Source: Lachnospiraceae bacterium
GTDB taxonomy: Bacteria > Bacillota > Clostridia > Lachnospirales > Lachnospiraceae
Assembly (NCBI GenBank): GCA_045598365.1
Contig: JAZLLV010000056.1
Span: forward strand, 9,498 to 73,497
Length of the DNA: 64,000 bases
Direction: 5' to 3'
In this document: positions 1 to 64,000 of the stretch, one piece after another
How the letters are laid out: every line of letters starts with the position of its first letter
Position numbering within the stretch: the first letter of the stretch is position 1
Position numbers and translations under genes: made by a program
The notes under the pieces: model-generated
The model's database searches: none
What the model saw: the letters and a program-made list of their open reading frames with translations, nothing else
What the model was told of the DNA's origin: nothing

Positions 1-753
1 GCGGTTAACGGTGATAATATTTTCGGACTGACTTTGAACGAGGCTGTTGCACTTATTAAGGGACCGGAAAATACGGATGTTAATCTCACAATCTACAGAG
101 AGGGTGAAAAGGACTATCTGGAATTTACGGTTACCAGAGGCAGAGTCGAATCCCCCACTGTTGAATATGAGATGAAGGAAGACCAAATCGGTTATATAAA
201 GATTACCGAATTTGACGATGTTACCACCACACAGTTCTCAAATGCTTATAAGGATCTTAACAATCAGAAAATGAAGTCCCTGATTATTGATTTAAGAAGC
301 AACGGCGGTGGAAACCTTGATACCGTACTTGATATTGCCAGGGAAATGCTTCCTGCAGGAATCATTACCTACACGGAAGATAAAAACGGACATCGTGAAG
401 AATATATGTGTAAGGGAAAAAGCGTAATAAAGATTCCTGTGGTTGTGCTTACAAACGGCTATACCGCAAGTGCATCGGAACTTCTTACGGGCGCCCTTAA
501 GGATTACGGCCTTGCCACTGTAATGGGCACTAATACCTTCGGAAAGGGAATCGTACAGACCATATATCCTCTTGAGGACGGTAGTGGTCTTAAGATTACC
601 ACCAGCAGATACTATACACCTTCCGGCATATGCATTCACGGAGACGGAATTGCACCTGATATAGAAATTGAGTTTGACTCAGAACTTTATTATGGTGAGG
701 ACAAAATAGATAATCAGCTTAATGCGGCTATTGATTACTTAAAGAAAAAATAA
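1..753 (+). CDS. ctpA: C-terminal processing peptidase (S41A, CtpA/CtpB family), 5'-truncated by the window edge
   Basis: Frame is open from base 1. Tail of a PDZ domain, then S41 motifs IDLRSNGGG, TASASE (catalytic Ser) and GKG. Confidence 0.9.
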   Translation, partial: AVNGDNIFGLTLNEAVALIKGPENTDVNLTIYREGEKDYLEFTVTRGRVESPTVEYEMKEDQIGYIKITEFDDVTTTQFSNAYKDLNNQKMKSLIIDLRSNGGGNLDTVLDIAREMLPAGIITYTEDKNGHREEYMCKGKSVIKIPVVVLTNGYTASASELLTGALKDYGLATVMGTNTFGKGIVQTIYPLEDGSGLKITTSRYYTPSGICIHGDGIAPDIEIEFDSELYYGEDKIDNQLNAAIDYLKKK

Positions 754-758
754 GATGG

Positions 759-787
759 AAAATGCTTTCCAAAAGAAAGCATTTTTT
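759..787 (+). terminator. Intrinsic terminator after ctpA
   Basis: 11-bp stem AAAATGCTTTC / GAAAGCATTTT with a 5-nt loop, running into a T tract. Confidence 0.75.
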
Positions 788-862
788 GTCATATATTAAG
801 CATTTATATTGCTATTTTTAAACAAATGGGGATGTTATTATATTTACGAAAAGGGGTAAAGT

Positions 863-2014
863 ATGTATCGAAACATTTATGTTGAGATAGATAATTCCAA
901 AATACTTAGTAACAGCAAACTTTTATGTGAGACCTTTCCTCACAAATACAATATTGCTGTTATAAAGGGTAATGCCTACGGCCATGGCTATGGTATTATC
1001 CCAGCCTTGATTAAAGGCGGAATGAATGCCTTTGCTGTCTCTTCTTTGGATGAGGCAATAGAGGTAAGGAAATACGATAAAGAGCATCCGGTGATAATGC
1101 TTCAGCCGGTTTCGAAAATATATTACGGACTTTGTTCCGCGGAGAACATATCGGTTCTTGTAAATGATACAGACACTCTTGAAGATGTAATTAAAAGTGG
1201 CGAGAGTCTCAAGGTACAGTTTAAGGTAAACTGCGGAATGAACAGGCTTGGCTACCGTGACGGTAGTCTCCTTTCAAGAGATGTGGACAGGGCTATGAAA
1301 TGCGACAAGGTGCAGGTGGAAGGCATTTTCTCACATTTTCATACATCAGGCCTTACAGATAACGAATACGCAGACAATCGCAGGAGATTTGAGGAAATTG
1401 TTAAGGACATAGATTTATCAAAGATTCCCATGGTTCACCTTGATAAGACACAGACAATTCTCCTTCACAAAACTCCGGATTACTGTAACGGAGCACGTTT
1501 CGGACTGTCATTGTACGGATTTCCGTCCATATATCCCTATGATGCTTCACCCAAGGGCAAGCTTCTTACCCTGAGGCGGGATATAAAGAACAGGCTCAAT
1601 CATGTGGAGCCCTCAATTGAAATAAAGAATTACGACTTAAAGCCTGCCTTTGCTTTGAAAACTGAGGTTATAGAGATTAACGTGGTTCCCGCAGGAGAGT
1701 ATGTGGGCTATGGTCTTAAATATAAAACCACAAAGGCAGAAAGAATTGCAGTTATAGATGCAGGATACGCAGACGGAATCGGAAGAAAACGTTCCGGAAC
1801 AAAGGTATGTATCAATGGCAGAAAGTATCCCATTGTGGGAGAAGTCGGCATGGGTATGTGCCAGGTACAGGTGGATGACAATGTAAAAAAGGGAGATGCG
1901 GTTACTGTTTTGGGGGCAGACATTTCCATAAAGGCCATTGCCTCGGCGCTTGAAACCACCACCTATGAAGTATTAACAAATATTAATTCACAGATTCAGA
2001 GAAGATATCTTTGA
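863..2014 (+). CDS. alr: PLP-dependent amino-acid racemase, alanine racemase fold; substrate uncertain
   Basis: PLP-lysine motif [23 protein letters not shown], catalytic Tyr in GEYVGYG, and TTTYEV. Divergent at the ANSAA and GRICMDQ positions. Confidence 0.85.
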   Translation: MYRNIYVEIDNSKILSNSKLLCETFPHKYNIAVIKGNAYGHGYGIIPALIKGGMNAFAVSSLDEAIEVRKYDKEHPVIMLQPVSKIYYGLCSAENISVLVNDTDTLEDVIKSGESLKVQFKVNCGMNRLGYRDGSLLSRDVDRAMKCDKVQVEGIFSHFHTSGLTDNEYADNRRRFEEIVKDIDLSKIPMVHLDKTQTILLHKTPDYCNGARFGLSLYGFPSIYPYDASPKGKLLTLRRDIKNRLNHVEPSIEIKNYDLKPAFALKTEVIEINVVPAGEYVGYGLKYKTTKAERIAVIDAGYADGIGRKRSGTKVCINGRKYPIVGEVGMGMCQVQVDDNVKKGDAVTVLGADISIKAIASALETTTYEVLTNINSQIQRRYL

Positions 2015-3255
2015 TGGAGAAAAGAATAATGACTCACAACGTTGTTTTGCTGGGTTCTGATATAAATGCCTATTATATGGCAAGATGCTACTACGAATTG
2101 TTTAACGAACCCGTTGATATGATAGCCGCAGAGAAGATTCGTTTTACCGAGTTTTCTTCGATTGTAAATATACAGTATCACCCGAATCTTAAGAATGAAG
2201 AAGTCTTTGTAGAGACACTTATTGAGTATGGTAAAGTCCATCTTGATAAGGGAAGGAGTCTGGTTATTCCCTGCCATGATGTATATGTGGATCTTCTTTT
2301 GAGAAAAGCCAACCAGCTTACTTCCTACTTTGTTTTTAACTGTCCTTCTTTTGAAATTGCAGACAGTTTTCTTGATAAGGAAAAATTTTATAAGAAGTAT
2401 GCAGGCAGCAAGCTTAAGTTCGCAAGAACCGAGTATTATGACTGCTCTTTAGAGGAAACAGCGCCCATTCCCGTGGATATGTTTTATCCCCTTATCATTA
2501 AGCCTGGCGACGCTATTGAGTATTACAGACATGTTTTTCCCGGTCAGCCCAAGGTATTTAAGGCAACGACCCCTGATAATGCCGTCAATTTTATCAATAA
2601 GGTTAAGGCATCAGGCTATAAGGGAACTCTTCTTGTGCAGGAATTCATTCAGGGAGATGATACGAATCTTTTTGACTCGATTTTCTATTGCAACAAAAAG
2701 GGAAAGGCTGAGCTTGCCACCTTTGCGCAGATTGGCCTTCAGGAGCATTCTCCTTCAGCCATAGGAAATGCCACTGTTTTAATTAACGGCTACAATCAGT
2801 ATGGCGGAACTGAAGAAATAATAGGGGAACTTAAGGAATTTCTTGAGGACCTTGGCTATACGGGCTTCTGTGAGTTTGACATAAAGTACGACAACAGAGA
2901 CAAGACCTTTAAGGTTATGGAAATCAATCCAAGGCAGGCCCGTTCAAGCTACTATCTTGCGGCTCTTGGTCACAACCTTATTGAGTATCTTTACAATGAT
3001 GTTTTCGAAAATGAAGAGCGTGAGTTTACTCTTCTTAAGGACGAATATCTTCTGACAATGGTTCCAAAATGCATCGTCAGAAAATACATCTTTAACACCG
3101 AATATAAGAAGAAAGCGCTTAAACTCTGGCGCAAACACAAAAAGTGCGATCCCTTAAGATTTTCAAAGGAAAAATCAATTAAGCACAGACTGTATCTTAT
3201 GCTCAGAGCTTACAGATACAGACAGAAGTACAGAAAGTTTTCCAACACCATATAG
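2014..3255 (+). CDS. ATP-grasp carboxylate-amine ligase, D-aspartate ligase (Asl/YxbA) family
   Basis: LLGSDINAYYMAR N-terminus, LIIKP, QEFIQGDD and GYTGFCEFDIKYDNRDKTFKVMEINPRQARSSYY match the Asl family from memory. ATG 2014 overlaps the racemase stop (TGATG); an alternative start at 2029 has a GGAGA SD. Confidence 0.8.
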   Translation: MEKRIMTHNVVLLGSDINAYYMARCYYELFNEPVDMIAAEKIRFTEFSSIVNIQYHPNLKNEEVFVETLIEYGKVHLDKGRSLVIPCHDVYVDLLLRKANQLTSYFVFNCPSFEIADSFLDKEKFYKKYAGSKLKFARTEYYDCSLEETAPIPVDMFYPLIIKPGDAIEYYRHVFPGQPKVFKATTPDNAVNFINKVKASGYKGTLLVQEFIQGDDTNLFDSIFYCNKKGKAELATFAQIGLQEHSPSAIGNATVLINGYNQYGGTEEIIGELKEFLEDLGYTGFCEFDIKYDNRDKTFKVMEINPRQARSSYYLAALGHNLIEYLYNDVFENEEREFTLLKDEYLLTMVPKCIVRKYIFNTEYKKKALKLWRKHKKCDPLRFSKEKSIKHRLYLMLRAYRYRQKYRKFSNTI

Positions 3256-3271
3256 GAAAGAGAGATATTCT

Positions 3272-5137
3272 ATGTGTGGATTTGCAGGTTTTATCGATAA
3301 CCTGAATACAGATAAAAAAAGAACCGTTATTAAGGAGATGAGCGATTCCATTGCCCACAGAGGTCCCGACGGAGAGGGCTTCTATGTGGATGACAGTATT
3401 GCTATGGGATTCAGACGCTTAAGCATCATTGACCTTAATACAGGAGACCAGCCCCTTTATAACGAGGACAAGTCTCTGGTTATTAACTTTAACGGTGAAA
3501 TTTATAACTACAGGGAATTAAGAGAAGATCTTATTTCCAAGGGCCATGTTTTTTATACAACCAGTGATACGGAGTCAATTCTTCATGGATTTGAAGAATA
3601 TGGAGAAAAAATTGTTGAAAAGCTTCGCGGTATGTTTGCCTTTGTTATCTGGAATAAGAATACAGGTGAACTTTTCGGAGCAAGAGACCCCTTTGGAATT
3701 AAGCCGTTTTACTATTACAATACCCCGGAGCTTTTTGCTTACGGCTCTGAAATAAAGGCTTTTCTAAGACACCCGGATTTTAAGAAGGAACTGAACAAGG
3801 ACGCACTTAAAACCTATATGTGCTTCCAGTATTCGGTTCCCACAGATACCTTTTTTAAGAATGTATATAAGTTAAATCCCGGTCATTACTTTTCGTTTAA
3901 GGATGGTGTCTTAAAGACAGAAGAGTACTTTAAGATTGAGTACAGAAACAACGAGGACGATTTAGATACAACAGTTGATAAGATAAACAACATAATGAAG
4001 GAAAGCATCGAATATCACAAAATCAGTGATGTTGAAGTAGGGGCTTTTCTTTCAAGCGGTGTTGATTCAAGCTACATAGTTGCAAATGCCAATGTTGACA
4101 AGGCCTTCACAGTGGGCTTTAAAAGCGATCACTTCGATGAGACAGAGGATGCCCACGCCCTTTGCGAAATACTTGGCATGAAGCATACAAGAAAGCATAT
4201 AACGGCAGACATGTTCTTTGATGCGCTGCCCACTGTTCAGTACCACTCCGATGAACCCCATGCGAATCTTTCCGCTGTGCCGCTTTACTTTCTGGCAAAT
4301 ATGGCGGCAAAGGAGGTTAAGGTAGTTCTTTCCGGTGAGGGTGCGGATGAACTGTTCGGAGGATATTATGAATACGAGACTCCTCCGGAATATGCAAAAT
4401 ACAATAAGATTCCTTTCCCTGTAAGACGCTTCTTAAAAGGCGTTGCGGAGAAGCTTCCCAACATGAAAGGAAGACATTTCCTTATTCGTGCAGGCTCCAC
4501 TTTGGAAGAATCCTACATCGGTCAGGCTTTTATCATGAACAACGAAGAGGCCGACAAGCTTCTAAAGCCCGACTACAGAGGGGGAAAGCTTTACAGCGAA
4601 GTTACTGTTCCTATTTTTGAAAAGGTCAAGGATAAGCCGGACCTTTTGAAGAAGATGTATCTTGATATGAATCTTTGGCTGCCCTATGACATTCTTTTGA
4701 AGGCTGACAAGATGACCATGGCGAATTCCCTGGAGTTAAGAGTTCCCTTCCTTGACAAGGAAGTGTTCAGGGTGAGCGAAGAGGTTCCTTTTAAGTATAT
4801 TATTAAGGATTATATTACCAAATATGCCTTCCGCCAGGCTGCGAATAAGACAATCCCCGAGGAATGGGCAAAGCGCAAGAAATTAGGCTTCCTTGTTCCT
4901 TTCAGAGAATGGCTTAAGGAAGATAAATGGTATGCCAAGGTAAAAGAGCAGTTTACTAAAGATTGGGTAAGCGAATTTTTCGATGTTGATGCAATAGTAC
5001 ATCTTCTTGACGAGCACAAAGCGGGAAAATGGAGCAATCAGAGAAAAATCTACACGATATATTCTTTTTTGATTTGGTATGAAGTATTTTTTATAAACGG
5101 TGCGATTGCACCAAAGGCGCCGGCTACAGAGGCGTAA
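3272..5137 (+). CDS. asnB: Asparagine synthase (glutamine-hydrolysing) family amidotransferase
   Basis: N-terminal nucleophile MCG, HRGPD, RRLSIIDL, FNGEIYNY, LSSGVDSS, LSGEGADELFGGY, SLELRVPFLD. Confidence 0.93.
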   Translation: MCGFAGFIDNLNTDKKRTVIKEMSDSIAHRGPDGEGFYVDDSIAMGFRRLSIIDLNTGDQPLYNEDKSLVINFNGEIYNYRELREDLISKGHVFYTTSDTESILHGFEEYGEKIVEKLRGMFAFVIWNKNTGELFGARDPFGIKPFYYYNTPELFAYGSEIKAFLRHPDFKKELNKDALKTYMCFQYSVPTDTFFKNVYKLNPGHYFSFKDGVLKTEEYFKIEYRNNEDDLDTTVDKINNIMKESIEYHKISDVEVGAFLSSGVDSSYIVANANVDKAFTVGFKSDHFDETEDAHALCEILGMKHTRKHITADMFFDALPTVQYHSDEPHANLSAVPLYFLANMAAKEVKVVLSGEGADELFGGYYEYETPPEYAKYNKIPFPVRRFLKGVAEKLPNMKGRHFLIRAGSTLEESYIGQAFIMNNEEADKLLKPDYRGGKLYSEVTVPIFEKVKDKPDLLKKMYLDMNLWLPYDILLKADKMTMANSLELRVPFLDKEVFRVSEEVPFKYIIKDYITKYAFRQAANKTIPEEWAKRKKLGFLVPFREWLKEDKWYAKVKEQFTKDWVSEFFDVDAIVHLLDEHKAGKWSNQRKIYTIYSFLIWYEVFFINGAIAPKAPATEA

Positions 5138-5150
5138 AAAGGAGACAAGT

Positions 5151-6416
5151 ATGAATAAATCCGTATTTGAAGAAAATGAATCAGTTGTAAGGTCCTACTG
5201 CAGAAAGTACCCTGTTGTGTTTGAAAAAGCAAAGGGCTCATACATTTATGATACCGAGGGAAAGGCATATCTTGACTTCCTTGCAGGCTGCGGTGCCCTT
5301 AACTATGGTCACAACAATGACGAAATCAAGGGAGCGGTTATCGAATACCTTATGCAGGATAACATTACCCATGCAATGGATATGTATACCAGGGCAAAGG
5401 CAGAATTCATTGATACCTTCAAAAACAATATTTTAGATAAAAGCGGACTTCAGTATAAGATTATGTTCTGCGGTTCCACAGGAACAAATGCTGTGGAAGC
5501 AGCGCTTAAGCTTTGCAGAAAGAATAAAAAACGTTCCAACATAGTTGCATTTATGGGTGCGTTCCACGGAATGACCTTAGGAAGCCTTGCACTTACCACC
5601 GACCAGACCAGCAGAGAGGGTGCAGGTGTGTCTCTTGACAATGTGACCTTCATTCCTTTTGAAAACGGCTTCTCCGGCAAGTTTGATTCTTTGGACTATC
5701 TTGAGAATATTCTTCTTGATGATCACTCCGGAATTGAAAAGCCCGCAGCAGTATTCATTGAAACTGTTCAGGCCGAAGGCGGAATTAATGTTGCAAGTGT
5801 TGAATGGCTTAAGCGCCTTGAAAAGCTTTGTCATGACAATGATATTCTTCTCGTGGCTGATGAAATTCAGGTGGGCTGCTCCAGAACAGGAACCTTCTTC
5901 TCCTTTGAAAGAGCAGGAATCAAGCCCGATATGGTTACCCTCAGTAAGTCCATCGGTGGCTATGGATTCCCTATGTCTTTGTTACTTATAAAAGAAGAAC
6001 TTGATATTTGGAAACCTGCGGAGCACAACGGAACCTTCAGAGGAAATCAGGTTGCTTTTGTAGCTGCCAAGAAAGCAATTGAAGTAAATGTAAACAGCAA
6101 TCTTAACGCAGAAGTAAGAAGAAAAGGTGAGCTTGTAAAGGCCTTTGTGGAAAAGAACCTTCTTCCTCTTGATGAAAACATTTCCTTAAGAGGACTTGGC
6201 CTTATCTGGGGTATCGATTTCGGAAAACTTTCAGGCGGCAGCGAAATTGCCCACAGGATAGCTGATAAATGCTTTACAAAGAATATGATAATCGAGCGTG
6301 CCGGAAGAGGTGACTCGGTTGTTAAGATTCTTCCTCCCCTTACCATTACGGATGAAGAACTTACAAAGGGACTTAATATTATTCTTGAATCAACAAAGGA
6401 AGTATTGGGCAGGTAA
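5151..6416 (+). CDS. ectB: Diaminobutyrate--2-oxoglutarate transaminase (EctB/Dat, class III aminotransferase)
   Basis: ESVVRSYCR, GCGALNYGHN, FHGMTLGSL, ETVQAEGG, DEIQVG, PLP-Lys in SKSIGG, EHNGTFRGN. AAGGAG SD before ATG 5151. Confidence 0.9.
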   Translation: MNKSVFEENESVVRSYCRKYPVVFEKAKGSYIYDTEGKAYLDFLAGCGALNYGHNNDEIKGAVIEYLMQDNITHAMDMYTRAKAEFIDTFKNNILDKSGLQYKIMFCGSTGTNAVEAALKLCRKNKKRSNIVAFMGAFHGMTLGSLALTTDQTSREGAGVSLDNVTFIPFENGFSGKFDSLDYLENILLDDHSGIEKPAAVFIETVQAEGGINVASVEWLKRLEKLCHDNDILLVADEIQVGCSRTGTFFSFERAGIKPDMVTLSKSIGGYGFPMSLLLIKEELDIWKPAEHNGTFRGNQVAFVAAKKAIEVNVNSNLNAEVRRKGELVKAFVEKNLLPLDENISLRGLGLIWGIDFGKLSGGSEIAHRIADKCFTKNMIIERAGRGDSVVKILPPLTITDEELTKGLNIILESTKEVLGR

Positions 6417-7865
6417 ATGAAACTCAGTGAACTGATTCCCACAGAGTGGGATGCGGATATAGAAGTAATAACCGATGACTCCCGCACCAAAGGCAAAAAT
6501 ATTCTTTTTGTGTGCGTGAAGGGACTTACCGTTGACGGACACAGCTTTGCGGCAAAAGCTGTGGAGAACGGTGCGGTTGCAATTGTGTGTGAGCACATTG
6601 TTGAAGGAATTTCAGTACCTCAGGTTGTTGTGAAAGACTCCCAGAGGGCAATGAATGAAATCCTTAATAAGTTTTACGGTGACCCTCTTTCAAAGCTTAA
6701 GCTTATAGGTGTAACAGGTACTGACGGCAAGACAACCACTTCCGAAATGATGTACCAGATTCTTAACGGTCTTTCAAAAAAAACCGGATACATCGGAACC
6801 AACGGCATACGTTCCGAGCACTACACTCAGGACAACGAATACACCACTCCTCTTCAGGGAGATTTGTTTAAGGCACTTAACGGTTTTTCCGAAGATTCCT
6901 GTGAATTTGTTTCAATGGAAGCTTCAGGCGAAAGACTTGGCACGGGAAAAATGGATGGTGTGGAATTTGATGCCTCCATATACACCAATCTTACAAGAGA
7001 TGCTTTGGACCTTTTTAAGACCATGGAGAACTATGGCAGTGCAAAGGCAAAGCTTATGGAATACACCAAAAAGTCCGGAGTCTGTGTCATAAACAAGGAT
7101 GATAAGTATTCGCCCATGTTTATTGAAAAGGCAAACGGTAAGGTTATCACCTATGGTGTGGAAGATAAGACGGCAGATGTATATGCAACCGATGTAAATA
7201 TTGCATATAATAATCTTTCCTTTACCATGAACGGTGTTCTTGGAACCCATAAGATAAAATGCAGCCTTTCAGGCATTTTCAATGTTTATAATATTATGGC
7301 AGTGATTTCCGCCCTTAACCATTTCGGCATTGAAGTGGAAACCCTTGTTAAGCAGGTCTCACTGCTTAAACCCATTGAAGCCAGACAGACTGTTGTGGAC
7401 TTTGGCCAGCCCTTCAGGGTAATTGTGGACTACGCACATACCGCCAATGCAGTAAAAAATCTTGTGGAATATATTAAATCCACTCTTACGGACGGCTTTT
7501 TACGTGTGGTTGTGGGCGCCGGCGGTTCAAGAGACATAAACAGAAGAACCGACATGGCCGAGTATTGCACCAAAATGGCGGATTACAATTATTTTACCAT
7601 AGAAGATGCCAGATTTGAGGATCCGCAGATGCTGGTGGAAACCATGGTTTCTACGGTTCCGACTGCTCATAATTACGAATTGATTGTGGACAGGGATGAG
7701 GCGATTGCCAAGGCTATCCACGATGCCAAGCCCGGTGATGCAATATTAATCCTTGGTAAAGGGGCTGAGCGTTATATGCTTACCAACGGAGTTCAGGTAG
7801 AACGCCCCAACGATATTGAAAGAGCCGCAATGGTTCTTAAAGAAATGGGTTATGAAGAAAAATAA
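6417..7865 (+). CDS. murE: MurE-family Mur ligase (third stem-peptide residue) with atypical specificity loop
   Basis: DSR, DGH, P-loop GVTGTDGKTTT, TNLTRD, VDYAHT, GGSRD, GKG. EDARFEDP occupies the DNPRxEDP position. Starts immediately after the ectB stop. Confidence 0.85.
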   Translation: MKLSELIPTEWDADIEVITDDSRTKGKNILFVCVKGLTVDGHSFAAKAVENGAVAIVCEHIVEGISVPQVVVKDSQRAMNEILNKFYGDPLSKLKLIGVTGTDGKTTTSEMMYQILNGLSKKTGYIGTNGIRSEHYTQDNEYTTPLQGDLFKALNGFSEDSCEFVSMEASGERLGTGKMDGVEFDASIYTNLTRDALDLFKTMENYGSAKAKLMEYTKKSGVCVINKDDKYSPMFIEKANGKVITYGVEDKTADVYATDVNIAYNNLSFTMNGVLGTHKIKCSLSGIFNVYNIMAVISALNHFGIEVETLVKQVSLLKPIEARQTVVDFGQPFRVIVDYAHTANAVKNLVEYIKSTLTDGFLRVVVGAGGSRDINRRTDMAEYCTKMADYNYFTIEDARFEDPQMLVETMVSTVPTAHNYELIVDRDEAIAKAIHDAKPGDAILILGKGAERYMLTNGVQVERPNDIERAAMVLKEMGYEEK

Positions 7866-7936
7866 TTATTCTCATGAAACATTGGTGTTCTGCTGCATTA
7901 TAGAAGTATTTGGTAGTGATTTAGAGAGAAGACATT

Positions 7937-9547
7937 ATGGTTAATGTAATCAGAAAGCAAGATAATATAGTTAGAAAAACCGTATGCATGTTGATTTTTA
8001 GCCTTATTGTATCTTTTTGCTTTGTTGCAGGTAAAATATATGACACTGAGTTGACAGATTCCATTTTTTCTGTTTTTTTTGTGAAAAAATACATATTTTT
8101 TGTTCTGTTTTTTTTTACTACACTCTTCTTTTCTTGCTTTATTTATACGTTTATCAAGTCGAATAATGACAAGAAGCGCGTTCTTTTTATAAAAAGTGGC
8201 CCAAGTAAAAGACTCGTGTGTCTATTGCCTTTATGCTGCTACGCTATTTCGTTACTGTCAATTTTTCCCGGGATTTTTTCATACGATTGTTGGCAGGAAT
8301 GGGATATGATTGAAAAAGGAATGCTTTCTTCGCATCATCCGGTATTGCATGTGCTTATTTTGGGTGGCTTTACAAGCCTATCAAATTATATATTTGGTAG
8401 TGGTAATGTGGGAATCTTTTTGTATGTGTCTCTACAAATATTCTTTTTCTTGATTGTGTTTAGATATATTTTTCTATATATGGATGAAAAGGGTACCAGT
8501 CCATTGTCACAATGGACTGCGTTGTGTTTTGTCTCATTATCTCCAATTATCAATTTATTTGTTTTGGCTACTTCAAAGGACAGTTTGTTTGCTATATTTG
8601 AGCTTCTATTTGCCTTTGAGTCTGTGCGTTTATACAAAGAAAAAAGCTATTTGGAAGAAAAGAAAAATGTAGTAATATTTCTATTTGCCTCACTTGGCAC
8701 GATGATTTTTAGAAACAATGGATTATATATTGTCGTGTTAACGAATCTCATTATGTTGTTTCTCTGTAAGGGACGACGATTAAAATTGTTGATACCATAC
8801 GCGATTATTGGCGTAATTTATCTGGCATATACAGGGCCGTTTTACAATTTGCTTTCGGTAGAAGCTGGAAGCAAACGAGAAATGCTTTCTGTACCAATTC
8901 AGCAACTTGCCAGAGTGCATCAGTACGATTTTGACGATTTTACTAAAAATGAATTAAACATAATGTATTCGGTTATTGATAAAGAGAATTGGAACCAATA
9001 TGTTCCAACTTGTGCAGATGCAGTAAAAAACGGATTCGACGATGAAGCGTTTTCAAAAGCTGGTAAAGATTTTCTGAAAATATGGGTGAAACATGGGATA
9101 AATCATCCTGCGACTTATGCGAATGCATTTTTGATTAATACTGTTGACTATTGGTATCCGTTAGCTGTGAATGACAATTACGCTTGGTTATATGGAAAAG
9201 ATGAAAAAATAGGTGATTTTTTCGATTATAGGGTTGCAGAGCCGGGAAATGAGGTAGTAATAATTAAACCTTTGCATGATTTTTATTATTACATTTCGAC
9301 GGATTTACTTGTTACAAGCAAAATAATTCCTGCGCTGTTCTTAAATCCGGGTGTATATTTATTGCTGTGGATTGCATGCATGTTTTGGGACATTGCGAAT
9401 AAGATAACTTCGCGTGCGCCGATTCACATAGTGTTGTTATTTAACTTTTGGACAGTTCTTTTAGGTCCGATGGTTCAAGTAAGGTATATTGTCGTTTTGT
9501 ACTTTATAGTTCCATTGTGGTTTATGCATCAGCCTGCGGAATGCTAA
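7937..9547 (+). CDS. Multi-pass membrane protein, DUF6020-like (putative GT-C-fold glycan-modifying enzyme)
   Basis: Many hydrophobic helices; motifs PGIFSYD, HHPVLH, KDSLFA, FRNNG, SVPIQQLARV, GPMVQVRY. Clear paralog at 55517-57124. Visibly AT-richer than its flanks. Confidence 0.65.
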   Translation: MVNVIRKQDNIVRKTVCMLIFSLIVSFCFVAGKIYDTELTDSIFSVFFVKKYIFFVLFFFTTLFFSCFIYTFIKSNNDKKRVLFIKSGPSKRLVCLLPLCCYAISLLSIFPGIFSYDCWQEWDMIEKGMLSSHHPVLHVLILGGFTSLSNYIFGSGNVGIFLYVSLQIFFFLIVFRYIFLYMDEKGTSPLSQWTALCFVSLSPIINLFVLATSKDSLFAIFELLFAFESVRLYKEKSYLEEKKNVVIFLFASLGTMIFRNNGLYIVVLTNLIMLFLCKGRRLKLLIPYAIIGVIYLAYTGPFYNLLSVEAGSKREMLSVPIQQLARVHQYDFDDFTKNELNIMYSVIDKENWNQYVPTCADAVKNGFDDEAFSKAGKDFLKIWVKHGINHPATYANAFLINTVDYWYPLAVNDNYAWLYGKDEKIGDFFDYRVAEPGNEVVIIKPLHDFYYYISTDLLVTSKIIPALFLNPGVYLLLWIACMFWDIANKITSRAPIHIVLLFNFWTVLLGPMVQVRYIVVLYFIVPLWFMHQPAEC

Positions 9548-9551
9548 ATAC

Positions 9552-9563
9552 AAACTAATGTTC
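9552..9563. promoter_or_regulatory. Candidate LexA (SOS) box upstream of uvrB
   Basis: AAAC-TAAT-GTTC (reverse complement GAAC-ATTA-GTTT) fits the Firmicute GAAC-N4-GTTY box and directly abuts the predicted -35. Confidence 0.6.
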
Positions 9564-9592
9564 TATACAATTGTGCATATATGTGTTAAAAT
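9564..9592 (+). promoter_or_regulatory. Candidate sigmaA promoter of uvrBA
   Basis: TATACA-N17-TAAAAT with an extended -10 TG at 9584-9585. Confidence 0.5.
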
Positions 9593-9615
9593 AGCCTCTA
9601 ATGGAGGCTATTTTT
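9588..9615 (+). terminator. Hairpin (probable terminator of the upstream gene) overlapping the uvrB SD
   Basis: 11-bp stem AAAATAGCCTC / GAGGCTATTTT; most of the SD GGAGG (9603-9607) lies in the 3' arm. Confidence 0.55.
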
Positions 9616-11607
9616 ATGAATTTTATACTTCACAGTGAATTCGCTCCTACAGGCGATCAGCCCCAGGCCATTAAGGAACTGGTGGAGGGTTTCAAAGAGG
9701 GTAATCAGTTTCAGACACTGCTTGGCGTTACCGGATCCGGTAAGACCTTTACCATGGCTAACGTTATTGCGGCACTTAACAAGCCTACTCTGATTATTTC
9801 CCATAATAAGACCCTGGCGGGACAGCTCTACTCAGAGATGAAAGAGTTCTTTCCCGAGAACGCAGTTGAGTATTTTGTATCCTACTACGATTATTACCAG
9901 CCTGAAGCATATATCCCTTCAACAGATACTTATATCGAGAAGGATTCTTCCATAAACGATGAGATAGACAGATTGAGACTTTCTGCCACAGCTTCTTTGA
10001 CTGAACGTAAGGATGTGGTTGTGGTAGCATCTGTTTCCTGTATATACGGTCTGGGTTCTCCTAAGGAATTCATGGCCATGTGCGTATCATTAAGACGCGG
10101 ACAGCAGATAGAACGTGATGATGTGGTAAGAGGCCTCATTAATATACAGTACACCAGAAATGACATGGACCTTCAGCGTAATAATTTCAGGGTTCATGGT
10201 GATGTTCTGGAGGTTATTCCTTCCCACGGAACTGACTATCTTGTAAGAATAGAATTTTTTGGTGACGAAATTGACAGAATATCGGAAGTGGATGTGCTTA
10301 CCGGCAAGATGTTAAGGACTCTTGAGCATGTTGTTCTTTTTCCTGCATCCCACTACGTTGTTGAGGCAGAGACCATCAAAAGAGCCTGCGAGAACATTGA
10401 AGCGGAGATGCATGAAAGAGTTAAGGAGTTTAAGGCAGAGGATAAGCTCATCGAAGCCCAGAGAATTTCCGAACGGGTAAACTTTGATGTGGAAATGCTT
10501 AGGGAAACCGGATTCTGCTCAGGTATAGAGAACTATTCGAGACATCTGGCGGGAACTGCCCCCGGCGAGCCTCCCAAGTGTCTTCTTGACTATTTCAGTG
10601 GAGATTATCTCATAATAGTAGACGAGTCCCACATTACCCTTCCGCAGGTTCGCGGTATGTACGCAGGCGACAGAGCCCGTAAGGAAAACCTTGTAAATTA
10701 CGGTTTCAGACTGCCCTCGGCACTGGATAACAGACCTTTGAACTTCGGTGAGTTTGAAGAGCGAATTGACCAGATGCTCTTTGTTTCCGCTACTCCCGGA
10801 GACTATGAGGGTGACCATGAACTGTTAAGAACCGAGCAGGTAATAAGACCTACAGGACTGCTTGATCCTCCCATAGATATCAGACCTGTTGAGGGGCAGA
10901 TAGATGACCTTATAGGAGAAATCCGCAAGACCACCGAAAAGGGTCATAAGGTCTTAGTCACAACCCTTACCAAGAAAATGGCGGAGGACCTTACTAAGTA
11001 TCTTGCGGAAGTAGGTATTCGTGTAAAGTACCTGCATTCGGACATAGATACCCTTGAACGAAGCGAAATCATAAGAGACATGCGACTGGATGTATTTGAT
11101 GTTCTTGTGGGAATCAACCTCTTAAGAGAAGGTCTGGACATTCCCGAAATCGCTCTTGTGGCGATTATCGATGCGGATAAGGAAGGCTTCTTAAGAAGTG
11201 CCACATCACTTATCCAGACCGTAGGTCGTGCGGCCCGTAATTCTGAGGGTCATGTGGTAATGTATGCAGACACCATAACGGATTCCATGCAGATAGCCAT
11301 TGACGAGACAAAGCGTCGTCGCGCCATCCAGATGAAATACAATGAGGAGCATGGAATTACTCCTACTACCATCAAAAAGGCCGTCAGAGATGTTATAAGA
11401 ATTTCCAATACCGAGTCCCACAATGCCATGAAGGATGTAAAGGATGCCGAGGCAATGAGCAGGGAGGAGATGGAAAAAGAAGTTGTTAAGCTTGAACGTA
11501 AGATGAAACGTGCGGCAGCAGACCTGAACTTCGAGGAAGCTGTTCAGTTAAGAGACCGCATGATTGAACTTAAGAAAGCTTTGTTGGACCTGGATCAGCT
11601 TGATTAA
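9616..11607 (+). CDS. uvrB: Excinuclease ABC subunit B
   Basis: [53 protein letters not shown]-terminal UVR domain. Start placed at ATG 9616 after GGAGG. Confidence 0.98.
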
Positions 11608-11627
11608 CAGGTATTGAAAGGATATAA

Positions 11628-14501
11628 ATGAGTGAAGTTAAGATGCGTCCCAAGTCTGAGATGATCAGAGTCAGAGGGGCAAATGAACACAACTTAAAAA
11701 GCCTTAATGTGGATATTCCCAGAAACGAACTGGTTGTTATCACCGGTTTGTCCGGTTCGGGAAAATCTTCATTGGCTTTTGATACCATATATGCGGAGGG
11801 TCAGAGACGATACATGGAGTCTCTTTCTTCCTACGCAAGACAGTTCCTCGGTGTTATGGAAAAGCCTAATGTAGAGAGAATAGAAGGTCTTTCGCCGGCT
11901 ATTTCAATCGACCAGAAGTCCACAAACCGAAACCCCAGATCTACTGTGGGAACCGTTACGGAAATCTATGATTACTTCAGACTTCTCTACGCAAGAATCG
12001 GAATTGTTCACTGTCCGCAGTGCGGAAGAGAGATAAACAGACAGAGCGTTGATCAGATTGTGGACAGAATAATGGCTTTGCCTGCAGGTACGAGAATTCA
12101 GCTTCTTGCTCCGGTTGTTCGCGGCAAGAAGGGTATGCATGAAAAAACTCTTGATAAGGCAAAACGTTCAGGTTATGTTCGTGCAATCATAGATGGTAAT
12201 ATGTATGAGCTTTCCGAGGAAATATCCCTTGATAAAAATATTAAGCACAATATTGATATAGTTGTGGACCGTCTGGTTATCAAAGAGGATATGCAGAAAA
12301 GACTTACCGATTCTGTCGAAACGGTTATAGACCTTGCGGAAGGTCTTCTTTCTGTGGATGTTATTGGCGGAGAACCTCTTACATTTTCCACAAATTTTGC
12401 CTGTCCGGATTGTGAAATAAGCATACCGGAAATAGAAACCAGAAGCTTCTCCTTTAACAATCCATTCGGCGCCTGCCCGGTTTGTGCCGGTCTTGGTTAT
12501 AAGATGGAATTTTCAAAGGAACTTATACTGCCTAACGATAATCTTTCCCTTAATGAGGGATGTATAGAAATAAACGGTCTTAAATCCATAGGTGATAAAA
12601 AGAGCTGGATGCATGCCATAATGGATGCAATGTGCGAAAAGTACAAATTCAGTATGGACACTCCTTTTAAGGACTATCCGGCAGAAATAAAGGACCTTTT
12701 ATGGAATGGTAACCATGGAGAAAAGTTCATCATTCACTACGAAAGCCAGCGTGGAAGGGGCGCCTACGAGGTAACCTTTGAAGGTTTCCTGGAAATCTGC
12801 AGGCAGAGATATAAGGAAACCTTCTCAGAATCCGCAAAAGCTGAATATGAAAAGTTCATGTCAATAACTCCCTGTGAAGCCTGCAAGGGAATGCGTTTGA
12901 GAAAAGAATCACTGGCCGTTACGGTGGGTGACATGAATATATACGAGATTACCAATCTCTCCATTACAAAGCTCCTTAATTACCTTGATAATCTTAATCT
13001 TACGGAGCAGCAGAGATTTATCGGTGATCAGATACTTAAGCAGATAAATGCAAGAGTTTCCTTCCTTATGGATGTGGGATTATCATACCTTACCCTTGCA
13101 AGAGCCACAGCATCTCTTTCCGGTGGTGAGGCTCAGCGTATACGACTTGCTACCCAGATTGGTTCAGGACTTGTGGGAGTTACATATATCCTTGACGAGC
13201 CTTCAATCGGCTTACATCAGAGAGATAACGACATGCTTCTTAAGACACTTAAGCACTTAAGAGACTTAGGCAATACAGTGCTTGTGGTGGAGCATGATGA
13301 GGATACCATGTTTGCAGCGGACCACATTGTGGACATAGGTCCCGGCGCCGGTATTAAAGGCGGCTGTCTTGTGGCTGAAGGTACTGCTGAGGATATAATG
13401 GCGAACCCCGATTCAATAACAGGTCAGTACTTAAGCGGCAAGAAGTTCATACCTGTTCCTGATAAGCGAATTGCCCCCTCGGGCTATATGACCATCAAGG
13501 GTGCCAGAGAGAACAATCTTAAGAACATAGATGTAAAGATTCCTCTTGGCATAATGACCTGTATTACAGGCGTGTCCGGCTCGGGAAAGAGTTCACTTAC
13601 TAATGAGATTTTGTATAAGTATCTTGCGAAAACATTTAACAGAGCTCATACAATACCCGGTGATTTTGATGAAATCGAAGGCGTTGAACAGCTTGATAAG
13701 GTAATAGACATAGATCAGTCTCCCATAGGACGTACTCCCAGATCCAATCCCGCCACTTATACAGGTGTGTTTGATCAGATTCGTGATCTTTTCGCCCTGA
13801 CCAAAGAGGCAAAAGAACGTGGTTACAAGAAGGGAAGATTCTCCTTTAACGTTAAGGGCGGCAGATGTGAAGCCTGCCAGGGTGACGGTATCATAAAGAT
13901 TGAAATGCATTTCCTTCCGGATGTATATGTTCCCTGCGAAGTGTGCGGAGGAAAACGATACAACAGAGAAACCCTGGAATGTCTTTATAAGGGCAAGAAC
14001 ATTTTTGACGTTCTGGATATGCCGGTTGAAGAGGCGGTAACCTTCTTTGAAAATGTTCTTTCCATCAGAGATAAGATCAAAACCCTTAATGAGGTTGGTC
14101 TTGGCTATATTAAGTTAGGACAGCCCTCCACCGAGCTTTCCGGAGGTGAAGCTCAGAGAGTTAAGCTTGCAACAGAGCTCAGTAAGCGTTCCACAGGTAA
14201 AACAATCTATATCCTGGACGAACCCACCACCGGTCTGCATTTTGCGGATGTACATAAGCTTTCGGAAATACTAAGAAGGCTTGTTGAGGGAGGCAATACG
14301 GTAATAGTAATCGAGCACAATCTGGATATTATTAAGACCGCTGACTACATTATCGATATGGGTCCCGAAGGTGGTGACGGCGGCGGAACTGTAGTTGCTT
14401 ATGGCACTCCCGAGGAAGTGGCCAAGTGCGAAAAATCCTACACCGGCAAGTACATAAAGAAGATGCTTGATAAGGACAAAGAACTTAAGGGCCAAGATTA
14501 A
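11628..14501 (+). CDS. uvrA: Excinuclease ABC subunit A
   Basis: [17 protein letters not shown], two ABC signature motifs LSGGEAQR, zinc-finger CxxC pairs, GVSGSGKSS. Confidence 0.98.
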
Positions 14502-14535
14502 TAATAAACATTTAATAAAAAAGTGTATGTAATTG

Positions 14536-14564
14536 TTGACGATTGAAATTTGATAAAGTATCCT
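14536..14564 (+). promoter_or_regulatory. Candidate sigmaA promoter of the lar-cbi operon
   Basis: TTGACG-N17-TATCCT. Confidence 0.6.
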
Positions 14565-14569
14565 TTATC

Positions 14570-14692
14570 TATCGGCCGACCGAAGTCGGCATTGTGGCTC
14601 TGAAGAGTCGAAACTTTTGCGTTAATTTACTATGTATACACATGAAGGTATACGATGTCCATGAAGGATAATCGTATGCCTTTTTTATTTTC
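14570..14692 (+). promoter_or_regulatory. Structured 5' leader with intrinsic terminator (candidate attenuator/riboswitch)
   Basis: Hairpin GCCGAC-CGAA-GTCGGC and further hairpins. Terminator stem ATACGAT (14650-14656) / ATCGTAT (14671-14677) is followed by TTTTTTATTTT. A competing GTATAC/GTATAC stem (14634-14653) overlaps its 5' arm. Confidence 0.55.
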
Positions 14693-14712
14693 AGGCAAAC
14701 GGATGGTTATAT

Positions 14713-15459
14713 ATGAAACTGGAAGAATTCTTTGCAAAATACAGAAAAGTTGCCATTGCTTTTTCGGGAGGAGTGGATTCCGCATATCTTTTGTATGCGG
14801 CGGTAAAAGCCGGAGCGGATGTTAAAGCCTATTATGTTAAATCTGCTTTTCAGCCGGAATTTGAGTATTCCGATGCCGTAAAACTTGCAGAACAGATCGG
14901 CGCCAAAATGAAAACTCTGACTGTGGACATTCTGCAAAATGAAGAAGTGAAAGCTAACCCGAAAGACAGATGCTATTACTGCAAAAAGACTATTTTTTCA
15001 ACAATAGTATATGAGGCCGCAAAGGATGGTTATGAAGTGCTGTTGGATGGAACCAATGCCTCGGATGAGGAAGGCGACCGCCCCGGCATGAGAGCATTGA
15101 GAGAACTGACTGTTTTCTCACCCCTCAGAATTTGCGGACTTACAAAGGATGAGATACGAAGACTGTCCAAAGAAGCCGGTCTGTTTACCTGGAACAAGCC
15201 GGCATATGCCTGTCTTGCCACAAGAATTCCTACGGGCTGTGCCATCAGTAAGGATATTCTTTCTGCAACAGAAAATGCAGAGGATTACCTGTTTTCTTTA
15301 GGCTTTTCCGATTTCAGGGTCAGATATCTTAACGGAGCTGCAAAACTCCAGCTTAGAGAATCCGATTTTGAACTGATGACAAAATACAGAAAAGAAATAG
15401 TTGAGGAACTGACAAAATACTATTCAGATGTTTTTGTGGATTTGGAGGTAAGAGGATGA
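14713..15459 (+). CDS. larE: Nickel-pincer nucleotide cofactor sulfur transferase LarE
   Basis: PP-loop AFSGGVDS, RCYYCK, DGTNASD, RPG, ACLATRIP, DFRVR. Confidence 0.92.
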   Translation: MKLEEFFAKYRKVAIAFSGGVDSAYLLYAAVKAGADVKAYYVKSAFQPEFEYSDAVKLAEQIGAKMKTLTVDILQNEEVKANPKDRCYYCKKTIFSTIVYEAAKDGYEVLLDGTNASDEEGDRPGMRALRELTVFSPLRICGLTKDEIRRLSKEAGLFTWNKPAYACLATRIPTGCAISKDILSATENAEDYLFSLGFSDFRVRYLNGAAKLQLRESDFELMTKYRKEIVEELTKYYSDVFVDLEVRG

Positions 15460-16211
15460 ACAGCGATATAAGAGTATTGCTTGAACAGGTTAAGGAAGGC
15501 TCGGTTTCCGTGGATGAAGCCTTGCTTTCCATAAAAAAGGAACCCTTTGAGGATATAGGCTATGCAAAAGTGGACTTTCACAGAGGCATCAGACAGGGTG
15601 CGCCGGAAGTTATATACGGAGCCGGAAAAACACCGGAACAGATTATTGGTATCGTCGGCAGTATGCTTAAAAATAAGCAGGAAACCATACTGATTACAAG
15701 AATGTCCAAAGAAGCTGCGGATATTGTATCTCAGAGCTACGAACTTGATTATCGTGAAAATGCAAGAATCGGAATAGTAGGTAAACTTCCCAAGCCCACA
15801 GGAATAGGAAAAATTGTGGTTGCCACCGGAGGAACTTCAGATATACCAGTGGCGGAGGAAGCAGCTCTTACTGCCGAAGCCCATGGTAATGAAGTGGTAA
15901 GGCTCTATGATGTGGGAGTAGCAGGATTGCACAGACTGCTTGCACATATGGATGAGATAATGAGTGCATCGGTAATAATTGCAATCGCAGGAATGGAAGG
16001 TGCTCTTGCAAGTGTAATCGGAGGGCTTGCGGATTGCCCCGTTATTGCGGTTCCCACAAGCGTAGGCTACGGCGCTTCTTTCAACGGATTGTCAGCACTT
16101 TTATCAATGCTTAACTCCTGCGCCAGCGGAGTGTCGGTGGTTAATATTGACAACGGTTTCGGGGCCGGATATCAGGCCAGTATGATTAATCATATGGAGG
16201 TTAAGAAATGA
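15456..16211 (+). CDS. larB: Nickel-pincer cofactor biosynthesis protein LarB (PurE-like fold)
   Basis: AKVDFHR, GAPEVIYG, TGGTSDIPVAEEA, DVGVAGLHRL, AGMEGAL, AVPTSVGYG, VVNIDNGFGAG. Confidence 0.95.
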   Translation: MNSDIRVLLEQVKEGSVSVDEALLSIKKEPFEDIGYAKVDFHRGIRQGAPEVIYGAGKTPEQIIGIVGSMLKNKQETILITRMSKEAADIVSQSYELDYRENARIGIVGKLPKPTGIGKIVVATGGTSDIPVAEEAALTAEAHGNEVVRLYDVGVAGLHRLLAHMDEIMSASVIIAIAGMEGALASVIGGLADCPVIAVPTSVGYGASFNGLSALLSMLNSCASGVSVVNIDNGFGAGYQASMINHMEVKK

Positions 16212-17557
16212 AAACACTTTATATAGATTGCGGAATGGGTGCAGCCGGAGACATGCTCACTGCGGCGCTCCTTGAACTTGTTCCGGATAAACAGGCTTTT
16301 GTTGAGGAGTTCATGAAGCTGGGGATTCCGGGAGTAACTTTTGAGGCTGAAGCTTCTGCAAAATGCGGAATTCTGGGAACTCATGTAACCGTAAAGGTTA
16401 ATGGCGAGGAAGAAGAAAGCCACGACCACCATCATGACCACAATCATGACCATGAGCACGGACACGAACATGATCATGACCATGAGCATGACCACGAGCA
16501 TGACCATGAGCATGAGCACGAGCATGACCATCACCACGAGCATGGCCATGAGCATGAGCACGAACATGACCATGAGCATGACCATCATCATGAGCACGAG
16601 CATGACCATCACCATGGTCACCATCACAGCAGTATGCACGATATTGAGCATATTGTTAACGGACATCTCAACGTTTCCTCAAAGGTTAAGGAGGATGTCC
16701 TTGCGGTATATAAGTTAATCGCAGAGGCTGAAAGCGTTGCCCATGGCGTTCCCGTAAGTGAAATACATTTCCATGAAGTAGGTACCATGGACGCTGTTGC
16801 GGACATAACCGCCGTTTGTATGCTGATGGAAAAGATTTCGCCGGATAAGGTTGTGGTTTCACCTATACATGTGGGAAGCGGTCAGGTCAAGTGTGCGCAC
16901 GGAATTCTCCCCGTGCCTGCGCCTGCAACTGCGTATATTCTTAAGGATGCCCCTATATACGGAGGCAGCATCCGCGGCGAACTTTGTACTCCTACAGGTG
17001 CAGCTTTGCTAAAGCATTTTGCCACCAAGTTTGGCGATATGCCGGTTATGAAGGTTTCAAATATCGGATATGGAATGGGCAAAAAGGATTTTGAAATTGC
17101 AAACTGCGTAAGAGTTATGCTGGGCGAGTCTGATATCAAGTCGGATACAGTCTGCGAACTTTGCTGCAATGTGGACGATATGACGGGTGAGCAGATAGGT
17201 TTTGCCATGGAAAAACTATTCGAGGCAGGTGCACTTGATGTTTACACCACCAATATCGGTATGAAAAAGTCCCGTCCCGGTATTCTGATTTCAGTTATGT
17301 GTAAAGAAGACGACCGTGAGAAAATGCTGAAACTTATTTTCAGACACACGAGTACGTTAGGGGTAAGAGAAAGCTTTTCCGGAAGATATACCATGGAGCG
17401 CTCCATTGATAAGGTGGAAACCGTATTTGGTGATGTAAGAGTAAAACGTTCTTCGGGATACGGAGAAACAAGAGAAAAATTTGAATATGAGGATCTGGCA
17501 CGCATAGCATCTGAAAATGATATGTCAATATCGCAGGTTCTTAATAAAATAAAATGA
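16208..17557 (+). CDS. larC: Nickel insertase LarC (full length, with long His-rich insert)
   Basis: GAAGDM, HFHEVG, HGILPVPAPAT, ELCTPTGAALL, GYGMG, NVDDMTGE, MKKSRPG, STLGVR, KFEYED. Confidence 0.93.
   Translation: MKTLYIDCGMGAAGDMLTAALLELVPDKQAFVEEFMKLGIPGVTFEAEASAKCGILGTHVTVKVNGEEEESHDHHHDHNHDHEHGHEHDHDHEHDHEHDHEHEHEHDHHHEHGHEHEHEHDHEHDHHHEHEHDHHHGHHHSSMHDIEHIVNGHLNVSSKVKEDVLAVYKLIAEAESVAHGVPVSEIHFHEVGTMDAVADITAVCMLMEKISPDKVVVSPIHVGSGQVKCAHGILPVPAPATAYILKDAPIYGGSIRGELCTPTGAALLKHFATKFGDMPVMKVSNIGYGMGKKDFEIANCVRVMLGESDIKSDTVCELCCNVDDMTGEQIGFAMEKLFEAGALDVYTTNIGMKKSRPGILISVMCKEDDREKMLKLIFRHTSTLGVRESFSGRYTMERSIDKVETVFGDVRVKRSSGYGETREKFEYEDLARIASENDMSISQVLNKIK
16421..16627 (+). repeat. His-rich (H-E/D)n coding repeat in larC
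   Basis: 69 codons with approximately 6-nt periodicity (CAY-GAN); I counted 40 His of 69 residues, with His at every odd position. Confidence 0.95.
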
Positions 17558-17576
17558 TAATAGGGGGTATATTACC

Positions 17577-18635
17577 ATGCATATGGCAGATGCTTTATTG
17601 GCGCCTGCAATGGCAGCCACGATGTATGTGGCATCAACAACAACAGCAGGATTTTCAATCCACAGTTTAAGAAAGGATGAGAATACTGCAAAACTTCCCA
17701 CAATGGCGGTTGCATCAGCGCTTGTTTTTGCGGGACAGATGATTAACTATACCATACCGGGAACCGGTTCATCGGGTCACCTTTGCGGAGGCTTTATGCT
17801 TTCAGCTCTTTTGGGACCTCAGGCAGGTTTTCTTTCAATGGTTGTTATTCTTGCAATCCAGTGTCTTTTCTTTGCAGACGGAGGCTTAATGGCCCTTGGA
17901 GCAAACTGTTGGAATATGGCATTTTACGGGTGCTTTGTGGGCTATTACCTGATTTGGAAACCGATTGTTCAGGGAAAGCTTTTCTCAAAAATGGAAAATG
18001 CAAAGGCAATGAGAATCAAGATTGTACTTGCTTCTATCATTGGATGCGTATTGACACTTCAGTTAGGTGCTTTTTCAGTTGTTCTTGAAACAACCTTCTC
18101 CGGTATCACAGAACTTCCCTTCGGTGCTTTTGTGGCTCTTATGCAGCCCATTCACCTTGCAATCGGTCTTGTTGAAGGCTTAGTTACCGCAGCAGTTCTT
18201 ATCTTTGTATATGAATCCAGACCGGAACTTCTTCAGGGAACCGTAAAAACCGAAGAAGAGAAGAAGGCACGTCTTTCCTTAAAAGTAACCATGGTTGTGA
18301 TTGCGGTTGTTGCTCTCCTTGTGGGTGGTGTTTTCTCACACTTTGCAAGTTCAAATCCGGACGGTCTTGAATGGTCACTGTTTGGCAACGAAGAAGAAGG
18401 TTACAATGCCAATATGGCACTTGATGAGGAAGATTACGGTATTTCAAGTGCTGTTGCCGATACGGCTGCTTTAATTCAGGAGAAAACAGCATTCTTACCT
18501 GACTATGCTTTCGCAGAAAGCGAAAGCCCTCTCGGAACCACCGTATCCGGTGTTGCAGGCTCGGTAATGGTTGCGGCTCTGGCTGCAGTTATCTGCTTTG
18601 TGGGTGGATTCTTCAGAAAGAAGAAAAAAATATAA
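17577..18635 (+). CDS. cbiM: ECF Ni/Co transporter substrate component, CbiM/NikM fused to a PDGLE (NikN-like) domain
   Basis: Metal-binding N-terminus MHMADALL, GTGSSGHLCGG, QCLFFADGGL, SSNPDGLEWS. Confidence 0.88.
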   Translation: MHMADALLAPAMAATMYVASTTTAGFSIHSLRKDENTAKLPTMAVASALVFAGQMINYTIPGTGSSGHLCGGFMLSALLGPQAGFLSMVVILAIQCLFFADGGLMALGANCWNMAFYGCFVGYYLIWKPIVQGKLFSKMENAKAMRIKIVLASIIGCVLTLQLGAFSVVLETTFSGITELPFGAFVALMQPIHLAIGLVEGLVTAAVLIFVYESRPELLQGTVKTEEEKKARLSLKVTMVVIAVVALLVGGVFSHFASSNPDGLEWSLFGNEEEGYNANMALDEEDYGISSAVADTAALIQEKTAFLPDYAFAESESPLGTTVSGVAGSVMVAALAAVICFVGGFFRKKKKI

Positions 18636-18642
18636 TTTTTTG

Positions 18643-18669
18643 TCGGAGCGGCAGCATATGCCGCTCCGA
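18643..18669 (+). other. Strong intergenic hairpin between cbiM and cbiQ
   Basis: Perfect 11-bp stem TCGGAGCGGCA / TGCCGCTCCGA, 5-nt loop, only a weak T tail. Confidence 0.7.
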
Positions 18670-18682
18670 TTATTAGGAATAT

Positions 18683-19495
18683 ATGTCGGATATTAATAAT
18701 TCTGCCATGGAAATTCGCCGAATGGACGAATATGCGTTGATGGATTCGCCCATTCACAGACTTAATTCCCTGGCAAAACTTTTAGTGACAATTGCATATA
18801 TTTTCATTGTGGCTTCTTTTGACAAATACGATTTTTCGGGGTTGTTTGCAATGATTCTCTATCCGGTTACTATGTTTACTGTGGCCGGATTTTCTTTCAG
18901 GACCTGCTTTGTAAAGTTTAAGTATGTGTTACCGCTTGTGCTTATGGTTGGCATATTTAATCCTTTTCTTGACAGAGAGCCGGCGTTTGCTGTGGGAACC
19001 TTTGTCATTACAGGCGGGATGATTTCCATGGTCACTCTTATGCTGAAAGGTATCCTTTGTGTCATGGCTTCATTCATATTTGCGGCTACCACACCGGTGG
19101 ATTCAATCTGCAAAGCACTGAGAAAGCTGCATGTACCGGGCATTTTCGTGAACCTGTTTCTTCTTACCTGCAGATACATCTATGTTCTGGTGGATGAGGT
19201 TTCGGTGATGACCACAGCCTACAAACTCAGAGCACCGGGGCAAAAGGGCATAAGATTTGATGCCTGGGGGTCTTTTTTGGGACAGCTTCTTTTAAGAAGC
19301 ATGGACAGAGCTGAGGAATTGTATTCCTCCATGTGCCTGAGAGGATTTACCGGAGAATATGAGTATGCTGACTCCGGAAAGATGAAACTTAAGGACTGGA
19401 TTTTCCTGATAGTGGTGATTTCTTTATCAGTGTATTTAAGACGATATAATATTTTTGCTGCCCTTGGCAGTCTCGGAGTGCAAAGACGGATATGA
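18683..19495 (+). CDS. cbiQ: ECF transporter T component CbiQ/NikQ
   Basis: SPIHRL...AKLL, RYIYVLVDE, LLLRSMDRAEELYSSMCLRGF. Confidence 0.88.
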   Translation: MSDINNSAMEIRRMDEYALMDSPIHRLNSLAKLLVTIAYIFIVASFDKYDFSGLFAMILYPVTMFTVAGFSFRTCFVKFKYVLPLVLMVGIFNPFLDREPAFAVGTFVITGGMISMVTLMLKGILCVMASFIFAATTPVDSICKALRKLHVPGIFVNLFLLTCRYIYVLVDEVSVMTTAYKLRAPGQKGIRFDAWGSFLGQLLLRSMDRAEELYSSMCLRGFTGEYEYADSGKMKLKDWIFLIVVISLSVYLRRYNIFAALGSLGVQRRI

Positions 19496-20223
19496 TAGAT
19501 TTTGTTGATGTTTCTTTTGAATATGAACCCGGAAAAAAGGCTCTGAACAACATTTCCGTAAAAATAGAAAAAGGCGAAAAGGTGGGGCTCATCGGTGCAA
19601 ACGGAGCCGGAAAATCCACATTTTTCAAGGCTCTTCTGGGGCTTGTCAATTACAAGGGAATCGTTCTTGTGGGTGATGTACCTGTGTCAAAAGAAAACCT
19701 TAAGGAAATTCGCAAAAAAGTGGGATACGTTCTTCAAAATTCCGATAATCAGATGTTCATGCCCACGGTTTTTGAGGACATTGTTTTTGCTCCGCTAAAC
19801 TACGGACTTGGGAAGAAGGAAGCAGAAGAAAGAGCAGATAACATTTTGAAAAAACTTGGAATAGAGGACTTAAAACATCGTCACAATCATAAGTTGTCCG
19901 GAGGTGAAAAACGTATGGCTGCCATAGCCACGGTTCTGGCAATGAACCCGGAGGTAATACTTATGGATGAGCCTTCTTCTGCACTTGATCCCTATAACAG
20001 AAGACAGGTTATTAATGTCATTAGGTCCCTTGATAACACCTGTATAATAGCTTCACACGATCTTGATATGATACTTGATACCTGCGATAAAGTAATTCTT
20101 TTGAACAAGGGCGGTGTTGTTGTAACGGGAACCTGTGAAGAGGTGCTTAAGGATGCGGATCTTTTAGAGAAAAACAGGCTGGAGCTGCCACTCTCCTACA
20201 GGGCATTTGGTAAATATTATTGA
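19492..20223 (+). CDS. cbiO: ECF transporter ATPase CbiO/NikO
   Basis: Walker A GANGAGKS, Q-loop, LSGGEKR, DEPSSALD, SHD. Confidence 0.88.
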   Translation: MIDFVDVSFEYEPGKKALNNISVKIEKGEKVGLIGANGAGKSTFFKALLGLVNYKGIVLVGDVPVSKENLKEIRKKVGYVLQNSDNQMFMPTVFEDIVFAPLNYGLGKKEAEERADNILKKLGIEDLKHRHNHKLSGGEKRMAAIATVLAMNPEVILMDEPSSALDPYNRRQVINVIRSLDNTCIIASHDLDMILDTCDKVILLNKGGVVVTGTCEEVLKDADLLEKNRLELPLSYRAFGKYY

Positions 20224-20241
20224 TGAATTTATACTTGCGAC

Positions 20242-20269
20242 TAAAGTTTTTTGGAAGAATGTCCGATAT
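20242..20269 (+). promoter_or_regulatory. Candidate sigma28 (SigD/FliA) promoter upstream of mreB-flgF-flgG
   Basis: TAAAGTTT...TCCGATAT versus consensus TAAA-N15/16-GCCGATAT; 16 nt between TAAA and the -10. Confidence 0.55.
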
Positions 20270-20389
20270 TTTTAAAAACATTCTTAAAAAGTTTTTTTTC
20301 CCTTTTATTTGGACAGTCGATAATGTATAATTCTTTCTGTATAAGGACGAAATTTTTCCATTGGATTTTAAAATAGAAAGGGATTAAAA

Positions 20390-21385
20390 ATGCAGTACAC
20401 AGATATCGGTATCGACTTGGGAACAGCTTCTGTTCTTGTTTATATACGAGGAAAGGGCGTTGTATTAAAGGAGCCCTCAGTAGTAGCTTTCGACAGAGAC
20501 ACAAATAAGATAAAGGCAATTGGCGAGGATGCCAGATTGATGCTTGGTAGGACACCCGGAAACATTGTAGCGGTAAGACCGTTACGTCAGGGTGTTATTT
20601 CTGACTATACAGTTACAGAGAAGATGATGAAATACTTCATCCAGAAGGCTCTCGGAAGAAGAACATATCGTAAGCCCCGTATTGCGGTTTGCGTACCTTC
20701 AGGTGTAACCGAAGTTGAGAAAAAGGCCGTTGAGGATGCTACATACCAGGCAGGTGCAAGAGAGGTTTCCATTATCGAGGAGCCTATTGCAGCAGCAATC
20801 GGCGCGGGAATTGATATTGCAAAGCCCTGTGGCAACATGATTGTTGATATCGGTGGCGGTACCACAGATATAGCAGTTATTTCTCTTGGCGGCACGGTTG
20901 AAAGTGCTTCCATAAAAGTTGCAGGCGATGACTTTGACGAAGCAATCGTAAGATATATGCGTAAGAAGCATAACCTTCTTATCGGTGAGAGAACTGCCGA
21001 AGATATTAAGATTAAGATTGGTTGTGCATTCAAGACCGGTGATGTTAAGTACCTTGACGTTCGCGGACGTAACCTTGTAACAGGTCTTCCCATTACCGTT
21101 AACATTTCTTCCGAAGAGACCCGTGAGGCTCTGGAAGACACAACAGCAAAGATTGTAGATGCTATTCACTCTGTTCTTGAGAAGACCCCTCCGGAACTTG
21201 CATCCGACATCGGTGAAAGAGGTATTGTACTTACCGGTGGCGGCAGCCTTTTAAGGGGACTTGAAGAACTTATTTCCGACAGAATGGGAATCAACACCAT
21301 GACAGCCGAGGATCCTATGACAGCAGTTGCCATCGGAACCGGTAAGTATGTTGAATTCCTGGCAGGATACAGAGAAGATATTTAG
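20390..21385 (+). CDS. mreB: MreB/Mbl-family actin homolog
   Basis: IGIDLGT, EPSVVA, RPLRQGVI, EEPIAAAIGAG, VDIGGGTTD, AGDDFD, LTGGG. Same arrangement as Bacillus mbl-flhO-flhP. Confidence 0.93.
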   Translation: MQYTDIGIDLGTASVLVYIRGKGVVLKEPSVVAFDRDTNKIKAIGEDARLMLGRTPGNIVAVRPLRQGVISDYTVTEKMMKYFIQKALGRRTYRKPRIAVCVPSGVTEVEKKAVEDATYQAGAREVSIIEEPIAAAIGAGIDIAKPCGNMIVDIGGGTTDIAVISLGGTVESASIKVAGDDFDEAIVRYMRKKHNLLIGERTAEDIKIKIGCAFKTGDVKYLDVRGRNLVTGLPITVNISSEETREALEDTTAKIVDAIHSVLEKTPPELASDIGERGIVLTGGGSLLRGLEELISDRMGINTMTAEDPMTAVAIGTGKYVEFLAGYREDI

Positions 21386-21403
21386 TCCTATGGAGGAGCG
21401 GGC

Positions 21404-22177
21404 ATGGTTAAAGGTTTATACACAGCTTATACAGGTATGGTAAACGAGCAGCACCGAATGGATGTGTTGACCAATAATCTTGCCAACTCTACAACCGTAG
21501 GTTTCAAGAAGGAAGGAACCACGAGTCAGTCCTTTGACTCGGTTCTGGCATACAAGCTTAAGGATGCTTCTCAGGGGGCAAATATTCCCAGAAGAATGGG
21601 TATCAATACTCCCGGAGTTAAAATCGGAGAAAATTACACCGATTATTCCCAGGGTTCCTTCAAAATAACGGATAATACCTATGATCTGGCATTGTCCGGC
21701 AACGGATTCTTTAACATCGAATTTACCAATAAAGCGGGAGAGACTTCCACGAAGTATACAAGAGACGGCTCATTCACTCTCACGCAGGAAGGGTATCTTG
21801 TTACCAAGGACGGTAACTATGTAATGGGTATTGAAGGCAGGATAAGACTTAACCCTCTTTTAGACTCTTCAATTGATTCTCAGGGAAGAATATTTCAGAA
21901 TGGAGCTGTTGTGGCTACAATAAGGCTCACAGATTTTTCTGATTATAATTACTTAAAAAAATATGGCGAAAATCTCTTAGAACCGGTAGAAGGAGCTACG
22001 GTGCAGGATGCTGACTGTGATATTCACTCAGGATATCTGGAGATGTCAAATGTTTCAATTGTTAGTGAGATGGTGGATCTGATCTCAATAACAAGACAGT
22101 ATGAGGCTAATCAGAAAGTGATTAAGTCCTACGATCAGACGCTTGATATTGCAGCTAACCAGCTTGGTAGAGTGTAA
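21404..22177 (+). CDS. flgF: Flagellar hook-basal body rod protein (FlgF/FlhO type)
   Basis: NNLAN...GFK, DLALSGNGFF, YTRDGSF, GYLEMSNV, YEANQKVI. Confidence 0.8.
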   Translation: MVKGLYTAYTGMVNEQHRMDVLTNNLANSTTVGFKKEGTTSQSFDSVLAYKLKDASQGANIPRRMGINTPGVKIGENYTDYSQGSFKITDNTYDLALSGNGFFNIEFTNKAGETSTKYTRDGSFTLTQEGYLVTKDGNYVMGIEGRIRLNPLLDSSIDSQGRIFQNGAVVATIRLTDFSDYNYLKKYGENLLEPVEGATVQDADCDIHSGYLEMSNVSIVSEMVDLISITRQYEANQKVIKSYDQTLDIAANQLGRV

Positions 22178-22206
22178 CAAAGCCCTTTAGGTAAAGGAGG
22201 ATTTAA

Positions 22207-23022
22207 GTGGTAAGAAGTTTATGGACAGCTTCAACAGGTATGCGGGCTCAGCAGACCAATGTTGATACAATTGCTAATAACCTTGCAAATGTTAATACAA
22301 TGGGTTACAAAACAGAGGTTAACGAGTTTAAGTCTCTTTTGTACCAAACTTTACAGACAAAGACAACCACAGCCGACGGCAACAGAAAGCCCATAGGCGC
22401 TCAGGTGGGACTTGGTGTCAGAAATGCATCCATTACGTCGATTTTTACTGATGGTGCTTTGCTTGCCAGCGCCAGTGATTCTTCTTTTGCTCTTTCCGGA
22501 AGAGGTTTCTTCTCGGTAAGAGGAGAGGATGGTACCCGCTATTATACCAGAAACGGCAGCTTTAACTGGGCTATTAACGATCAGGGTGGGGTTATGCTTA
22601 CAAACAGTGACGGCCTTCCCGTTCTTGATTCCAATGGAAATGCAATTTCCTTTGGACCTGAATATATTGCAAGCCAGATTACCGTAACAGGAGATGGTCA
22701 GTTCTGCTATCCCGACGCGAATAATAATCCCCAGCCCCTGGGAATCACCTTTGGTATCTTCCAGTTTAATAATCCTGCGGGCCTTGAGAAGCGCGATTCA
22801 GGCTTGTTTGAGGAGTCAGTTGCCAGTGGTGCAGCTATTAACGAAGAAACAACTCCGGGAGTAAGCAGGAGTAAAGTCAGCCAGGGATATTTGGAAGGCT
22901 CCAATGTTCAGGTTGTTGATGAAATGGTAAATCTTATTACAGCACAGAGAGCTTACGAGCTTAACTCCAAAGCCATAACCGCTTCGGACGAAATGCTCCA
23001 GCAAGCCAATAACTTGCGCTAA
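22207..23022 (+). CDS. flgG: Flagellar distal rod protein FlgG (FlhP)
   Basis: GTG start; IANNLANVNT.GYK, YYTRNGSF, QGYLEGSNVQVVDEMVNLITAQRAYELNSK. Confidence 0.9.
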   Translation: MVRSLWTASTGMRAQQTNVDTIANNLANVNTMGYKTEVNEFKSLLYQTLQTKTTTADGNRKPIGAQVGLGVRNASITSIFTDGALLASASDSSFALSGRGFFSVRGEDGTRYYTRNGSFNWAINDQGGVMLTNSDGLPVLDSNGNAISFGPEYIASQITVTGDGQFCYPDANNNPQPLGITFGIFQFNNPAGLEKRDSGLFEESVASGAAINEETTPGVSRSKVSQGYLEGSNVQVVDEMVNLITAQRAYELNSKAITASDEMLQQANNLR

Positions 23023-23035
23023 CAATGAGCAGTGC

Positions 23036-23099
23036 AAATCTGTGAATAGGCAATAGCACTTGAGCTTGCTCTAAAGTGCTATTGCCTATTCACAGATTT
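23036..23099. repeat. Long perfect inverted repeat (26-bp arms)
   Basis: AAATCTGTGAATAGGCAATAGCACTT (23036-23061) and its exact reverse complement (23074-23099). The 12-nt loop itself contains GAGC-TT-GCTC. Confidence 0.95.
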
Positions 23100-23124
23100 A
23101 TAGCGCGAATGCGCGACATGAGTA

Positions 23125-23206
23125 TTTCGAAGAAATACGAATGGCACTGCGAAGTAAAGAGAGAGGTGCAATACGGGTTTCGAAGAAATACGAATTGCAC
23201 TGCGAA
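23125..23206. repeat. Two 29-nt direct repeats (28/29 identical) separated by 24 nt
   Basis: TTTCGAAGAAATACGAAT(G/T)GCACTGCGAA at 23125-23153 and 23178-23206. Confidence 0.9.
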
Positions 23207-23220
23207 ATGAGGAGGAAGTC

Positions 23221-23577
23221 ATGGAATTTGATGCTAAATCAATCTCGGCAGCATATAACAACTACTTAAGCGATGCCGCAAAAACGGCTTCTTCAAGTGC
23301 GTCAAAATTAGATACAAAGAAGGACTATTCCAAGGCCAGTGATGAGGAACTTATGGATGTATGTAAGCAGTTTGAGGCTTACTTTTTGGAACAGTGCTTT
23401 AAGGAAATGTATAAAACCGTGGGCACTGAGGAATTCTCATCCCAGTCCACATCCACACTGGTGGATTATTACAAGGATAATATGCTTCAGAAGATTGCTG
23501 CCGATTCCACCGAGAAGAGCAGCCTTGGTCTTGCTCAACAGCTTTATGAGCAGATGAAGCGTAATTATAATCTTTAA
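23221..23577 (+). CDS. flgJ: FlgJ-type rod-binding protein (no muramidase domain)
   Basis: ELMDVCKQFEAYFLEQCFKEMYKTV and LGLAQQLYEQM; follows flgG. Confidence 0.75.
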   Translation: MEFDAKSISAAYNNYLSDAAKTASSSASKLDTKKDYSKASDEELMDVCKQFEAYFLEQCFKEMYKTVGTEEFSSQSTSTLVDYYKDNMLQKIAADSTEKSSLGLAQQLYEQMKRNYNL

Positions 23578-23579
23578 TT

Positions 23580-25796
23580 ATGGAAACAATCAAAGGATAT
23601 ATTTCTTCAATTCGTTATCGTAATGCGGATAACGGCTATTCAGTTCTTTCTTTTGTGATTGATAACACTGAAGAAACCGTTGTCGGCAGTTTCTTATCGG
23701 TATCTGAAGGCGAAATGCTGGAGGTAACCGGCGAATGGGTAGTTCACCCGATTTACGACAAGCAGTTCAAGGCAATTTCATATCAGCCCATACAGCCCGA
23801 AGACGAATTATCCGTTCTTCGCTATTTGAGTTCCGGAATTATTAAAGGCATAGGTCCCACTCTTGCCAAAAGAATTGTGGATGAGTTCGGAGAAGATACA
23901 TTCAGAGTATGCGAAGAGGAGCCGGAACTTCTGGAACGTGTAAAAGGCATTACTTTGCGTAAGGCGCAGGAGATTGGTGTTCTGATGCAGGAAAAAAAGG
24001 GCTACAGAGAAGCCATGATTTTCCTCGGCAAATTTGGCATCAGCAATTCTCTGGGTATTAAAATATATACATATTACGGTGACAGAGTATATTCGATTCT
24101 TAACGAAAATCCCTATAGACTTGCGGAAGATATTCAGGGCGTAGGCTTTAAGACCGCAGACGAAATTGCTGCCAAAATAGGCGTAAGAAGTGACAGCAAT
24201 TACAGAATCCAAAGCGGAATTCTGTATACTCTTTTACTTGCCATGGGCCAGGGCCATATGTTTCTTCCGCTGGACATCTTGAGACGGGAAGCATCTAAAA
24301 TTCTGGATGTTGACGAGGAACCGGTTTCAATACAGATTGACAATCTTGCAATGGACAGAAAACTGATTATAAAGGGAGATGAAGTATATTCACCTTCAAA
24401 CTATTATGCAGAACAGTCGGTGGCAGGTCTGCTAAAAACCATTTCCGAGGAGTTTTTTGACGATGGCGAAGATAATGAACTGCTTATGCTTAAGCAGATT
24501 GAGAGAATTGCAAAAAACAGTAATGTGGTTTTGGACCCTCTTCAGACAAATGCCATTGTAAGTGCCGCCCGTAATGGTGTGTCAATAATAACGGGCGGAC
24601 CCGGGACGGGAAAAACCACTACAATTAAAACGCTCATAGGTTATTTTGAGGCAGAGGGAATGGATATTGCTCTTGCGGCTCCCACCGGCAGAGCGGCAAA
24701 AAGAATGACGGAAGCCACCGGCTATGAGGCTAAAACAATTCACAGACTTCTTGAATTAAGCGGTGGGCTTGAGGAAAACAGAAATGATGCGGGATTTGAA
24801 CGAAATGAGGACAATCCCCTGGAAATAGATGTGATCATTGTGGACGAGATGTCCATGGTGGATATCTTTCTCTTCAGAGCGTTGCTGAAGGCTATTCCGG
24901 CCGGAGCAAGGCTTGTTATGGTGGGCGATGCCCACCAGCTTCCGAGCGTAGGCCCCGGCCAGGTGCTGCGAGACCTTTTGGAAAGCGAGTGTTTTCCGGT
25001 GACAAAGCTTGAAACGGTCTTCCGACAGGAAGGCAGTGGAGATATTGTCTTAAATGCCCACAGAATCAACAACGGACAGCCTGTAAAGATTGAAAAGGGC
25101 AGCAGGGACTTTTTCTTCCTTGAAAGAAACGATCCGGCTAAAATAATGGTAAATATGGTGGAACTGATTACTAAAAGTCTCCCTTCTTATGTTGAAGCGG
25201 ATTCTTTTGATATACAGGTACTTACACCCACGAGAAAAGGTAATTTAGGGGTTATTGCTCTTAACAGATATCTGCAGAACGCTCTTAATCCTCAGGCTCC
25301 GGATAAGGCAGAGCATGTATATGGGGAAGAAGTCTTCAGAGTGGGAGACAAGGTTATGCAGGTAAGAAATAATTACCAGGCCGAGTGGAAGGTAATGGGT
25401 AATTTTAATATACCCATAGACGCGGGTGTAGGAGTCTTTAACGGTGATGTGGGAAGAATTATTGAAATTGATGAGTCCGAAAACTGCATTACGGTGGAGT
25501 TTGATGATTTAAGAAGGGTAAATTATCCATTCACCAATTTAGATGAGTTGGAGCTTGCTTATGCCATTACCGTTCATAAATCCCAGGGTAGTGAATATGG
25601 TGCGGTTATTATGCCTATTGTTTCGGGACCAAGGCAACTTTTGAACAGAAATCTTCTTTATACAGGAGTTACAAGAGCCAAAAAGTGCCTCGTAATGCTG
25701 GGAAATAACTCAATACTCGGAGAAATGATAGAAAATAATCAGGAAAACTTAAGATATTCAGGCTTAAAAAAGCGTATATTGGAAATTGGATTTTGA
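23580..25796 (+). CDS. recD2: RecD2 (RecD/TraA family) SF1B helicase
   Basis: GIIKGIGP, NPYRLAEDIQGVGFKTAD, GGPGTGKT, APTGRAAKR, TIHRLL, VDEMSM, GDAHQLPSVGPG, TVHKSQGSEY. Confidence 0.95.
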   Translation: METIKGYISSIRYRNADNGYSVLSFVIDNTEETVVGSFLSVSEGEMLEVTGEWVVHPIYDKQFKAISYQPIQPEDELSVLRYLSSGIIKGIGPTLAKRIVDEFGEDTFRVCEEEPELLERVKGITLRKAQEIGVLMQEKKGYREAMIFLGKFGISNSLGIKIYTYYGDRVYSILNENPYRLAEDIQGVGFKTADEIAAKIGVRSDSNYRIQSGILYTLLLAMGQGHMFLPLDILRREASKILDVDEEPVSIQIDNLAMDRKLIIKGDEVYSPSNYYAEQSVAGLLKTISEEFFDDGEDNELLMLKQIERIAKNSNVVLDPLQTNAIVSAARNGVSIITGGPGTGKTTTIKTLIGYFEAEGMDIALAAPTGRAAKRMTEATGYEAKTIHRLLELSGGLEENRNDAGFERNEDNPLEIDVIIVDEMSMVDIFLFRALLKAIPAGARLVMVGDAHQLPSVGPGQVLRDLLESECFPVTKLETVFRQEGSGDIVLNAHRINNGQPVKIEKGSRDFFFLERNDPAKIMVNMVELITKSLPSYVEADSFDIQVLTPTRKGNLGVIALNRYLQNALNPQAPDKAEHVYGEEVFRVGDKVMQVRNNYQAEWKVMGNFNIPIDAGVGVFNGDVGRIIEIDESENCITVEFDDLRRVNYPFTNLDELELAYAITVHKSQGSEYGAVIMPIVSGPRQLLNRNLLYTGVTRAKKCLVMLGNNSILGEMIENNQENLRYSGLKKRILEIGF

Positions 25797-25821
25797 AATC
25801 CGCCGAGAGATAAATATATGA

Positions 25822-26514
25822 ATGGATTTGTACAAAATTCTGTATCCGGACCGATGCCCGGTATGTGACAGGGCACGTCCGATCTTTGGAACGGGAGTCT
25901 GTCCCGAATGCATAAAAGAATTAAAAAATATTCCACTTCCGGTTTGTGAAGTTTGCGGAAGACCTGTTGAAAAGAACGAATTCAGATGCAGGGAGTGTAA
26001 AAGCGCAAGATATTCTTTTGACGGTGGCAGAAGCGTTTTTGCTTATAGTTCATTAAATGAAAGCATATACCGGTTTAAGTACATGAAAAGACCTGCCTAT
26101 GCAAAGCCCTATGCGGAGCTTATGTACAGGGAAATAAAGGGTTGGCTGGAATGGCTCAATCCTGACATCTTCATTCCTGTCCCACTGCATAAAAAACGGT
26201 TAATAGCCAGGGGTTATAATCAGGCAAAAGAGTTGGCAGAGGAACTTTCGAAACTCACCGGTATTCCTGTTGAGAGTTCAGTGCTTGAACGTGCAAAGAA
26301 CACTCTTCCTCAGAAACTAACGGACCGTAGGGGCCGGCAAATAAATATGAAAAAGGCTTTTATTGTAAGGAAAAATGTTGTAAAATTTAGGCGAATAGTC
26401 CTGATTGACGACATTTTTACAACCGGAAGTACAATTGATTCGGCGGCGTTTGCCTTAAAAGCTTCCGGCGTTTCTGAAGTATATTTTCTGACTCTTTCAA
26501 GAGCAGGTGTTTAA
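25822..26514 (+). CDS. comF: ComF family protein (zinc ribbon plus phosphoribosyltransferase domain)
   Basis: CxxC pairs, PVPLH...RGYNQA, LIDDIFTTGST. Confidence 0.85.
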   Translation: MDLYKILYPDRCPVCDRARPIFGTGVCPECIKELKNIPLPVCEVCGRPVEKNEFRCRECKSARYSFDGGRSVFAYSSLNESIYRFKYMKRPAYAKPYAELMYREIKGWLEWLNPDIFIPVPLHKKRLIARGYNQAKELAEELSKLTGIPVESSVLERAKNTLPQKLTDRRGRQINMKKAFIVRKNVVKFRRIVLIDDIFTTGSTIDSAAFALKASGVSEVYFLTLSRAGV

Positions 26515-26545
26515 TCATCTGTATGAACATGATAGGAGATTTGCT

Positions 26546-26953
26546 ATGAACGTACGTAATTGTAGAAAATGTGGAAAAATTTTTAACTATGCCATGGGTC
26601 CCATTATGTGTCCTCAGTGCAGAGAGGGACTTGAACAGAAGTTTAAAGAGGTTAAGACATATGTACAGAATCATCCCGGTTGCGGAATAAGAGAGGTTTC
26701 ACAGGAATGTGATGTCGATACTTCCCAGATTCAGCAGTGGCTTCGTGAAGAGAGACTGCAGTTTTCCGATGATTCCGCAGTTCAGCTTATTTGTGAAGCA
26801 TGTGGCACCTCAATCCGTTCAGGAAGATTTTGTGACAAATGTAAGAATGCAGTGTTAAACGGATTTAACCGTACACTTCAGGCAGCCGCTCCTCAGGCTC
26901 CCGTGCAGAAGCCGGATACCAAGGAGTCACCCCGTATGAGATTTATTAACTGA
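26546..26953 (+). CDS. Flagellar-operon zinc-finger protein, YvyF family
   Basis: NCRKCGKIFNY, CPQC, WLREERL, CEACG..I.SGRFCDKC. Follows comF as in Bacillus comF-yvyF; GGAGA SD before ATG 26546. Confidence 0.75.
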   Translation: MNVRNCRKCGKIFNYAMGPIMCPQCREGLEQKFKEVKTYVQNHPGCGIREVSQECDVDTSQIQQWLREERLQFSDDSAVQLICEACGTSIRSGRFCDKCKNAVLNGFNRTLQAAAPQAPVQKPDTKESPRMRFIN

Positions 26954-26987
26954 TAAGGGGAATAAACAGACAGATATAAGGTGAGTT

Positions 26988-27401
26988 ATGCTAAGTGAAG
27001 AACGTGTAAAACTGATGACACGCATGGCCTCCTATGAAGCAACCGAGGGACAGAAGAATGTGTCCGTTGCGAAGCATTTCAGAGGAGATTATGTGGGTCT
27101 GCAGGTGCTTAAGGCGGTCATATGTGCAACTATAGCATATATGATTGCTTTTGGTGTGTATATTTATTATGACCTTGAGCACTTTATGATGGACATTTAT
27201 AAAATGGACATTATGGCTTTTGGCGCAAAGGTATTAAGGTATTATGCAATATTTGTGGTTTCGTACTGCGTTATTGTATACATTACCTTTTCGATTAAAT
27301 ATACCAAGGCCAAAAATAATCTTAAGCGTTATTTTAATAATCTTAAGCTGCTCGGTGCTCTTCTTGTGAAAGAAGAAAGAGAGAATAAGCAGGAGTTATA
27401 G
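26988..27401 (+). CDS. Hypothetical membrane protein (2 TM)
   Basis: 137-aa ORF with two hydrophobic segments, tightly packed in the gene run. Confidence 0.7.
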   Translation: MLSEERVKLMTRMASYEATEGQKNVSVAKHFRGDYVGLQVLKAVICATIAYMIAFGVYIYYDLEHFMMDIYKMDIMAFGAKVLRYYAIFVVSYCVIVYITFSIKYTKAKNNLKRYFNNLKLLGALLVKEERENKQEL

Positions 27402-27408
27402 GGGATTT

Positions 27409-28545
27409 ATGAAGGAACTTTTACTGATAAAAGAAAAAATAAAACAATTTGCGGGAAAATATGATATTTACATTATTCCCGTACTTAAATTCTTACTGGT
27501 ATTTTTAGTACTTGGAAGAATAAACGGCCAGATCGGATATATGGCAAGACTTACCGGGAAGCCCATTGCTTTGATAATTGCGCTTGCGGGATCGTTTTTA
27601 CCTCTTAACCTTACAATGGTTATTCTTTCTCTGATTGTGGTCGCTCATGTATATGCCCTTTCTTTGGAGTGCGCAATACTTGTTTTGGCGCTGTTCATCA
27701 TAATGTTTCTTTTGTATTTCAGGTTTTCGTCAAAGGACTCTGTGGCAACTCTTCTGATGCCTTTGTCCTTTGCTTTCAAAATTCCCTATGTAGTGCCTGT
27801 TTCAATGGGTCTTGTGGGAACACCTTCATCCATGGTTTCCGTAGGCTGTGGTACCGTAGTTTATCAGGTGCTTCACTATATAAGTGTCAATGCTGACAGT
27901 CTTAAGCCTGTGGAAGGTGAAAAGACAAAAATAATCAACACTTTTAAGGATCTTATAGACGGAATATTACTTAATAAAGCAATGATTCTTTATGTAATTG
28001 CTTTTGCGGCAACCGTTCTTATCGTATATATCATCAGAAGACTTTCCATCGATTATTCCTGGTGGATTGCCATTGCGGCAGGTTCTATGACCTGTTTTGT
28101 GGTGATGCTCTTGGGAAATGCAAAGCTTGGCACCGGAGTTTCCATGGGCGGAGCCTTTGTCGGAATACTGATTTCAATAATTCTTAATATTATTTTGCAG
28201 TTTTTCTGCTTTGATTTGAATTACAATCGAACTGAAAGAGTTCAGTTTGAGGATGACGAATATTATTACTATGTCAAGGCTGTGCCCAAGAACACGGTTA
28301 AACTTCCTGAGCCTGCAAGCACAAAAAAGGCACCTGTCAAAAAAGCAGCACCTGCACCCGCACCTGCTAAGAAGCCCGCACCCGCAAGAGTTGCACCTTC
28401 ATCTCAGGTTCGCAGGGAAATTCAGCCTGCAAAAAAGCCTGTGAGTCCTTCGGCGGCTCCAAGTGCAAGGGATGTTGTTCGAAAGACCGCTATTGATGCA
28501 GCAAAGGCACACTCAACGGAAAGAACTCCCAATAATCACGAATAG
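27409..28545 (+). CDS. Hypothetical multi-pass membrane protein with Pro/Ala/Lys-rich tail
   Basis: About 8-9 hydrophobic segments, then ERVQFEDDEYYYYVKAVPK and a low-complexity KKAPVKKAAPAPAPAKKPAPA tail. Confidence 0.75.
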   Translation: MKELLLIKEKIKQFAGKYDIYIIPVLKFLLVFLVLGRINGQIGYMARLTGKPIALIIALAGSFLPLNLTMVILSLIVVAHVYALSLECAILVLALFIIMFLLYFRFSSKDSVATLLMPLSFAFKIPYVVPVSMGLVGTPSSMVSVGCGTVVYQVLHYISVNADSLKPVEGEKTKIINTFKDLIDGILLNKAMILYVIAFAATVLIVYIIRRLSIDYSWWIAIAAGSMTCFVVMLLGNAKLGTGVSMGGAFVGILISIILNIILQFFCFDLNYNRTERVQFEDDEYYYYVKAVPKNTVKLPEPASTKKAPVKKAAPAPAPAKKPAPARVAPSSQVRREIQPAKKPVSPSAAPSARDVVRKTAIDAAKAHSTERTPNNHE

Positions 28546-28560
28546 GGGATATAGATTTTA

Positions 28561-29430
28561 ATGGCTAATTTCATTGAATTTGGCAAGTCCACCTTTGAAA
28601 AATTCAATATGCCCGAAGTTTCATGGACTGACGTTGTTGAAATTCTCGTAATAGCATTTTTGCTTTACGAGTTTTTTGCATGGATAAAGAATACTCAGGC
28701 CTTTGTTCTTTTGAGGGGTATGGTTGTTATCGGAGCGTTCCTTCTGATAGCCATTTTCTTGGAAATGAATACTATTCTCTGGATTGCTAACAGACTCTTT
28801 ACCATTGCGGCAACCGTTATTGTGGTGGTTTTCCAGCCTGAATTAAGAAAAGCCCTTGAACAACTCGGCCGTAAAAACTTTATTTCATCCATGATTTCTT
28901 TTGATTCGAACAGCTCTTCCGAAGGAAGATTCACGGATAATACCATTCAGGAAATTATCAGAGCCTGCACCGAAATGGCGAAGGTCAAAACCGGTGCGCT
29001 CATTGTAATAGAACAGAACACCTCACTTAATGACGTGGAGAGAACCGGTATAGTGGTTGATGGTGTTGTAACAAGTCAGCTTTTAATTAATATCTTTGAG
29101 CATAACACTCCTCTTCATGATGGAGCCGTTGTGATAAGAGGTGACAGAATCACTGCAGCTACCTGCTACCTTCCCCGTTCGGAAAGTCCTCTTCTTAGCA
29201 AGGACCTTGGAACAAGACACCGTGCAGGTGTTGGTATTTCAGAGGTAACGGATTCACTTACCCTGATTGTTTCCGAAGAAACAGGACGTATAAGCATTGC
29301 TTATGAAGGCAAACTTTTAAGAAATGTCGATACAGAGACCCTTAGAAGACATCTTGAACTTATTCAGAACAAGGTGGAGGGCGAAAAGAAGCATACTCTC
29401 TTTAAGGTGAAGGGAGGTAAACGCGTATGA
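28561..29430 (+). CDS. cdaA: Diadenylate cyclase CdaA/DacA
   Basis: 3 N-terminal TM helices, FQPELRKALEQLG, TPLHDGA, LGTRHRA, VSEETG. Confidence 0.95.
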   Translation: MANFIEFGKSTFEKFNMPEVSWTDVVEILVIAFLLYEFFAWIKNTQAFVLLRGMVVIGAFLLIAIFLEMNTILWIANRLFTIAATVIVVVFQPELRKALEQLGRKNFISSMISFDSNSSSEGRFTDNTIQEIIRACTEMAKVKTGALIVIEQNTSLNDVERTGIVVDGVVTSQLLINIFEHNTPLHDGAVVIRGDRITAATCYLPRSESPLLSKDLGTRHRAGVGISEVTDSLTLIVSEETGRISIAYEGKLLRNVDTETLRRHLELIQNKVEGEKKHTLFKVKGGKRV

Positions 29431-30746
29431 CGGCGAATTTTGATTTTAAGAAGCATTTTACCAAGCAGAAGCTTACGGAGAATATCGGACTTAAAATTAC
29501 TTCCCTGATAGTGGCGATTATTCTATGGTTCGTGGTTGTGAATTTTACCGATCCTACAGGAACCACAAAAATCGATGGCATACAGGTCCGTATTATTAAT
29601 CAGGAGATTATTACGGGTAATAGCAAGACTCTTGAAGTGGTTGATGGTACAGACATGATATCCAGCGTTACCATCAGAGCTCCCAGAACGGTTATTAAAG
29701 AGCTTGGTAATTCTGCAGACAATATTATTGCGGTTGCGGATATGAATACACTTATGAAAGACGGTATAAGTGTGCCTATATCTATTTCAGCCGCGAAGTA
29801 CAATGACAAAATCGAGATTATCAGAAGCTCATCTGATGTCTTAAAAGTTAAAATTGAAAACAAACATACCATACAGCTTCCCTTGACTGCCTCAACCTCC
29901 GGCAGCATAGAGAGCGGATTTATATTGGGCAATGTTGTTCCCGCCCAGAATCAGATACGAATCAGTGGTCCTGAGTCGGTGGTTAATCGTATAGAAAGTG
30001 CCAAGGTTGATGTTCAGGTAACCGGATTTACCAGTGATATTTCAACTCAGGCAGACATTATGCTTTTTGATACAAACGGTGACGGAATTCCCACCAGCAA
30101 TCTTGAACTTAACATTTCATCCGTAAAAGTTGATGTGGAGATACTTGCGACCAAGAAGGTTCCTCTTCTCTACTCAACAATTGGCGTTCCAAAGGACGGT
30201 TACGGAGTTACGGGAGAAATCGAATGTAATCCGGAGATGATAACCATTGCGGGACCGAGCGGTATCATTGACGATATAACAGGCATTAAAGTACCCGCTG
30301 AAGTGCTGAATATAACCGGACAGTCTTCGGATATGCTTTCCATTATCGATGTTAAACAGTATCTTCCCGAAGGCATCAGACTTGCGGATGGAGATAACAG
30401 TAAGGCCTCCATTACTGTCTTTATTGAACAGTTTGCAGAGGAAAACTTTGGAGTATTCTTAAAAAATGTTTCCATAGAGAATGTGCCACTTGGATTTGAA
30501 GCTTCCTTTGACATAGACGATGTGAACATTGATTTTACTCTTGTGGGCCTTAGAAAGGATCTTGAAAAACTTTCTCTTGGCAACTTAAATTACAGAGTGG
30601 ATTTTGACGATTATGCTCTTCTTCATGATGTAACGGAATTCAAAGAAGGAAAGTATAAGTGTTTCCTGGTAATGGACCTTCCGAGCGCAGTTATGCTTAA
30701 GGACAATATCAGTGTATATGTAAGACTTACTAAGGAAGAGGATTAA
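29427..30746 (+). CDS. cdaR: CdaR (YbbR-repeat) regulator
   Basis: KITSLIVAIILWFVV anchor and beta-rich YbbR-like repeats; located between cdaA and glmM. Confidence 0.85.
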   Translation: MTANFDFKKHFTKQKLTENIGLKITSLIVAIILWFVVVNFTDPTGTTKIDGIQVRIINQEIITGNSKTLEVVDGTDMISSVTIRAPRTVIKELGNSADNIIAVADMNTLMKDGISVPISISAAKYNDKIEIIRSSSDVLKVKIENKHTIQLPLTASTSGSIESGFILGNVVPAQNQIRISGPESVVNRIESAKVDVQVTGFTSDISTQADIMLFDTNGDGIPTSNLELNISSVKVDVEILATKKVPLLYSTIGVPKDGYGVTGEIECNPEMITIAGPSGIIDDITGIKVPAEVLNITGQSSDMLSIIDVKQYLPEGIRLADGDNSKASITVFIEQFAEENFGVFLKNVSIENVPLGFEASFDIDDVNIDFTLVGLRKDLEKLSLGNLNYRVDFDDYALLHDVTEFKEGKYKCFLVMDLPSAVMLKDNISVYVRLTKEED

Positions 30747-30748
30747 CT

Positions 30749-32098
30749 ATGGCAAGAATGTTTGGCACCGATGGAGTCAGAGGTGTGGCAAATAAAGAAT
30801 TAACGCCCGGTCTGGCACTTAAACTTGGTCAGGCAGGTGCTTATGCTTTGGCAAAAAACAGTGATCACAGGACAAAAATTTTAGTGGGCTGTGATACCAG
30901 AATTTCAGGCGATATGCTTGCAAATGTGTTGATGGCAGGAGCCTGCTCAGTTGGAGCGGACTGCGTATATGTTGGTATTGTACCTACTCCCTGTGTAGCA
31001 TATATTACGAAAAAGCATGGTTACGATGCAGGAGTGGTTATTTCCGCATCCCATAATCCTGTGGAATTTAACGGTATTAAATTCTTTGACAGAAACGGAT
31101 TTAAGCTTCCGGATGCGTTGGAAGACGAGATAGAAGCTCTTATAAAGAGCAATATGGAGGGAGTGGATTTTCCTGTCGGTGCAAATGTGGGAAGGGTTAC
31201 CTACGACTATGATGCCAAAGAAGAATATATTGCACATTCTGTGGAAGCAGTGGGCTGTAATCTTAAGGGCATGAAGATAGTTGTCGATACTGCTGAAGGT
31301 GCTTCTTTTTATACATCGATTGAAACATTGAAAAGGCTTGGCGCTTCGGTTGTTGCTATCCACAACAATCCCGATGGCACAAATATAAATGATAAATGCG
31401 GCTCCACCCATATGGAAGAACTTATGGAGAGAGTTGTTGCAGAGAAGGCAGATTTAGGACTGGCTTTTGATGGTGATGCAGATAGACTTCTTGCTGTAGA
31501 CGAAAACGGTGTTGCTATTAACGGTGACCAGATAATGGGTATTATAGGTGGATTCATGAAGGAAAAGGGCACACTTAAGAAGAACACCATTGTGGCAACC
31601 GTAATGAGCAATTTGGGATTCTTCCAGATGGGAGAACGTGAAGGAATTCATATTGAACAGACTAAGGTTGGCGACAGATACGTTCTTGAAAGAATGAGAG
31701 AGATAGGCGCAAACCTCGGAGGTGAGCAGTCCGGACATGTTATTTTCCTTGATGATAACACCACGGGAGATGGTCTCCTTAGCGCACTTCACTTACTTAA
31801 TGTCTGCGTTGAAACGGGCAAACCCCTTTCAGTGCTTGCAAAGAATATAGAAATTTTACCTCAGGCTCTTGTGGGAGCAAAGGTTTCCAATGAGAAAAAG
31901 CATTCTTATATGGACAATCCGGTTATTGCGAAGGCGATTGAAGAACTTACGGAAAAGTTTGCAGGACGCGGAAGGGTGCTTATTCGTCCAAGCGGTACTG
32001 AACCTCTTGTAAGAGTAATGATTGAAGGAAATGACAAGGCCCTGATTGATGAAGAAGCTAAAAAACTTGCTGCCCTCATTGAAGAGACCATGAAATAG
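30749..32098 (+). CDS. glmM: Phosphoglucosamine mutase
   Basis: FGTDGVRG, DTRISG, SASHNP, DGDADR, GGEQSGH, RPSGTEP. Confidence 0.97.
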   Translation: MARMFGTDGVRGVANKELTPGLALKLGQAGAYALAKNSDHRTKILVGCDTRISGDMLANVLMAGACSVGADCVYVGIVPTPCVAYITKKHGYDAGVVISASHNPVEFNGIKFFDRNGFKLPDALEDEIEALIKSNMEGVDFPVGANVGRVTYDYDAKEEYIAHSVEAVGCNLKGMKIVVDTAEGASFYTSIETLKRLGASVVAIHNNPDGTNINDKCGSTHMEELMERVVAEKADLGLAFDGDADRLLAVDENGVAINGDQIMGIIGGFMKEKGTLKKNTIVATVMSNLGFFQMGEREGIHIEQTKVGDRYVLERMREIGANLGGEQSGHVIFLDDNTTGDGLLSALHLLNVCVETGKPLSVLAKNIEILPQALVGAKVSNEKKHSYMDNPVIAKAIEELTEKFAGRGRVLIRPSGTEPLVRVMIEGNDKALIDEEAKKLAALIEETMK

Positions 32099-32101
32099 GG
32101 T

Positions 32102-32671
32102 ATGAAAATGAATCATTTGAAACCGTTAAATAAGGCGCTTAGGATTGAGTCCGAGCGCCTTTACTTAAGACCTATAACAGAAGAAGACACGGATACCGTA
32201 CTGAGATTCAGAAATGCGGATTACGTTAAGAGGAACTTTTTTTACCGTAATACAATTTCTCATGATGAGCATGTGGCCTTTTTTAGAAATAAATGTCTTA
32301 CCGGTGAAGTACTATATTTCCTTGTTTTTGATAAAACAACAGATTCACCCATAGGTTGTGTTTATTATCAGCATTACGATCAGAATAAAAAGTCCATAGA
32401 ATCAGGACTGTTCTTTGATGAAAATGCACCAAAGGGTAAGGGCTATGCCACTGAAGGCTATAAACTGGCCAATGAATATGTTTTTGAAAACTATGAAATT
32501 AATAAGCTGTTTGCAAGGGTAATCGCTGAAAACAGTGCAAGTATGAAACTTCACCAAAGAGCCGGCTATGTGGAAACATCCAGAGACCTGCAGCAGATTA
32601 TACCTGATGGTAATATGGTTCAGGCTGTTTCTTTTGAACTTGTCGGATTTCGTAAGCCAACCGGAGATTGA
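32102..32671 (+). CDS. GNAT N-acetyltransferase, PseH/RimJ-like
   Basis: LYLRPITEEDTDTVLRFRN...ISHDEH..FF, KGKGYATE, N.ASMKLHQRAGY. Confidence 0.65.
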   Translation: MKMNHLKPLNKALRIESERLYLRPITEEDTDTVLRFRNADYVKRNFFYRNTISHDEHVAFFRNKCLTGEVLYFLVFDKTTDSPIGCVYYQHYDQNKKSIESGLFFDENAPKGKGYATEGYKLANEYVFENYEINKLFARVIAENSASMKLHQRAGYVETSRDLQQIIPDGNMVQAVSFELVGFRKPTGD

Positions 32672-32672
32672 G

Positions 32673-33584
32673 ATGAAAAAATTTTTTGTTATGATGGCAT
32701 GTCTGTTAATATTCTTAACCGGCTGCGGGAAGTCATACAGAGAAAAACTTGTTGATGAAGGCTATACACTTGATGAAGTTACCATTGATATAGGCCTTAA
32801 AAAAGAGACTAAAATCCTTGTGGTAAATGATGCTCACATTCAGATAAATGATGACTCCGTTCCGGACGAGGACAAGGAGACGGTGAGTCAGAGAATCGGC
32901 CTTTTTTCTGTGGGAGGGATCACAACCGAAGAACGGTTTAAGCGACTATCGGATATTATCGGGAACGCGGATGTTTCTCTATGTGTCTTCGCAGGAGATA
33001 TGGTGGATTTTAATTCCGAAGCCAATTTAGCCTGTCTTAAAGAAGGTTTTTCTAAATTAAAAAGCGATTATTTTTATATAAGATCCGACCATGATGTGGA
33101 GGATTACTGGCAGAAGAGTGTCGGGTTTGCAGCTCTGCGGGAGAGGCAGGAGGCAGTATGTGATATGAGCCCTTTGGTGGTAAAGGAACTGGAGGAGTTT
33201 GTGGTTGTGGGTATAAACCTTTCACATACTACTATGAGCAAGGCAATTCCTGAGAAGCTGAAAGAGGTTTTCGCTCTTAACAAGCCTGTAATTGTTGTGA
33301 CCCATGTGCCCTTTGGTCAATCAAACGGGACTGAGCTTAAGGAGTTGTCAGAGGCAGTGCGTGGTGGAAAGAAACTGTACTGGTCCACAGACGGCGACGA
33401 ATATATTCCGATGGGTCCGGAGCTGGAGCTTATGAATATGATGTATGCAGAGGATTCGCCTGTGGTGGCAATATTTGCCGCTCATCTTCATGAAAAATGG
33501 GACGGAATGGTGACTGACAACATACGTGAGCACATTTTTGCTCCCTGTTATATGGGCAATATAGGTATAGTAACCGTTAAATGA
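32673..33584 (+). CDS. Metallophosphoesterase-family lipoprotein
   Basis: Signal peptide with lipobox LTGC; NDAH, GDMVD, SDHD, THVP and AHLH metal motifs. Confidence 0.75.
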   Translation: MKKFFVMMACLLIFLTGCGKSYREKLVDEGYTLDEVTIDIGLKKETKILVVNDAHIQINDDSVPDEDKETVSQRIGLFSVGGITTEERFKRLSDIIGNADVSLCVFAGDMVDFNSEANLACLKEGFSKLKSDYFYIRSDHDVEDYWQKSVGFAALRERQEAVCDMSPLVVKELEEFVVVGINLSHTTMSKAIPEKLKEVFALNKPVIVVTHVPFGQSNGTELKELSEAVRGGKKLYWSTDGDEYIPMGPELELMNMMYAEDSPVVAIFAAHLHEKWDGMVTDNIREHIFAPCYMGNIGIVTVK

Positions 33585-33604
33585 TATGAAAAGAGGATGA
33601 TATT

Positions 33605-34906
33605 TTGCAGATAATTTTGTTATCAGGTGGTTCAGGAAAAAGACTTTGGCCACTTTCAAATGATGTGAGATCAAAACAATTTATACGAATTTTTAAGGGC
33701 GAAGAGAATAAGTATGTTTCCATGGTGGAAAGAATATACAAGTCTCTAAAAGAAGCAATTCCGGGGGTTCATGTAACGGTTGCAACGGGAAAAAGCCAGG
33801 TTTCCATCCTTGAAAATCAGTTGGGGGAGAATATAGATATTTGTGTTGAACCGGCAAGACGTGATACTTTCCCGGCAATAGCACTTGCTGCAACATATCT
33901 TCACGATGTTCTTATTGTTTCAAAAGATGAGGCTGTTGTTGTATGTCCTGTAGACCCTTATGTTGAAAAGGATTATTTTGAAGTTGTTAAAAAAATAGGG
34001 GAAGCAGTGGATAACAACGCTTCAAACATCACCCTTATGGGGATAAAACCCACATATCCAAGCGAGAAGTACGGATATATAGTACCTGAAGAAAATGGAA
34101 ACGTTAAAGCGTTTAAGGAAAAGCCTGATTTGGAAGGCGCAAAGGTTCTTCTTTCCCAGGGCGCTTACTGGAACGGTGGCGTTTTTGGATTTAAGTTGGG
34201 TTATATGATTAATAAAGCCCACGAACTGATTGATTTTAAGGATTATGAAGACCTTGTCTTGAAATATGAGACCCTTACAAAAATCAGCATCGACTATGCT
34301 GTTGTGGAAAAGGAAAAATCTATTAAAGTTCTTCCCTTTGCCGGGGACTGGATGGATGTAGGTACATGGAAAACTCTTACAGAAGTAATGGAAGAGAACT
34401 GCATAGGTGAAGTTCTAATGGATGATACCTGTGAAAATTCCCATGTCGTAAATGAGCTGGATATTCCAATACTTGCCATGGGCCTTAAAAATGTTGTTGT
34501 TGCAGCAAGCCCGGATGGTATTCTTGTTGCGGATAAAGATATGTCGAGCTACATGAAGCCCTTTGTGGACAAGATAGAAAACCCCACAATGTATGCGGAA
34601 AAATCCTGGGGAAGTTACAGGGTTCTTGATATTGAGGACGGCAGCTTGACGGTTAAGGTTACTTTGCTGCCGGGGCATGGAATGAATTATCACAGCCACG
34701 AAAGACGTGACGAGGTATGGACCGTCATCGAAGGAAAAGGTATTACCTGCATCAATGGTATAAAGCAGGAAGTGGGTCCCGGGGATTGTATAACTATTCC
34801 TGCAGGCTGTAAGCATACGATTGAAGCAATAACTTTGTTAAAAGTTATGGAAGTTCAGACCGGAAAAGATATTGATGTGACCGATAAGATTAAACATGAA
34901 ATGTAA
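33605..34906 (+). CDS. manC: Mannose-1-phosphate guanylyltransferase with C-terminal cupin (ManC-like)
   Basis: LSGGSGKRLWPLS, EPARRDT.PAI, YGYI, FKEKP, SIDYAVVEK, WMDVGTW, SWGSY, HSHERRDEVW. Confidence 0.85.
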   Translation: MQIILLSGGSGKRLWPLSNDVRSKQFIRIFKGEENKYVSMVERIYKSLKEAIPGVHVTVATGKSQVSILENQLGENIDICVEPARRDTFPAIALAATYLHDVLIVSKDEAVVVCPVDPYVEKDYFEVVKKIGEAVDNNASNITLMGIKPTYPSEKYGYIVPEENGNVKAFKEKPDLEGAKVLLSQGAYWNGGVFGFKLGYMINKAHELIDFKDYEDLVLKYETLTKISIDYAVVEKEKSIKVLPFAGDWMDVGTWKTLTEVMEENCIGEVLMDDTCENSHVVNELDIPILAMGLKNVVVAASPDGILVADKDMSSYMKPFVDKIENPTMYAEKSWGSYRVLDIEDGSLTVKVTLLPGHGMNYHSHERRDEVWTVIEGKGITCINGIKQEVGPGDCITIPAGCKHTIEAITLLKVMEVQTGKDIDVTDKIKHEM

Positions 34907-34917
34907 GGAGTGCAGCT

Positions 34918-35994
34918 GTGGCGAAAAAGACGCGTAATGCCAATATGGAATTTTTAAGAATGCTGTCCATGTGTATGGTTGTTATGCTCCATGCCCTTGG
35001 GAAAAGTGAACTGCTTGTTAATCTTGCTTCAGAAGGCAGTGCTAACGGAGTTATAGCCGGCATTTTGGAGGCATTATCAATTTCTGCGGTTAACATTTTT
35101 ATATTGATTTCAGGATATTTTCTTATCGACTCAGGGTTTAAGCTTGGCAGGCTGGCGGAACTCATATTTCAGATGCTTTTTTATTCTATAGGGGCATTTG
35201 TTGTATGTCTTATGTTTGGAATCAGACCTGAAGGAGGAATTAATACATATTTTCTTCTTAATACAGCCTTTCCCGTTCACATGGATGTTTTCTGGTTCCT
35301 TTCCTCATATGTGATTGTATATGTATTGCTGCCTGTGATTTCGGGCGGTGTAAAAGCTATAACTAAGAAGCAGTTTGCTACGCTTATTGCAGTAATGCTC
35401 TTCTTTGAAAGTATACTTAAAACATGCCTCCCCATCAGATTCGAAGGAGACACAAAGGGGTATGATGCCATCTGGTTTCTGACTGTTTTCCTGATAGGTG
35501 CATATATAAAGCTTTACGGTTTTAAGTATTTAAGATCTTCATTGAGCGGACTGGTTTTATATATCCTTGCGACAGCATTGATAGCTATAGAGAATTTTGC
35601 AATAGATTTTTGTCGTGTTCACTTCGGAAGATTCGAAGAAATAAAAGGTGTAGCATACGAGTACAATCATATTTTTGTACTCCTTGCAGCAATCGGACTG
35701 TTTGCATGCTTTTTGAATAAAAAAGAGGCCGGTGCAAAGGCATCCGCTGTAATTTGTGCATTATCTCCCATGGCTCTTGGAGTTTACCTTTTCCATGAGA
35801 ACCTGTCACTAAGATATAATTGGCAGAAGTGGCTTGGAATATATGATTCGATTAACACTCCCACCTATCTGTTTGCTGTGAAAATAATAGGTGCAGTACT
35901 GACAATTTATGTCTGTGGCACTGTTGTGGACTTCATACGTATCAAACTATTTGCACTTATAAAAGGCATGGCAGGTAAAAAGAATGAAACTTGA
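34918..35994 (+). CDS. Acyltransferase family 3 (OafA-like) membrane protein
   Basis: RNANMEFLRMLSM..V..LH, AVNIFILISGYF, WFL, GVYLFHE. Confidence 0.8.
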   Translation: MAKKTRNANMEFLRMLSMCMVVMLHALGKSELLVNLASEGSANGVIAGILEALSISAVNIFILISGYFLIDSGFKLGRLAELIFQMLFYSIGAFVVCLMFGIRPEGGINTYFLLNTAFPVHMDVFWFLSSYVIVYVLLPVISGGVKAITKKQFATLIAVMLFFESILKTCLPIRFEGDTKGYDAIWFLTVFLIGAYIKLYGFKYLRSSLSGLVLYILATALIAIENFAIDFCRVHFGRFEEIKGVAYEYNHIFVLLAAIGLFACFLNKKEAGAKASAVICALSPMALGVYLFHENLSLRYNWQKWLGIYDSINTPTYLFAVKIIGAVLTIYVCGTVVDFIRIKLFALIKGMAGKKNET

Positions 35995-36781
35995 GCTATT
36001 GATATCCGCGGTCAACGCGGATCCGAAAATGCTGATAGAGAAAATGAAAATTCTCGGAGATGCCGTGCTGATTAACCAATGCGGAAAGGAATCGGAAGAA
36101 ACCTTAAAGACAGAAAGGGGTGAAGTTAAGGTCCTTTCTTTTGATGAAAAGGGTGTAGGCTTAAGCAGAAATCGGGCAATTGAAAATTCTTCGGCAGATA
36201 TAATTCTGTTTTCCGATGACGATATTGTATATGATTTTGACTATGAGGCAACGGTTCTAAATGAGTTTGCGAAGCATCCCGAAGCAGACTGCATATTTTT
36301 TAATGTGGAAGTTTGCGAGGAGAGAAGAACCTATTACAATCAGAGTTTCGGACCGGTTCATTTATGGAACGGTGGAAGATATCCGGCCTACAGTATTGCC
36401 ATGAGGCGTGATTCGCTGGTAAAGTCCGGGGTTAAGTTTTCACTGTTATTTGGCGGAGGTGCCAAATATTCCTGTGGAGAGGACAGCCTTTTTATAAAGG
36501 ACTGTATTGAATCGGGACTTAAGCTTTTTAAGACTCCTGCGCTAATCGGAAAGGAAGAACCGAGAGAAAACGGTGAATCCACATGGTTCAAAGGCTATGA
36601 TAAAAAGTTTTTTTATGACAGAGGGGTTTTGTATGCTTTTCTTTATGGCCCCTTGGCGAAACTCTTTGGCTTTCGATTTGTTTTTACGAAAAGAAATGTT
36701 ATGTGCAGGGAAATTCCCTGGCAAAAATGCTATAAATATCTTAAGGACGGAATTTCCAAGGGAAATTCCCTGAAAGCCTGA
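35984..36781 (+). CDS. Glycosyltransferase family 2
   Basis: GVGLSRN.AI, FSDDD (DxD), GEDSLF. Confidence 0.8.
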   Translation: MKLELLISAVNADPKMLIEKMKILGDAVLINQCGKESEETLKTERGEVKVLSFDEKGVGLSRNRAIENSSADIILFSDDDIVYDFDYEATVLNEFAKHPEADCIFFNVEVCEERRTYYNQSFGPVHLWNGGRYPAYSIAMRRDSLVKSGVKFSLLFGGGAKYSCGEDSLFIKDCIESGLKLFKTPALIGKEEPRENGESTWFKGYDKKFFYDRGVLYAFLYGPLAKLFGFRFVFTKRNVMCREIPWQKCYKYLKDGISKGNSLKA

Positions 36782-36796
36782 TATAAGGAGGAAAAT

Positions 36797-37828
36797 ATGC
36801 AGACTGTCAGATTGGGAAGTACAGGAATAGTAACCGGGAAAAATGCTTTTGGAGCATTACCGGTACAGAGAGTATCCGTGGATGATGCGGCTAAAATATT
36901 AAGAAGAGCCTATGAGGGCGGAATGACTTTTTTTGATACTGCAAGATATTATTCGGACAGTGAGAAAAAGTTAGGTATTGCATTTGAAGGTATGCGTGAA
37001 AAGATTTTTATTGCCACAAAGACAGGTGCAACAACCGTTGAAGCTTTCTGGAAAGATCTTGCCACATCTTTGGAACTTCTTAAAACAAGCTATATAGATA
37101 TTTATCAGTTCCATAATCCTTCTTTTTGCCCTAAGCCCGGTGACGGAACCGGTTTATATGAAGCAATGCTTGAAGCAAAAGCTCAGGGAAAAATAAGACA
37201 TATCGGTATTACCAATCACAGACTTTCCGTAGCAAAGGAAGCAATCGAGTCAGGTCTGTATGAAACCCTTCAGTTTCCTTTCTGCTATCTTGCAACAGAT
37301 AAGGACATTGAACTTGTTAATATGTGTAAAGAAGCGGATATGGGCTTTATTGCCATGAAAGCTTTATCCGGCGGACTTATTAACAATGCCAAGGCTGCGT
37401 ATGCCTTTGAAGCAGAGTACGAAAATGTGCTTCCTATCTGGGGAATTCAGAAAATGACAGAACTTGAAGAATTCCTTGAAATGCAGGAAAATCCTCCTAA
37501 GATGACAGGAGAAATAAAGGCGCTTATAGAGCATGACAGACAGGAACTTAGTGGTGATTTCTGCCGTGGCTGTGGATACTGTATGCCCTGCCCCATGGGA
37601 ATAGAAATCAATAACATGGCAAGAATGTCACTCATGTTAAGACGTGCTCCCAGTGAAGCTCAGCTTACCCCTGAGATGCAGGAAAAGATGATGAAAATAG
37701 AAAACTGTATCCATTGTAATCAGTGTTCTTCAAAATGTCCTTATGGTCTTGATACGCCAAATCTTCTTCAGAAGAATCTGGCTGACTACAAGGATGTGCT
37801 TTCAGGAAGGGTCAGCGTTAGGAGTTAA
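36797..37828 (+). CDS. Aldo/keto reductase with C-terminal 4Fe-4S dicluster
   Basis: FDTARYY, ATKT, DIYQFHN, IGITNH, CRGCGYCMPCP and CIHCNQCSSKCP. Confidence 0.88.
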   Translation: MQTVRLGSTGIVTGKNAFGALPVQRVSVDDAAKILRRAYEGGMTFFDTARYYSDSEKKLGIAFEGMREKIFIATKTGATTVEAFWKDLATSLELLKTSYIDIYQFHNPSFCPKPGDGTGLYEAMLEAKAQGKIRHIGITNHRLSVAKEAIESGLYETLQFPFCYLATDKDIELVNMCKEADMGFIAMKALSGGLINNAKAAYAFEAEYENVLPIWGIQKMTELEEFLEMQENPPKMTGEIKALIEHDRQELSGDFCRGCGYCMPCPMGIEINNMARMSLMLRRAPSEAQLTPEMQEKMMKIENCIHCNQCSSKCPYGLDTPNLLQKNLADYKDVLSGRVSVRS

Positions 37829-37918
37829 ATAATTATAAATCTATTGTTTCGTTAATGGAATGATGGTATAGTATAAACAGATGTGATGGCTAATGCATCA
37901 TCATTTGGAGGCTGTTTA

Positions 37919-38182
37919 ATGGTAAGTCAGAAAGTTATTATTAAGAACCCTACAGGGCTACACCTAAGACCCGCAGGCATCCTATGTAAGGAAGCAATGC
38001 AGTTCAAATCACTAATTACATTTAATTATGGGGACAATACGGCAAATGCCAAGAGCGTTTTGAGCGTTCTGGGTGCATGCGTTAAGTGCGGTGACGAAAT
38101 CGTGTTCGTGTGTGACGGTGATGACGAAGAAGAAGCTTTGGAAAAGCTCGTCGAAGTTGTTGAAAGTGGTCTTGGAGAATAA
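37919..38182 (+). CDS. ptsH: Phosphocarrier protein HPr
   Basis: GLHLRPA (His15) and NAKSVLSVL (Ser46); GGAGG SD. Confidence 0.88.
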   Translation: MVSQKVIIKNPTGLHLRPAGILCKEAMQFKSLITFNYGDNTANAKSVLSVLGACVKCGDEIVFVCDGDDEEEALEKLVEVVESGLGE

Positions 38183-38199
38183 AAATTTTGTTTATTTAG

Positions 38200-38230
38200 T
38201 ACCCCATTCCGATTGGAATGGGGTATATTT
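38200..38230 (+). terminator. Intrinsic terminator after ptsH
   Basis: 11-bp stem TACCCCATTCC-GATT-GGAATGGGGTA, then TATTT. Confidence 0.7.
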
Positions 38231-38277
38231 ATATTATCCGACTTTATTAGAGTAAAGCGGTACAAGGAGGAAAAGAA

Positions 38278-39948
38278 ATGCTTAACTACAAACGTTATCG
38301 AAGAAACCCTGTCTTTAAATATTCAAAAAGACAGTGGGTGGACAAGGAGATCATGCAGGCGCCCATATGGTGCAGTGTTGATCTACGCGACGGTAACCAG
38401 GCACTAATTGACCCTATGGTAGTTAGCGAGAAAATAGAGTTATTTGAGTACATGGTAAAGATGGGCTTTAAGGAAATCGAAGTCGGATTTCCCGCTGCCA
38501 GCCAGATTGAGTATGATTTTTTAAGAGAACTCATCGACAGGAAACTGGTTCCCGATGATGTGAAACTTCAGGTGCTTACACAGTGCAGAGAAGAACTTAT
38601 TGACAGAACATTTGAAGCAATAAAGGGCTGTAAGTCAGCCATTGTTCATATTTACAATTCCACTTCAGTGCTCCAGAGAGATGTGGTTTTCAATATGAGT
38701 AAGGAAGAAATAAAGCAGATTGCAATTAACGGCACAAGAATGGTTAAGGAAAGAGCAAAGAACTTTGATGGAGAAATCATTCTTGAGTATTCTCCTGAGT
38801 CATTTACGGGAACTGAGCCTGAATATGCTCTTGAAGTATGTGAAGCGGTTCTTAAGGAATGGGGCGCCACAAAGGACAAAAAGGTTATAATTAACCTTCC
38901 CTCCACAGTTGAAATGACCACTCCAAATGTTTACGCAGATATTATCGAATGGTGTAACTGCAATTTTTCGAATCGTGAAGCGGTTATCTTAAGTGTACAC
39001 CCCCACAATGACCGTGGTACCGGTGTGGCAGCAACCGAACTTGCATTACTTGCCGGAGCAGATCGTGTTGAGGGAACATTATTCGGCAACGGTGAGAGAA
39101 CAGGTAACGTTGATATACTTAATGTTGCTTACAATATGTTCTCACAGGGAATAGACCCCAAGCTTGAAATTTCTCATGTTAACGAGATAATTGAAATCTA
39201 CGAACGTCTTGTTAAGATGCCGGTTCATCCCCGTCATCCTTACGCAGGAAAACTGGTATTTACCGCATTTTCAGGTTCTCATCAGGACGCAATCAATAAG
39301 GGTGTTAAGGCCATGAAGGAGCGTGGAGGAGAATACTGGGAGGTGCCTTACCTTCCCATCGATCCTGCGGATATTGGAAGAGAATATGAACCCATTGTTC
39401 GAATCAATTCCCAGTCCGGTAAGGGCGGAGTTGCATTCATCATGGATTCCTACTTTGGATTTAAGCTTCCCAAGGGAATGCATAAGGAATTTGCGAATGT
39501 TATTCAGGCCATTTCCGAGAAACAGGGCGAGGTATCACCTGAACAGATTATGGATGCCTTCGAGGAAACTTACCTTGCATCCAGAACTCCTTATCACTTT
39601 GAAAAACTTAAAGTGGAGGATAATACCGGAGAAAGACGTGCTGAATTTGATACTACCGTAAATCTCGAGTTTACAGATCACGGGGAAGCAAAGACCTTCG
39701 AGGCAGTTGGTAACGGACCTATTGATGCGGTTAAGAGAGGCATAATCCAGAACCTTGGTATTGATATTAAAATTCTTGACTACGAAGAGCATGCTCTTCA
39801 GGCCGGTTCAAATTCAAAGGCAGCGGCGTATATTCACCTGCTTGATTCAAATACAGGCCGCGTAACCTATGGTGTAGGTGTAAGTTCAAGTATTACCAGA
39901 GCTTCGGTATATGCTATCTTCTCAGCAATGAACAGACTTTTTGATTAA
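38278..39948 (+). CDS. leuA: 2-isopropylmalate synthase (LEU4/actinobacterial-type LeuA)
   Basis: PIWCSVDLRDGNQAL, EVGFPAAS, EYSPESF, HPHNDRG, GNGERTGN, AFSGSHQDAI, GNGPIDA. Confidence 0.95.
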   Translation: MLNYKRYRRNPVFKYSKRQWVDKEIMQAPIWCSVDLRDGNQALIDPMVVSEKIELFEYMVKMGFKEIEVGFPAASQIEYDFLRELIDRKLVPDDVKLQVLTQCREELIDRTFEAIKGCKSAIVHIYNSTSVLQRDVVFNMSKEEIKQIAINGTRMVKERAKNFDGEIILEYSPESFTGTEPEYALEVCEAVLKEWGATKDKKVIINLPSTVEMTTPNVYADIIEWCNCNFSNREAVILSVHPHNDRGTGVAATELALLAGADRVEGTLFGNGERTGNVDILNVAYNMFSQGIDPKLEISHVNEIIEIYERLVKMPVHPRHPYAGKLVFTAFSGSHQDAINKGVKAMKERGGEYWEVPYLPIDPADIGREYEPIVRINSQSGKGGVAFIMDSYFGFKLPKGMHKEFANVIQAISEKQGEVSPEQIMDAFEETYLASRTPYHFEKLKVEDNTGERRAEFDTTVNLEFTDHGEAKTFEAVGNGPIDAVKRGIIQNLGIDIKILDYEEHALQAGSNSKAAAYIHLLDSNTGRVTYGVGVSSSITRASVYAIFSAMNRLFD

Positions 39949-39956
39949 TTAATCAG

Positions 39957-39987
39957 GGGCGTATGAAAATCTGTTTTTCATACGCCC
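39957..39987. terminator. Probable bidirectional terminator between convergent leuA and dfx
   Basis: 13-bp stem GGGCGTATGAAAA / TTTTCATACGCCC. Confidence 0.75.
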
Positions 39988-40028
39988 TATTTATAATGCA
40001 GCAGCTAAATCCCCATTTACTGTTTTGG

Positions 40029-40499
40029 CTATTTTTCAGGTAAGGTTATATACTTGTTCTTTGTGATTTTATCCATGAGGTCCGGTGTGTCATTAATGAC
40101 GGGAGCAGCTTCATACAGTCCATGTATATTGCAGTAAGCAAGAACTTTTTGCACGCTTTCGTGCTTGCATATTTTGAAGCAGGCCTCTGAATCATTTTCA
40201 GGGGTCAGATATTTGGTATACATACCTTGGTTTGTAATTATCAGGATCCATTGGATAAGGTGGGAATCAATCATTGGGTGGGGCTCTTCTCCGACTGACA
40301 CATGTACCTTACAGCCCTCCATATACCACACGGGCACATGACGAAGCGGGTTTCCTTCGCCTTCACCGGGTTTTAACTCAATCATATCACGACCACAGCA
40401 TTGGGGATCTATACCGCTGTCATTCAGCTTAACAATAATATTGCCGCATACGGAACAACGGTAGATTTTGTAACTTGGAATTTTACTCTTGGAAAACAT
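40029..40499 (-). CDS. dfx: Desulfoferrodoxin (superoxide reductase)
   Basis: Centre I CxxC...CCG; centre II HVP, HPM..SHLIQWI, YCNIHGL; AAGGAGG SD. The only clear minus-strand gene in the window. Confidence 0.88.
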   Translation of the reverse strand: MFSKSKIPSYKIYRCSVCGNIIVKLNDSGIDPQCCGRDMIELKPGEGEGNPLRHVPVWYMEGCKVHVSVGEEPHPMIDSHLIQWILIITNQGMYTKYLTPENDSEACFKICKHESVQKVLAYCNIHGLYEAAPVINDTPDLMDKITKNKYITLPEK

Positions 40500-40622
40500 T
40501 TTTAACCTCCTTGCAAATGTATGTTTTATGATTATGTTTTATACCCCTTTGAAGCTGCCTGAAAGGCTTTGCAAAGCTATCTTTTTTGTGTATCCTTCCA
40601 AAAGATGGTGGCGCAATATACT

Positions 40623-40653
40623 GATGAAAAAAGTGTTTTTTTGTGCTACAATA
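40623..40653 (+). promoter_or_regulatory. Candidate promoter of gmd-fcl
   Basis: ATGAAA-N17-TACAAT with extended -10 TG. Confidence 0.5.
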
Positions 40654-40701
40654 TTTTGAGTGAATCAAAAATAGAAAGATACAGATATAGGAGATATATA
40701 A

Positions 40702-41739
40702 ATGAAAAAAGCAGTTATTACAGGTATTACCGGTCAGGACGGATCCTATCTTGCAGAGTTTCTTCTTGAGAAAGGATATGAAGTTCACGGATTAATGCGT
40801 CGTCATTCCACTGCAAATACAGAAAGAATCGATCATTTATTAAATGACAGCAACATAAACGGAAAGAAGCTTTTCATGCATTATGCGGATACAACGGATT
40901 CATCCTGCCTTATTTCACTTATGAATAAGATTAAGCCGGATGAGGTATATAATCTTGCTGCCCAGTCACATGTGGGTATTTCTTTCGAAATTCCCGAATA
41001 TACTGCAGAGGCAACGGGTGTTTCCACAATAAAGCTTTTGGAGGCCGTAAGAATGGCCAATAAGCAGTGCCGTTTTTATCAGGCTTCAACCTCTGAACTT
41101 TTCGGCGGAATTCCCGAAACAGCACCTCAGAGTGAAAAGACTCCCTTTTACCCCAAGAGCCCCTATGGCGCGGCAAAGCTTTATTCCTACTGGATTACCG
41201 TAAATTACAGAGAGTCATATAATATGTATGCATGTAACGGTATCCTTTTTAACCACGAATCTCCCAGACGTGGTGAGAATTTTGTAACAAGGAAAATAAC
41301 CCTTGCAATTGCAAATATACTTGCAGGTAAGCAGGAAAAACTTTCATTAGGTAATATGGACGCCAAGCGTGACTGGGGTTACGCCGGCGATTATGTAAAG
41401 GCTATGTGGCTTCTTCTTCAGCAGGATAAACCCGACGACTTTGTTATCGCCACAAATGAAACCCACACTGTCCGTGAGTTTGTTCAGATTGCTTTTGAAA
41501 AAGCCGGTGTGGAATTAAGATTTGAGGGTACAGGTGTTGACGAGAAGGCGTACGATGCAAAAACAGGTAAACTTCTCGTAGATGTAAATCCTGAATTTTT
41601 CAGACCCTCAGAGGTCGAATTCCTTTGGGGCGACTGTACAAAGGCAGAAACAATCCTTGGCTGGAAGCGTGATGTCAGCTTCGAACAGCTTGTGGAAATG
41701 ATGGTTAAATCGGACATTGCTCTTGTAAATGGCAAATAG
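40702..41739 (+). CDS. gmd: GDP-mannose 4,6-dehydratase
   Basis: [53 protein letters not shown]. Confidence 0.97.
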
Positions 41740-41774
41740 GGTTGCCCGTATTTTACAGGCAAGCGGAGGATGAT

Positions 41775-42716
41775 ATGAATAAGACGGATAAGATTTTTGT
41801 TGCCGGTCACAAAGGCCTTGTGGGAAGCGCAATAGTAAGAAACCTTGAATCAAAGGGATACAACAACATAGTAACAAGAACTCATAAAGAGCTGGATCTT
41901 AAAGATCAGGCAGGCGTATATAAATTTTTTGAGGAAGAAAAGCCCGATGTGGTAGTTCTGGCAGCAGCTAAGGTTGGCGGAATAAATGCAAATAATACTG
42001 CTCCCGCTGAGTTTGCCTATGAGAATATGCAGATTCAGTGCAATGTGATTAATGCGGCGCATGTTAATGGAGTGAAGAAGCTTTTGTTCCTTGGCTCAAC
42101 CTGCATTTACCCTAAAATGGCTCCCCAGCCGATTCCTGAGGATGCTCTTCTTACGGGCCCCTTAGAGGTAACAAATGAAGCCTATGCAATTGCCAAGATA
42201 TCAGGACTTGAGATGTGCAAATTCTATAAGAGACAGTATGGCGATGACTTCATAAGTTGTATGCCTACAAACCTTTACGGACCTCATGACAATTATGATT
42301 TGTCCGGCTCCCATGTTATGCCCGCAATGATCAGAAAATTCCATGAAGCGAAGGTTAATAACAAGGAAAGCGTTGAACTTTGGGGTACAGGTTCTCCCTT
42401 GAGAGAATTTTTATATGTTGATGATATGGCTGATGCCTGTGTATTTCTGCTTGAAAATTACAGCGGTGAGCAGCATGTAAACATTGGTACCGGCAAGGAA
42501 GTAACAATAAAGCAGCTGGCAGAAACCGTAAAAGCCACTGTAGGATTTGAAGGAGAGATTGTGTGGAACACCGCCATGCCTGACGGAACTCCCAGAAAAC
42601 TTACTGATGTTACAAAGCTTCATAATCTCGGATGGCACCATAAGGTTGACCTTGAAGAGGGTGTTAAGCTTGCCTATGAATGGTTTAAGGAAAACGTGGA
42701 TAACGCAAGAATGTAA
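41775..42716 (+). CDS. fcl: GDP-L-fucose synthase
   Basis: [55 protein letters not shown]. Confidence 0.96.
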
Positions 42717-42720
42717 GCAA

Positions 42721-42750
42721 AAAAGAGCCGATTTTTCGGCTCTTTTATTA
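42721..42750 (+). terminator. Intrinsic terminator after fcl
   Basis: AAAAGAGCCGA-TTTT-TCGGCTCTTTT-ATT. Confidence 0.8.
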
Positions 42751-42781
42751 TTATATGCGGCTTTTCTTCATAGAATCATAA

Positions 42782-42812
42782 GATGAAAAAGACAGGGCTT
42801 TATGCTACAATA
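42782..42812 (+). promoter_or_regulatory. Candidate promoter of the glycosyltransferase gene block
   Basis: ATGAAA-N17-TACAAT with extended -10 TG; 22/31 identical to the gmd promoter region. Confidence 0.5.
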
Positions 42813-42831
42813 AACCCGAAAAGGCAGGATT

Positions 42832-44298
42832 ATGATTATATTACTTTTATTAGTGGTGCTTGTGGCGCCCATACTTACAGGTTCATTAGTGAGTGCTGTT
42901 TTCAGAGAAAAAAACTCAACCTACACATTTAAGTTTGGTACCGGGTTTATTTCTCTTCTTGGTGTTCTTTTTGCAGTGCAATTAATTAGCCTTAAGTTTG
43001 ATAAAGGTTTCGAATGGCTTTTGACAGCATTTTGGGTTCTTTGCGGCTTATTGAGCCTTGCCGGCATTCCGTTCATTAAGAAGCCCTGTAAATTGTCGGT
43101 GAGAAAAGATATGCTTCCGGTGCTGGTATTAACAGTAATAACTGCACTTTATGCATTCGTATACCTTGCCCCGTCCTTTGCAAACGATGATTCATTTGAA
43201 ATTGTAGCTAACAGCATTGCCACAAAGACCATATATGAATACTCTTCAATGACCGGCCAGAAGATGATTGCAGGCTTGCCTATTTTCAATAAAATTCAGG
43301 TAATGCCGATACTTTTAGCAGTACTGTGTAGCGGATTCGGAGTATCAATGTGGACAGTCGGCGCGTTTTTAATTCCGGTTACAGTATTCGTTACAGGAGT
43401 TCTTCTGGTAAATGATATTGCAGATGAACTTAATATACAGAGGAGGCCTTTTTTTCTTATCTCATACCTTTTGATTCTTTTTACGGGTACCTATCTTCCG
43501 AAGAATGGTATTCCGGTCACTACCGGTTATGCGGTTCTGAGAGAAGGCTACTCAGGCTATGCTGTAGCATATGGCATTCTGCTTCCGCTTATTGTTCTGC
43601 TGCTTCTTAAGAAAAATTATTTATATGCTTTGGTCATGTCTGCACCGGTGGTCTGTCTTGTGCGGATTGACAGAATCTTTTATGCAATTATGGGGCTTGG
43701 TGAAAACTATGCTTCAATGAACAGGAGTGGCAAACATTTAGGCCTATACCTCTTTTCTGCTTGCGCCATGATTATTCTCTGTGCTGCAAAAAGAAAAAAG
43801 ATAAACTGGTGGCTACTGCTTTCTCCGGCGATTTTTGTGGCATTTTCTTTTGAAGAACTGGCATTTTCCATTTCGGAAAGCGGTAAACGTATGCTGTTTT
43901 GCCTCGGTGGTTCTCTGATTATTTTAAGTTCCTGTTATTTCACCCCTTTCGATGGCGCAGAGACTTCTTCAGAAGTGAAAAGATTTGAAAACTACGTAAA
44001 AGGTGAAATAGCAAGGATTGACGATTTTGATTACAGCATTTATGGGTCTGCTGAGTTCATGGCGGCGGCAAGACGGATTGACGGGCGGGTTAAAACGCTG
44101 TACGGAAGAGACGATGTAAGCGAAGCGCTTCAGGGGCTCGACTATGAAGAAGTTTCGGAATATGCAAGAGATTATTATCATTATATGCTTAACTATAACC
44201 TTTCTGTTGAAGGTTATGCACTTGAGCATAGTGAAGAGGAAATATTAATGCAGGCAGAGCGTGAGGGCATGAGGTACTTTTTTCCGCCTGCTGAGTAG
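42832..44298 (+). CDS. Hypothetical multi-pass membrane protein (possibly GT-C-like) in the glycan locus
   Basis: 488-aa ORF with about 11 hydrophobic segments and a soluble C-terminal tail. Confidence 0.6.
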   Translation: MIILLLLVVLVAPILTGSLVSAVFREKNSTYTFKFGTGFISLLGVLFAVQLISLKFDKGFEWLLTAFWVLCGLLSLAGIPFIKKPCKLSVRKDMLPVLVLTVITALYAFVYLAPSFANDDSFEIVANSIATKTIYEYSSMTGQKMIAGLPIFNKIQVMPILLAVLCSGFGVSMWTVGAFLIPVTVFVTGVLLVNDIADELNIQRRPFFLISYLLILFTGTYLPKNGIPVTTGYAVLREGYSGYAVAYGILLPLIVLLLLKKNYLYALVMSAPVVCLVRIDRIFYAIMGLGENYASMNRSGKHLGLYLFSACAMIILCAAKRKKINWWLLLSPAIFVAFSFEELAFSISESGKRMLFCLGGSLIILSSCYFTPFDGAETSSEVKRFENYVKGEIARIDDFDYSIYGSAEFMAAARRIDGRVKTLYGRDDVSEALQGLDYEEVSEYARDYYHYMLNYNLSVEGYALEHSEEEILMQAEREGMRYFFPPAE

Positions 44299-44317
44299 AT
44301 TTATCTTTGGAGGAAAT

Positions 44318-45055
44318 ATGATAAGCATAATAGTTCCTGTTTACAATGCAGAAAAATTTTTAAGGGAAACAATAGATTCGGTACTGGGACAGACATATGG
44401 GGACTTTGAGCTTCTTTTGGTAGATGATTGTTCAAAGGACGGCTCAGTAAAGCTTGTTGAAGAATATACAGATTCAAGAGTGCGTCTCATTAAACAGGAA
44501 GAAAATCATGGCGCATATGCAGCCAGAAACAGAGGACTTGAGGAAGCAAAGGGCAGATTTATAGCATTTCTTGATTCCGATGATCTGTGGGAGAAGGATA
44601 AACTTTCAAAAGAAATGTCCTTTATGCAGGAAAAGGATGCCGGATTTGTTTTTACCGGTTACGAGTTTGCTGACTGTAACGGTGTGGGCACGGGAGTGAT
44701 AGTAAAAGTGCCCGAAACAATTAACTTTAAGCAGGCTCTTAACAACACAACGATTTTTACATCCACAGTCCTAATTGACCGGGAAAAGATACAGGATGAT
44801 CTTATAAGGATGCCTAATATTACCAGCGAGGATACTGCAACCTGGTGGAGAATACTCAAGGCAGGAAATATTGCCTTTGGTCTCAATGAAAACCTTGTAA
44901 AATACAGAAGAAGTGCCGGCTCACTTTCTTCAAACAAGTTTGAGGCAATAAAAAGAATTTTCAGATTGTACAGAGAAATTGCGGGCCTTTCGGTGCCGTC
45001 GTCCTGTATGCACTTCTGCTTTTGGGCTGTTACAGCTGTACTAAGAAGAATCTGA
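44318..45055 (+). CDS. Glycosyltransferase family 2
   Basis: SIIVPVYN, VDDCSKD, ARNRG, FLDSDD, SEDTATW. Confidence 0.9.
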   Translation: MISIIVPVYNAEKFLRETIDSVLGQTYGDFELLLVDDCSKDGSVKLVEEYTDSRVRLIKQEENHGAYAARNRGLEEAKGRFIAFLDSDDLWEKDKLSKEMSFMQEKDAGFVFTGYEFADCNGVGTGVIVKVPETINFKQALNNTTIFTSTVLIDREKIQDDLIRMPNITSEDTATWWRILKAGNIAFGLNENLVKYRRSAGSLSSNKFEAIKRIFRLYREIAGLSVPSSCMHFCFWAVTAVLRRI

Positions 45056-45142
45056 ATTGATGGCATTGGGGATTTTTGTTAGTAATTATGACGTTTTAGT
45101 GGTATAATAAAATGTCAAGCGTTTGAATGGAAAGGCGATTAT

Positions 45143-46528
45143 ATGCGTCACGTTGAATCAATAAAAAGAGCTATGCAGATTTTACTCTGTGCAATCGGAC
45201 TTGTTTTTCAGACCCTTTTGTTCAGATATTTCTATTACATGTATTATGCAACGGCTATAAAACTTCCCTTTTGGAGAAGAGGTCACATACTTATTATTTT
45301 GATCTATGTTTTTCTTTTGTACCTTTTCATATCCATGTACGGAGGAACGAAGTTAGGACAGCTTAAAAACATTGAACTGACAATATCCCAGATAGTGAGC
45401 ATTGTTATAGTCAATACCATTGAGTATCTGGAGATTTCACTGCTTTGTCTTGGCCTTATGTATCCCTGGAACTATTTAAGGATGACTTTAGAGCAGTTAA
45501 TAGTGGCAATAGTCTGGGTTCTTTTTTCGAACTGGCTTTGCAGGGTTATTTTTCCGCCAAGAAAGCTTTTGCTGGTGCATGGAGACCGAGCCATAGATGA
45601 TATTGTGGCGAAGCTTGACAGCAGAAAAGATAAATTTGAAATAAGCAAAACAATGAATATCCATGAGGGCTTTGACAAGGTATCAAATGAAGCTCTTCAG
45701 AGATATGATGCAGTGGTTATTTGGGATATTCCCGCAGCTGACAGAAACAATCTCTTAAAGTTCTGCTATGGAAATGATATTCGAGTTTATATCATGCCTA
45801 AAATCAGCGATGTGATTTTATCAGGAGCCGAGCAGTTACACATTTTTGATACTCCGATTCTTTTGACCCGTGAATATTCACTTAAGCTTGAGCAGCGTGT
45901 AATAAAACGATTGATAGACATTATCTGCGCTTTGATTCTTATAATACTTACTTCTCCTTTTATGCTTCTTACGGCTATTGCGGTTAAACTTTGCGACAGA
46001 GGACCCATTCTTTACAAGCAGACAAGATGCACAATCGGCGCAAAGGAATTTAAGATACTTAAATTCAGAAGTATGCGAATCGATGCCGAAAAGGACGGTG
46101 TTGCAAGACTTGCAAAGGCCAACGATGACAGAATTACGCCCGTTGGTAAGTTCATAAGAAAGGTTAGACTGGATGAACTTCCGCAGTTGTTTAATATACT
46201 TAAGGGAGATATGTCCTTCATAGGCCCGAGACCTGAGAGACCTGAAATAATAAAGCAGTATATGGAAGCAATGCCTGAATTTGCTTTCAGGACTAAGGTT
46301 AAAGCCGGACTCGCCGGCTATGCGCAGGTGTACGGAAAGTATAATACAACTCCTTATGATAAACTTAAGCTGGATCTTTGCTACATAGAGCAGTACAGTG
46401 TGTGGCTTGACATTAAACTTATGTTTTTAACCATAAAGGTTCTGTTTACACCGGATGCCACCGAAGGAGTGCTTGAAAACCAGATTACGGCAATGAAGGA
46501 TGATGCTGTGGAAGAACACCGCAACTAG
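45143..46528 (+). CDS. Priming polyprenyl glycosylphosphotransferase (CpsE/WcaJ family)
   Basis: N-terminal TM region; KFRSM, RITPVGKFIRKVRLDELPQL, GDMSFIGPRPE, GYAQV. TGnTATAAT upstream at 45100-45108. Confidence 0.92.
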   Translation: MRHVESIKRAMQILLCAIGLVFQTLLFRYFYYMYYATAIKLPFWRRGHILIILIYVFLLYLFISMYGGTKLGQLKNIELTISQIVSIVIVNTIEYLEISLLCLGLMYPWNYLRMTLEQLIVAIVWVLFSNWLCRVIFPPRKLLLVHGDRAIDDIVAKLDSRKDKFEISKTMNIHEGFDKVSNEALQRYDAVVIWDIPAADRNNLLKFCYGNDIRVYIMPKISDVILSGAEQLHIFDTPILLTREYSLKLEQRVIKRLIDIICALILIILTSPFMLLTAIAVKLCDRGPILYKQTRCTIGAKEFKILKFRSMRIDAEKDGVARLAKANDDRITPVGKFIRKVRLDELPQLFNILKGDMSFIGPRPERPEIIKQYMEAMPEFAFRTKVKAGLAGYAQVYGKYNTTPYDKLKLDLCYIEQYSVWLDIKLMFLTIKVLFTPDATEGVLENQITAMKDDAVEEHRN

Positions 46529-46536
46529 GACAAAGC

Positions 46537-47322
46537 ATGAAGTTTTCAATAATAACCGTAAGCCTTAACTCAGGAAATAAACTGCTTGAGACCGTTCAGA
46601 ACATTCTTAAGCAGACATATGATGATTTTGAAATTGTTATTAAAGACGGTGTGTCCACAGATGATTCAATTTCAAGGGTTAAGGACTTAAATTCCGAAAA
46701 GATTAGAATAGTATCAGAGAAAGACAAGGGAATATATGACGCCATGAATGAAGCGGTGAAATGTGCCACCGGTGATTTCATTCTTTTTCTTAATGCAGGC
46801 GATATGTTTTATTCCGGCGATGTGCTTGAACACATCGCAAAGATGGATGTGAAGCCGGTTGGAACCATCGTATATGGCGACACCTATTTTGCAACTTCCG
46901 ATTCCCTTTCAAAAGCTCCGCCTGTTATAACCGGCTCGGTGTGCTATAGAAATATTCCCTGTCATCAGGCTATTTTCTATTCAAGGGATGTGCTTATGGA
47001 AAGAGGTTTTGATACATCCTACAAAATACGTGCTGATTTCGAACATTTCGCCTATTCCTTTTTTGAAGCCAAGCGCGACTTTGTGTATGCCGGTATTCCG
47101 ATTTGCATATATGAGGGTAATGGTTTTTCTGAGTCAAAAGAAAACCGTAAGAAGGATAAGGCAGAATATACAAGAGCGGTAAGAACCAATATTCCGTTTG
47201 CAAATAGAGTGGTTTACCGTGCAACATTGATACTTACACTTCATAAGCTTCGTGGCTTTCTTGCAAGAAACAAGAAAACCGCTAAACTATATCAAAGTAT
47301 AAAAGGCAGGCTATACGGATGA
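46537..47322 (+). CDS. Glycosyltransferase family 2 (WcaE-like)
   Basis: FSIITVSLN, GIYDAMN, FLNAGD, PCHQA, ADFE. Confidence 0.85.
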   Translation: MKFSIITVSLNSGNKLLETVQNILKQTYDDFEIVIKDGVSTDDSISRVKDLNSEKIRIVSEKDKGIYDAMNEAVKCATGDFILFLNAGDMFYSGDVLEHIAKMDVKPVGTIVYGDTYFATSDSLSKAPPVITGSVCYRNIPCHQAIFYSRDVLMERGFDTSYKIRADFEHFAYSFFEAKRDFVYAGIPICIYEGNGFSESKENRKKDKAEYTRAVRTNIPFANRVVYRATLILTLHKLRGFLARNKKTAKLYQSIKGRLYG

Positions 47323-48590
47323 GAATTCTCTGGCTTTGCAACATAATACTTCCGTCAATAGCTATGAAACTTAACCTGAAACCGTCCAATAAGGAGGGAT
47401 GGCTTTCGGGTATTTGTGATGCAGTAAAAAGAAGCCATGACTTTGAACTGGGAATCTGCTTTCCTGTTTCGAAGGCAAATGACGGATTCTTTTGCGAAGA
47501 GGATGGAATATCCTATTTTGGATTTTATGAGGATACCGTTCATCCAGAAAAATACGATGAGAATTTAGAGGTGCGGCTTGGAAAAATTCTTTCGAAATAT
47601 CAGCCTAACCTGGTTCATATTTTCGGAACGGAATACCCTCATACACTTGCAATGTGCAGATGTTTAAGCGGGGTACCCGAAAAACTTCTTATAGGGATTC
47701 AGGGAATACTTGACATATACAAGGATCACTATTATGACGGAGTGCCGGAAGATGTTTACATGCGTTCCACTTTTCGGGATATCGTAAAGAGAGATTCAAT
47801 TCTTGCTCAGCGAAAGAAATTCTGTTTAAGAGCCTTAAACGAAGTGGAAGCGGTTAGGATTGCAGGCAATATAACGGGACGAACTCCGTTTGATAAGAAA
47901 TTTACAGAGGATACAAATCCCAAAGCAAACTATTATCACATGAATGAAACCCTTAGGAATACCTTTTACGAAGGTAAGTGGGACTATGATACCTGCGAAA
48001 AGCATTCTTTGTTTTTAAGTCAGGGCAATTATCCCATAAAAGGACTTCATACAGCATTAAAGGCAGTAAGCTCACTTAAATACAAATATCCTGACATTAA
48101 GGTTTATGTTGCGGGAGATAAAATTACAGCAATGAAAACCTTTAAGGATAAACTGAAAATCAGCTCCTACGGAAAATATATACTTGAACTGATAAGTATG
48201 TATAAGCTCGAGTCGGTTGTTTCTTTTACCGGTAGTCTGGATGCTGAAGGTATAAAGAAACAGCTGTTAAAATCAGAAACATTTTTGTGCCCGTCATCCA
48301 TTGAAAATTCGCCCAACTCCTTAGGAGAAGCAATGCTCCTTGGTGTTCCCTGCATTTCATCTGATGTAGGCGGAGTAAGAGGCATTTTTGAAGAGGGTGA
48401 AGACGGTCTTCTTTTTGCAAATACCGATTATGAGGGTCTTGCCCGTACCATAGATAAAATGTGGAGTAATGAAGGCAGTATGCTTGAGTTTTCAAGGAAC
48501 GCTTCAAGACATGCCGCTATTACGCATAACCCGGAAACAAACTATTCGAGGCTCTTGGAAATATACAGAGGGATTACAAAATGCGTATAA
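47319..48590 (+). CDS. Glycosyltransferase family 4
   Basis: VHIFGTE, KGLH, E-X7-E motif ENSPNSLGE, SDVGG. Confidence 0.88.
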   Translation: MRILWLCNIILPSIAMKLNLKPSNKEGWLSGICDAVKRSHDFELGICFPVSKANDGFFCEEDGISYFGFYEDTVHPEKYDENLEVRLGKILSKYQPNLVHIFGTEYPHTLAMCRCLSGVPEKLLIGIQGILDIYKDHYYDGVPEDVYMRSTFRDIVKRDSILAQRKKFCLRALNEVEAVRIAGNITGRTPFDKKFTEDTNPKANYYHMNETLRNTFYEGKWDYDTCEKHSLFLSQGNYPIKGLHTALKAVSSLKYKYPDIKVYVAGDKITAMKTFKDKLKISSYGKYILELISMYKLESVVSFTGSLDAEGIKKQLLKSETFLCPSSIENSPNSLGEAMLLGVPCISSDVGGVRGIFEEGEDGLLFANTDYEGLARTIDKMWSNEGSMLEFSRNASRHAAITHNPETNYSRLLEIYRGITKCV

Positions 48591-49705
48591 CATTTGTATC
48601 AAACTATATTAACCACCACCAGTTGCCGGTTTCGGATGGGCTTTATGAGCATCTTGGAGCGGATTATACCTTTATACAGACCGAGCCTATGGAAGAGGAA
48701 CGCATAAACATGGGCTGGGATGCCGATGCATCCAAGCGCCCGTATGTAAAGCTTTTCTATGAGGAGAAGGACCTTTGCGAAAAACTTATTCTTGAAAGTG
48801 ACTGTGTTATTTTTGGCGGCTGTGAAGATGAATCGATAATTAAGCCAAGGCTTTTAGCAAAGAAGTTCACGATTAGATATTCGGAAAGACTGTACAAAGA
48901 GGGGCGTTGGAAATTTGTATCACCCAGAGGCCTTAAGAAAAAATATAACGATCATACAAGATTCAGAAAGCAGGATGTCTTTTTGCTTTGTTCGGGAGCC
49001 TTTGTTAAGGGTGATTTTTCACTGGTTCGTGCCTATACCGGTAAGATGCTTAAGTACGGGTACTTTCCTAAAACCGAATTATATGATGACTTAAACCTGC
49101 TTAGAAATAATAATTCAAGAACAGAAATTCTTTGGGCCGCAAGGTTCATTTCCTGGAAGCATCCGGAAATGATGATTACACTGGCAGCACAGTTAAAAAG
49201 TCAGGGAATAGAAGCCCACATTACTATGGTGGGAACCGGCGAACTGTTTGATAAAACGGTAAGTGATTGTGAAAAAGCAGGATTGGCAGATTACATTTCC
49301 TTCGAGTCGGGAAAAACTCCTGACGAAGTAAGACTTTTGATGCGAAGGGCTGACATATTTGTTCTTACCTCTGACAGAAAAGAGGGCTGGGGTGCAGTTG
49401 TGAATGAGGCAATGAACTCCGGATGCGTGACGATAGCTTCGAAAAGCGTGGGTGCGGTTCCTTATCTTATTAGTCACGGGGAGAACGGATTAACATACAA
49501 AGCAAAGTCGGATAAGGATTTATACAAACAGGTTTATAAGGCAATAAACGATAAGAAAGGCGCAAAGGAAATCGGAAGAAAAGCTTATGAAACCATTACG
49601 GATTTATGGAATTCAGAGGTGGCAGTTGAAAGATTACTTGAATTCATTGAATCCAAAGGGAATACGCTTAATAAATATAAAACCGGTCCTTTGAGTAAAG
49701 CATGA
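48581..49705 (+). CDS. Glycosyltransferase family 4
   Basis: WAARFISWKH, E-X7-E motif EGWGAVVNE, VGAVPYLI. Confidence 0.88.
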   Translation: MRITFVSNYINHHQLPVSDGLYEHLGADYTFIQTEPMEEERINMGWDADASKRPYVKLFYEEKDLCEKLILESDCVIFGGCEDESIIKPRLLAKKFTIRYSERLYKEGRWKFVSPRGLKKKYNDHTRFRKQDVFLLCSGAFVKGDFSLVRAYTGKMLKYGYFPKTELYDDLNLLRNNNSRTEILWAARFISWKHPEMMITLAAQLKSQGIEAHITMVGTGELFDKTVSDCEKAGLADYISFESGKTPDEVRLLMRRADIFVLTSDRKEGWGAVVNEAMNSGCVTIASKSVGAVPYLISHGENGLTYKAKSDKDLYKQVYKAINDKKGAKEIGRKAYETITDLWNSEVAVERLLEFIESKGNTLNKYKTGPLSKA

Positions 49706-50703
49706 GTGTTTTTATTACTGTTATAGTTCCAATTTACAATATTGAAAAATATTTAAGACGCTGCCTCGACTCCATACTGAGTCAGACCTACAGTAATTAT
49801 GAACTGATTCTTGTAGATGACGGCTCTACAGACACAAGTGGGACAATTGCCGATGAATACGGGGAAAAGGATGACCGCATAATTGTTATTCACAAGAAAA
49901 ACGGCGGCTCTTCAAGCGCAAGAAATGAAGCACTGAAAATTGCTAAAGGTGAATACATATCCTTTATAGACAGCGATGATTATATAGAGCCTGATTTTCT
50001 GGAGACTCTTGTAGCGCCTATTATTGCGGCAAAAGAAGCAGGTAAGTTTTTACCTGAGTTTGTGCAGGTGGGGCGTAATGAAATCGATGAAGACGGAAAA
50101 CTTCGTCCTGACATATGTGTACCTGCTTCAGCGGAAGTTTGGATTGATTCCAAGGACTTTATTTTTGAACTTCTTATGCACAGAGGTGACTGCTCTTTTT
50201 GTACCAAGCTGTCTGCAAAGAAGCTGTTTGAAAAAAGGGATTTCCCGGTGGGAAAACTGAATGAAGATTTTCACATTATGATTCAGATGCTTTTTGAAGG
50301 GAGCAAAGTGGTGAGCCTTCCCGGTTATAAGTATCATGTTTTCTACAGAATCGGCAGCAACTCGCGAAAAGAGAATAAAAACATTTTTTCACCGGTATTT
50401 AAGGACAGCGTTGATAACGCAGACATGGTGGAAAAGATTGTTATGGAAAAAATGCCCGAATTAAAAGAGGTTTCGAGACGTTTTGCACTGTTCCAAAGAA
50501 TCGAGTATTTGCTTCATATCCCGATTCCTTTTATGAACAAAAACTACGAAGGTTACCCGGAATGTGTTTCCTACATAAGAAAACATTTTTTCTCCGGAAT
50601 GACCAACAGATATTTAACACTGAAGAATAAGATTTATATTGCGATTTTCGCAGTGGCACCTAAAATTTCCCGTGTAATTCACAGTAAGATTAAAGGATTA
50701 TAA
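49702..50703 (+). CDS. Glycosyltransferase family 2
   Basis: VIVPIYN, VDDGSTD, SARN, FIDSDD, NEDF. Confidence 0.9.
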   Translation: MSVFITVIVPIYNIEKYLRRCLDSILSQTYSNYELILVDDGSTDTSGTIADEYGEKDDRIIVIHKKNGGSSSARNEALKIAKGEYISFIDSDDYIEPDFLETLVAPIIAAKEAGKFLPEFVQVGRNEIDEDGKLRPDICVPASAEVWIDSKDFIFELLMHRGDCSFCTKLSAKKLFEKRDFPVGKLNEDFHIMIQMLFEGSKVVSLPGYKYHVFYRIGSNSRKENKNIFSPVFKDSVDNADMVEKIVMEKMPELKEVSRRFALFQRIEYLLHIPIPFMNKNYEGYPECVSYIRKHFFSGMTNRYLTLKNKIYIAIFAVAPKISRVIHSKIKGL

Positions 50704-50775
50704 AGCATTGGATAGGGAGTTAACGTAGTTGACTTAAGAAACTAACAGAAATGTAGTCATAAAGGGAATAGAAAA

Positions 50776-52338
50776 ATGAAGGAAAATGTGTTAAAAAAGC
50801 TGAATATAATAACCTTTGTGGTCATTATAGCTGCAGTGGCGGCTCTGGTTTATGTGATTGCTTTTTCAAAGAGCAGGCCCTCATTGTCAGGTGATAAACG
50901 CCTTGCGGCCATAGTTCAGAGCGAAAACGAAAAACTGTCATATGAGCATGATTTTCATGTTTTTATGAGAAACGCTTTTTCAAAAAGGGCAGATGAGGTT
51001 TCGGTCAGAAGCGATGACATCAGAAACCTTAGTTTAGGCTCCTATGAAAATGTTCAGATTTCAATGTGGGATGATTCACTTTGCACCCCTGAATGGTATG
51101 AGGTATTCTTTGCAAAAAAGCTTTTGAATACGAATTATAATATTTCATCACCACAGGAACTTTTTGCATATTTGAATAGCTGCTTTTCTTCCGAAAATGA
51201 GGTGTCTAAAATACATTTATGTCTTGAACCTAAGTCGTTTGAAGAGCAATACTACGAAAACATATACTATGATGCTGAACCGGCATCGTATGAAGAATAT
51301 TTGATGGATGAACTTATTCCGCTTATTAATGAAAACAAGAATGTAGCCATTGATATATTTTTACCTATTAAGCCTCTTTCATACTTTGCGGAAATGTCCA
51401 AAGACGAGTTCGATGATTTGTTCGGTAAATGGTACAGTTTTTTAATGATGCTTAAATGGTGTGATAATGTAAGGGTTTCGTACCTTGGAGCAGAAGAATG
51501 GCTTATTACCAGAGAAGATTTGTTTACGGAGACCGGAGAACTTAAGAGGCCTGTTTTGGAAAATGCATACTTAAATGAATATGCGTATGAAGAATACACG
51601 GTCAATGCACCGGAACTAAAAGAAAAGAGTAAACAGATTGCCTCATACATGGATAAGCTTAATCATGGCTGGTATGACTGGAGCGGTTTTGAAGAAGATA
51701 CATTGGTTTTCTTTGGAGACAGCATATTTTCCTGCGGGGCAATATCTGAATTCAATATTCCGGAATATTTAAGTCAATATACGGGAAGTTTACATGTTAA
51801 TCGTGCAATTCCCGGAACGCTTGCAACAAGTGGCAGGGAAAACAGCTTTCTGGAGATTTTAGAAGATTCCCTGGCTCATGAACTTTCAGAATATGCAAAC
51901 GAAGATCCTGTCGGTGAAAAATTATGTGTATTTATAAATTACGGTACAAATGATTATTTTTCGGGTATTCCGCTTAAGGACAAAAATGATGAACTTAATG
52001 AAGAAACCTTTGAGGGGGCACTGAGAAAAGGTGTCCAAAGAATCAAAGAAGTTTTTCCGGAGAGCAAGGTTGTTTTATTAACGCCCTATACAATTTCCAT
52101 TGGCAATTTTGGAAAGGATAAATATGACAAAAAGGGTGGCAGAATGGCTGATTACATTTCCTCAGTTGAAAAAGTCGCAGATGATTGTGGAGTTATTTCA
52201 ATCAACATGAAAAAACTCTTTTCAGGCACAGAAACTGAAAGCAGAGAATATTTAAGAGACGGTGTTCATCCGGCTACCAGCAAAGCAATTTTGTTTTCGC
52301 GAATAATATACGAAAAAACTATGGAGGCTCTGCAATGA
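50776..52338 (+). CDS. Membrane-anchored protein with C-terminal SGNH/GDSL hydrolase domain
   Basis: N-terminal TM; FFGDS (block I), PG (II), YGTND (III), DGVHP (V). Large uncharacterised N-terminal region. Confidence 0.8.
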   Translation: MKENVLKKLNIITFVVIIAAVAALVYVIAFSKSRPSLSGDKRLAAIVQSENEKLSYEHDFHVFMRNAFSKRADEVSVRSDDIRNLSLGSYENVQISMWDDSLCTPEWYEVFFAKKLLNTNYNISSPQELFAYLNSCFSSENEVSKIHLCLEPKSFEEQYYENIYYDAEPASYEEYLMDELIPLINENKNVAIDIFLPIKPLSYFAEMSKDEFDDLFGKWYSFLMMLKWCDNVRVSYLGAEEWLITREDLFTETGELKRPVLENAYLNEYAYEEYTVNAPELKEKSKQIASYMDKLNHGWYDWSGFEEDTLVFFGDSIFSCGAISEFNIPEYLSQYTGSLHVNRAIPGTLATSGRENSFLEILEDSLAHELSEYANEDPVGEKLCVFINYGTNDYFSGIPLKDKNDELNEETFEGALRKGVQRIKEVFPESKVVLLTPYTISIGNFGKDKYDKKGGRMADYISSVEKVADDCGVISINMKKLFSGTETESREYLRDGVHPATSKAILFSRIIYEKTMEALQ

Positions 52339-52409
52339 AATACGCATTGATTGGATGTGAAAGAATTTCCACAAATCATATAATAGCACCATTGATAATA
52401 AGTCGATGA
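52335..52409 (+). pseudogene. Short remnant of a Gfo/Idh/MocA (WlbA-like) oxidoreductase
   Basis: MKYALIGCERISTNHIIAP resembles the N-terminus of such enzymes (MKYALIGCGRI..NH); stop after 24 codons. ATGA overlap with the upstream stop and an upstream GGAGG. Confidence 0.5.
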
Positions 52410-52530
52410 GGAAAATTTTTCAGATATAGTTTTATTCCTTCTTCTTAACAAATATGTAGCTAGGTTACAACAGGCGGAAGTGGCGTAGCTCATAAAGATA
52501 AAAATAATTCTTATAATAGGAGAATACAAT

Positions 52531-53845
52531 ATGATTTCGTTTGTGGTTCTTTTTACATTGGTGCTGGGCAACCTTGTTTTGGGAAATATTATTGGATATC
52601 AAATTTTTAAGGATTTGCTTTTTAACTATTCGTGTGCATTTATCTATATAGCTTTTATGATTTTGAGAAAAGCCAAAATAAGAAAGAAACTGATATTCGG
52701 CATTGTTGTGTATGCTTGCTATGCCATTTATTTTCTAGTATTTCATAGAAATGATTGGGGATGGCATTATTGTACTTTATTGATATCTGAGTTTGTAATG
52801 TATGGGTCTTTGGTACTTCTACTTATATCAACGGATGTACTTATTAGTTTTCGAGAAAAGCCATTGCGTATCAATTTTCTATTAATTTTGAGTGCAATGA
52901 CTCTTTTCGTTGTTCTTGTTGCTGGTCAAAAATATGCCATACCGGTTATTATTCCGATTCTCTTGCTATCTGCAGTAAAACCCACGAAAGAAGAGTTTAA
53001 CAAGGGAATCATGGCTTTGTCATTTGCTGCATATATTGATTTTCTTATATTTCTTTCGCTTTCATTTATTGTTGCTCCGAATGTATATGAAGGAAACAGA
53101 TATTTGGGCTTCTTTCACTTCCCTGTGGTAGGGGGGCTTATATCTTCTATTGCATTTCTAGCGGGTATCATACTTATATCCTTTTTTTTCGAGAAAATTC
53201 AAAACCCAAAAGAGCAAGGTGCTTTTGGGCGTTACTATATTGCTATACCCAGGGGTTGGTATTTTGACATTTTTTAATAAAGCTTCACTTTTAGGGCTTT
53301 TGTGTGTTGGTATTATGGTGTTTATTATCGGGTTTAACAGACATGATTCGAAAAAAGTTCTAGGAAGAAGCTTACTTGTCTTTGGGATTGCTTTGTTCGG
53401 CATTATCATTCTTTCGATATCATTACACTTTTTTATTAAGACTGGTACGCCTAAGTTGGATGAATATGCTAATAATCATTATGAAAACCCCCTGGGGATG
53501 TATATTGTGAATGTTATAAGAAAGACGCTTAACAGTGAGAGTAAAACTGGGTTATTCTTGGATGGCACGGTGAAAAATGCGTATGATCATCTTTCCAGCA
53601 GTCGACTTGGAATTTGGTATATAGGCGTTAAGCAGATTAATTTTTTCGGTAATTCTGATACTGCAGTTACTGTTCCAAATGGTGAATTTTATGCCCATAC
53701 TCATAATACATATCTGGATATATTCTTACGCTTCGGCTGGATAGGCGGTTGTATTATTATCTTGTGGTTTTTTGTGTGCTTTTGTACCCTCTGTATAATG
53801 AAAACGTGGAGTAATATTACGGATGAATGTGAAAAAATCTTTTGA
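52531..53845 (+). pseudogene. O-antigen ligase/Wzy polymerase family gene split by a 1-nt frameshift
   Basis: Two overlapping hydrophobic ORFs (52531-53277 and 53219-53845). The second carries SSRLGIW...FFG...HTHNTYLDIFLRFG. Removing one T from the T8 tract at 53182-53189 joins them into a 437-aa ORF. Confidence 0.7.
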
Positions 53846-55514
53846 CAAAAGAATATTTTTCCCTATAGCACATTTTCTTCTTTCATTTGTTTACGAGCAT
53901 TTTGTGCTTTTGTTTGAGGATTCAAAGGCAGTGGCTTTTTCTGTACCCATAAATGGTACCTTTAGCGACACTTTTGAAAAATGGATGTGCTATGGTATAT
54001 CGAAGCTGATGGCCTTTATCATTATCTTTTTGCTGTGGGGACTTTTGTTTAGTGTGATTGATAAAAAGACCGACAGGGAAACAACGGTTGTTTTTTCTGT
54101 TGTCATGGCGCTTTTCTGGCTGCTTACGATAATACAGTGGCCGGAGGTTTTCACTACGGGCGGGGACAATTATATTCCCTACTCCTATGCAATAAGATTG
54201 GTTCCTGAATATTGGCATTCTGTCTATTTGAGCTGCATGTATACTGCAGCTTTAATGGTATTCCCACATAACATTTCAATTTCTCTTTTGCAGTGTACCT
54301 CATTCATTATTGCAATTGCCTATTTATATCAAAGGATTAATACTTCCGAAAGATTGAAAAATGTTAAATGGGTGAGATTTTTCCTCCCTTTGATGCTTAT
54401 TTTCAGAGATACCGCCAATGTATCCACAAACCCTGAAAGGGCGGAGATTAATGTTAGCTTTATGTTGTTCTTTGTGTCCTTCATACTGATGGATACAATT
54501 GAAAAAAGACAAAGAACAAATAAGGAACTGATTCTTTTTTCCGCATTTTCCGCCTTTTTTGCATTGTACCGGTCGGAAAACATTATTATTGCAGTATTGG
54601 GACTTTTGCTTCTTTTTTGCCACCGTTTCGGTCGGGAAATCATTAAAGCAGTGCCTTACATTTTAGTGTTTGGAATTTCTTTTGCGATAATATCTTTGCC
54701 TTCAAAAGTCGGAGAGATAAAGTACTATGGAAAAGACTATTCCATAATGAATTCCTTTGAAAGCCTTCAGAATATTCTGAATAAATCAGACAGCAATTTG
54801 TCATATAATGGAGCGGAAGCTGATCTTAGTGCGATAGAGGCAATAGTACCGGTGGAGTATATAAAGGCCTTTGGCTCGGACGGCTACAGAAGGAAAAATT
54901 ATATGGAAGGCAGACATGACTTTAATCAGTCATGTGCCGATATTGAAGATTCTAACGCATATCTTGCAGCCTATAAAAGAATTATTATTCATAACCCTGT
55001 TACTTATGCAAAGACGCAGATTAATTTACTGTTGAGAGCATTGGGATTTAAGGTAAAGCCATATAAGGAAGCATATGCAGGTGTGGAGCCTGCCATTCCG
55101 TATAGAGGTGAAGAAATCTGGAATGTGGGCAGAGATGATATGGCTAATGTTCCGGGATTCTACAAAATGTCACATTTCGGCATAAGAAACAAACTTACCG
55201 GATATATAGCAACCGTAAGGTCATTTTATATTGACAGGGTTACTAAGTACTACTTATATACCGGATTCATCGTGCTGGAATTTTTATTGAGTATTTATAT
55301 GGTAGTTGAGTCTGTTATCGGGCTGATTAGAAAGAAAAAGGTATTTGTGCATGTGCCCGGAATGGCTCTCATTATGGATATGTACTTCTGCGCCCTGGCT
55401 TTGGTTATGCCTGTGGCGGCAAATATGTATTTTCATGCCTATATTTACGGAATGTATGTTGTAACAATATTGTTTTTTGCAATTAAAATCACCGGCAGAA
55501 AGGATAGCCTGTAA
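53823..55514 (+). CDS. Multi-pass membrane protein, distantly DUF6020/GT-C-like
   Basis: Long hydrophobic ORF; TGGD...WHSVY, YRSEN and HNPVTY segments fall in positions loosely similar to the DUF6020-like paralogs. Confidence 0.55.
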   Translation: MNVKKSFDKRIFFPIAHFLLSFVYEHFVLLFEDSKAVAFSVPINGTFSDTFEKWMCYGISKLMAFIIIFLLWGLLFSVIDKKTDRETTVVFSVVMALFWLLTIIQWPEVFTTGGDNYIPYSYAIRLVPEYWHSVYLSCMYTAALMVFPHNISISLLQCTSFIIAIAYLYQRINTSERLKNVKWVRFFLPLMLIFRDTANVSTNPERAEINVSFMLFFVSFILMDTIEKRQRTNKELILFSAFSAFFALYRSENIIIAVLGLLLLFCHRFGREIIKAVPYILVFGISFAIISLPSKVGEIKYYGKDYSIMNSFESLQNILNKSDSNLSYNGAEADLSAIEAIVPVEYIKAFGSDGYRRKNYMEGRHDFNQSCADIEDSNAYLAAYKRIIIHNPVTYAKTQINLLLRALGFKVKPYKEAYAGVEPAIPYRGEEIWNVGRDDMANVPGFYKMSHFGIRNKLTGYIATVRSFYIDRVTKYYLYTGFIVLEFLLSIYMVVESVIGLIRKKKVFVHVPGMALIMDMYFCALALVMPVAANMYFHAYIYGMYVVTILFFAIKITGRKDSL

Positions 55515-55516
55515 CG

Positions 55517-57124
55517 ATGCTTAATAAGCTGACAACAAAAGATTGCATATATGCGGGCATAGGCGGATTTATTATTTCTTTGATGCTCGTTCTGGGTGCT
55601 TTTGTCAAAAGAAGCGGAACTGTTTTTGAACATGGTATAAAAATTCTGTATATTTTGCCGGTATTTGCCGTTTGTACAGGTGTTCTTTTGCTTTTGTTTA
55701 TGCTTATGAAAAGAATGGGCAGGACAACTGTCTGCCCTCTTCCGAATCGCCTTGTTAGAAGCTCCTTTGTTTATTTTGTTTTGATGTTTGTTGCAGTACT
55801 GATACTGTGGCTTCCTTCTCTTCTTGCGGTCTATCCGGGATTGTATACATATGATGCATCATGGCAGCATGATATGTATAAGGATAACATCGTTACGGAA
55901 CACCATCCTGTGTGGCACACTTACCTTTTGGGGTGGTGTACGGAAACCTTTAGAAATGCGGACGGAATGAATAAAGGTGTATTTTTGTACACTGTAATTC
56001 AAATGATTATTATGGGTATTGGCTGTGCATATATTTTGTATCTGCTGCACAGGAGAAAAGAACCTGCATGGATGCATGTGTTTGCATTGGCATTCTTTTG
56101 TCTTTATCCGCCATTCGTAATATTTGTGTTCACAAATACAAAAGACAGCATTTTCGCAATAGCAATAGCTGATTTTCTGCTGTTAAATCTGGATATCATA
56201 GAAAATAGGGATGCTTTTTTTGAAAAAATATCCAATATGATTTCGTGGATTATATTATTCTTTTTGATATCTACACTTAGAAATAATGCAGTATATGCGC
56301 TGATAATTGTACTTCCTTTTTTTCTGTGGAAAGTACTTTTTAAGTCAGGAAAAAATCTTAAGGCGCTTTTGATGGTGTCGATTGCTTTGGTTATATATCT
56401 TGTTTATAAATACCCGATAACCAATGCAATAACCGTGGAAGGAATAGCTGAAAGAGAAAAACTTTCGGTACCCTGCCAGCAGGTTATGAGAGTTTACACA
56501 TACCATAGAAATGAGTTAGAGGATGAAGAGAAAGCAGCCATAAGGCGGGCTTTTGAATCAAAGCGCTGGAATATGTATTACCAGCCCCAGATTGCTGACC
56601 CTGCAAAGGGCGCTTTTGATATTGAACTTTTTGAAGAAAAAAAGAGCGAATGCGTGAAGTTCTGGCTGAATCTTGGTAAGAAGTATCCAACGGAATATAT
56701 AGATTCTTTCATTGAAAATACCTATGGTTTCTGGTACCCCTGGCCCAAATATGTTTCATATTACGATGGAAGGACAGCCTACACTCCCATAGAGTGCAAA
56801 GATCCGGCTGCCATGAACAGTAAACTTCCCGCGCTTCTTAACTTTTTTAAACTGTTTGAAAACAGCAGTGTAGTGGATGGAAATGTTTTTATTTCCTGGA
56901 TTTTTTCGCCTGCTCTATTTTTATATATAGCTTTCTTTGTGGCTTTGGTTGTCATTAAAGAGAGAGGATTAAAATATATTTTGCCGTTTTTGTTTATTGC
57001 ACTTTTGTGGGCAACATATTTGCTTGGTCCGGTTGCAGCAGTCAGGTATGCATTTTTTATGTTCCCGTGTGTTGTTGTCTGGCCTGCTTTTATCAGGTCA
57101 TGTAAACAGGCAGATTTAGTATAG
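55517..57124 (+). CDS. Multi-pass membrane protein, DUF6020-like
   Basis: YPGLYTYD, HHPVWHT, TKDSIFA, LRNNA, SVPCQQVMRV, LLGPVAAVRY; paralog of 7937-9547. Confidence 0.65.
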   Translation: MLNKLTTKDCIYAGIGGFIISLMLVLGAFVKRSGTVFEHGIKILYILPVFAVCTGVLLLLFMLMKRMGRTTVCPLPNRLVRSSFVYFVLMFVAVLILWLPSLLAVYPGLYTYDASWQHDMYKDNIVTEHHPVWHTYLLGWCTETFRNADGMNKGVFLYTVIQMIIMGIGCAYILYLLHRRKEPAWMHVFALAFFCLYPPFVIFVFTNTKDSIFAIAIADFLLLNLDIIENRDAFFEKISNMISWIILFFLISTLRNNAVYALIIVLPFFLWKVLFKSGKNLKALLMVSIALVIYLVYKYPITNAITVEGIAEREKLSVPCQQVMRVYTYHRNELEDEEKAAIRRAFESKRWNMYYQPQIADPAKGAFDIELFEEKKSECVKFWLNLGKKYPTEYIDSFIENTYGFWYPWPKYVSYYDGRTAYTPIECKDPAAMNSKLPALLNFFKLFENSSVVDGNVFISWIFSPALFLYIAFFVALVVIKERGLKYILPFLFIALLWATYLLGPVAAVRYAFFMFPCVVVWPAFIRSCKQADLV

Positions 57125-57145
57125 ATTGATCTATAGGAGAGTTAA

Positions 57146-58630
57146 ATGGTTTTTAATTCAATACAGTTTCTTGTGTTCTTCCCGATTGTAGTGGTTATCT
57201 ACTATTTAATTCCCGGAAAGGCAAGAAAGTTCTGGCTTCTTTTTGCAAGCTATTATTTCTATATGTCCTGGAATGCGGTCTATTCCCTTTTGATATTGGC
57301 CTCCACCCTTATTACCTATTTAAGCGGTATTTTTCTGGCGGGTACAGAGAATGTTAAAAAGCGCAGGTGGGTTGTGGCCGGAAGTTTTATCGTTAATTTA
57401 GGCATTCTGGTATTCTTTAAGTATTTTGATTTTCTGTTAAGCAACATTAATGCCCTGCTTGGAGCAGTGAAATTTGGGAATATTGTAAATCCTTTCAGTA
57501 TTATTCTGCCTGTGGGCATTTCCTTTTATACTTTTCAGGCACTCAGCTATACCGTTGACTGCTACAGAAAAGAAATTCCGGTTGAAAAAAATTTCATAAA
57601 CTATGCACTTTTTGTATCATTCTTCCCGCAGCTTGTGGCAGGTCCCATAGAGCGCTCCGGAAATCTTCTTTCGCAGGTTAATAATCTTGACAGAAAGAAG
57701 TTATTTACATACGAAAAAGCGGTTTCCGGTTTTTCGCAGATGTGTCTTGGTATGTTTATGAAAATGGTTATTGCGGATAATCTTGCTGTTTTCGTGGATG
57801 GTGTGTGGAATAACCTGTATAAAGCGGGAACAGTGGCAACAGTAGTTGCGGCAGTTGCTTTTTCGCTTCAGATATATTGTGATTTCGGCGGCTATTCCGC
57901 AATCGCGATAGGTGCAGCCCGAATGATGGGATTTGATCTTTGCGAAAACTTTAATACGCCATATTTTGCAACTTCGGTGGCTGATTTTTGGAGAAGATGG
58001 CATATATCCCTTTCTACCTGGTTCAGGGACTATTTGTATATTCCGCTGGGTGGCAGCAGATGTTCCAAAACTAAAAAATATCGAAACATAATGATTACAA
58101 TGCTTGTAAGCGGTCTTTGGCATGGTGCTGACTGGACTTACGTAATCTGGGGTGGCATCCATGGAATTTATCAGATAGTCGGTGATGCCACAAAAAATGT
58201 CAGAGAGCGAATATGCAATATATTCAAGGTGGATAGTTCTGCAGAAAGCTTCAGACTGGGAAAGGTATTAGTGACCTTTTGCCTGACAACCTTTGCATGG
58301 ATATTTTTTAAGGCAAAGACTTTTTCTGAGGCTCTGCTGTTCTTAAAGAATATGTTTACGAAGCCGGATCCATGGACTTTATTTGACGGATCGTTATATG
58401 GTTTCGGAATTAATGTGCAGGGATATCATCTTGTCGTTTTTGCAATAATCGTTCTATTTGTCATTGACTATTGCAAATTAAAAAAGCAGATGGACTTTGG
58501 TGAATTTATTACAAAACAAAACCTGTGGTTTAGGTGGTTTGCACTAATAGCATTAGTGGTTATATGCGTTGTTTACGGTGCATATGGTGCTGAATTTGAT
58601 TCAGCACAGTTTATATATTTTCAGTTTTAG
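57146..58630 (+). CDS. MBOAT O-acyltransferase (AlgI/PatA/DltB-like)
   Basis: PVGISFYTFQ, FFPQLVAGPIER, YCDFGGYS, FWRRWHISLSTWFRDYLYIPLGG, GLWHGA. Confidence 0.93.
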   Translation: MVFNSIQFLVFFPIVVVIYYLIPGKARKFWLLFASYYFYMSWNAVYSLLILASTLITYLSGIFLAGTENVKKRRWVVAGSFIVNLGILVFFKYFDFLLSNINALLGAVKFGNIVNPFSIILPVGISFYTFQALSYTVDCYRKEIPVEKNFINYALFVSFFPQLVAGPIERSGNLLSQVNNLDRKKLFTYEKAVSGFSQMCLGMFMKMVIADNLAVFVDGVWNNLYKAGTVATVVAAVAFSLQIYCDFGGYSAIAIGAARMMGFDLCENFNTPYFATSVADFWRRWHISLSTWFRDYLYIPLGGSRCSKTKKYRNIMITMLVSGLWHGADWTYVIWGGIHGIYQIVGDATKNVRERICNIFKVDSSAESFRLGKVLVTFCLTTFAWIFFKAKTFSEALLFLKNMFTKPDPWTLFDGSLYGFGINVQGYHLVVFAIIVLFVIDYCKLKKQMDFGEFITKQNLWFRWFALIALVVICVVYGAYGAEFDSAQFIYFQF

Positions 58631-58641
58631 GGTTAAGGATT

Positions 58642-60054
58642 ATGAAGAAATGCATCCGGGCGGTTGGCTTTGCAATTCTTTTGATGTTTGTTCTTTTTTG
58701 TACATACAGGATTATTTCCTGGAAGGACACAACAGGAGATTATATATCAAGCATTGAGCAGCTCAAAAACACAAAAAAGAATACTGTAGATGTGGTATTT
58801 TTGGGGAGCTCCCATGTTTACTGTGGAGTAGCTCCGCACGTTCTTTGGCAGGAATTCGGGATACCTGCTTTTGATATGTCTGTTTCCGGTATGGACAAGT
58901 ACAGCGAATATTACTATACCGAGTACTTCCTAAAGTACCAGAAGCCGAAACTTATATGTATCGATACATTCAGCCTTACTTTTGATAAGGGTGATGTACT
59001 CGCTAACGATTATAGAAATATGCTTTCAATGCCGTCCTCATTGACACAGATTAATCTTGTAGACGACTATGTTGAAGACAAAGAGATGGCCATGAATTAC
59101 AAATTAAAGTGGCCCATTGTTCACACAAGATATAAAGAATTGGGAAAAAAGGACTTTATAAGTCCTGTATTTAACAGAGTCGGAAAGGGCGAAAATCTAA
59201 CCCCGATAGGCGAAGCCAGGGAGGGTTCCAATTACTCGGCGAATACAGATATAAAGGAAAGCACATCGATTTCTGCGGAAAATAAAAAACTGATTGATAA
59301 ATATATCTCTTTATCAAAGAAAACAGGAATTCCTATATTGTTCTTTTCAGTACCCTATGAAATGAGTACTGAGAGGGCTATGATTACCGCCGGTATTGAA
59401 GAGTATGTTAAAAATATGGATGGCATATTCTTTATGAATGGCTCAAGGGAAATCGGAGATCTTCTGGATGTTTATGAAGACTTCTACGACAGAACCCATT
59501 TGAGTTACAGTGGCGCGCTTAAATTTACCTCATGGCTTGGAGAATATTTGACTAAACTGGTTGAGCTTAAGAGCCATGCAGGAGATGAAAATTATCGAAG
59601 CTTTGATGACGATGTCATATACCACAATGTTCTTTCTGCAAATTATGCTGTTAATATGGCGACTTCAAACGGAGCAGCTCCGGATAAACTGCTTTTGGAA
59701 GTGATGCAGCATGATTTTCTTTCATACATTGTGACCTTTGGCGACAGTGATCTTTATGAGGTTTGGGAAAAGGATATAAAACTTTTGCTGGGTGTGTCTG
59801 AGGGGGAAACGTTACGAAACAGAGCACTGACAGGCAGTGGTCTGCAGATTTCTTTTCTTGACGAAACAACTGATTCGTATGTTTTCCGGTTTAACCGTTA
59901 TGATGCTGCAAAGCTGACTAAGGCAGAGAACGGTGGGTTTGACCTTAACATTCATGCAAATGAAGATACTACAATAGAGCAATCATCAAAAGTTATTTCA
60001 ATAACCGCTTATGATAATTACAATCAGGAATTGTTGGGAAACTGGTCCTGGTAG
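58642..60054 (+). CDS. SGNH-like extracytoplasmic partner of the MBOAT (AlgJ/PatB/DltD-like)
   Basis: N-terminal anchor, VFLGSSH and D..H motif (FYDRTHLS); directly follows the MBOAT gene. Confidence 0.7.
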   Translation: MKKCIRAVGFAILLMFVLFCTYRIISWKDTTGDYISSIEQLKNTKKNTVDVVFLGSSHVYCGVAPHVLWQEFGIPAFDMSVSGMDKYSEYYYTEYFLKYQKPKLICIDTFSLTFDKGDVLANDYRNMLSMPSSLTQINLVDDYVEDKEMAMNYKLKWPIVHTRYKELGKKDFISPVFNRVGKGENLTPIGEAREGSNYSANTDIKESTSISAENKKLIDKYISLSKKTGIPILFFSVPYEMSTERAMITAGIEEYVKNMDGIFFMNGSREIGDLLDVYEDFYDRTHLSYSGALKFTSWLGEYLTKLVELKSHAGDENYRSFDDDVIYHNVLSANYAVNMATSNGAAPDKLLLEVMQHDFLSYIVTFGDSDLYEVWEKDIKLLLGVSEGETLRNRALTGSGLQISFLDETTDSYVFRFNRYDAAKLTKAENGGFDLNIHANEDTTIEQSSKVISITAYDNYNQELLGNWSW

Positions 60055-60159
60055 TTAATAATGGTTTAAGTAAATATGAAGATTTGCCCAGTTGGTTGAA
60101 AAAAACGGCTAAATAGGATAGAATCACGATTAGTGATTAATCATATAAGAGGAGTCAAA

Positions 60160-61167
60160 ATGATAAATAATAAAGTGATTTTAATAACCGGAGGAACCGG
60201 ATCATTTGGTAAAGCATTTACAAAATATGTTTTGGATAATTATGATCCGAAAAAGATAATTATATATTCACGTGATGAATTCAAGCAGTTTCTTATGCAA
60301 AACGATTTCAAGAAAGAATATCCTGAAAAGTTTAGCAAGTTAAGATTTTTTATTGGCGATGTAAGAGACTGTGAGCGTCTTAAGCGTGCTATGGAAGGTG
60401 TTGACTATGTTATTCATGCAGCAGCTCTTAAGCAGGTTCCCGCGTGCGAATACAATCCTTCGGAAGCGATTAAGACAAATATTCATGGTGCCATGAATGT
60501 TATTGATGCTGCCCTTGCAACAGGTGTTAAAAAGGTTGTTGCTTTATCAACCGACAAGGCTGTAAACCCTGTTAACCTTTACGGTGGTACAAAGCTTGTT
60601 TCCGATAAGCTTTTTATCGCAGCAAATGCATATGCAGGCAGTAAGGATATTAACTTCTCAATAGTAAGATATGGTAATGTTGCGGGTAGCCGTGGATCAG
60701 TTATTCCTTTCTTTAATGACAGAATTAAAAAGGGCGAAACATCCATGCCCATAACCGATTACAGAATGACCAGATTCTGGATCAGCCTTACTCAGGGTGT
60801 TGAACTTGTAATCAAGGCTTTAATGGAAGCAAGAGGTGGCGAAACTTTTATTTCAAAGATTCCTTCTTTCAAAATTACGGATTTGGCGGAAGCAATGCTC
60901 CCCGGATGCGAGAAGCCTGAGGTTGGTATCAGAGAAGGTGAGAAACTTCATGAAATTATGGTCACAGTGGAAGATTCCATGACCACATATGAGTACGATA
61001 AGCACTTTATCGTATATCCTCAAATGGTATTTAATGACAGACAGACAATAATTCCAGGCGGCAAGAAGGTTCCTGAGGGCTTCTCATACAGCTCCGGAAA
61101 CAATACAGAATGGCTTTCCGTTGAAGAGATAAAGGCTCTTCTTAAGACAATTGATCTTGAAAAGTAG
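60160..61167 (+). CDS. pseB: UDP-N-acetylglucosamine 4,6-dehydratase (inverting), PseB
   Basis: ITGGTGSFG, SRDEFKQ, HAAALKQVPACEYNP, STDKAVNPVNLYGGTK, RYGNVAGSRGSV, RMTRFWI, GIREGEKLHE. Confidence 0.9.
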   Translation: MINNKVILITGGTGSFGKAFTKYVLDNYDPKKIIIYSRDEFKQFLMQNDFKKEYPEKFSKLRFFIGDVRDCERLKRAMEGVDYVIHAAALKQVPACEYNPSEAIKTNIHGAMNVIDAALATGVKKVVALSTDKAVNPVNLYGGTKLVSDKLFIAANAYAGSKDINFSIVRYGNVAGSRGSVIPFFNDRIKKGETSMPITDYRMTRFWISLTQGVELVIKALMEARGGETFISKIPSFKITDLAEAMLPGCEKPEVGIREGEKLHEIMVTVEDSMTTYEYDKHFIVYPQMVFNDRQTIIPGGKKVPEGFSYSSGNNTEWLSVEEIKALLKTIDLEK

Positions 61168-61212
61168 CTCTTTAAGGGCAAGACCTCATTGACACTTTTA
61201 TAGTGTATAATT

Positions 61213-61258
61213 ATAGCGGTTCTCAAAGTCACTGACTTGAAGTAACCGCTATTTTTGT
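61213..61258 (+). terminator. Probable terminator after pseB
   Basis: Outer stem ATAGCGGTT / AACCGCTAT, inner AGTCA/TGACT stem, followed by TTTTGTT. Confidence 0.6.
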
Positions 61259-61299
61259 TCATTTCACATTGCACAGAAATAATACGGAGAACAGTGGTT

Positions 61300-62928
61300 G
61301 TGATTATCGGCGAGAAAAAGAAAAGATTTAATATAGCGCTTGTGCTTAGCCTGTGTTTCTGGCTGTTTGCCCATGGCTACAGATTTTTTAATAATTATTA
61401 TACCCACGATGCCCTGATGGAGATTTTTCAGGATGACATTTTTTTTCAAAGATCTCTTGGAAGATTTTTGCAACCGGTATTTATAATATTAAGGGGATCT
61501 GTATGCGCACCCTGGCTTATTGGTATTATCTCACTGGCGTTTCTAGCTCTGTCTGCTTTCTTTGTGATTGAGCTTTTAGAACTTAATAACATTTTTTTCA
61601 TTGTTTCAGTGGTGGGGTTAATGGTATGCAACAATATTTTTACTGTTGCAAACGTGGCCTTTCTTCCATGGGTGGACATATTTGCTGCTTCCTTGTTTTT
61701 TTCTGTTCTGGCGGTGTGCTTTGCGAATAAGGATACATTAAAGGGCTATTTCGCAGGTGGATTTTTCCTGTTTTTGAGTTTGGGATTGTATCAGGCATAT
61801 GCAGGTGTAACGCTGATGCTGATACTGATTATGCTGCTAAAAGAGCTGCGTAACGGAAAAGATGTGAAAAGCACAGTGGTTAAGGGATTAAAAAATTGTG
61901 GCATGCTTGTGACTTCGGGAGCACTGTATTGGGGAATGTACAGGCTGGTGTGCATTATACACCATGTAGAACTTTCAGGTTCGTACAACAGTCTGGAAAA
62001 TTTTACTGCCTTTGAAAATATTTCGATTATTGATCTTATCCTTGGAACCTACAAGCATTTCTTTGTGAGTCTTTTTAATACAGCGACTTATGTGTCTACA
62101 TATATTGCAGGCATTAAAATAAGCTATGCATATTCAAGAATGTTATTTATTGTAACTTTACTTCTTATGGCTCTTGGAATAGTATGCATGGTTCTTATAA
62201 ATGTTAAAAGAAAAAGCAGCGTGGCGGCGGTATGCCTGCAGATATTTGGCATCATTATGCTTCCGCTTATGGCTGATTTCATATATATTGCGGCGAAGGG
62301 AATGGTTCATTCATTAATGGTCTTCTCCTTTTTGCTGACGTACATCATGATTATTGGATTGGTGGATGAAACCCTTTTGCTATATGAGGTGTCGCCTAAG
62401 ATAAACAGGTATGTAAGTGTTACGGCTTTTGTTTTGATGATTGCAATGGTCTGGAACAATATTGTGGTAAGTAATCAGGCTTATTACAAGATTGATCTTC
62501 AGATGGAAGCTTTTGAAAGTTTTACCACAAGGCTGGTGGGAGATATCGAGAGACAGGATGATTATGAGTTCGGAAAAACACCGGTGTGTTTTGTTGGTGA
62601 ATTCGAGAAGTCGGAGTACATAGGGGAAGTACCGTATATTAGGGAAATTACAATGCAGGGCGTTGGAAAAACTCCAATCACATATATGGACACGTTCTAT
62701 TCCTACCTGACAAATGTGCAGAATATTAATATAAACATTGTAAAATATGATGGTGATAAATCGTATGAAATAGACAAAATGCCAATATACCCGACTAATG
62801 GCAGTATCAAAAGTCTTGATGGCATTTTATATGTTAAGTATCTGAATAAAATAGTGAAAGGCTTAGGGGGCTCGGCGAAGCCCCCTTTTTTCGTTGAAAA
62901 GAATAGGGTTTTGATATATACTATATAA
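61300..62928 (+). CDS. GtrII-like (glucosyltransferase-domain) membrane protein
   Basis: FAHG..F.N...THD, SLGRF, LGLYQAY and many TM helices. Start placed at GTG 61300 (GGAGA SD); the ORF is open from 61255. Confidence 0.7.
   Translation: MIIGEKKKRFNIALVLSLCFWLFAHGYRFFNNYYTHDALMEIFQDDIFFQRSLGRFLQPVFIILRGSVCAPWLIGIISLAFLALSAFFVIELLELNNIFFIVSVVGLMVCNNIFTVANVAFLPWVDIFAASLFFSVLAVCFANKDTLKGYFAGGFFLFLSLGLYQAYAGVTLMLILIMLLKELRNGKDVKSTVVKGLKNCGMLVTSGALYWGMYRLVCIIHHVELSGSYNSLENFTAFENISIIDLILGTYKHFFVSLFNTATYVSTYIAGIKISYAYSRMLFIVTLLLMALGIVCMVLINVKRKSSVAAVCLQIFGIIMLPLMADFIYIAAKGMVHSLMVFSFLLTYIMIIGLVDETLLLYEVSPKINRYVSVTAFVLMIAMVWNNIVVSNQAYYKIDLQMEAFESFTTRLVGDIERQDDYEFGKTPVCFVGEFEKSEYIGEVPYIREITMQGVGKTPITYMDTFYSYLTNVQNININIVKYDGDKSYEIDKMPIYPTNGSIKSLDGILYVKYLNKIVKGLGGSAKPPFFVEKNRVLIYTI
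62865..62891 (+). terminator. Terminator-like hairpin lying inside the 3' end of the gtrII-like ORF
   Basis: AGGGGGCT-CGGCGA-AGCCCCCT followed by TTTTT. Confidence 0.6.
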
Positions 62929-63047
62929 GTATTTTTATGCGTTTGGGAGAGCATTAATGTTCCCGACCTTTATGAGATTTTAAGAAACGCTTATATATAT
63001 TCATAATAAACCAAAGGTATATTTTTGTTATGAATGGAGGCTGTTTT

Positions 63048-64000
63048 ATGGAAAAACTTGCTATTTTCGGGGGAAACCCTGTAAGAACCGAAAAACTTGG
63101 ATACGGAAGACAGTGGATAGAGGCAGACGATGTTGCGGCTGTAACAGAGACACTTATAAGCCCATATCTTACCTGTGGTCCTAAGATTACTGAGCTTGAA
63201 AATAAACTTTGCGAAATAACAACTGCGAAGCATGCCATTGCTGTTTCAAACGGTACTGCGGCATTGCATATTGCGTGCATGGCAGCAGGCATAGGACCCG
63301 GTGATGAGGTAATTGTATCAACAATTACTTTTGCTGCCAGCTCCAATTGCGTACTCTATTGTGGCGGCACACCTGTTTTTGCGGATATCAGACCTGATAC
63401 ATACAATATAGATGTTGAGGATGTTAAGAGAAAAATAACCGATAAAACAAAGGCAATCGTTGCTGTTGATTTTACAGGCCAGGCCGTGGAGCTTGATGAG
63501 TTAAGAAGCATTTGCGATGAGCACGGACTTTTACTTATCGAGGACGGTGCCCATTCAATCGGCACAAAGTACAAGGGAAAGCCTGTGGGCTCAATTGCCG
63601 ATATCACAACGTTTTCTTTTCATCCGGTTAAAACCGTCACCTCGGGTGAGGGTGGTGCATGCATGACCAATGATGATGAACTTGCGAGAAAATTAAGACT
63701 GTACAGAAGCCACGGAATCACAAGAAATATTGATGAAATGGTTAATAAAAGTGATGATCCCTGGTATAACGAGCAGGTTACACTTGGATACAATTACAGA
63801 ATAACAGATGTTCAGGCGGCTCTTTTAATTAGCCAGCTTAATAAGCTTAACAGATTCTCAGACTGCCGTAAGGCTATTGCGGAAAAATACGATGAAGCCT
63901 TTAAGGACATGCCGGAAATCTTTTTGCAGTCAACAATTAAAGAGTCTGATACAACCCGTCATCTTTATATAATCAGGCTGAATCCCGAAAAGCTTTCATG
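63048..64000 (+). CDS. pseC: UDP-4-amino-4,6-dideoxy-N-acetyl-beta-L-altrosamine transaminase (PseC; DegT/DnrJ family), 3'-truncated by the window edge
   Basis: Missing from the ORF track because it has no stop in the window. I translated MEKLAIFGG...GYGRQWI...LTCGP...AVSNGTAALH...TFAASSN...EDGAHSIG...FSFHPVKTVTSGEGG...LGYNYR. GGAGG SD. Confidence 0.85.
   Translation, partial: MEKLAIFGGNPVRTEKLGYGRQWIEADDVAAVTETLISPYLTCGPKITELENKLCEITTAKHAIAVSNGTAALHIACMAAGIGPGDEVIVSTITFAASSNCVLYCGGTPVFADIRPDTYNIDVEDVKRKITDKTKAIVAVDFTGQAVELDELRSICDEHGLLLIEDGAHSIGTKYKGKPVGSIADITTFSFHPVKTVTSGEGGACMTNDDELARKLRLYRSHGITRNIDEMVNKSDDPWYNEQVTLGYNYRITDVQAALLISQLNKLNRFSDCRKAIAEKYDEAFKDMPEIFLQSTIKESDTTRHLYIIRLNPEKLS

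Follow-up and report, generated by a model that had tools for sequence, protein, structure and literature searches.

A candidate five-gene cassette for diaminobutyrate-containing peptidoglycan in Lachnospiraceae

Residue 3 of the peptidoglycan stem peptide and the cross-bridge decide recognition by NOD1/NOD2, lysozyme, endolysins, bacteriocins and transpeptidase-targeting drugs. In Lachnospirales, the usual wall contains meso-DAP and is directly cross-linked. The A4-alpha pathway of Enterococcus faecium and Lactococcus lactis uses RacD, the D-aspartate ligase Aslfm/AslA, AsnH and an L-Lys MurE, whereas the B2-gamma peptidoglycan of Microbacteriaceae has L-2,4-diaminobutyrate (L-Dab) at position 3 and a D-Dab bridge on D-Glu; for the latter we know of no defined ligase genes. 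MurE enzymes of the L-Lys class carry the motif D(D/N)P(N/A). The MurE structures used for comparison are those from E. coli (1E8C) and M. tuberculosis (2WTZ), both meso-DAP enzymes with DNPR, S. aureus (4C12; L-Lys, DNPA) and T. maritima (4BUB; DDPR). To our knowledge, no MurE with an EDAR motif has been characterised, and the MurE substrate motifs offer no validated code for Dab. For most gut and rumen Lachnospiraceae, the wall chemotype has yet to be measured (PMC11382707).

The window, a 64,000-nucleotide stretch of a contig from a rumen/gut Lachnospiraceae bacterium, carries a cassette (863–7865) of five plus-strand genes that encode, in order, a racemase, an ATP-grasp ligase, an AsnB-type amidotransferase, EctB and MurE (Table 1). 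Reading of the open reading frames and their junctions reproduced what a preliminary description had reported, namely five same-strand genes behind a terminator with gaps of −1, 16, 13 and 0 nt; the first junction reads TGATG and the last TAAATG. Other starts are open for two of the genes, an in-frame TTG at 2011 for the ATP-grasp protein and an upstream GTG at 5100 for ectB. The gene upstream of the hairpin encodes a ctpA-like S41 peptidase. At the other end, no terminator was predicted between murE and the DUF6020 gene, which may be co-transcribed with the cassette. The DUF6020 gene has a lower G+C content and does not travel with the cassette.

Table 1. Coordinates of the cassette and its flanking features within the window.
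Feature	Position	Strand	Remarks
Hairpin terminator	759–785		12 bp stem, T run on + side; ends upstream gene
Promoter-like TTTAAA-16-TATATT	817–844	+	Consensus match only; 19 nt ahead of first gene
Racemase gene	863–2014	+	383 aa, Alr fold
ATP-grasp ligase gene	2014–3255	+	413 aa; ATG start, 1-nt overlap with racemase stop
AsnB-type amidotransferase gene	3272–5137	+	621 aa
ectB	5151–6416	+	421 aa; ATG behind AAGGAG ribosome-binding site
murE	6417–7865	+	482 aa; ATG abuts ectB stop codon
EDAR codons	7602–7613	+	Within FTIEDAR, 7593–7613; position of DNPR motif
DUF6020 polytopic membrane protein gene	7937–9547	+	71 nt past murE

The murE product has the domains Mur_ligase, Mur_ligase_M and Mur_ligase_C (TIGR01085, 387 bits versus 257; NF001126, 421 versus 373) and aligns over its full length with PDB enzymes, the best scores, 250 and 232 bits, being to Lys-type ones. 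It is the sole MurE of the genome: tblastn of the whole genome assembly, which is 97% complete, recovered MurF (contig C13) and MurD (contig C59) as the only other Mur ligases, which settles the earlier question of a second, DNPR-type murE in the negative, and dapF, the other gene asked about there, is present. In the alignment, EDAR lies over the DNPR of meso-DAP enzymes, the DNPA of S. aureus and the DDPR of T. maritima, such that the first Asp is changed to Glu, Asn to Asp and the invariant Pro to Ala, with Arg kept. The enzyme hence lacks the DNPR of the meso-DAP class and, by retaining Arg without Pro, departs from the L-Lys class as well. Across 12 further families of the order, MurE reads TSDNPR, sits beside murF and shares 30–37% identity with the window MurE.

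The cassette is conserved. At species level, 22 further Lachnospiraceae loci have the full set of five genes in the same order, and the arrangement is therefore not a matter of chance; six more loci, cut by contig ends, agree as far as they extend. Carriers include a cultured strain, Lachnospiraceae bacterium YSD2013 (locus L005). Partial sets were found in other lineages, as racemase–ligase–ectB–murE in a Bacilli MAG and ligase–ectB–murE in a second Lachnospiraceae genus, so that the neighbourhood search proposed in the preliminary description did find the genes together. Within the same genus, 17 of 18 other genomes have the MurE orthologue (the 18th, 72% complete, has none), as a single MurE match in 16 and accompanied by a short fragment in one. 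FTIEDAR is present in all 17, with ectB adjacent in 16 and the remaining MurE at a contig edge, and in 24 of 24 ectB-adjacent MurEs among related loci.

A wider survey took one genome per genus, 401 in all, across the Lachnospiraceae. An EDAR MurE was verified in three of them only (G000, G290 and G420). In each, an ectB with 70% identity or more lies next to murE, and the ATP-grasp orthologue reaches 47% or more. Conversely, ATP-grasp orthologues at or above this 47% threshold are confined to three of the 401 genomes, all with an EDAR MurE and linked ectB. One further FTIEDAR match, in G229, was discarded as chance, since it is not in murE and the reversed-pattern control gave 4 matches. In a FastTree phylogeny, the EDAR MurEs group together as a single clade. 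At one locus (L027), the EDAR MurE has no adjacent ectB; the gene was predicted to lie elsewhere in that genome and was then found there, at 585 bits. Among ten genomes with other MurE types, ectB is absent from nine; one genome with EDPR (G439) does have it. Thus, the EDAR motif covaries with ectB in four lineages. The ligase adjoins ectB–murE in all four except at L027, where asnB lies between, and G420 has no adjacent racemase or AsnB. The variant MurE beside the ligase is often a second copy next to a DNPR MurE (EDAR in G432; also G324, G436, G438 and G439). Because a DNPR MurE is also present in such genomes, the cassette is there an alternative, not the sole pathway.

By its scores, the ectB product is an EctB/Dat-type L-2,4-diaminobutyrate:2-oxoglutarate transaminase, above the equivalog cut-offs of both TIGR02407 (574 bits versus 552.2) and NF006733 (604 versus 438). 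Neither ectA nor ectC is in the operon, and PF06339 (ectoine synthase) had no match in the genome, in a search in which the control genomes were silent too. The EctB substrate, aspartate semialdehyde, is made by Asd; neither Asd nor ArgC was found in this assembly. A weak TIGR01296 match was rejected as Asd, the protein being GAPDH. In 17 of the 18 same-genus genomes an archaeal-type asd lies beside argH, and argH is also missing here, so the missing Asd is likely an assembly gap. In 11 other Lachnospiraceae genera, ectB has neighbours unrelated to the cassette, PKS-NRPS genes among them, and at three loci (L096, L098 and L100) it stands beside MurT-like/GatD-like genes. A gene that makes the residue is present in the Dab-type cassette only, which fits the Dab reading, Lys and Orn being ordinary metabolites.

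The ATP-grasp protein has no Pfam match and a weak, CPS-like NCBIfam match only. Its AlphaFold2 model (pLDDT 89.4) adopts the ATP-grasp fold, and the best Foldseek matches are ATP-grasp amino-acid ligases (E about 1e-13), among them PylC, which is a Lys-N-epsilon-D-Orn ligase. The PDB sequence search with this query gave nothing useful, and ten distant cluster representatives bore no informative names. Homologues carry the IMG product name 'D-aspartate ligase', and some members of the family are joined in one protein with FemAB domains or with a racemase of the asp_race type (TIGR00035, 227 bits); on the fold, these names and these fusions, the protein is a candidate D-Asp-type ligase. The racemase–ligase pair is widespread and stands in a cell-wall context: it is kept in about 75 of 80 loci, next to ftsEX, M23 and S41 peptidases, murA, mreB, spoIID, a MurJ-like gene, sortase or variant murE. 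Other Lachnospiraceae have a ligase gene followed by an Asp-type racemase gene and a murE (EDPG). The wide distribution of a module of racemase, ATP-grasp ligase and variant MurE suggests branched, non-DAP walls in many uncultured Firmicutes.

The racemase of the cassette, by comparison, is a divergent PLP enzyme of fold type III (Pfam Ala_racemase_N and Ala_racemase_C), so the ligase's partner here has the Alr fold and is not of the RacD type; the genome's single asp_race-like gene, on contig C44, is unlinked to the cassette. Catalytic Lys35 and Tyr283 are retained. The motifs are altered relative to canonical Alr, reading KGNAYGHG, FATSG and GYG with GMGM in place of CMD, and the protein thereby falls outside the housekeeping enzymes with their KANAYGHG, SYG and CMD. 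It belongs to a subfamily with KGNAYGHG, GYG (97%), GMGM (85–98%) and Gly for the Asp of FAxSD (100%). At residues 222–255 of the cassette racemase, about 30 aa are inserted. A housekeeping Alr is encoded elsewhere, on contig C28 (366 bits, versus 235 for the cassette racemase). As to the substrate, extra basic residues at 308–311 give a faint hint of an acidic one, and the PDB relatives include lysine and broad-spectrum racemases. We know of no Alr-fold aspartate racemase; Alr-fold enzymes acting on Lys or Orn exist. As a counterpoint to an A4-like reading, the Alr fold fits a D-diamino-acid product at least as well.

The amidotransferase has GATase_7 and Asn_synthase domains and begins MCGF, with Cys2. 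The housekeeping AsnB, of which it is a paralogue, is encoded on contig C46 (622 bits to NF006949), and in its domains and its status as a second copy the cassette protein agrees with the peptidoglycan-amidating paralogues AsnH, AsnB1 and LtsA. An AsnB is present in 38 of the 80 racemase–ligase loci.

Taken together, we propose, at about even confidence, that the cassette places L-Dab at stem position 3 and builds on it an amidated D-amino-acid branch, as a Dab version of the Lys-D-Asx (A4) type. The five genes would form one precursor cassette that replaces the meso-DAP, directly cross-linked wall. EctB would convert aspartate semialdehyde to L-Dab, and the EDAR MurE would ligate it to UDP-MurNAc-L-Ala-D-Glu. 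The Alr-fold racemase would supply a D-amino acid, which the ATP-grasp ligase would attach to the gamma-amine of Dab, as Asl does with D-Asp on Lys. Finally, the AsnB paralogue would amidate the carboxyl that is left free, in the way that AsnH makes D-isoAsn from D-Asp; such a step favours an acidic branch, D-Asp or D-Glu. The preliminary description had interpreted the operon along these lines, and the sole MurE, the co-occurrence of the genes and the tracking of EDAR with ectB support it at the level of the genome.

One alternative, though unlikely, is a group-B-like wall, with L-Dab at position 3, D-Dab made by the racemase and the ligase bridging D-Dab to the alpha-carboxyl of D-Glu. It accounts for every gene but AsnB, whose adjacency at so many racemase–ligase loci it leaves unexplained. 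Known Alr-fold racemases take neutral or basic substrates, in line with the PDB relatives, and in L029 and G420 ectB has the ligase on one side and murE on the other; the MurT-like/GatD-like neighbours of ectB at other loci suggest that Dab-on-D-Glu may occur in these bacteria. However, 9 of 12 checked genomes with the racemase–ligase pair are without ectB, and since most pairs are in such genomes, D-Dab is not the pairs' general substrate. Furthermore, the family members fused to FemAB or to an Asp-type racemase speak for synthesis of a side-chain branch, and the ligase travels with variant murE, fitting dependence on a position-3 acceptor. On this context we favour the A4-like arrangement over the group-B-like one, both of which the preliminary description had put forward.

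A second alternative, to which we give little weight, keeps Dab at position 3 and lets the racemase, ATP-grasp ligase and AsnB serve another envelope role with no Dab cross-bridge. They might, for example, modify the alpha-carboxyl of D-Glu or a secondary polymer. The link between ectB and murE is indeed the best-supported part of the proposal, one genome (G442) has racemase–ligase–asnB with a DNPR MurE only, and tblastn found no MurT/GatD homologue in the present genome, so AsnB could amidate D-Glu. Against it stand the restriction of close ATP-grasp orthologues to genomes with an EDAR MurE and linked ectB, and the position of the ligase beside ectB–murE in every lineage save L027. Finally, an ordinary wall, in which the EDAR MurE adds meso-DAP or Lys, the neighbouring genes share nothing but their location and EctB feeds, for example, a polyamine or secondary metabolite, agrees with the DAP ligase name that NCBIfam gives through NF001126, the presence of dapF, the kept Arg of DNPR and the pairing of ectB with PKS-NRPS genes in other Lachnospiraceae. 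It is improbable, however, in view of the ectB–murE translational coupling (TAAATG), the strict EDAR–ectB co-occurrence in four lineages with the successful prediction at L027 and the lack of an ectoine synthase match, albeit in the search with the silent control. It also has against it that three residues of DNPR (Asp, Asn and Pro) have been lost from the only, essential MurE, although the motif is intact in 12 sister families.

Returning to the A4-like proposal, literature searches gave nothing relevant on Dab walls in Clostridia, Lachnospiraceae or rumen bacteria or on MurE with Dab, and nothing on an L-Dab plus D-Asp wall type. With confidence slightly short of even, the cassette would specify a chemotype of L-Dab at position 3 with an amidated D-branch, made by a new EDAR class of MurE and a new Alr-fold racemase subfamily, and would travel horizontally as a unit able to supplant the resident meso-DAP MurE, with two Lachnospiraceae genera as examples, or else its ATP-grasp protein would be a group-B cross-bridge ligase. 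If the proposal is true, Dab stem peptides would gain their first gene set, an EDAR MurE with linked ectB would serve as a sequence marker predicting Dab-type walls from genomes, and the locus would offer a test case for the evolution and exchange of MurE specificity.

Several likenesses and differences emerge on comparison with known systems. First, like the A4-alpha pathway, the cassette combines a racemase, an ATP-grasp ligase, a long AsnB-type amidotransferase and a putative non-DAP MurE, and its ligase's family includes fusions to RacD-type racemases and bears the D-aspartate ligase name. Unlike that pathway, its racemase is an Alr-fold, PLP-dependent enzyme instead of RacD, the predicted acceptor of its ligase, likened to Asl by fold and names, is Dab instead of Lys, and the operon itself holds the EctB supply gene and MurE. 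Second, MurE shares the three Mur ligase domains of the known classes and differs from them in its EDAR motif. Third, Dab in the wall, predicted here, would be common to B2-gamma peptidoglycan, which needs a Dab supply and a Dab racemase; Microbacteriaceae, however, belong to another phylum, and their bridge sits on D-Glu, whereas the branch proposed here would sit on Dab. Fourth, the cassette EctB scores above the equivalog cut-off for the same transaminase as ectoine EctB and Acinetobacter Dat, yet, unlike its ectoine counterpart, its gene has no adjacent ectA or ectC and is translationally coupled to murE.

The five-gene set (racemase, ATP-grasp ligase, AsnB, ectB and murE) is real and conserved, and its support as a candidate diaminobutyrate (Dab) cell-wall cassette is good. 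The preliminary description read it as one same-strand operon placed after a terminator, and the layout bears this out, with junctions of TGATG (-1), 16 nt, 13 nt and TAAATG (0). The cassette's G+C content (0.40-0.43) is the same as the genome-wide value (0.402) of this 2.54-Mb, 97% complete Lachnospiraceae assembly of 59 contigs. The DUF6020 gene directly 3' of murE has a markedly lower G+C content (0.33-0.37); it encodes a polytopic membrane protein with a paralogue in the window (30% identity), and in some relatives a DUF6020-acyltransferase fusion comes after murE. The window also holds a gene cluster for making the nickel-pincer cofactor and for taking up metal, in which LarC has a long insert rich in His, Asp and Glu. 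The Met/Val/Leu-rich ORF opposite the His-rich part is most likely a by-product of repetitive codons, not a gene.

Features of the cassette, its surroundings and one gene elsewhere in the genome (window positions unless a contig is named)
Feature	Position	Strand
Hairpin then T's, 3' of the upstream ctpA-like S41 peptidase gene	759-785	
Promoter-like site, upstream of the cassette's first gene	817-844	
Racemase	863-2014	+
ATP-grasp ligase	2014-3255	+
AsnB	3272-5137	+
ectB	5151-6416	+
murE	6417-7865	+
DUF6020 membrane protein	7937-9547	
larE-like, larB, larC, then cbiM(N)-cbiQ-cbiO	14713-20223	
158-aa ORF, antisense to larC	16190-16666	-
DUF6020 paralogue	about 55817-57082	
asp_race-like gene	contig C44, 4759-5457	

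The cassette MurE scores 421 bits against NF001126 (cut-off 373). When aligned to solved structures, it reads EDAR at the DNPR position of meso-DAP MurEs, where the L-Lys enzyme of S. aureus has DNPA and that of T. maritima DDPR. Of the two genes that the preliminary description had proposed to look for elsewhere in the genome, dapF is present and a second MurE is not; thus, the cell must depend on the cassette copy, its sole MurE, for its stem peptide. MurF and MurD are encoded on contigs C13 and C59, an alanine racemase proper on C28 (366 bits) and an AsnB proper on C46 (622 bits). MurE orthologues (69-84% identity) were found in 17 of 18 other genomes sampled from the same genus, the remaining one, 72% complete, yielding none; all 17 read FTIEDAR, and ectB is adjacent in 16, the 17th lying at a contig edge. 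In the order's other families, MurE reads TSDNPR and precedes murF in 12/12 sampled genomes, and is only 30-37% identical to the cassette enzyme. The EDAR MurEs form one clade in a FastTree tree of 56 MurEs, and since this clade clusters with the DNPR/DDPH MurEs from Bacilli MAGs with small genomes, not with those of Lachnospirales, its placement suggests that the EDAR MurE may have been acquired and may have displaced the native one. In many genomes a MurE of DNPR type coexists with a paralogue of EDPG, EDPR, DDPH or EDAR type (genomes G324, locus L142; G441, L150/L162; G432, G436, G438 and G439; in tandem in G324 and G441), a pairing which suggests that a single cell may build stem peptides of two kinds.

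The EDAR form goes together with ectB. A profile search of genome contigs with the ATP-grasp alignment gave 340 loci, and among the best 80 the five genes recur in full order at 22 Lachnospiraceae loci, confirming their expected co-occurrence in other genomes; contig ends interrupt six further loci. The complete cassette is present in a cultured bacterium, Lachnospiraceae bacterium YSD2013 (locus L005). A Bacilli MAG (L029) has racemase, ligase, ectB and murE, and locus L027 has racemase, ligase, asnB and murE. Within these best 80 loci, all ectB-adjacent MurEs read FTIEDAR, and ligase-adjacent MurEs in ectB-free loci read EDPG, EDPR, VDPY or DNPR. Because L027 has EDAR and no neighbouring ectB, the gene was expected elsewhere in its genome, where it was indeed found (585 bits). 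Among ten genomes whose MurEs are of other types, nine have no ectB, the exception being G439 (EDPR).

The same association appears across the family. In a set of 401 genomes (400 Lachnospiraceae genera with one genome each, and the window's own), a verified EDAR MurE occurs only in the window's genome, in G290 of the same genus and in G420. EctB exceeds its cut-off in 14 of the 401; it is murE-linked only in those three (70-100% identity), the other 11 being 55-59% identical and in other contexts. The hypergeometric chance of ectB in 3/3 EDAR genomes is about 3e-5, or about 1e-3 counting two genera only. ATP-grasp orthologues with 47% identity or more are confined to the three EDAR genomes, and 29 other genera hold relatives at 26-37% identity only. 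Three or four further Lachnospiraceae genera (loci L096, L098, L100 and also L101) have genes of DJ-1-like, MurT-like (Mur ligase) and GatD-like (amidotransferase) type ahead of an ectB of 55-59% identity, all on one strand, which is a second, different link of Dab synthesis to wall-precursor enzymes.

The ATP-grasp ligase has no Pfam match. AlphaFold2 folds it confidently (pLDDT 89.4, pTM 0.89), and the best PDB matches of the model are the L-amino-acid ligases YwfE, BL00235 and RizA, followed by CPS, PylC, PurK and Ddl. Its family comprises 4855 clusters at 50% identity (full HMMER search, E up to 1e-3). Several observations together point to a putative maker of D-amino-acid branches on wall precursors, one that appears to travel with non-DAP MurE. 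First, the racemase-ligase pair, adjacent in about 75 of the best 80 of 340 loci, spans in that set Lachnospiraceae, other Clostridia, Acutalibacteraceae, Erysipelotrichaceae and small-genome Bacilli; its neighbours, named from their sequences and for some from domain scans, are ftsEX, M23/S41 peptidases, murA, mreB, spoIID, a MurJ-like flippase, a GT4 transferase, a sortase or a variant murE. Second, AsnB is found in 38 of these 80 loci. Third, family members are fused to a C-terminal asp_race-type racemase (P0137 and P0147; TIGR00035, 227 and 190 bits), to FemAB domains (P0186 and P0236) or, in several cases, to a DegT-like PLP domain (the fusion set also includes P0181, P0207 and P0259); P0137 adjoins PcsB-like M23 peptidase genes. 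Fourth, two other Lachnospiraceae genera have the order ligase, Asp-type racemase, murE(EDPG), and IMG names many members 'D-aspartate ligase'. One 1235-aa protein joins DegT-like, ATP-grasp and FemAB parts.

In the proposed mechanism, EctB (a Dat-type transaminase; 574 bits, equivalog cut-off 552) would supply Dab, the EDAR MurE would place it at stem position 3, the racemase and ligase would branch its gamma-amine with a D-amino acid, and the 621-aa AsnB-type amidotransferase would amidate a carboxyl. Judged from motif and gene context, Dab is probably the substrate of the EDAR MurE; supply logic fits, since only a Dab cassette needs a synthesis gene. The AsnB adjacency favours an acidic branch. 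For the full scheme, Dab at position 3 with an amidated D-amino-acid branch, we consider the chances about even.

Several points count against it. The racemase has an Alr fold (Ala_racemase_N and _C domains; TIGR00492, 235 bits in two stretches), which suits neutral or basic substrates. Its subfamily retains the Lys, Tyr and Arg needed for catalysis and departs from canonical Alr motifs (KGNAYGHG, FATSG, GYG, and GMGM replacing CMD), with an extra insertion of ~30 aa. A possible alternative is a wall of group-B-like type, in which D-Dab would be joined to D-Glu. Apart from these points, no MurI-type glutamate racemase was found in the whole genome; the asp_race-like gene on C44 is its only Asp/Glu-racemase-family gene, lies in an unrelated context and encodes Thr in the usual place of the first catalytic Cys. 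Further counter-evidence to Dab at position 3 with a D-amino-acid branch is that in several genomes, G432 (EDAR) among them, the variant MurE accompanies a DNPR MurE as a second copy, and that G420 lacks an adjacent racemase or AsnB. Finally, Asd was not found in the 97% complete assembly. A gap in the assembly is the probable cause, since argH, the neighbour of asd in same-genus genomes, is missing here too.

Our literature search found no paper on such an operon or on a Dab wall in Clostridia, and a recent review gives the wall type of most Lachnospiraceae as unknown (PMC11382707). Enterococci and lactococci have the nearest known counterpart, the RacD/Asl/AsnH pathway, from which the cassette differs in its racemase fold, its predicted Dab acceptor and the placing of ectB and murE within a single operon. 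The cassette most likely amounts, in effect, to the Lys-D-Asx A4 pathway with Dab in place of Lys.

Follow-up and report, generated by a model that had tools for sequence, protein, structure and literature searches.

The closest described counterpart of the locus reported here is the RacD/Asl (AslA, Aslfm)/AsnH pathway of Lactococcus lactis, Enterococcus faecium and lactobacilli, in which a D-amino acid is made, joined to the side-chain amine of stem peptide residue 3 (L-Lys or L-Orn) and then amidated, giving a D-Asp (D-isoAsn) branch. According to Bellais 2006 (as cited in PMC13631041), an Asl-type ligase activates a carboxylate on the amino acid that is to be added. RacD is a cofactor-free, two-Cys enzyme (PF01177); in the literature searched, wall D-aspartate comes only from this family, and a 2026 review of D-Asp makes no mention of a PLP-dependent or Alr-type source (PMC13631041).

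Alanine racemases of the housekeeping type (Alr/DadX; Geobacillus stearothermophilus 1SFT, E. faecalis 3E5P, S. aureus 6G56) have a strictly conserved substrate entryway, with Tyr265', Tyr354, Tyr284' and Ala in the inner layer, Arg309', Ile352, Arg290' and Asp171 in the middle layer and, in S. pneumoniae Alr, Val232 as an outer-layer residue (PMC3146814); Asp313' is fully conserved as well (PMC10288493). Several racemases derived from this fold have other substrates, namely VanT (Ser), BsrV/Bar (broad), Lyr (Lys) and the Leuconostoc histidine racemase (5ZL6), and their specificity shifts lie around the substrate side chain and the entryway. The Alr-fold enzymes known to take substrates larger than alanine have all replaced Tyr354, as in VanT, BsrV, Bar and Lyr (by Asn, Pro, Ala or Thr in the group), and VanT retained alanine activity (PMC4542195). 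A further point of comparison is the MurD2/MurL route, which was found in Xanthomonas through genomes that have D-Glu in their peptidoglycan and lack MurI and Dat (PMC8788868), and whose known occurrence is limited to Proteobacteria and rare actinobacteria.

The window analysed is a stretch of 64,000 nucleotides from a Lachnospiraceae bacterium (contig JAZLLV010000056.1), and the gene under study is the first of a five-gene cassette (Table 1). As in the RacD/Asl/AsnH systems, a racemase gene stands beside an Asl-type ATP-grasp ligase and an AsnB-family amidotransferase, and by analogy the cassette would follow the same logic; unlike RacD, the racemase has the Alr fold, PLP and a Lys/Tyr pair. 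We propose, with a probability of about 0.55, that this gene encodes a cytoplasmic PLP racemase of a separate insertion clade that provides the ligase with the D-amino acid to be joined to the side-chain amine at stem residue 3, and that this amino acid is most likely D-aspartate. The hairpin and T-run upstream mark the boundary of the operon, and from the overlap of its stop codon with the ligase start codon the racemase is probably translationally coupled to the ligase.

Table 1. Position of the racemase gene, its notable residues and the surrounding features in the window.
Feature	Position	Strand	Remarks
Hairpin and T-run, 3' of S41 protease gene	759..785	.	12-pair stem AAAATGCTTTC...GAAAGCATTTT, then TTTTTG on + strand
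Promoter-like hexamers TTTAAA, 16 nt, TATATT	817-844	+	consensus match only
Putative ribosome-binding site AAAGGGG	850-856	+	6 nt 5' of ATG; consensus match only
Alr-fold PLP racemase paralog, 383 aa	863..2014	+	insertion-clade member; first gene of the cassette
Lys35, PLP-binding catalytic Lys (Geobacillus Alr Lys39)	965..967	+	in AVIKGNAYGHG (956-988); invariant in 118/118 homologues
Ser162-Gly163-Leu164, replacing Alr entryway triplet Ala-Asp-Glu	1346..1354	+	Asp171 to Gly
HLDKTQT, replacing Alr HxANSAA	1436..1456	+	Asn203 to Lys/Arg; Ala206 to Thr; phosphate-binding Ser204 stays Thr/Ser
31-residue insertion PSIYPYDASPKGKLLTLRRDIKNRLNHVEPS	1523..1615	+	immediately after LYGF; linker just upstream of entryway outer-layer residue
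Conserved basic amphipathic helix in the insertion	1550..1597	+	residues 230-245, PKGKLLTLRRDIKNRL; AlphaFold2-predicted
Tyr283, second catalytic base (Alr Tyr265')	1709..1711	+	invariant
GEVGMGM, replacing Alr GR(K)ICMDQ(M)	1838..1858	+	Arg309' to Glu; Cys311' to Gly; Asp313' to Gly
Tyr368 (Alr Tyr354), kept	1964..1966	+	invariant
Asl-type ATP-grasp ligase	2014..3255	+	ATG overlaps racemase stop by 1 nt (TGATG)
AsnH-type glutamine-dependent amidotransferase (AsnB family)	3272..5137	+	
EctB-type L-2,4-diaminobutyrate transaminase	5151..6416	+	NF006733 604 bits, cut-off 438
MurE, the genome's only MurE	6417..7865	+	

The protein carries both alanine racemase domains (PF01168, E = 2.9e-38; PF00842, E = 4.4e-34) and scored 235 bits against TIGR00492 (cut-off 168), the match being broken into two by the insertion. 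Its AlphaFold2 model had a mean pLDDT of 93.7 and Foldseek aligned it with the solved alanine racemases 6G56, 3E5P and 1SFT at a TM of ~0.85. With residue roles taken from PMC3146814, the catalytic and PLP-binding set of Alr (Lys39, Tyr265', Tyr43, Lys129, Arg136, His166, His200, Ser204, Arg219 and Tyr354) was found to be present as Lys35, Tyr39, Lys121, Arg128, His158, His192, Thr196, Arg212, Tyr283 and Tyr368, and these residues were invariant in 118 homologues, save that position 196 (Ser204) was Thr or Ser. An earlier sequence-only reading had called the catalytic Lys and Tyr motifs intact, and translation confirmed both Lys35 and Tyr283. The protein is thus a PLP racemase of the Alr fold with an intact catalytic set.

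Known racemases of altered specificity offered no close match. Against the VanT model NF033131 the protein scored 192 bits (cut-off 460), Bsr and Lyr chains in the PDB matched it weakly (E = 1e-15 to 1e-12), and the position that is Asn in VanT is Tyr368 here. Bsr is periplasmic with a signal peptide and has D313N, whereas the N-terminus of the window protein (MYRNIYVEIDNSK) has no hydrophobic leader or signal peptide and position 331 is Gly. None of the altered-specificity racemases has a basic helix insertion. Tyr354, which they replace, is invariant in the clade of the window protein, a point against D-Asp.

By sequence, the racemase belongs to a monophyletic clade distinct from canonical Alr, which is marked (Geobacillus numbering) by D171G, N203K/R, A206T and R309E/D, by a kept Tyr354 and by the basic helix insertion, usually together with C311'G and D313'G. 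The sequence-only reading had noticed GEVGMGM and HLDKTQT in place of the Alr motifs and an insertion of about 30 residues after the LYG motif; both replacements were recovered on translation of the coordinates and the insertion is 31 residues directly after LYGF. The Asp171 position, Asp in canonical Alr, was Gly in 118/118 members, as it was in three of the four distant lineages; the Asn203 position, Asn in canonical Alr, was Lys or Arg in 118/118 members, and every one of the four distant lineages agreed. Glu172 is lost as well. Glu or Asp occupied the Arg309' position in 115/118 members, and Gly331 replaced Asp313' in 110/118, the residue being Asp in G544, G609 and G787 (genomes introduced below). 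Thus the strictly conserved Alr entryway is broken at Asp171 and Arg309', and Asp313' is changed too; the three tyrosines (Tyr265', Tyr354, Tyr284') and Arg290' are retained. When the protein was aligned with the canonical Alr of its own genome, 30 columns of the insertion stretch had no Alr residue. The linker concerned, into which S. pneumoniae Val232 falls, measured 5-16 residues in canonical Alr representatives and 31-42 in the insertion clade, and the insertion region (residues 221-250) was modelled with means of 85-92 pLDDT per 10-residue block. Chance does not explain these changes, since the signature persists across 118 homologues (to 40% identity) and also across four distant lineages.

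The change of Arg to Glu had been taken as a hint of a basic substrate. This argument was not supported. The exchange R309 to E/D was always accompanied by D171 to G, N203 to K/R and the basic helix, whose net charge averaged +5.8 (range +3 to +9) in the 118 members and lay between +4 and +9 in the distant lineages; the charge changes at R309 on one side and at N203 and D171 on the other partly cancel, so that the channel is not more acidic overall. Reading the charge of the substrate from single substitutions was rejected on the ground that the changes partly compensate. Lys/Arg195 and the basic helix may bind or attract the distal carboxylate of the substrate.

Of the 31 species in the window's genus, 30 carry the paralog, whose genes are at present annotated as 'alanine racemase'; no carrier turned up among the more than 400 other genera of the family, which were sampled as one genome per genus in sets of 200 and then 400 genera. 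Carriers beyond the genus (G544, G631, G609 and G787) emerged from sampling at class level. A check for a separate housekeeping alr, proposed in the sequence-only reading, gave a canonical gene elsewhere in the window's own genome (G000:C28:15683-16795, 365 bits), which makes the gene at 863-2014 a second copy. Canonical alr genes (344-397 bits) accompanied the paralog in the own genome, in all 12 species of the genus that were tested, and likewise in G609 and G787. This coexistence and the changes at strictly conserved positions uphold the proposal that the enzyme is not a plain housekeeping Alr. In two tiny genomes, G544 and G631, the insertion-clade enzyme is the sole Alr-family protein, so that alanine racemisation is needed from the clade there, and the enzyme probably still racemises alanine as well.

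A domain search of the operon found no RacD, as had been stated before. The single PF01177 protein of the own genome, which is YgeA-like, lies elsewhere; it was rejected as a RacD or MurI since Ala replaces its first catalytic Cys and its occurrence in the genus is patchy (about 7/31 species, a floor because the MurI model was the probe). RacD-type enzymes were likewise absent from G544, G631, G609 and G787. MurI was detected in 0/31 species of the window's genus as compared with 37/40 genomes of other genera, and Dat (TIGR01121) fell below the cut-off in all 71 genomes, the best matches being IlvE-like; as a source of D-Glu Dat was rejected, given that the sole class-IV aminotransferase of the own genome is IlvE type II. 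MurD is present and canonical. The paralog is then the only unassigned racemase in the genus that could make D-glutamate. The gap is the same as that which led to MurD2/MurL, although the proteins and chemistry are unrelated, the window's genus having a canonical MurD and, as candidate, a PLP racemase whose substrate would be the free amino acid. Outside the genus, MurI occurs beside the racemase-ligase pair in G631, G609 and G787 and is absent in G544, where the racemase gene lies directly 3' of murD, and all four combinations of presence and absence of Alr and MurI are found among the paralog carriers. A strict replacement of MurI by the paralog was rejected, G631, G609 and G787 having both. 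Three Lachnospirales genomes without the paralog also lack MurI and Dat, which suggests that another route to D-Glu may exist in the order.

The pairing of racemase and ligase is obligatory in the window's subtype, as shown by the ligase lying directly 3' of the racemase in every lineage examined, often with an AsnH-type AsnB next. The racemase was immediately upstream of the ligase in 7/7 loci of the genus, and the adjacency recurred in other contexts in a clade at 40% identity and in G544, G631, G609 and G787. EctB, MurE and AsnB vary around this constant pair: EctB joins the cassette only in the window's genus and in a single related clade, and at locus L015 the pair stands with no EctB beside it. 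The cultured Lachnospiraceae bacterium YSD2013 (locus L005) has the same five-gene cassette as the window, with a racemase of 71% identity. With the 1-nt overlap, this recurrence supports the earlier suggestion in so far as the gene is linked to the neighbouring ligase. The insertion clade has diversified in its active-site residues, and members with Ser195 and a replaced Tyr354 adjoin a different ATP-grasp protein (PF14397) and a MurJ-like flippase; the subtype of the racemase tracks the type of the ligase.

The ligase showed full-length homology, at 29% identity over 408 aa (E = 2e-62), to the L. curvatus ligase whose gene comes after that of a RacD-type racemase. Further homologues were an L. 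crispatus ligase encoded behind asnB and, in a ligase-RacD-AsnB triad, the ligase of S. variabile; a 52% homologue is labelled 'D-aspartate ligase' by JGI, and a search of PDB sequences gave nothing useful. The assignment as Asl-type follows from the homology to the L. curvatus ligase beside RacD. At 27-31% identity, the Alr-coupled ligases are sister to the RacD-coupled ones as a clade of their own, rather than falling within them, so that their substrate could differ. The cassette AsnB had 51% identity to the AsnB of the S. variabile triad, little below the 54-55% to AsnB of other Alr-coupled cassettes, 43% to the L. crispatus asnB product beside the ligase and 28% to the other AsnB of the genome. 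Given that in lactobacilli and Subdoligranulum a RacD aspartate racemase stands beside homologous ligases and AsnB, the racemase of the window is read as the supplier of D-aspartate, and D-Asp, formerly only the alternative substrate, is now favoured. By elimination, the paralog should make a third D-amino acid in G609 and G787, which have canonical Alr and MurI besides.

In the proposed pathway EctB would make L-Dab and the cassette MurE would insert it at position 3, the racemase would convert L-Asp to D-Asp, the ligase would activate the beta-carboxyl of D-Asp and couple it to the side-chain amine of Dab, and the AsnH-type AsnB would amidate the free alpha-carboxyl to give D-isoasparagine. 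Both the formation of D-Asp by the racemase and L-Dab as the acceptor are inferred; the acceptor is probably L-Dab in the genus, as the operon includes EctB and MurE, which would set the pathway apart from the L-Lys or L-Orn of the known systems. No Alr-fold enzyme is known to use an acidic amino acid as its substrate, which speaks against D-Asp. The paralog may also supply D-glutamate in the window's genus, where neither MurI nor Dat was found. Tentatively, a single cytoplasmic racemase might even provide D-Asp, D-Glu and D-Ala together, and would then be the first Alr-fold PLP source of acidic peptidoglycan D-amino acids; we hold this broader possibility well below even.

That the gene is a plain second alanine racemase riding with a wall cassette, its changes serving regulation, docking or dimer stability and the ligase being fed from elsewhere, is unlikely. 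Many bacteria hold two alanine racemases (alr and dadX), which counts for this explanation, as do the TIGR00492 score above cut-off and the lack of any other Alr-family protein in G544 and G631. All catalytic residues are kept, including Tyr354 as the determinant of alanine specificity (PMC4542195). However, a D-Ala-only enzyme fits less well with the changed entryway residues, with Asp313' being altered in most members (PMC3146814, PMC10288493), with the overlap with the ligase and the constant adjacency to it in the window's subtype, and with the shift of racemase subtype with ligase type. Moreover, no other source of D-Asp was found in the pair carriers, and the genus keeps the paralog in 30/31 species while canonical alr is present in the own genome and all 12 species tested. 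A PLP-dependent glutamate racemase that replaces MurI, feeding both MurD and the ligase so that the branch is D-Glu (D-isoGln) and not D-Asp, we consider quite unlikely. The absence of MurI from 31/31 species of the genus, its presence in 37/40 genomes elsewhere, the missing Dat (IlvE being the sole class-IV aminotransferase of the own genome) and the canonical MurD are what such an enzyme would lead one to expect, and in G544, also without MurI, the gene directly follows murD; the separation of the Alr-coupled ligases from the RacD-coupled clade fits too. Yet it would be redundant beside the normal MurI of G631, G609 and G787, and the three paralog-free Lachnospirales genomes lack MurI and Dat just the same. 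With Tyr354 kept, a Glu side chain should be harder to fit than Asp (judging from PMC4542195), and the cassette AsnB is orthologous to the AsnB of D-Asp systems.

The substrate preferred in the sequence-only reading, D-2,4-diaminobutyrate made by the racemase from the L-Dab of EctB and passed to the ligase, is hardly credible after this analysis. EctB does stand in the same operon in the window's genus and Arg309' is replaced by Glu or Asp, but an EctB-type Dab transaminase was found nowhere in G544, G631, G609 and G787, four pair carriers of three genera that share the racemase signature and the ligase (two genomes of the window's genus, as control, scored 609-621 bits), nor does one adjoin the pair at L015. 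In addition, an Asl-type ligase, as described in the cited account, activates the carboxylate of the incoming amino acid, a Dab branch would offer AsnB no carboxyl to amidate, and the insertion is strongly basic. That the racemase makes some further D-amino acid for use by the ligase (D-Ser, D-Asn, D-Orn or D-Lys, for example) is very unlikely: the ligase clade is distinct from the characterised type of Asl ligases and the active-site residues of the insertion clade have diversified, but the repeated presence of an AsnH-type AsnB implies that the residue added has a free carboxyl, and Tyr354 speaks against long side chains, VanT-type Ser racemases having Asn there (PMC4542195). Of the earlier interpretation, then, the departure from a plain alanine racemase and the link to the ligase are supported and the D-Asp alternative is favoured, while the preference for D-Dab and the argument from Arg to Glu are not supported.

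If D-aspartate is indeed the product, an Alr-fold enzyme that makes it would represent a new specificity for a classic drug-target fold and a non-orthologous displacement within a well-studied pathway. The literature search brought up neither a paper on Dab peptidoglycan in Lachnospiraceae nor one on an aspartate racemase of fold-type III. An unusual wall is predicted from the cassette, in which residue 3 would be L-Dab bearing an amidated D-Asp branch and the stem would read L-Ala, D-iGlu, L-Dab(D-iAsn), D-Ala; this prediction is directly testable because the genus, from rumen and gut, has the cultured member YSD2013. With MurI and Dat missing throughout the genus, the origin of D-glutamate is again in question; a like gap led to MurD2/MurL in Xanthomonas (PMC8788868). 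If one racemase does serve several substrates, this would have allowed the genus to lose MurI, G631 to lose canonical Alr and G544 to lose both.

Promoter-like hexamers lie between the hairpin and the ribosome binding site (AAAGGGG, 6 nt 5' of the ATG) of the racemase gene, which is the first gene of its operon; its stop codon and the start codon of the downstream Asl-type ATP-grasp ligase gene overlap (TGATG). The racemase motifs named in the sequence-only reading were all borne out by translation and are listed in the table. A profile search found PF01168 (E = 2.9e-38) and PF00842 (E = 4.4e-34), and the score against TIGR00492 was 235 bits (cut-off 168), the match being in two stretches with the insertion as the break.

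Coordinates of features in the window
Feature	Position	Strand	Basis
Hairpin and T-run, 3' of the upstream S41 protease gene	759-785		sequence inspection
Racemase ORF, 383 aa	863-2014	+	ORF translation
AVIKGNAYGHG with Lys35	956-988	+	translation
HLDKTQT	1436-1456	+	translation
Insertion PSIYPYDASPKGKLLTLRRDIKNRLNHVEPS, directly after LYGF	1523-1615	+	translation
Tyr283	1709-1711	+	translation
GEVGMGM	1838-1858	+	translation
DUF6020 polytopic membrane protein, after MurE	7937-9547

The enzyme is the second, divergent Alr of its genome. The separate housekeeping alr that the earlier reading had proposed to look for was found in the same assembly (completeness 97%) at C28:15683-16795 with 365 bits, and the alignment of the two proteins gave 30% identity with 30 extra residues in the window enzyme. 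An AlphaFold2 model based on 62 sequences (mean pLDDT 93.7, pTM 0.89) superposed on solved alanine racemases with a TM of about 0.85, and residues 230-245 of the insertion form a helix in this model.

Homologues of the racemase are 383-390 aa long with identities down to 40%. Among 118 homologues and four more distant lineages, Lys35, Tyr39, Lys121, Arg128, His158, His192, Thr/Ser196, Arg212, Tyr283 and Tyr368 were invariant or conservatively kept. Positions described as strictly or fully conserved in published Alr structures (PMC3146814, PMC10288493) are altered in the insertion clade, the monophyletic group with the basic helix insertion. In Geobacillus numbering, Asp171 in the middle layer of the entryway is replaced by Gly (118/118), Asn203 by Lys or Arg (118/118 and all four distant lineages), Ala206 by Thr (117/118), Arg309' by Glu or Asp (115/118) and Asp313' by Gly (110/118; Asp is retained in G544, G609 and G787, three carriers outside the genus). 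The insertion falls in a linker whose S. pneumoniae counterpart holds Val232, an outer-layer entryway residue (PMC3146814). The insertion has the core pattern [LI]-K-G-[RK]-[LI]-R-K-[LI] and a mean net charge of +5.8 (range +3 to +9), the distant lineages having +4 to +9. Among 1.84 billion representative proteins it occurs in about 35-40 clusters at 50% identity, and these form one clade (support 0.986) in which a few members have lost it. The most widespread subtype is that of the window (Gly163, Lys/Arg195, Thr198, Tyr368); in other branches residue 195 is Ser, and Tyr354 is replaced by Gln, Leu, Ser, Ala or His. The alignments show an intact two-base PLP set (Lys35 and Tyr283') in a rebuilt channel.

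In the window's GTDB genus, each of the seven loci shows the order racemase, ATP-grasp ligase, AsnB, EctB and MurE; one of these loci ends at a contig edge and one belongs to Lachnospiraceae bacterium YSD2013, a cultured isolate. Within the genus, 30 of 31 species have the racemase; sampling of more than 400 other genera of the family gave no carrier. In a clade of low-GC gut bacteria with racemases of about 40% identity the five-gene set recurs amid unrelated surroundings; in one arrangement AsnB is 7 kb away, and at L015:7318-11218 only the racemase-ligase pair is found, between two PBP genes of a dcw cluster. Sampling of the class Clostridia gave four further carriers, with the gene orders racemase, ligase, MurE (G631), MurD, racemase, ligase (G544) and racemase, ligase, AsnB (G609 and G787). 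Given that the neighbourhoods vary around the pair, the constant unit is racemase plus ligase. The genus sequences nest inside the low-GC clade in the racemase and ligase trees alike, which suggests that the genus acquired the five-gene cassette by horizontal transfer.

Two members of the Ser195 subtype, with Gln or Leu at the Tyr354 position (L044:2368-6201 and L045:3005-7164), adjoin a PF14397 ATP-grasp gene and a MurJ/Polysacc_synt flippase, and a MurT-like gene lies near the one at L045. Racemase subtype and ligase type thus change together, and these systems probably make another peptidoglycan or glycopolymer branch with a different D-amino acid.

Several further features of the loci were observed. 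The L015 pair occupies the usual murE/murF place, just after a DUF1846 gene (PF08903, PRK13663) of unknown function. A Mur ligase of 505-529 aa is convergent with the cassette MurE at four low-GC loci (L011:16903-18483, L016:15745-17262, L017:6947-8527 and L018:14739-16328, all on the minus strand); the only one scanned, that at L018, had MurF as its best match, with 222 bits and so short of the cut-off (289), and its N-terminal ~165 aa were unmatched. In G609 (L037:3933-10970) the racemase-ligase-AsnB genes are followed, only ~5 kb on and in the same orientation, by the canonical alr, with a 545-aa ORF between. The DUF6020 gene has a GC content of 0.33 (about 0.42 for the cassette) and does not accompany the cassette in other lineages, its place after MurE being taken by an acyltransferase_3 or GT2 gene. 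The cassette ectB of one genus species (G212:C1:113442-114698) is interrupted by a single in-frame TAA that was read through; either an error in the sequence or recent pseudogenisation would explain it.

Relatives of the ligase were sought by tblastn of plasmid-labelled records and were found in three lactobacilli and Subdoligranulum. In Latilactobacillus curvatus the relative is directly downstream of a 233-aa RacD-type 'amino acid racemase', in Lactobacillus crispatus directly downstream of asnB, and in Subdoligranulum variabile the ligase gene is followed by a RacD-type racemase gene and then by AsnB. The L. curvatus protein aligns with the window ligase end to end (29% identity over 408 aa, E = 2e-62), and a 52% homologue of the window ligase bears the JGI name 'D-aspartate ligase'. 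As a caveat to this comparison, Alr-coupled and RacD-coupled ligases are sister clades in the tree, with 27-31% identity and no intermixing. The window AsnB is 54-55% identical to those of G609 and G787, 51% to that of S. variabile and 43% to that of L. crispatus, as against 28% to the other AsnB of its own genome.

The sequence-only reading had favoured D-2,4-diaminobutyrate (D-Dab), with D-Asp as the alternative. None of the genomes of G544, G631, G609 and G787 had an EctB above the NF006733 cut-off of 438 bits (two control genomes of the genus scored 609-621 bits) and all four share the racemase signature, which rules out Dab as the family substrate. For alanine, for which public records name the insertion-clade proteins ('alanine racemase'), a canonical alr coexists with the racemase in the window's genome, in 12/12 tested genus species and in G609 and G787, and no other Alr-family protein was found in G544 and G631 (1.2-1.3 Mb genomes, 100% complete). 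It is thus very probable that alanine activity survives in the insertion clade, as it does in VanT (PMC4542195), and the retained Tyr354 fits this. D-Glu, normally made by MurI or Dat (PMC8788868), was weighed because of a gap in the genus: MurI was above the TIGR00067 cut-off in 0/31 species and in 37/40 genomes from other genera elsewhere in the family and order, phmmer of all own-genome ORFs with two MurI queries gave only a YgeA-like protein (26 bits), and no Dat was found in the genus, the window genome's class-IV enzyme being IlvE only. MurC, MurD (292 bits, cut-off 212), MurE and MurF are all present there and canonical, and the Alr paralog is its sole racemase without another assigned role; G544 also lacks MurI, and its racemase gene follows murD. 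Three carriers (G631, G609 and G787) keep MurI, and three Lachnospirales genomes (G007, G232 and the single-contig G257) are without MurI, Dat hits or an insertion-clade racemase, so that the MurI link is only suggestive. There may be an unrecognised D-Glu route in Lachnospirales, and replacement of MurI by the paralog is suggested, not established.

Among the carriers, canonical Alr and MurI are both present in G609 and G787 and both absent in G544, the window's genus has only the Alr and G631 only MurI; all four combinations thus occur, a pattern that a multi-substrate racemase would permit. No RacD-type protein was found in G544, G631, G609 and G787. The sole PF01177 protein of the window's genome (G000:C44:4735-5454; L014:1483-2181) is YgeA-like (TIGR00035, 150 bits) and keeps the second Cys motif GCTEL, but TAVTMH replaces the TCNTAH of RacD, which puts Ala at the first catalytic Cys, and it is unlikely to be a two-base racemase. 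The co-occurrence of canonical Alr, clear MurI and the insertion-clade racemase in G609 and G787, where the last should make a third D-amino acid, the absence of RacD and the AsnH-type AsnB together point to D-Asp, and we put the probability that the racemase supplies it slightly above even (about 0.55). The literature searched contained no paper on a fold-type III aspartate racemase or PLP-dependent microbial D-Asp source. The closest known systems are the RacD-Asl-AsnH pathway and the racemases VanT, Bsr and Lyr. The latter are likewise Alr-derived and share the fold of the window racemase, but their determinants differ; to our knowledge none of them takes an acidic substrate.

Transfer of positions from the VanT study (PMC4542195) by numbering offset places the HxANSAA motif and the loop after LYG near the substrate side chain. 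Lys/Arg195, which lies in this motif, and the basic helix by the mouth of the channel may bind aspartate by its second carboxylate or attract that group, and loss of Asp171, Glu172 and usually Asp313' would remove negative charge from the substrate path. EctB would make L-Dab, which the genome's only MurE would add to the stem; the translationally coupled ligase would receive D-Asp and attach it to the side-chain amine of L-Dab, and AsnB would amidate the branch. In the known pathway, D-Asp comes from RacD, Asl links it through the beta-carboxyl to the side-chain amine of residue 3, and the alpha-carboxyl is amidated by AsnH (Bellais 2006, Veiga 2009, as reviewed in PMC13631041). The window cassette follows the same logic with a different racemase fold, and in it the Alr-fold enzyme takes the RacD slot.

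What the first reader, a model, noticed from the sequence alone, without database searches (positions are those of the whole stretch)
6417..7865. MurE with a remodelled substrate pocket (EDAR loop, several conserved His lost)
Seen: TIEDARFEDP where meso-DAP enzymes have SDNPRxEDP. Also SGERL for SSHAL, RDALDLF for RDHLDFH, and GKGAERY for GKGHETY, with the P-loop and YxxAK carbamyl-Lys motif retained. Established: DNPR recognises the distal centre of meso-DAP, and Lys/Orn-adding enzymes deviate there (DNPA, DDPR). Inference: a longer Glu in place of Asp could reach the shorter side chain of Dab, and Asp in place of Asn argues against meso-DAP.
Basis: partly seen in the sequence, partly recalled or inferred. 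Interest (0 to 1): 0.72.

Follow-up and report, generated by a model that had tools for sequence, protein, structure and literature searches.

The report
Probable diaminobutyrate-adding MurE cell-wall operon
The only MurE cell-wall ligase of this rumen/gut Lachnospiraceae bacterium has a rebuilt amino-acid pocket and is fused into an operon with the enzyme that makes 2,4-diaminobutyrate, so this genus probably builds a diaminobutyrate-type peptidoglycan that has not been described in Firmicutes and is currently mis-annotated as the meso-DAP type.

Summary
ORF 6417-7865 (+) is a full-length MurE and the only one in a 97%-complete genome. It reads EDAR where meso-DAP enzymes read DNPR. It also has Ala where every other Mur ligase examined has the Mg-binding His of the DHLD motif.

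- murE starts directly after the stop codon of an EctB/Dat-type diaminobutyrate transaminase.
- It closes an operon: Alr-like racemase paralogue, ATP-grasp ligase, AsnB amidotransferase, Dat, MurE. This order is kept in about 25 species of one Lachnospiraceae genus.
- A sister EDAR clade (about 50% identity) occurs in small-genome gut Bacilli, again mostly next to Dat. None of those genomes has DapF.
- Dat is found in 6 of 7 EDAR genomes but in only 4 of 120 other Lachnospiraceae genera. No genome has ectoine synthase.
- The EDAR clade is monophyletic, nested among (D/E)DPR enzymes and apart from the DNPR group.
- Within the family, only this genus has it, which points to acquisition and replacement of the native MurE.

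The substrate remains untested. L-Lys or L-Orn, with Dab used only in a branch, remains possible. I rate this a new variant of a known kind, with fairly high interest.

The parts
759..785 (+). Hairpin followed by a T-run after the S41 peptidase gene. Likely terminator that sets the upstream limit of the operon.
   Evidence: Terminator-like site in the scan; sequence read. Consensus match only.
817..844 (+). Promoter-like site (TTTAAA-16-TATATT) ahead of the racemase gene.
   Evidence: Weak: promoter-like sites are no more frequent here than in shuffled sequence.
863..2014 (+). Alanine-racemase-fold PLP racemase paralogue (Alr2). PLP-Lys and catalytic Tyr are kept, and there is an insertion of about 35 aa. 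Substrate unknown.
   Evidence: Pfam Ala_racemase_N/C. TIGR00492 scores 235 bits as two separate stretches. The genome has a canonical Alr elsewhere (C28, 365 bits), and Alr2 is only 27% identical to it. PDB alignment.
2011..3255 (+). ATP-grasp carboxylate-amine ligase (414 aa), overlapping the racemase gene by 4 nt. Proposed to add a branch or bridge amino acid to the peptidoglycan precursor.
   Evidence: No Pfam hit. AF2 model has pLDDT 91.8. Foldseek top hits are carbamoyl-phosphate synthetase, L-amino-acid ligases 3vot/3wo1/4wd3, PylC 4ffl and PurK. One homologue is named 'D-aspartate ligase' by IMG. Present in 7 of 9 EDAR-MurE genomes.
3272..5137 (+). Glutamine-dependent AsnB-type amidotransferase; starts MCGF, so Cys2 is kept.
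   Evidence: Pfam GATase_7 + Asn_synthase. TIGR01536 scores 521 bits. N-terminus read. A second AsnB-like gene lies elsewhere in the genome (C46, 28% identity).
5151..6416 (+). L-2,4-diaminobutyrate:2-oxoglutarate transaminase (EctB/Dat type). The ORF is open from GTG 5100; the likely start is ATG 5151, behind AAAGGAGA. Its TAA stop abuts the murE ATG.
   Evidence: NF006733 scores 604 bits (cut-off 438) and TIGR02407 scores 573.8 bits (cut-off 552.2). Junction read. No ectoine synthase in this or 8 related genomes.
6417..7865 (+). [quoted passage not shown]
   Evidence: TIGR01085 scores 386.6 bits (cut-off 257.3) and all three Mur ligase domains are present. It is the only hit above cut-off in the genome. 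The other Mur-ligase-domain genes read as MurC, MurD, MurF and two FolC, assigned by eye from sequence and neighbours.
7602..7613 (+). Codons for E396-D397-A398-R399, the loop equivalent to DNPR / DNPA / DDPR.
7002..7004 (+). Codon for A196 in RDALD. All 149 other representative MurEs have His here, as do MurC, MurD and MurF of this genome; the position aligns with the Mg2+-binding His183 of MurD.
6930..6932 (+). Codon for E172 in SGE, replacing the His of SSH. The change is shared with the wider SSE clade and may stand in as a metal ligand.
   Evidence: The compensation idea is inference only.
7937..9547 (+). DUF6020 polytopic membrane protein downstream of murE. Membership of the module is doubtful.
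   Evidence: Pfam DUF6020. Not found beside murE in most related loci. GC is 34% against 41.6% for the cluster. A paralogue lies at about 55817-57082 in the window.

Best explanation
Genes 863-7865 form one operon that rebuilds the peptide part of peptidoglycan around L-2,4-diaminobutyrate (Dab).

Proposed steps:
1. Dat makes L-Dab from aspartate semialdehyde.
2. [quoted passage not shown] In its pocket DNPR has become EDAR. The Asn that holds the distal carboxylate of meso-DAP is now Asp, and the first acid is lengthened to Glu, giving an acidic pocket for a short cationic side chain.
3. The racemase paralogue supplies a D-amino acid, possibly D-Dab.
4. The ATP-grasp ligase attaches that D-amino acid to the precursor, either on the gamma-amino group of Dab (A-type bridge) or on the alpha-carboxyl of D-Glu (B-type bridge).
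5. AsnB amidates a free carboxyl of the product.

The module was acquired horizontally by the ancestor of one Lachnospiraceae genus and replaced the native DAP-type MurE.

Shown here: gene identities, operon structure, uniqueness of MurE, phylogenetic position, co-occurrence and synteny.
Inferred: the substrate of MurE and the roles of the racemase, the ATP-grasp ligase and AsnB.
For: 1. Dat is identified above curated equivalog cut-offs. Its stop abuts or overlaps the murE start here and in distant lineages.
2. The order Alr2-ATPgrasp-AsnB-Dat-MurE is conserved in about 25 species-level genomes and in the isolate YSD2013.
3. Dat orthologues occur in 6 of 7 EDAR genomes but in 4 of 120 other genera of the family, where they are not next to murE.
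4. There is no ectoine synthase in any of 9 genomes, so Dat is not there for ectoine.
5. DapF is missing from all six non-Lachnospiraceae EDAR genomes, so the clade as a whole cannot depend on meso-DAP made by the usual route.
6. This is the sole MurE of a 97%-complete genome and is under purifying selection, so it is the working cell-wall enzyme.
7. The EDAR clade is monophyletic (aLRT 99), nested among DDPR/EDPR/YNPR enzymes and separated from the DNPR group. Its best solved relatives are the Lys-adding S. aureus and T. maritima enzymes.
8. Literature: Asn and Arg of DNPR bind the meso-DAP carboxylate, and an acidic pocket favours a cationic side chain (PMC3829189).
9. The nearest non-EDAR relatives (YNPR, DDPR) have no Dat or ATP-grasp neighbours.
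10. Only this genus among 300 genera of the family has the EDAR type; all other genera have MurEs at most 36% identical.
11. The ATP-grasp fold is confirmed and is closest to amino-acid ligases. It co-occurs with EDAR MurE in 7 of 9 genomes.
Against: - There is no biochemical or cell-wall composition data for any organism carrying the module.
- Arg399 is retained. In E. coli the equivalent Arg binds the meso-DAP carboxylate (although the Lys-adding T. maritima enzyme, DDPR, keeps it too).
- AsnB next to murE is the known signature of meso-DAP amidation in L. plantarum (PMC4155827), and this genus does have DapF.
- NCBIfam's DAP-ligase equivalog NF001126 scores above its cut-off (421 against 373 bits).
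- No aspartate-semialdehyde dehydrogenase was found in the small EDAR genomes or in this assembly. It is present in two genomes carrying the same operon (one same-genus genome and the isolate YSD2013) and in G305. The source of Dat's substrate is therefore unexplained in those genomes.
- One EDAR genome (CAG:884) has no Dat.
- Dat also co-occurs with the ATP-grasp ligase, so Dab could be that enzyme's substrate rather than MurE's.
- E-D-x-R (as EDPR) occurs in other MurEs that have no Dat link.
Confidence: 0.55

Rival explanations
1. MurE(EDAR) adds L-Lys or L-Orn (or another non-Dab residue) at position 3, as its (D/E)DPR relatives presumably do. Dab, made by Dat and perhaps racemised by Alr2, is used only by the ATP-grasp ligase as a branch or bridge residue.
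For: - The closest solved enzymes add Lys.
- E/D-D-x-R motifs are widespread among uncharacterised relatives that have no Dat link.
- The ATP-grasp ligase co-occurs with the module in 7 of 9 genomes and sits in the same operon with a racemase.
- An Alr-fold racemase suits basic amino acids: lysine and broad-spectrum racemases appear among the PDB relatives.
Against: - Dat is coupled to murE specifically (stop/start abutting or overlapping). The pair occurs without an adjacent ATP-grasp gene in L033/L034 and L127.
- Genome G303 has no ATP-grasp homologue at all, yet keeps Dat-MurE next to FemAB genes.
- In the peptidoglycan types I recall from Schleifer and Kandler, Dab in the bridge always goes with L-Dab at position 3 (my own knowledge, not checked here).
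Confidence: 0.2
2. MurE still adds meso-DAP (or LL-DAP), and the adjacent AsnB amidates it as AsnB1 does in L. plantarum. The motif changes are neutral or compensated drift, and Dat serves another pathway.
For: - Arg399 is retained.
- AsnB-murE colocalisation is known for meso-DAP amidation (PMC4155827).
- DapF is present in this genus.
- NF001126 (DAP ligase) scores above its cut-off, and public annotations call the protein a DAP ligase.
Against: - The Asn that binds the DAP carboxylate is replaced by Asp.
- All six non-Lachnospiraceae EDAR genomes lack DapF.
- The clade lies outside the DNPR group.
- Tight, recurrent Dat coupling would be left unexplained.
- The other 283 genera of the family with a detectable MurE kept a MurE at most 36% identical to this one (their motifs were not read), so replacement suggests a change of function.
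Confidence: 0.08
3. The operon makes something other than peptidoglycan, for example a Dab-containing secondary polymer or peptide, and this Mur ligase homologue works on a non-murein substrate.
For: - Mur-ligase and ATP-grasp enzymes also build other amide-linked products (cyanophycin synthetase and FolC appear among the weaker hits).
- In another Lachnospiraceae genus, Dat sits next to a giant ORF whose family was not identified; from its size it may be an NRPS.
Against: - It is the only MurE in the genome, while MurC, MurD and MurF are all present.
- It matches MurE models end to end above cut-off.
- In the sister clade it lies next to MurF and FemAB genes.
Confidence: 0.03

Closest known systems
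L-Lys-adding MurE of Staphylococcus aureus (PDB 4C12/4C13, DNPA) and L/D-Lys-adding MurE of Thermotoga maritima (PDB 4BUB, DDPR)
   Same: Same three-domain architecture, P-loop, carbamyl-Lys and the Glu of GKGxE. These are the best solved-structure matches (250 and 232 bits). The pocket is acidic, the Asn of DNPR is not used for a carboxylate, and T. maritima shares x-D-x-R.
   Different: - The first acid is Glu rather than Asp, and Pro is replaced by Ala (EDAR).
- The Mg-binding His of DHLD is Ala, and the His of SSH is Glu.
- The gene is coupled to a Dab-forming transaminase rather than relying on the lysine pool.
meso-DAP-adding MurE (E. coli 1E8C, M. tuberculosis 2WTZ; DNPR)
   Same: Same family and reaction chemistry. 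The Arg of the motif is retained. Public annotation and NCBIfam NF001126 file the protein here.
   Different: - The Asn that binds the distal carboxylate is Asp.
- The clade is phylogenetically separate from the DNPR group.
- Relatives of the clade live in genomes without DapF.
L-Dab-adding activity of B2-gamma Microbacteriaceae (Clavibacter/'Corynebacterium insidiosum'; shown in extracts by Wyke and Perkins 1975, recalled from memory)
   Same: The proposed reaction is the same: L-Dab added to UDP-MurNAc-dipeptide.
   Different: The organisms are Actinobacteria, not Firmicutes. To my knowledge no sequence determinants have been described. I could not fetch those MurE sequences to compare motifs.
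racD-aslA (Asp racemase + ATP-grasp D-aspartate ligase) with AsnH amidation in Lactococcus lactis/Enterococcus faecium, and asnB1-murE in Lactobacillus plantarum (PMC4155827)
   Same: The logic is the same: a racemase gene next to an ATP-grasp ligase gene for a D-amino-acid side branch, plus an AsnB-family amidotransferase acting on the precursor. AsnB lies next to murE, as asnB1 does.
   Different: - The racemase is of the PLP-dependent alanine-racemase fold, not the Asp/Glu racemase family.
- The ATP-grasp protein matches no curated Asl model.
- All genes are in a single operon with Dat and MurE.

Membership tests
MurE (UDP-N-acetylmuramyl-tripeptide synthetase, TIGR01085) | Full-length match above the curated cut-off, with Mur_ligase N, M and C domains | tested here: met
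   386.6 bits against a cut-off of 257.3. PF01225, PF08245 and PF02875 are all present.
MurE (UDP-N-acetylmuramyl-tripeptide synthetase, TIGR01085) | ATP P-loop GxxGKT and carbamylatable Lys (YxxAK) | tested here: met
   GTDGKT at 101-106 and K210 in NYGSAK. Carbamylation itself cannot be tested here.
MurE (UDP-N-acetylmuramyl-tripeptide synthetase, TIGR01085) | Mg2+-binding His of the DHxD motif (MurD His183; one of the Mur-family invariants) | tested here: not met
   RDALD has Ala196. His is present in all 149 other representatives and in MurC, MurD and MurF of this genome. The role of the His comes from PMC9780078. The protein is still filed as MurE because it is the sole, conserved MurE of the genome.
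MurE (UDP-N-acetylmuramyl-tripeptide synthetase, TIGR01085) | Acts as the cell's position-3 ligase (no other MurE present) | tested here: met
   It is the only hit above cut-off in a 97.4%-complete genome. The other Mur-domain genes read as MurC, MurD, MurF and two FolC, assigned by eye from sequence and neighbours.
meso-DAP-specific MurE | DNPR motif, with Asn and Arg binding the distal carboxylate | tested here: not met
   EDAR: Asn is replaced by Asp and Arg is kept.
meso-DAP-specific MurE | Host genome can make meso-DAP (DapF present) | tested here: inconclusive
   DapF is present in this genus (G000, G260, G307) but absent from all six other EDAR-type genomes.
L-Dab-adding MurE (no curated family exists) | Preference for L-2,4-diaminobutyrate in a ligase assay, and Dab at position 3 of muropeptides | not testable with these tools
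   Only indirect evidence: Dat coupling, co-occurrence and pocket changes.
Diaminobutyrate-2-oxoglutarate transaminase (EctB/Dat; TIGR02407, NF006733) | Score above the curated equivalog/subfamily cut-offs | tested here: met
   573.8 against 552.2 bits and 604.1 against 438 bits. Ornithine and acetylornithine transaminase models score far below their cut-offs.
D-aspartate ligase (Asl) type ATP-grasp side-chain ligases | ATP-grasp fold | tested here: met
   AF2 pLDDT 91.8. Foldseek probability 1.00 to CPSase, L-amino-acid ligases, PylC and PurK.
D-aspartate ligase (Asl) type ATP-grasp side-chain ligases | Sequence membership, and partnership with an aspartate racemase | tested here: inconclusive
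   There is no curated model hit, only one IMG name 'D-aspartate ligase' on a 52%-identical homologue. The partner racemase is of the alanine-racemase fold, not the Asp/Glu type. No verified Asl sequence was available for comparison.
AsnB-family peptidoglycan amidotransferases (AsnB1/LtsA/AsnH) | N-terminal Cys2 glutaminase plus Asn_synthase domain, and colocalisation with peptidoglycan genes | tested here: met
   MCGF N-terminus, GATase_7 + Asn_synthase domains, TIGR01536 at 521 bits. The gene lies between the ATP-grasp and Dat/murE genes. The target carboxyl is unknown.

The most novel reading that the evidence does not exclude
The operon encodes a complete type-B (B2-gamma-like) peptidoglycan programme in Firmicutes:
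- MurE(EDAR) installs L-Dab at position 3.
- The Alr paralogue is a Dab racemase.
- The ATP-grasp protein puts the D-diamino acid on the alpha-carboxyl of D-Glu. As far as I know, the gene for this step has not been identified in type-B walls.
- AsnB amidates the free carboxyl of the bridge residue, whose D-centre mimics that of meso-DAP.

The whole package moves horizontally and can overwrite a DAP-type wall, which would remove the iE-DAP ligand of NOD1 from a group of gut and rumen bacteria.
Probability: 0.18. Interest if true: 0.85.

Novelty: new variant of a known kind. Interest (0 to 1): 0.68.

Why it matters
- **Annotation.** Position 3 of the stem peptide defines the peptidoglycan chemotype, the cross-linking chemistry and what host receptors see (NOD1 senses DAP-type fragments). 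Wall types of most Lachnospiraceae are unknown (review table in PMC11382707), and I found no report of Dab walls in Clostridia or Bacilli in the searched literature. If the reading is right, a sequence signature (EDAR plus an adjacent Dat) would let Dab-type walls be predicted from genomes, and the blanket annotation 'DAP ligase' on hundreds of database entries could be corrected.
- **Evolution.** It would show that a core wall determinant can be swapped by horizontal transfer of one operon.
- **Enzymology.** It offers a natural MurE that works without the 'invariant' Mg-binding His, which bears on Mur ligase mechanism and inhibitor design.
- **New enzymes.** It gives candidate genes (the ATP-grasp ligase and the Alr paralogue) for uncharacterised branch-adding steps.
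- **Wider pattern.** Other notes of this scan describe Dat genes beside MurE-like or MurT-like ligases in Saccharibacteria and gut Clostridia, so Dab use in walls may be broader than thought. These notes are leads and have not been checked.

Tried and rejected
- **Second MurE.** I looked for one that would make this gene a paralogue with a side function. None exists. The other Mur-domain genes read as MurC, MurD, MurF and two FolC, and there is no MurT.
- **Ectoine role for Dat.** Rejected: no ectoine synthase in 9 genomes.
- **The 527-529-aa 'second Mur ligase' beside murE in the sister clade.** It is MurF with an N-terminal membrane extension, not a second MurE.
- **Dat in four other Lachnospiraceae genera.** It is not next to murE there. 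In one genus it sits beside an ORF of more than 2,658 aa that may be an NRPS. These are unrelated uses.
- **Aspartate-semialdehyde dehydrogenase.** Neither the asd_B nor the asd_EA model, nor a tblastn with the same-genus Asd, finds it in this assembly or in the small genomes. This is left as unexplained; for G000 an assembly gap is likely.
- **PDB sequence search with the ATP-grasp protein.** Nothing found, so a fold search was needed.
- **dN/dS.** dS is saturated, so only the qualitative statement of purifying selection stands.
- **Actinobacterial L-Dab-type MurE (Clavibacter etc.).** I could not retrieve one for motif comparison because the collections cannot be addressed by organism name.
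- **MurE structure model.** Not made. The tools return no coordinates, so pocket distances and docking could not be measured.
- **Tree.** The careful tree search did not finish, so the tree used is the quick IQ-TREE run with SH-aLRT support.
Full report
**1. The observation**

- The ORF at 6417-7865 on the + strand is real: ATG start, 482 aa.
- It matches the MurE model TIGR01085 end to end (386.6 bits; cut-off 257.3) and has the three Mur ligase domains.
  - P-loop GTDGKT (101-106)
  - EASGERL (168-174)
  - RDALDLF (194-200)
  - NYGSAK with K210
  - GGSRD (R372)
  - IEDAR (E396-D397-A398-R399)
  - GKGAERY (447-453)
- HMMER alignments to solved MurEs put EDAR opposite DNPA of S. aureus (4c12), DDPR of T. 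maritima (4bub) and DNPR of a DAP-type enzyme. SGE falls opposite SSH, and DALDLF opposite DHLDFH.
- The changes are fixed features:
  - 79 database clusters at 69-86% identity all carry EDAR, RDALD and GKGAE.
  - About 40 clusters at about 50% identity carry EDAR (rarely EDSR, EDVR or DDAR) with SSERL, but keep RDHLD.
  - Pairwise dN/dS within the genus is at most 0.1, with saturated dS.

**2. The lost histidines are not equal**

I compared the query with the 150 nearest 50%-identity cluster representatives from a 1.84-billion-protein library.
- The His of GKGHE varies widely.
- The His of SSH is Glu in a sizeable clade.
- The His of (R/Q)DHLD is present in all 149 others and is Ala only in the query.
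- MurC (EEDHLDFF), MurD (YEDHLDHY) and MurF (CHLEFL) of the same genome keep it.
- By spacing to the carbamyl-Lys (14 residues in this genome's MurD and MurE), this is the position of MurD His183, which binds Mg2+ (PMC9780078). From my own knowledge it is one of the invariants of the Mur ligase family.
- Its loss in the sole MurE of a whole genus is a real oddity.
- Because the SSE Glu arose earlier in the clade, it may have taken over as a metal ligand. That is inference only.

**3. The surroundings**

Upstream on the same strand lie:
- an S41 peptidase gene, followed by a hairpin (759-785) and a promoter-like site (817-844);
- an alanine-racemase-fold gene (863-2014);
- a 414-aa gene with no Pfam hit (2011-3255), overlapping the racemase gene by 4 nt;
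- a glutamine-dependent AsnB (3272-5137), with the MCGF N-terminus kept;
- a class-III aminotransferase (probable ATG at 5151, ending at 6416) whose TAA is directly followed by the murE ATG.

No terminator-like site interrupts the series.

Identities of the neighbours:
- *Aminotransferase.* It scores above the curated cut-offs of the diaminobutyrate-2-oxoglutarate transaminase models (NF006733: 604 against 438 bits; TIGR02407 EctB: 573.8 against 552.2 bits). Ornithine and acetylornithine transaminase models fall far below theirs.
- *Racemase.* It is a paralogue. A canonical Alr (365 bits) lies on another contig, and the two are 27% identical. The PLP-Lys and catalytic Tyr are kept.
- *414-aa protein.* It folds with pLDDT 91.8 into an ATP-grasp enzyme. 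The closest structures are carbamoyl-phosphate synthetase, L-amino-acid ligases, PylC and PurK. One homologue carries the IMG name 'D-aspartate ligase'.

**4. This is the cell's MurE**

- The assembly is 97.4% complete and has only this MurE above cut-off.
- The remaining Mur-domain genes read as MurC, MurD, MurF and two FolC, assigned by eye from sequence and neighbours. There is no MurT.

**5. Distribution**

- The order S41-Alr2-ATPgrasp-AsnB-Dat-MurE is kept in about 25 species-level Lachnospiraceae MAGs from rumen and gut. The isolate YSD2013 carries ATPgrasp-AsnB-Dat-MurE.
- I searched one genome from each of 300 genera of the same family. Only the window's own genus has this MurE (75% identity). 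In the 283 other genera with a hit, the best MurE is at most 36% identical.
- The clade at about 50% identity lies in other taxa: uncultured Bacilli, Firmicutes CAG:884, a 'Mycoplasmatota' MAG, small genomes of 0.7-1.3 Mb, and one 2.4-Mb genome. It is patchy there too, in 7 of 151 genomes of one order.
- Contexts in that clade:
  - Alr2-ATPgrasp-Dat-MurE (L029);
  - Dat-MurE alone (L033/L034, L127);
  - Alr2-ATPgrasp-AsnB-MurE with Dat elsewhere in the genome (L044) or not found (CAG:884);
  - usually a convergent MurF with a membrane extension, and in one case FemAB genes.
- GC content of the cluster equals that of the genome, so if the module was acquired, the event is old. This fits its presence throughout the genus.

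**6. Tests bearing on the substrate**

| Test | Result |
|---|---|
| Dat orthologues (E <= 1e-100) | 6 of 7 EDAR genomes; 4 of 120 other genera of the family, where Dat is not beside murE |
| Ectoine synthase | absent from all 9 genomes tested |
| DapF | present in this genus, absent from all six other EDAR genomes |
| ATP-grasp ligase | present in 7 of 9 EDAR genomes |
| Nearest non-EDAR relatives (YNPR, DDPR) | no Dat or ATP-grasp neighbours |
| Tree | EDAR clade monophyletic (SH-aLRT 99), nested in a group with DDPR/EDPR/YNPR motifs, separate from the DNPR group (98) |

- The Lachnospiraceae sequences form one supported branch inside the EDAR clade.
- Literature (PMC3829189):
  - In DNPR, Asn and Arg hydrogen-bond the distal carboxylate of meso-DAP.
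  - Asp, together with the Glu of GKGxE, holds the amino group.
  - The Lys enzyme has an acidic pocket.
- In EDAR the Asn is Asp, the first acid is Glu, and the GKGxE Glu (E451) is kept. The pocket is therefore more acidic and fits a cationic side chain without a carboxylate.

**7. Interpretation**

- The simplest account is that Dat's product, L-Dab, is the substrate of the translationally coupled MurE, and that the operon is a self-contained module for a Dab-type stem peptide with a D-amino-acid branch.
- The branch chemistry has two readings that I cannot separate:
  - *A-type.* The ATP-grasp ligase, like Asl, adds a D-amino acid from Alr2 to the gamma-amino group of Dab, and AsnB amidates a free carboxyl. 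This parallels racD-aslA plus asnH in L. lactis (PMC4155827).
  - *B-type.* Alr2 makes D-Dab. The ATP-grasp ligase couples it to the alpha-carboxyl of D-Glu, as in the B2-gamma walls of Microbacteriaceae. AsnB amidates the free carboxyl of the bridge residue.
- The B-type reading explains why a basic-amino-acid-type racemase fold sits in an operon whose only dedicated precursor is Dab. It is speculative.

**8. Caveats**

- There is no biochemical evidence.
- Arg399 is kept.
- asnB1 next to murE is the known mark of DAP amidation in L. plantarum, and this genus can make DAP.
- NCBIfam's DAP-ligase equivalog NF001126 passes its cut-off, which is why public records call the protein a DAP ligase.
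- Asd was not found in this assembly or in the small genomes. It is present in G260, G305 and G307.
- Dat co-occurs with the ATP-grasp ligase almost as well as with MurE, so Dab could be only the branch residue. Against that, Dat-MurE pairs exist without an adjacent ATP-grasp gene, and one genome has no ATP-grasp homologue at all.
E-D-P-R occurs in other MurEs that have no Dat link.

**9. Comparison with what is known, and novelty**

- The protein is a MurE by architecture, score and genomic role. It fails one family invariant (the DHxD His) and the DAP-specific DNPR motif.
- It works most like the Lys-type enzymes (DNPA, DDPR).
- L-Dab-adding activity is known from Actinobacteria (extract work of the 1970s, recalled from memory). 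I know of no sequence signature for it.
- In the searched library I found no report of Dab walls in Clostridia or Bacilli. A 2024 review lists the wall type of most Lachnospiraceae genera as unknown.
- Earlier notes of this scan describe Dat genes beside a MurE-like ligase in a Saccharibacterium and beside glutaminase-dead MurT/GatD pairs in gut Clostridia. I did not test them; they suggest a wider theme.
- I class this as a new variant of a known kind.

**10. Verdict**

- The Dab interpretation is partly supported, now mainly by genomic context.
- Confidence in L-Dab at position 3 is about 0.55.
- Interest is 0.68.

Noticed in passing
window 7002-7004 (A196 of MurE): The Mg-binding His of the Mur-ligase DHxD motif is Ala in every member of this genus. 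All 149 other representative MurEs, and MurC, MurD and MurF of the same genome, keep it. A small sister group (P0082/P0083) has Gln at this position.
   Followed up: partly
window 7937-9547 and about 55817-57082: Two DUF6020 polytopic membrane protein paralogues (30% identical). The one after murE has only 34% GC and is not conserved beside murE in related genomes.
   Followed up: partly
genome G000 (whole assembly): No aspartate-semialdehyde dehydrogenase was detectable (asd_B model, asd_EA model, tblastn with the same-genus Asd), although DapF is present. It probably falls in an assembly gap. Asd is also absent from the small EDAR-type genomes G301-G304 and G306, which nevertheless keep Dat.
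   Followed up: partly
L029 10267-11856 (-), L127 9350-10939 (-): In the small-genome Bacilli, MurF carries an N-terminal extension of about 170 aa that appears hydrophobic (by eye), which suggests it is membrane-anchored. It lies convergent to the EDAR-type murE.
   Followed up: partly
L127 10977-16004: A FemAB-family gene lies directly after MurF in a genome that has Dat-MurE but no ATP-grasp homologue; three further ORFs of 373-411 aa follow it and were not scanned. This suggests an alternative, tRNA-dependent bridge on the same position-3 residue.
   Followed up: partly
L120 3505-12757: In another Lachnospiraceae genus, a Dat orthologue (59% identity) is followed by an open reading frame of more than 2,658 aa that runs off the locus. 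From its size it may be an NRPS, which would be an unrelated use of Dab; its family was not checked.
   Followed up: no
L126 1783-4325: In genome G301, the Dat gene that is detached from murE lies near a phage-type integrase gene and a Mob_Pre plasmid recombination gene. This hints that Dat is carried on a mobile element there.
   Followed up: no
window 34-753: The S41 C-terminal processing peptidase gene matches only positions 99-330 of the 335-position prc model (TIGR00225). The listed TTG start is therefore probably not the true start, and the gene likely begins before the window. It is syntenic with the operon throughout the genus but is separated from it by a hairpin.
   Followed up: no
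window 14713-15459: A PP-loop ATPase-like protein (weak hits to tRNA methyltransferase, QueC and NAD synthase families) lies downstream of uvrA. It was not examined.
   Followed up: no
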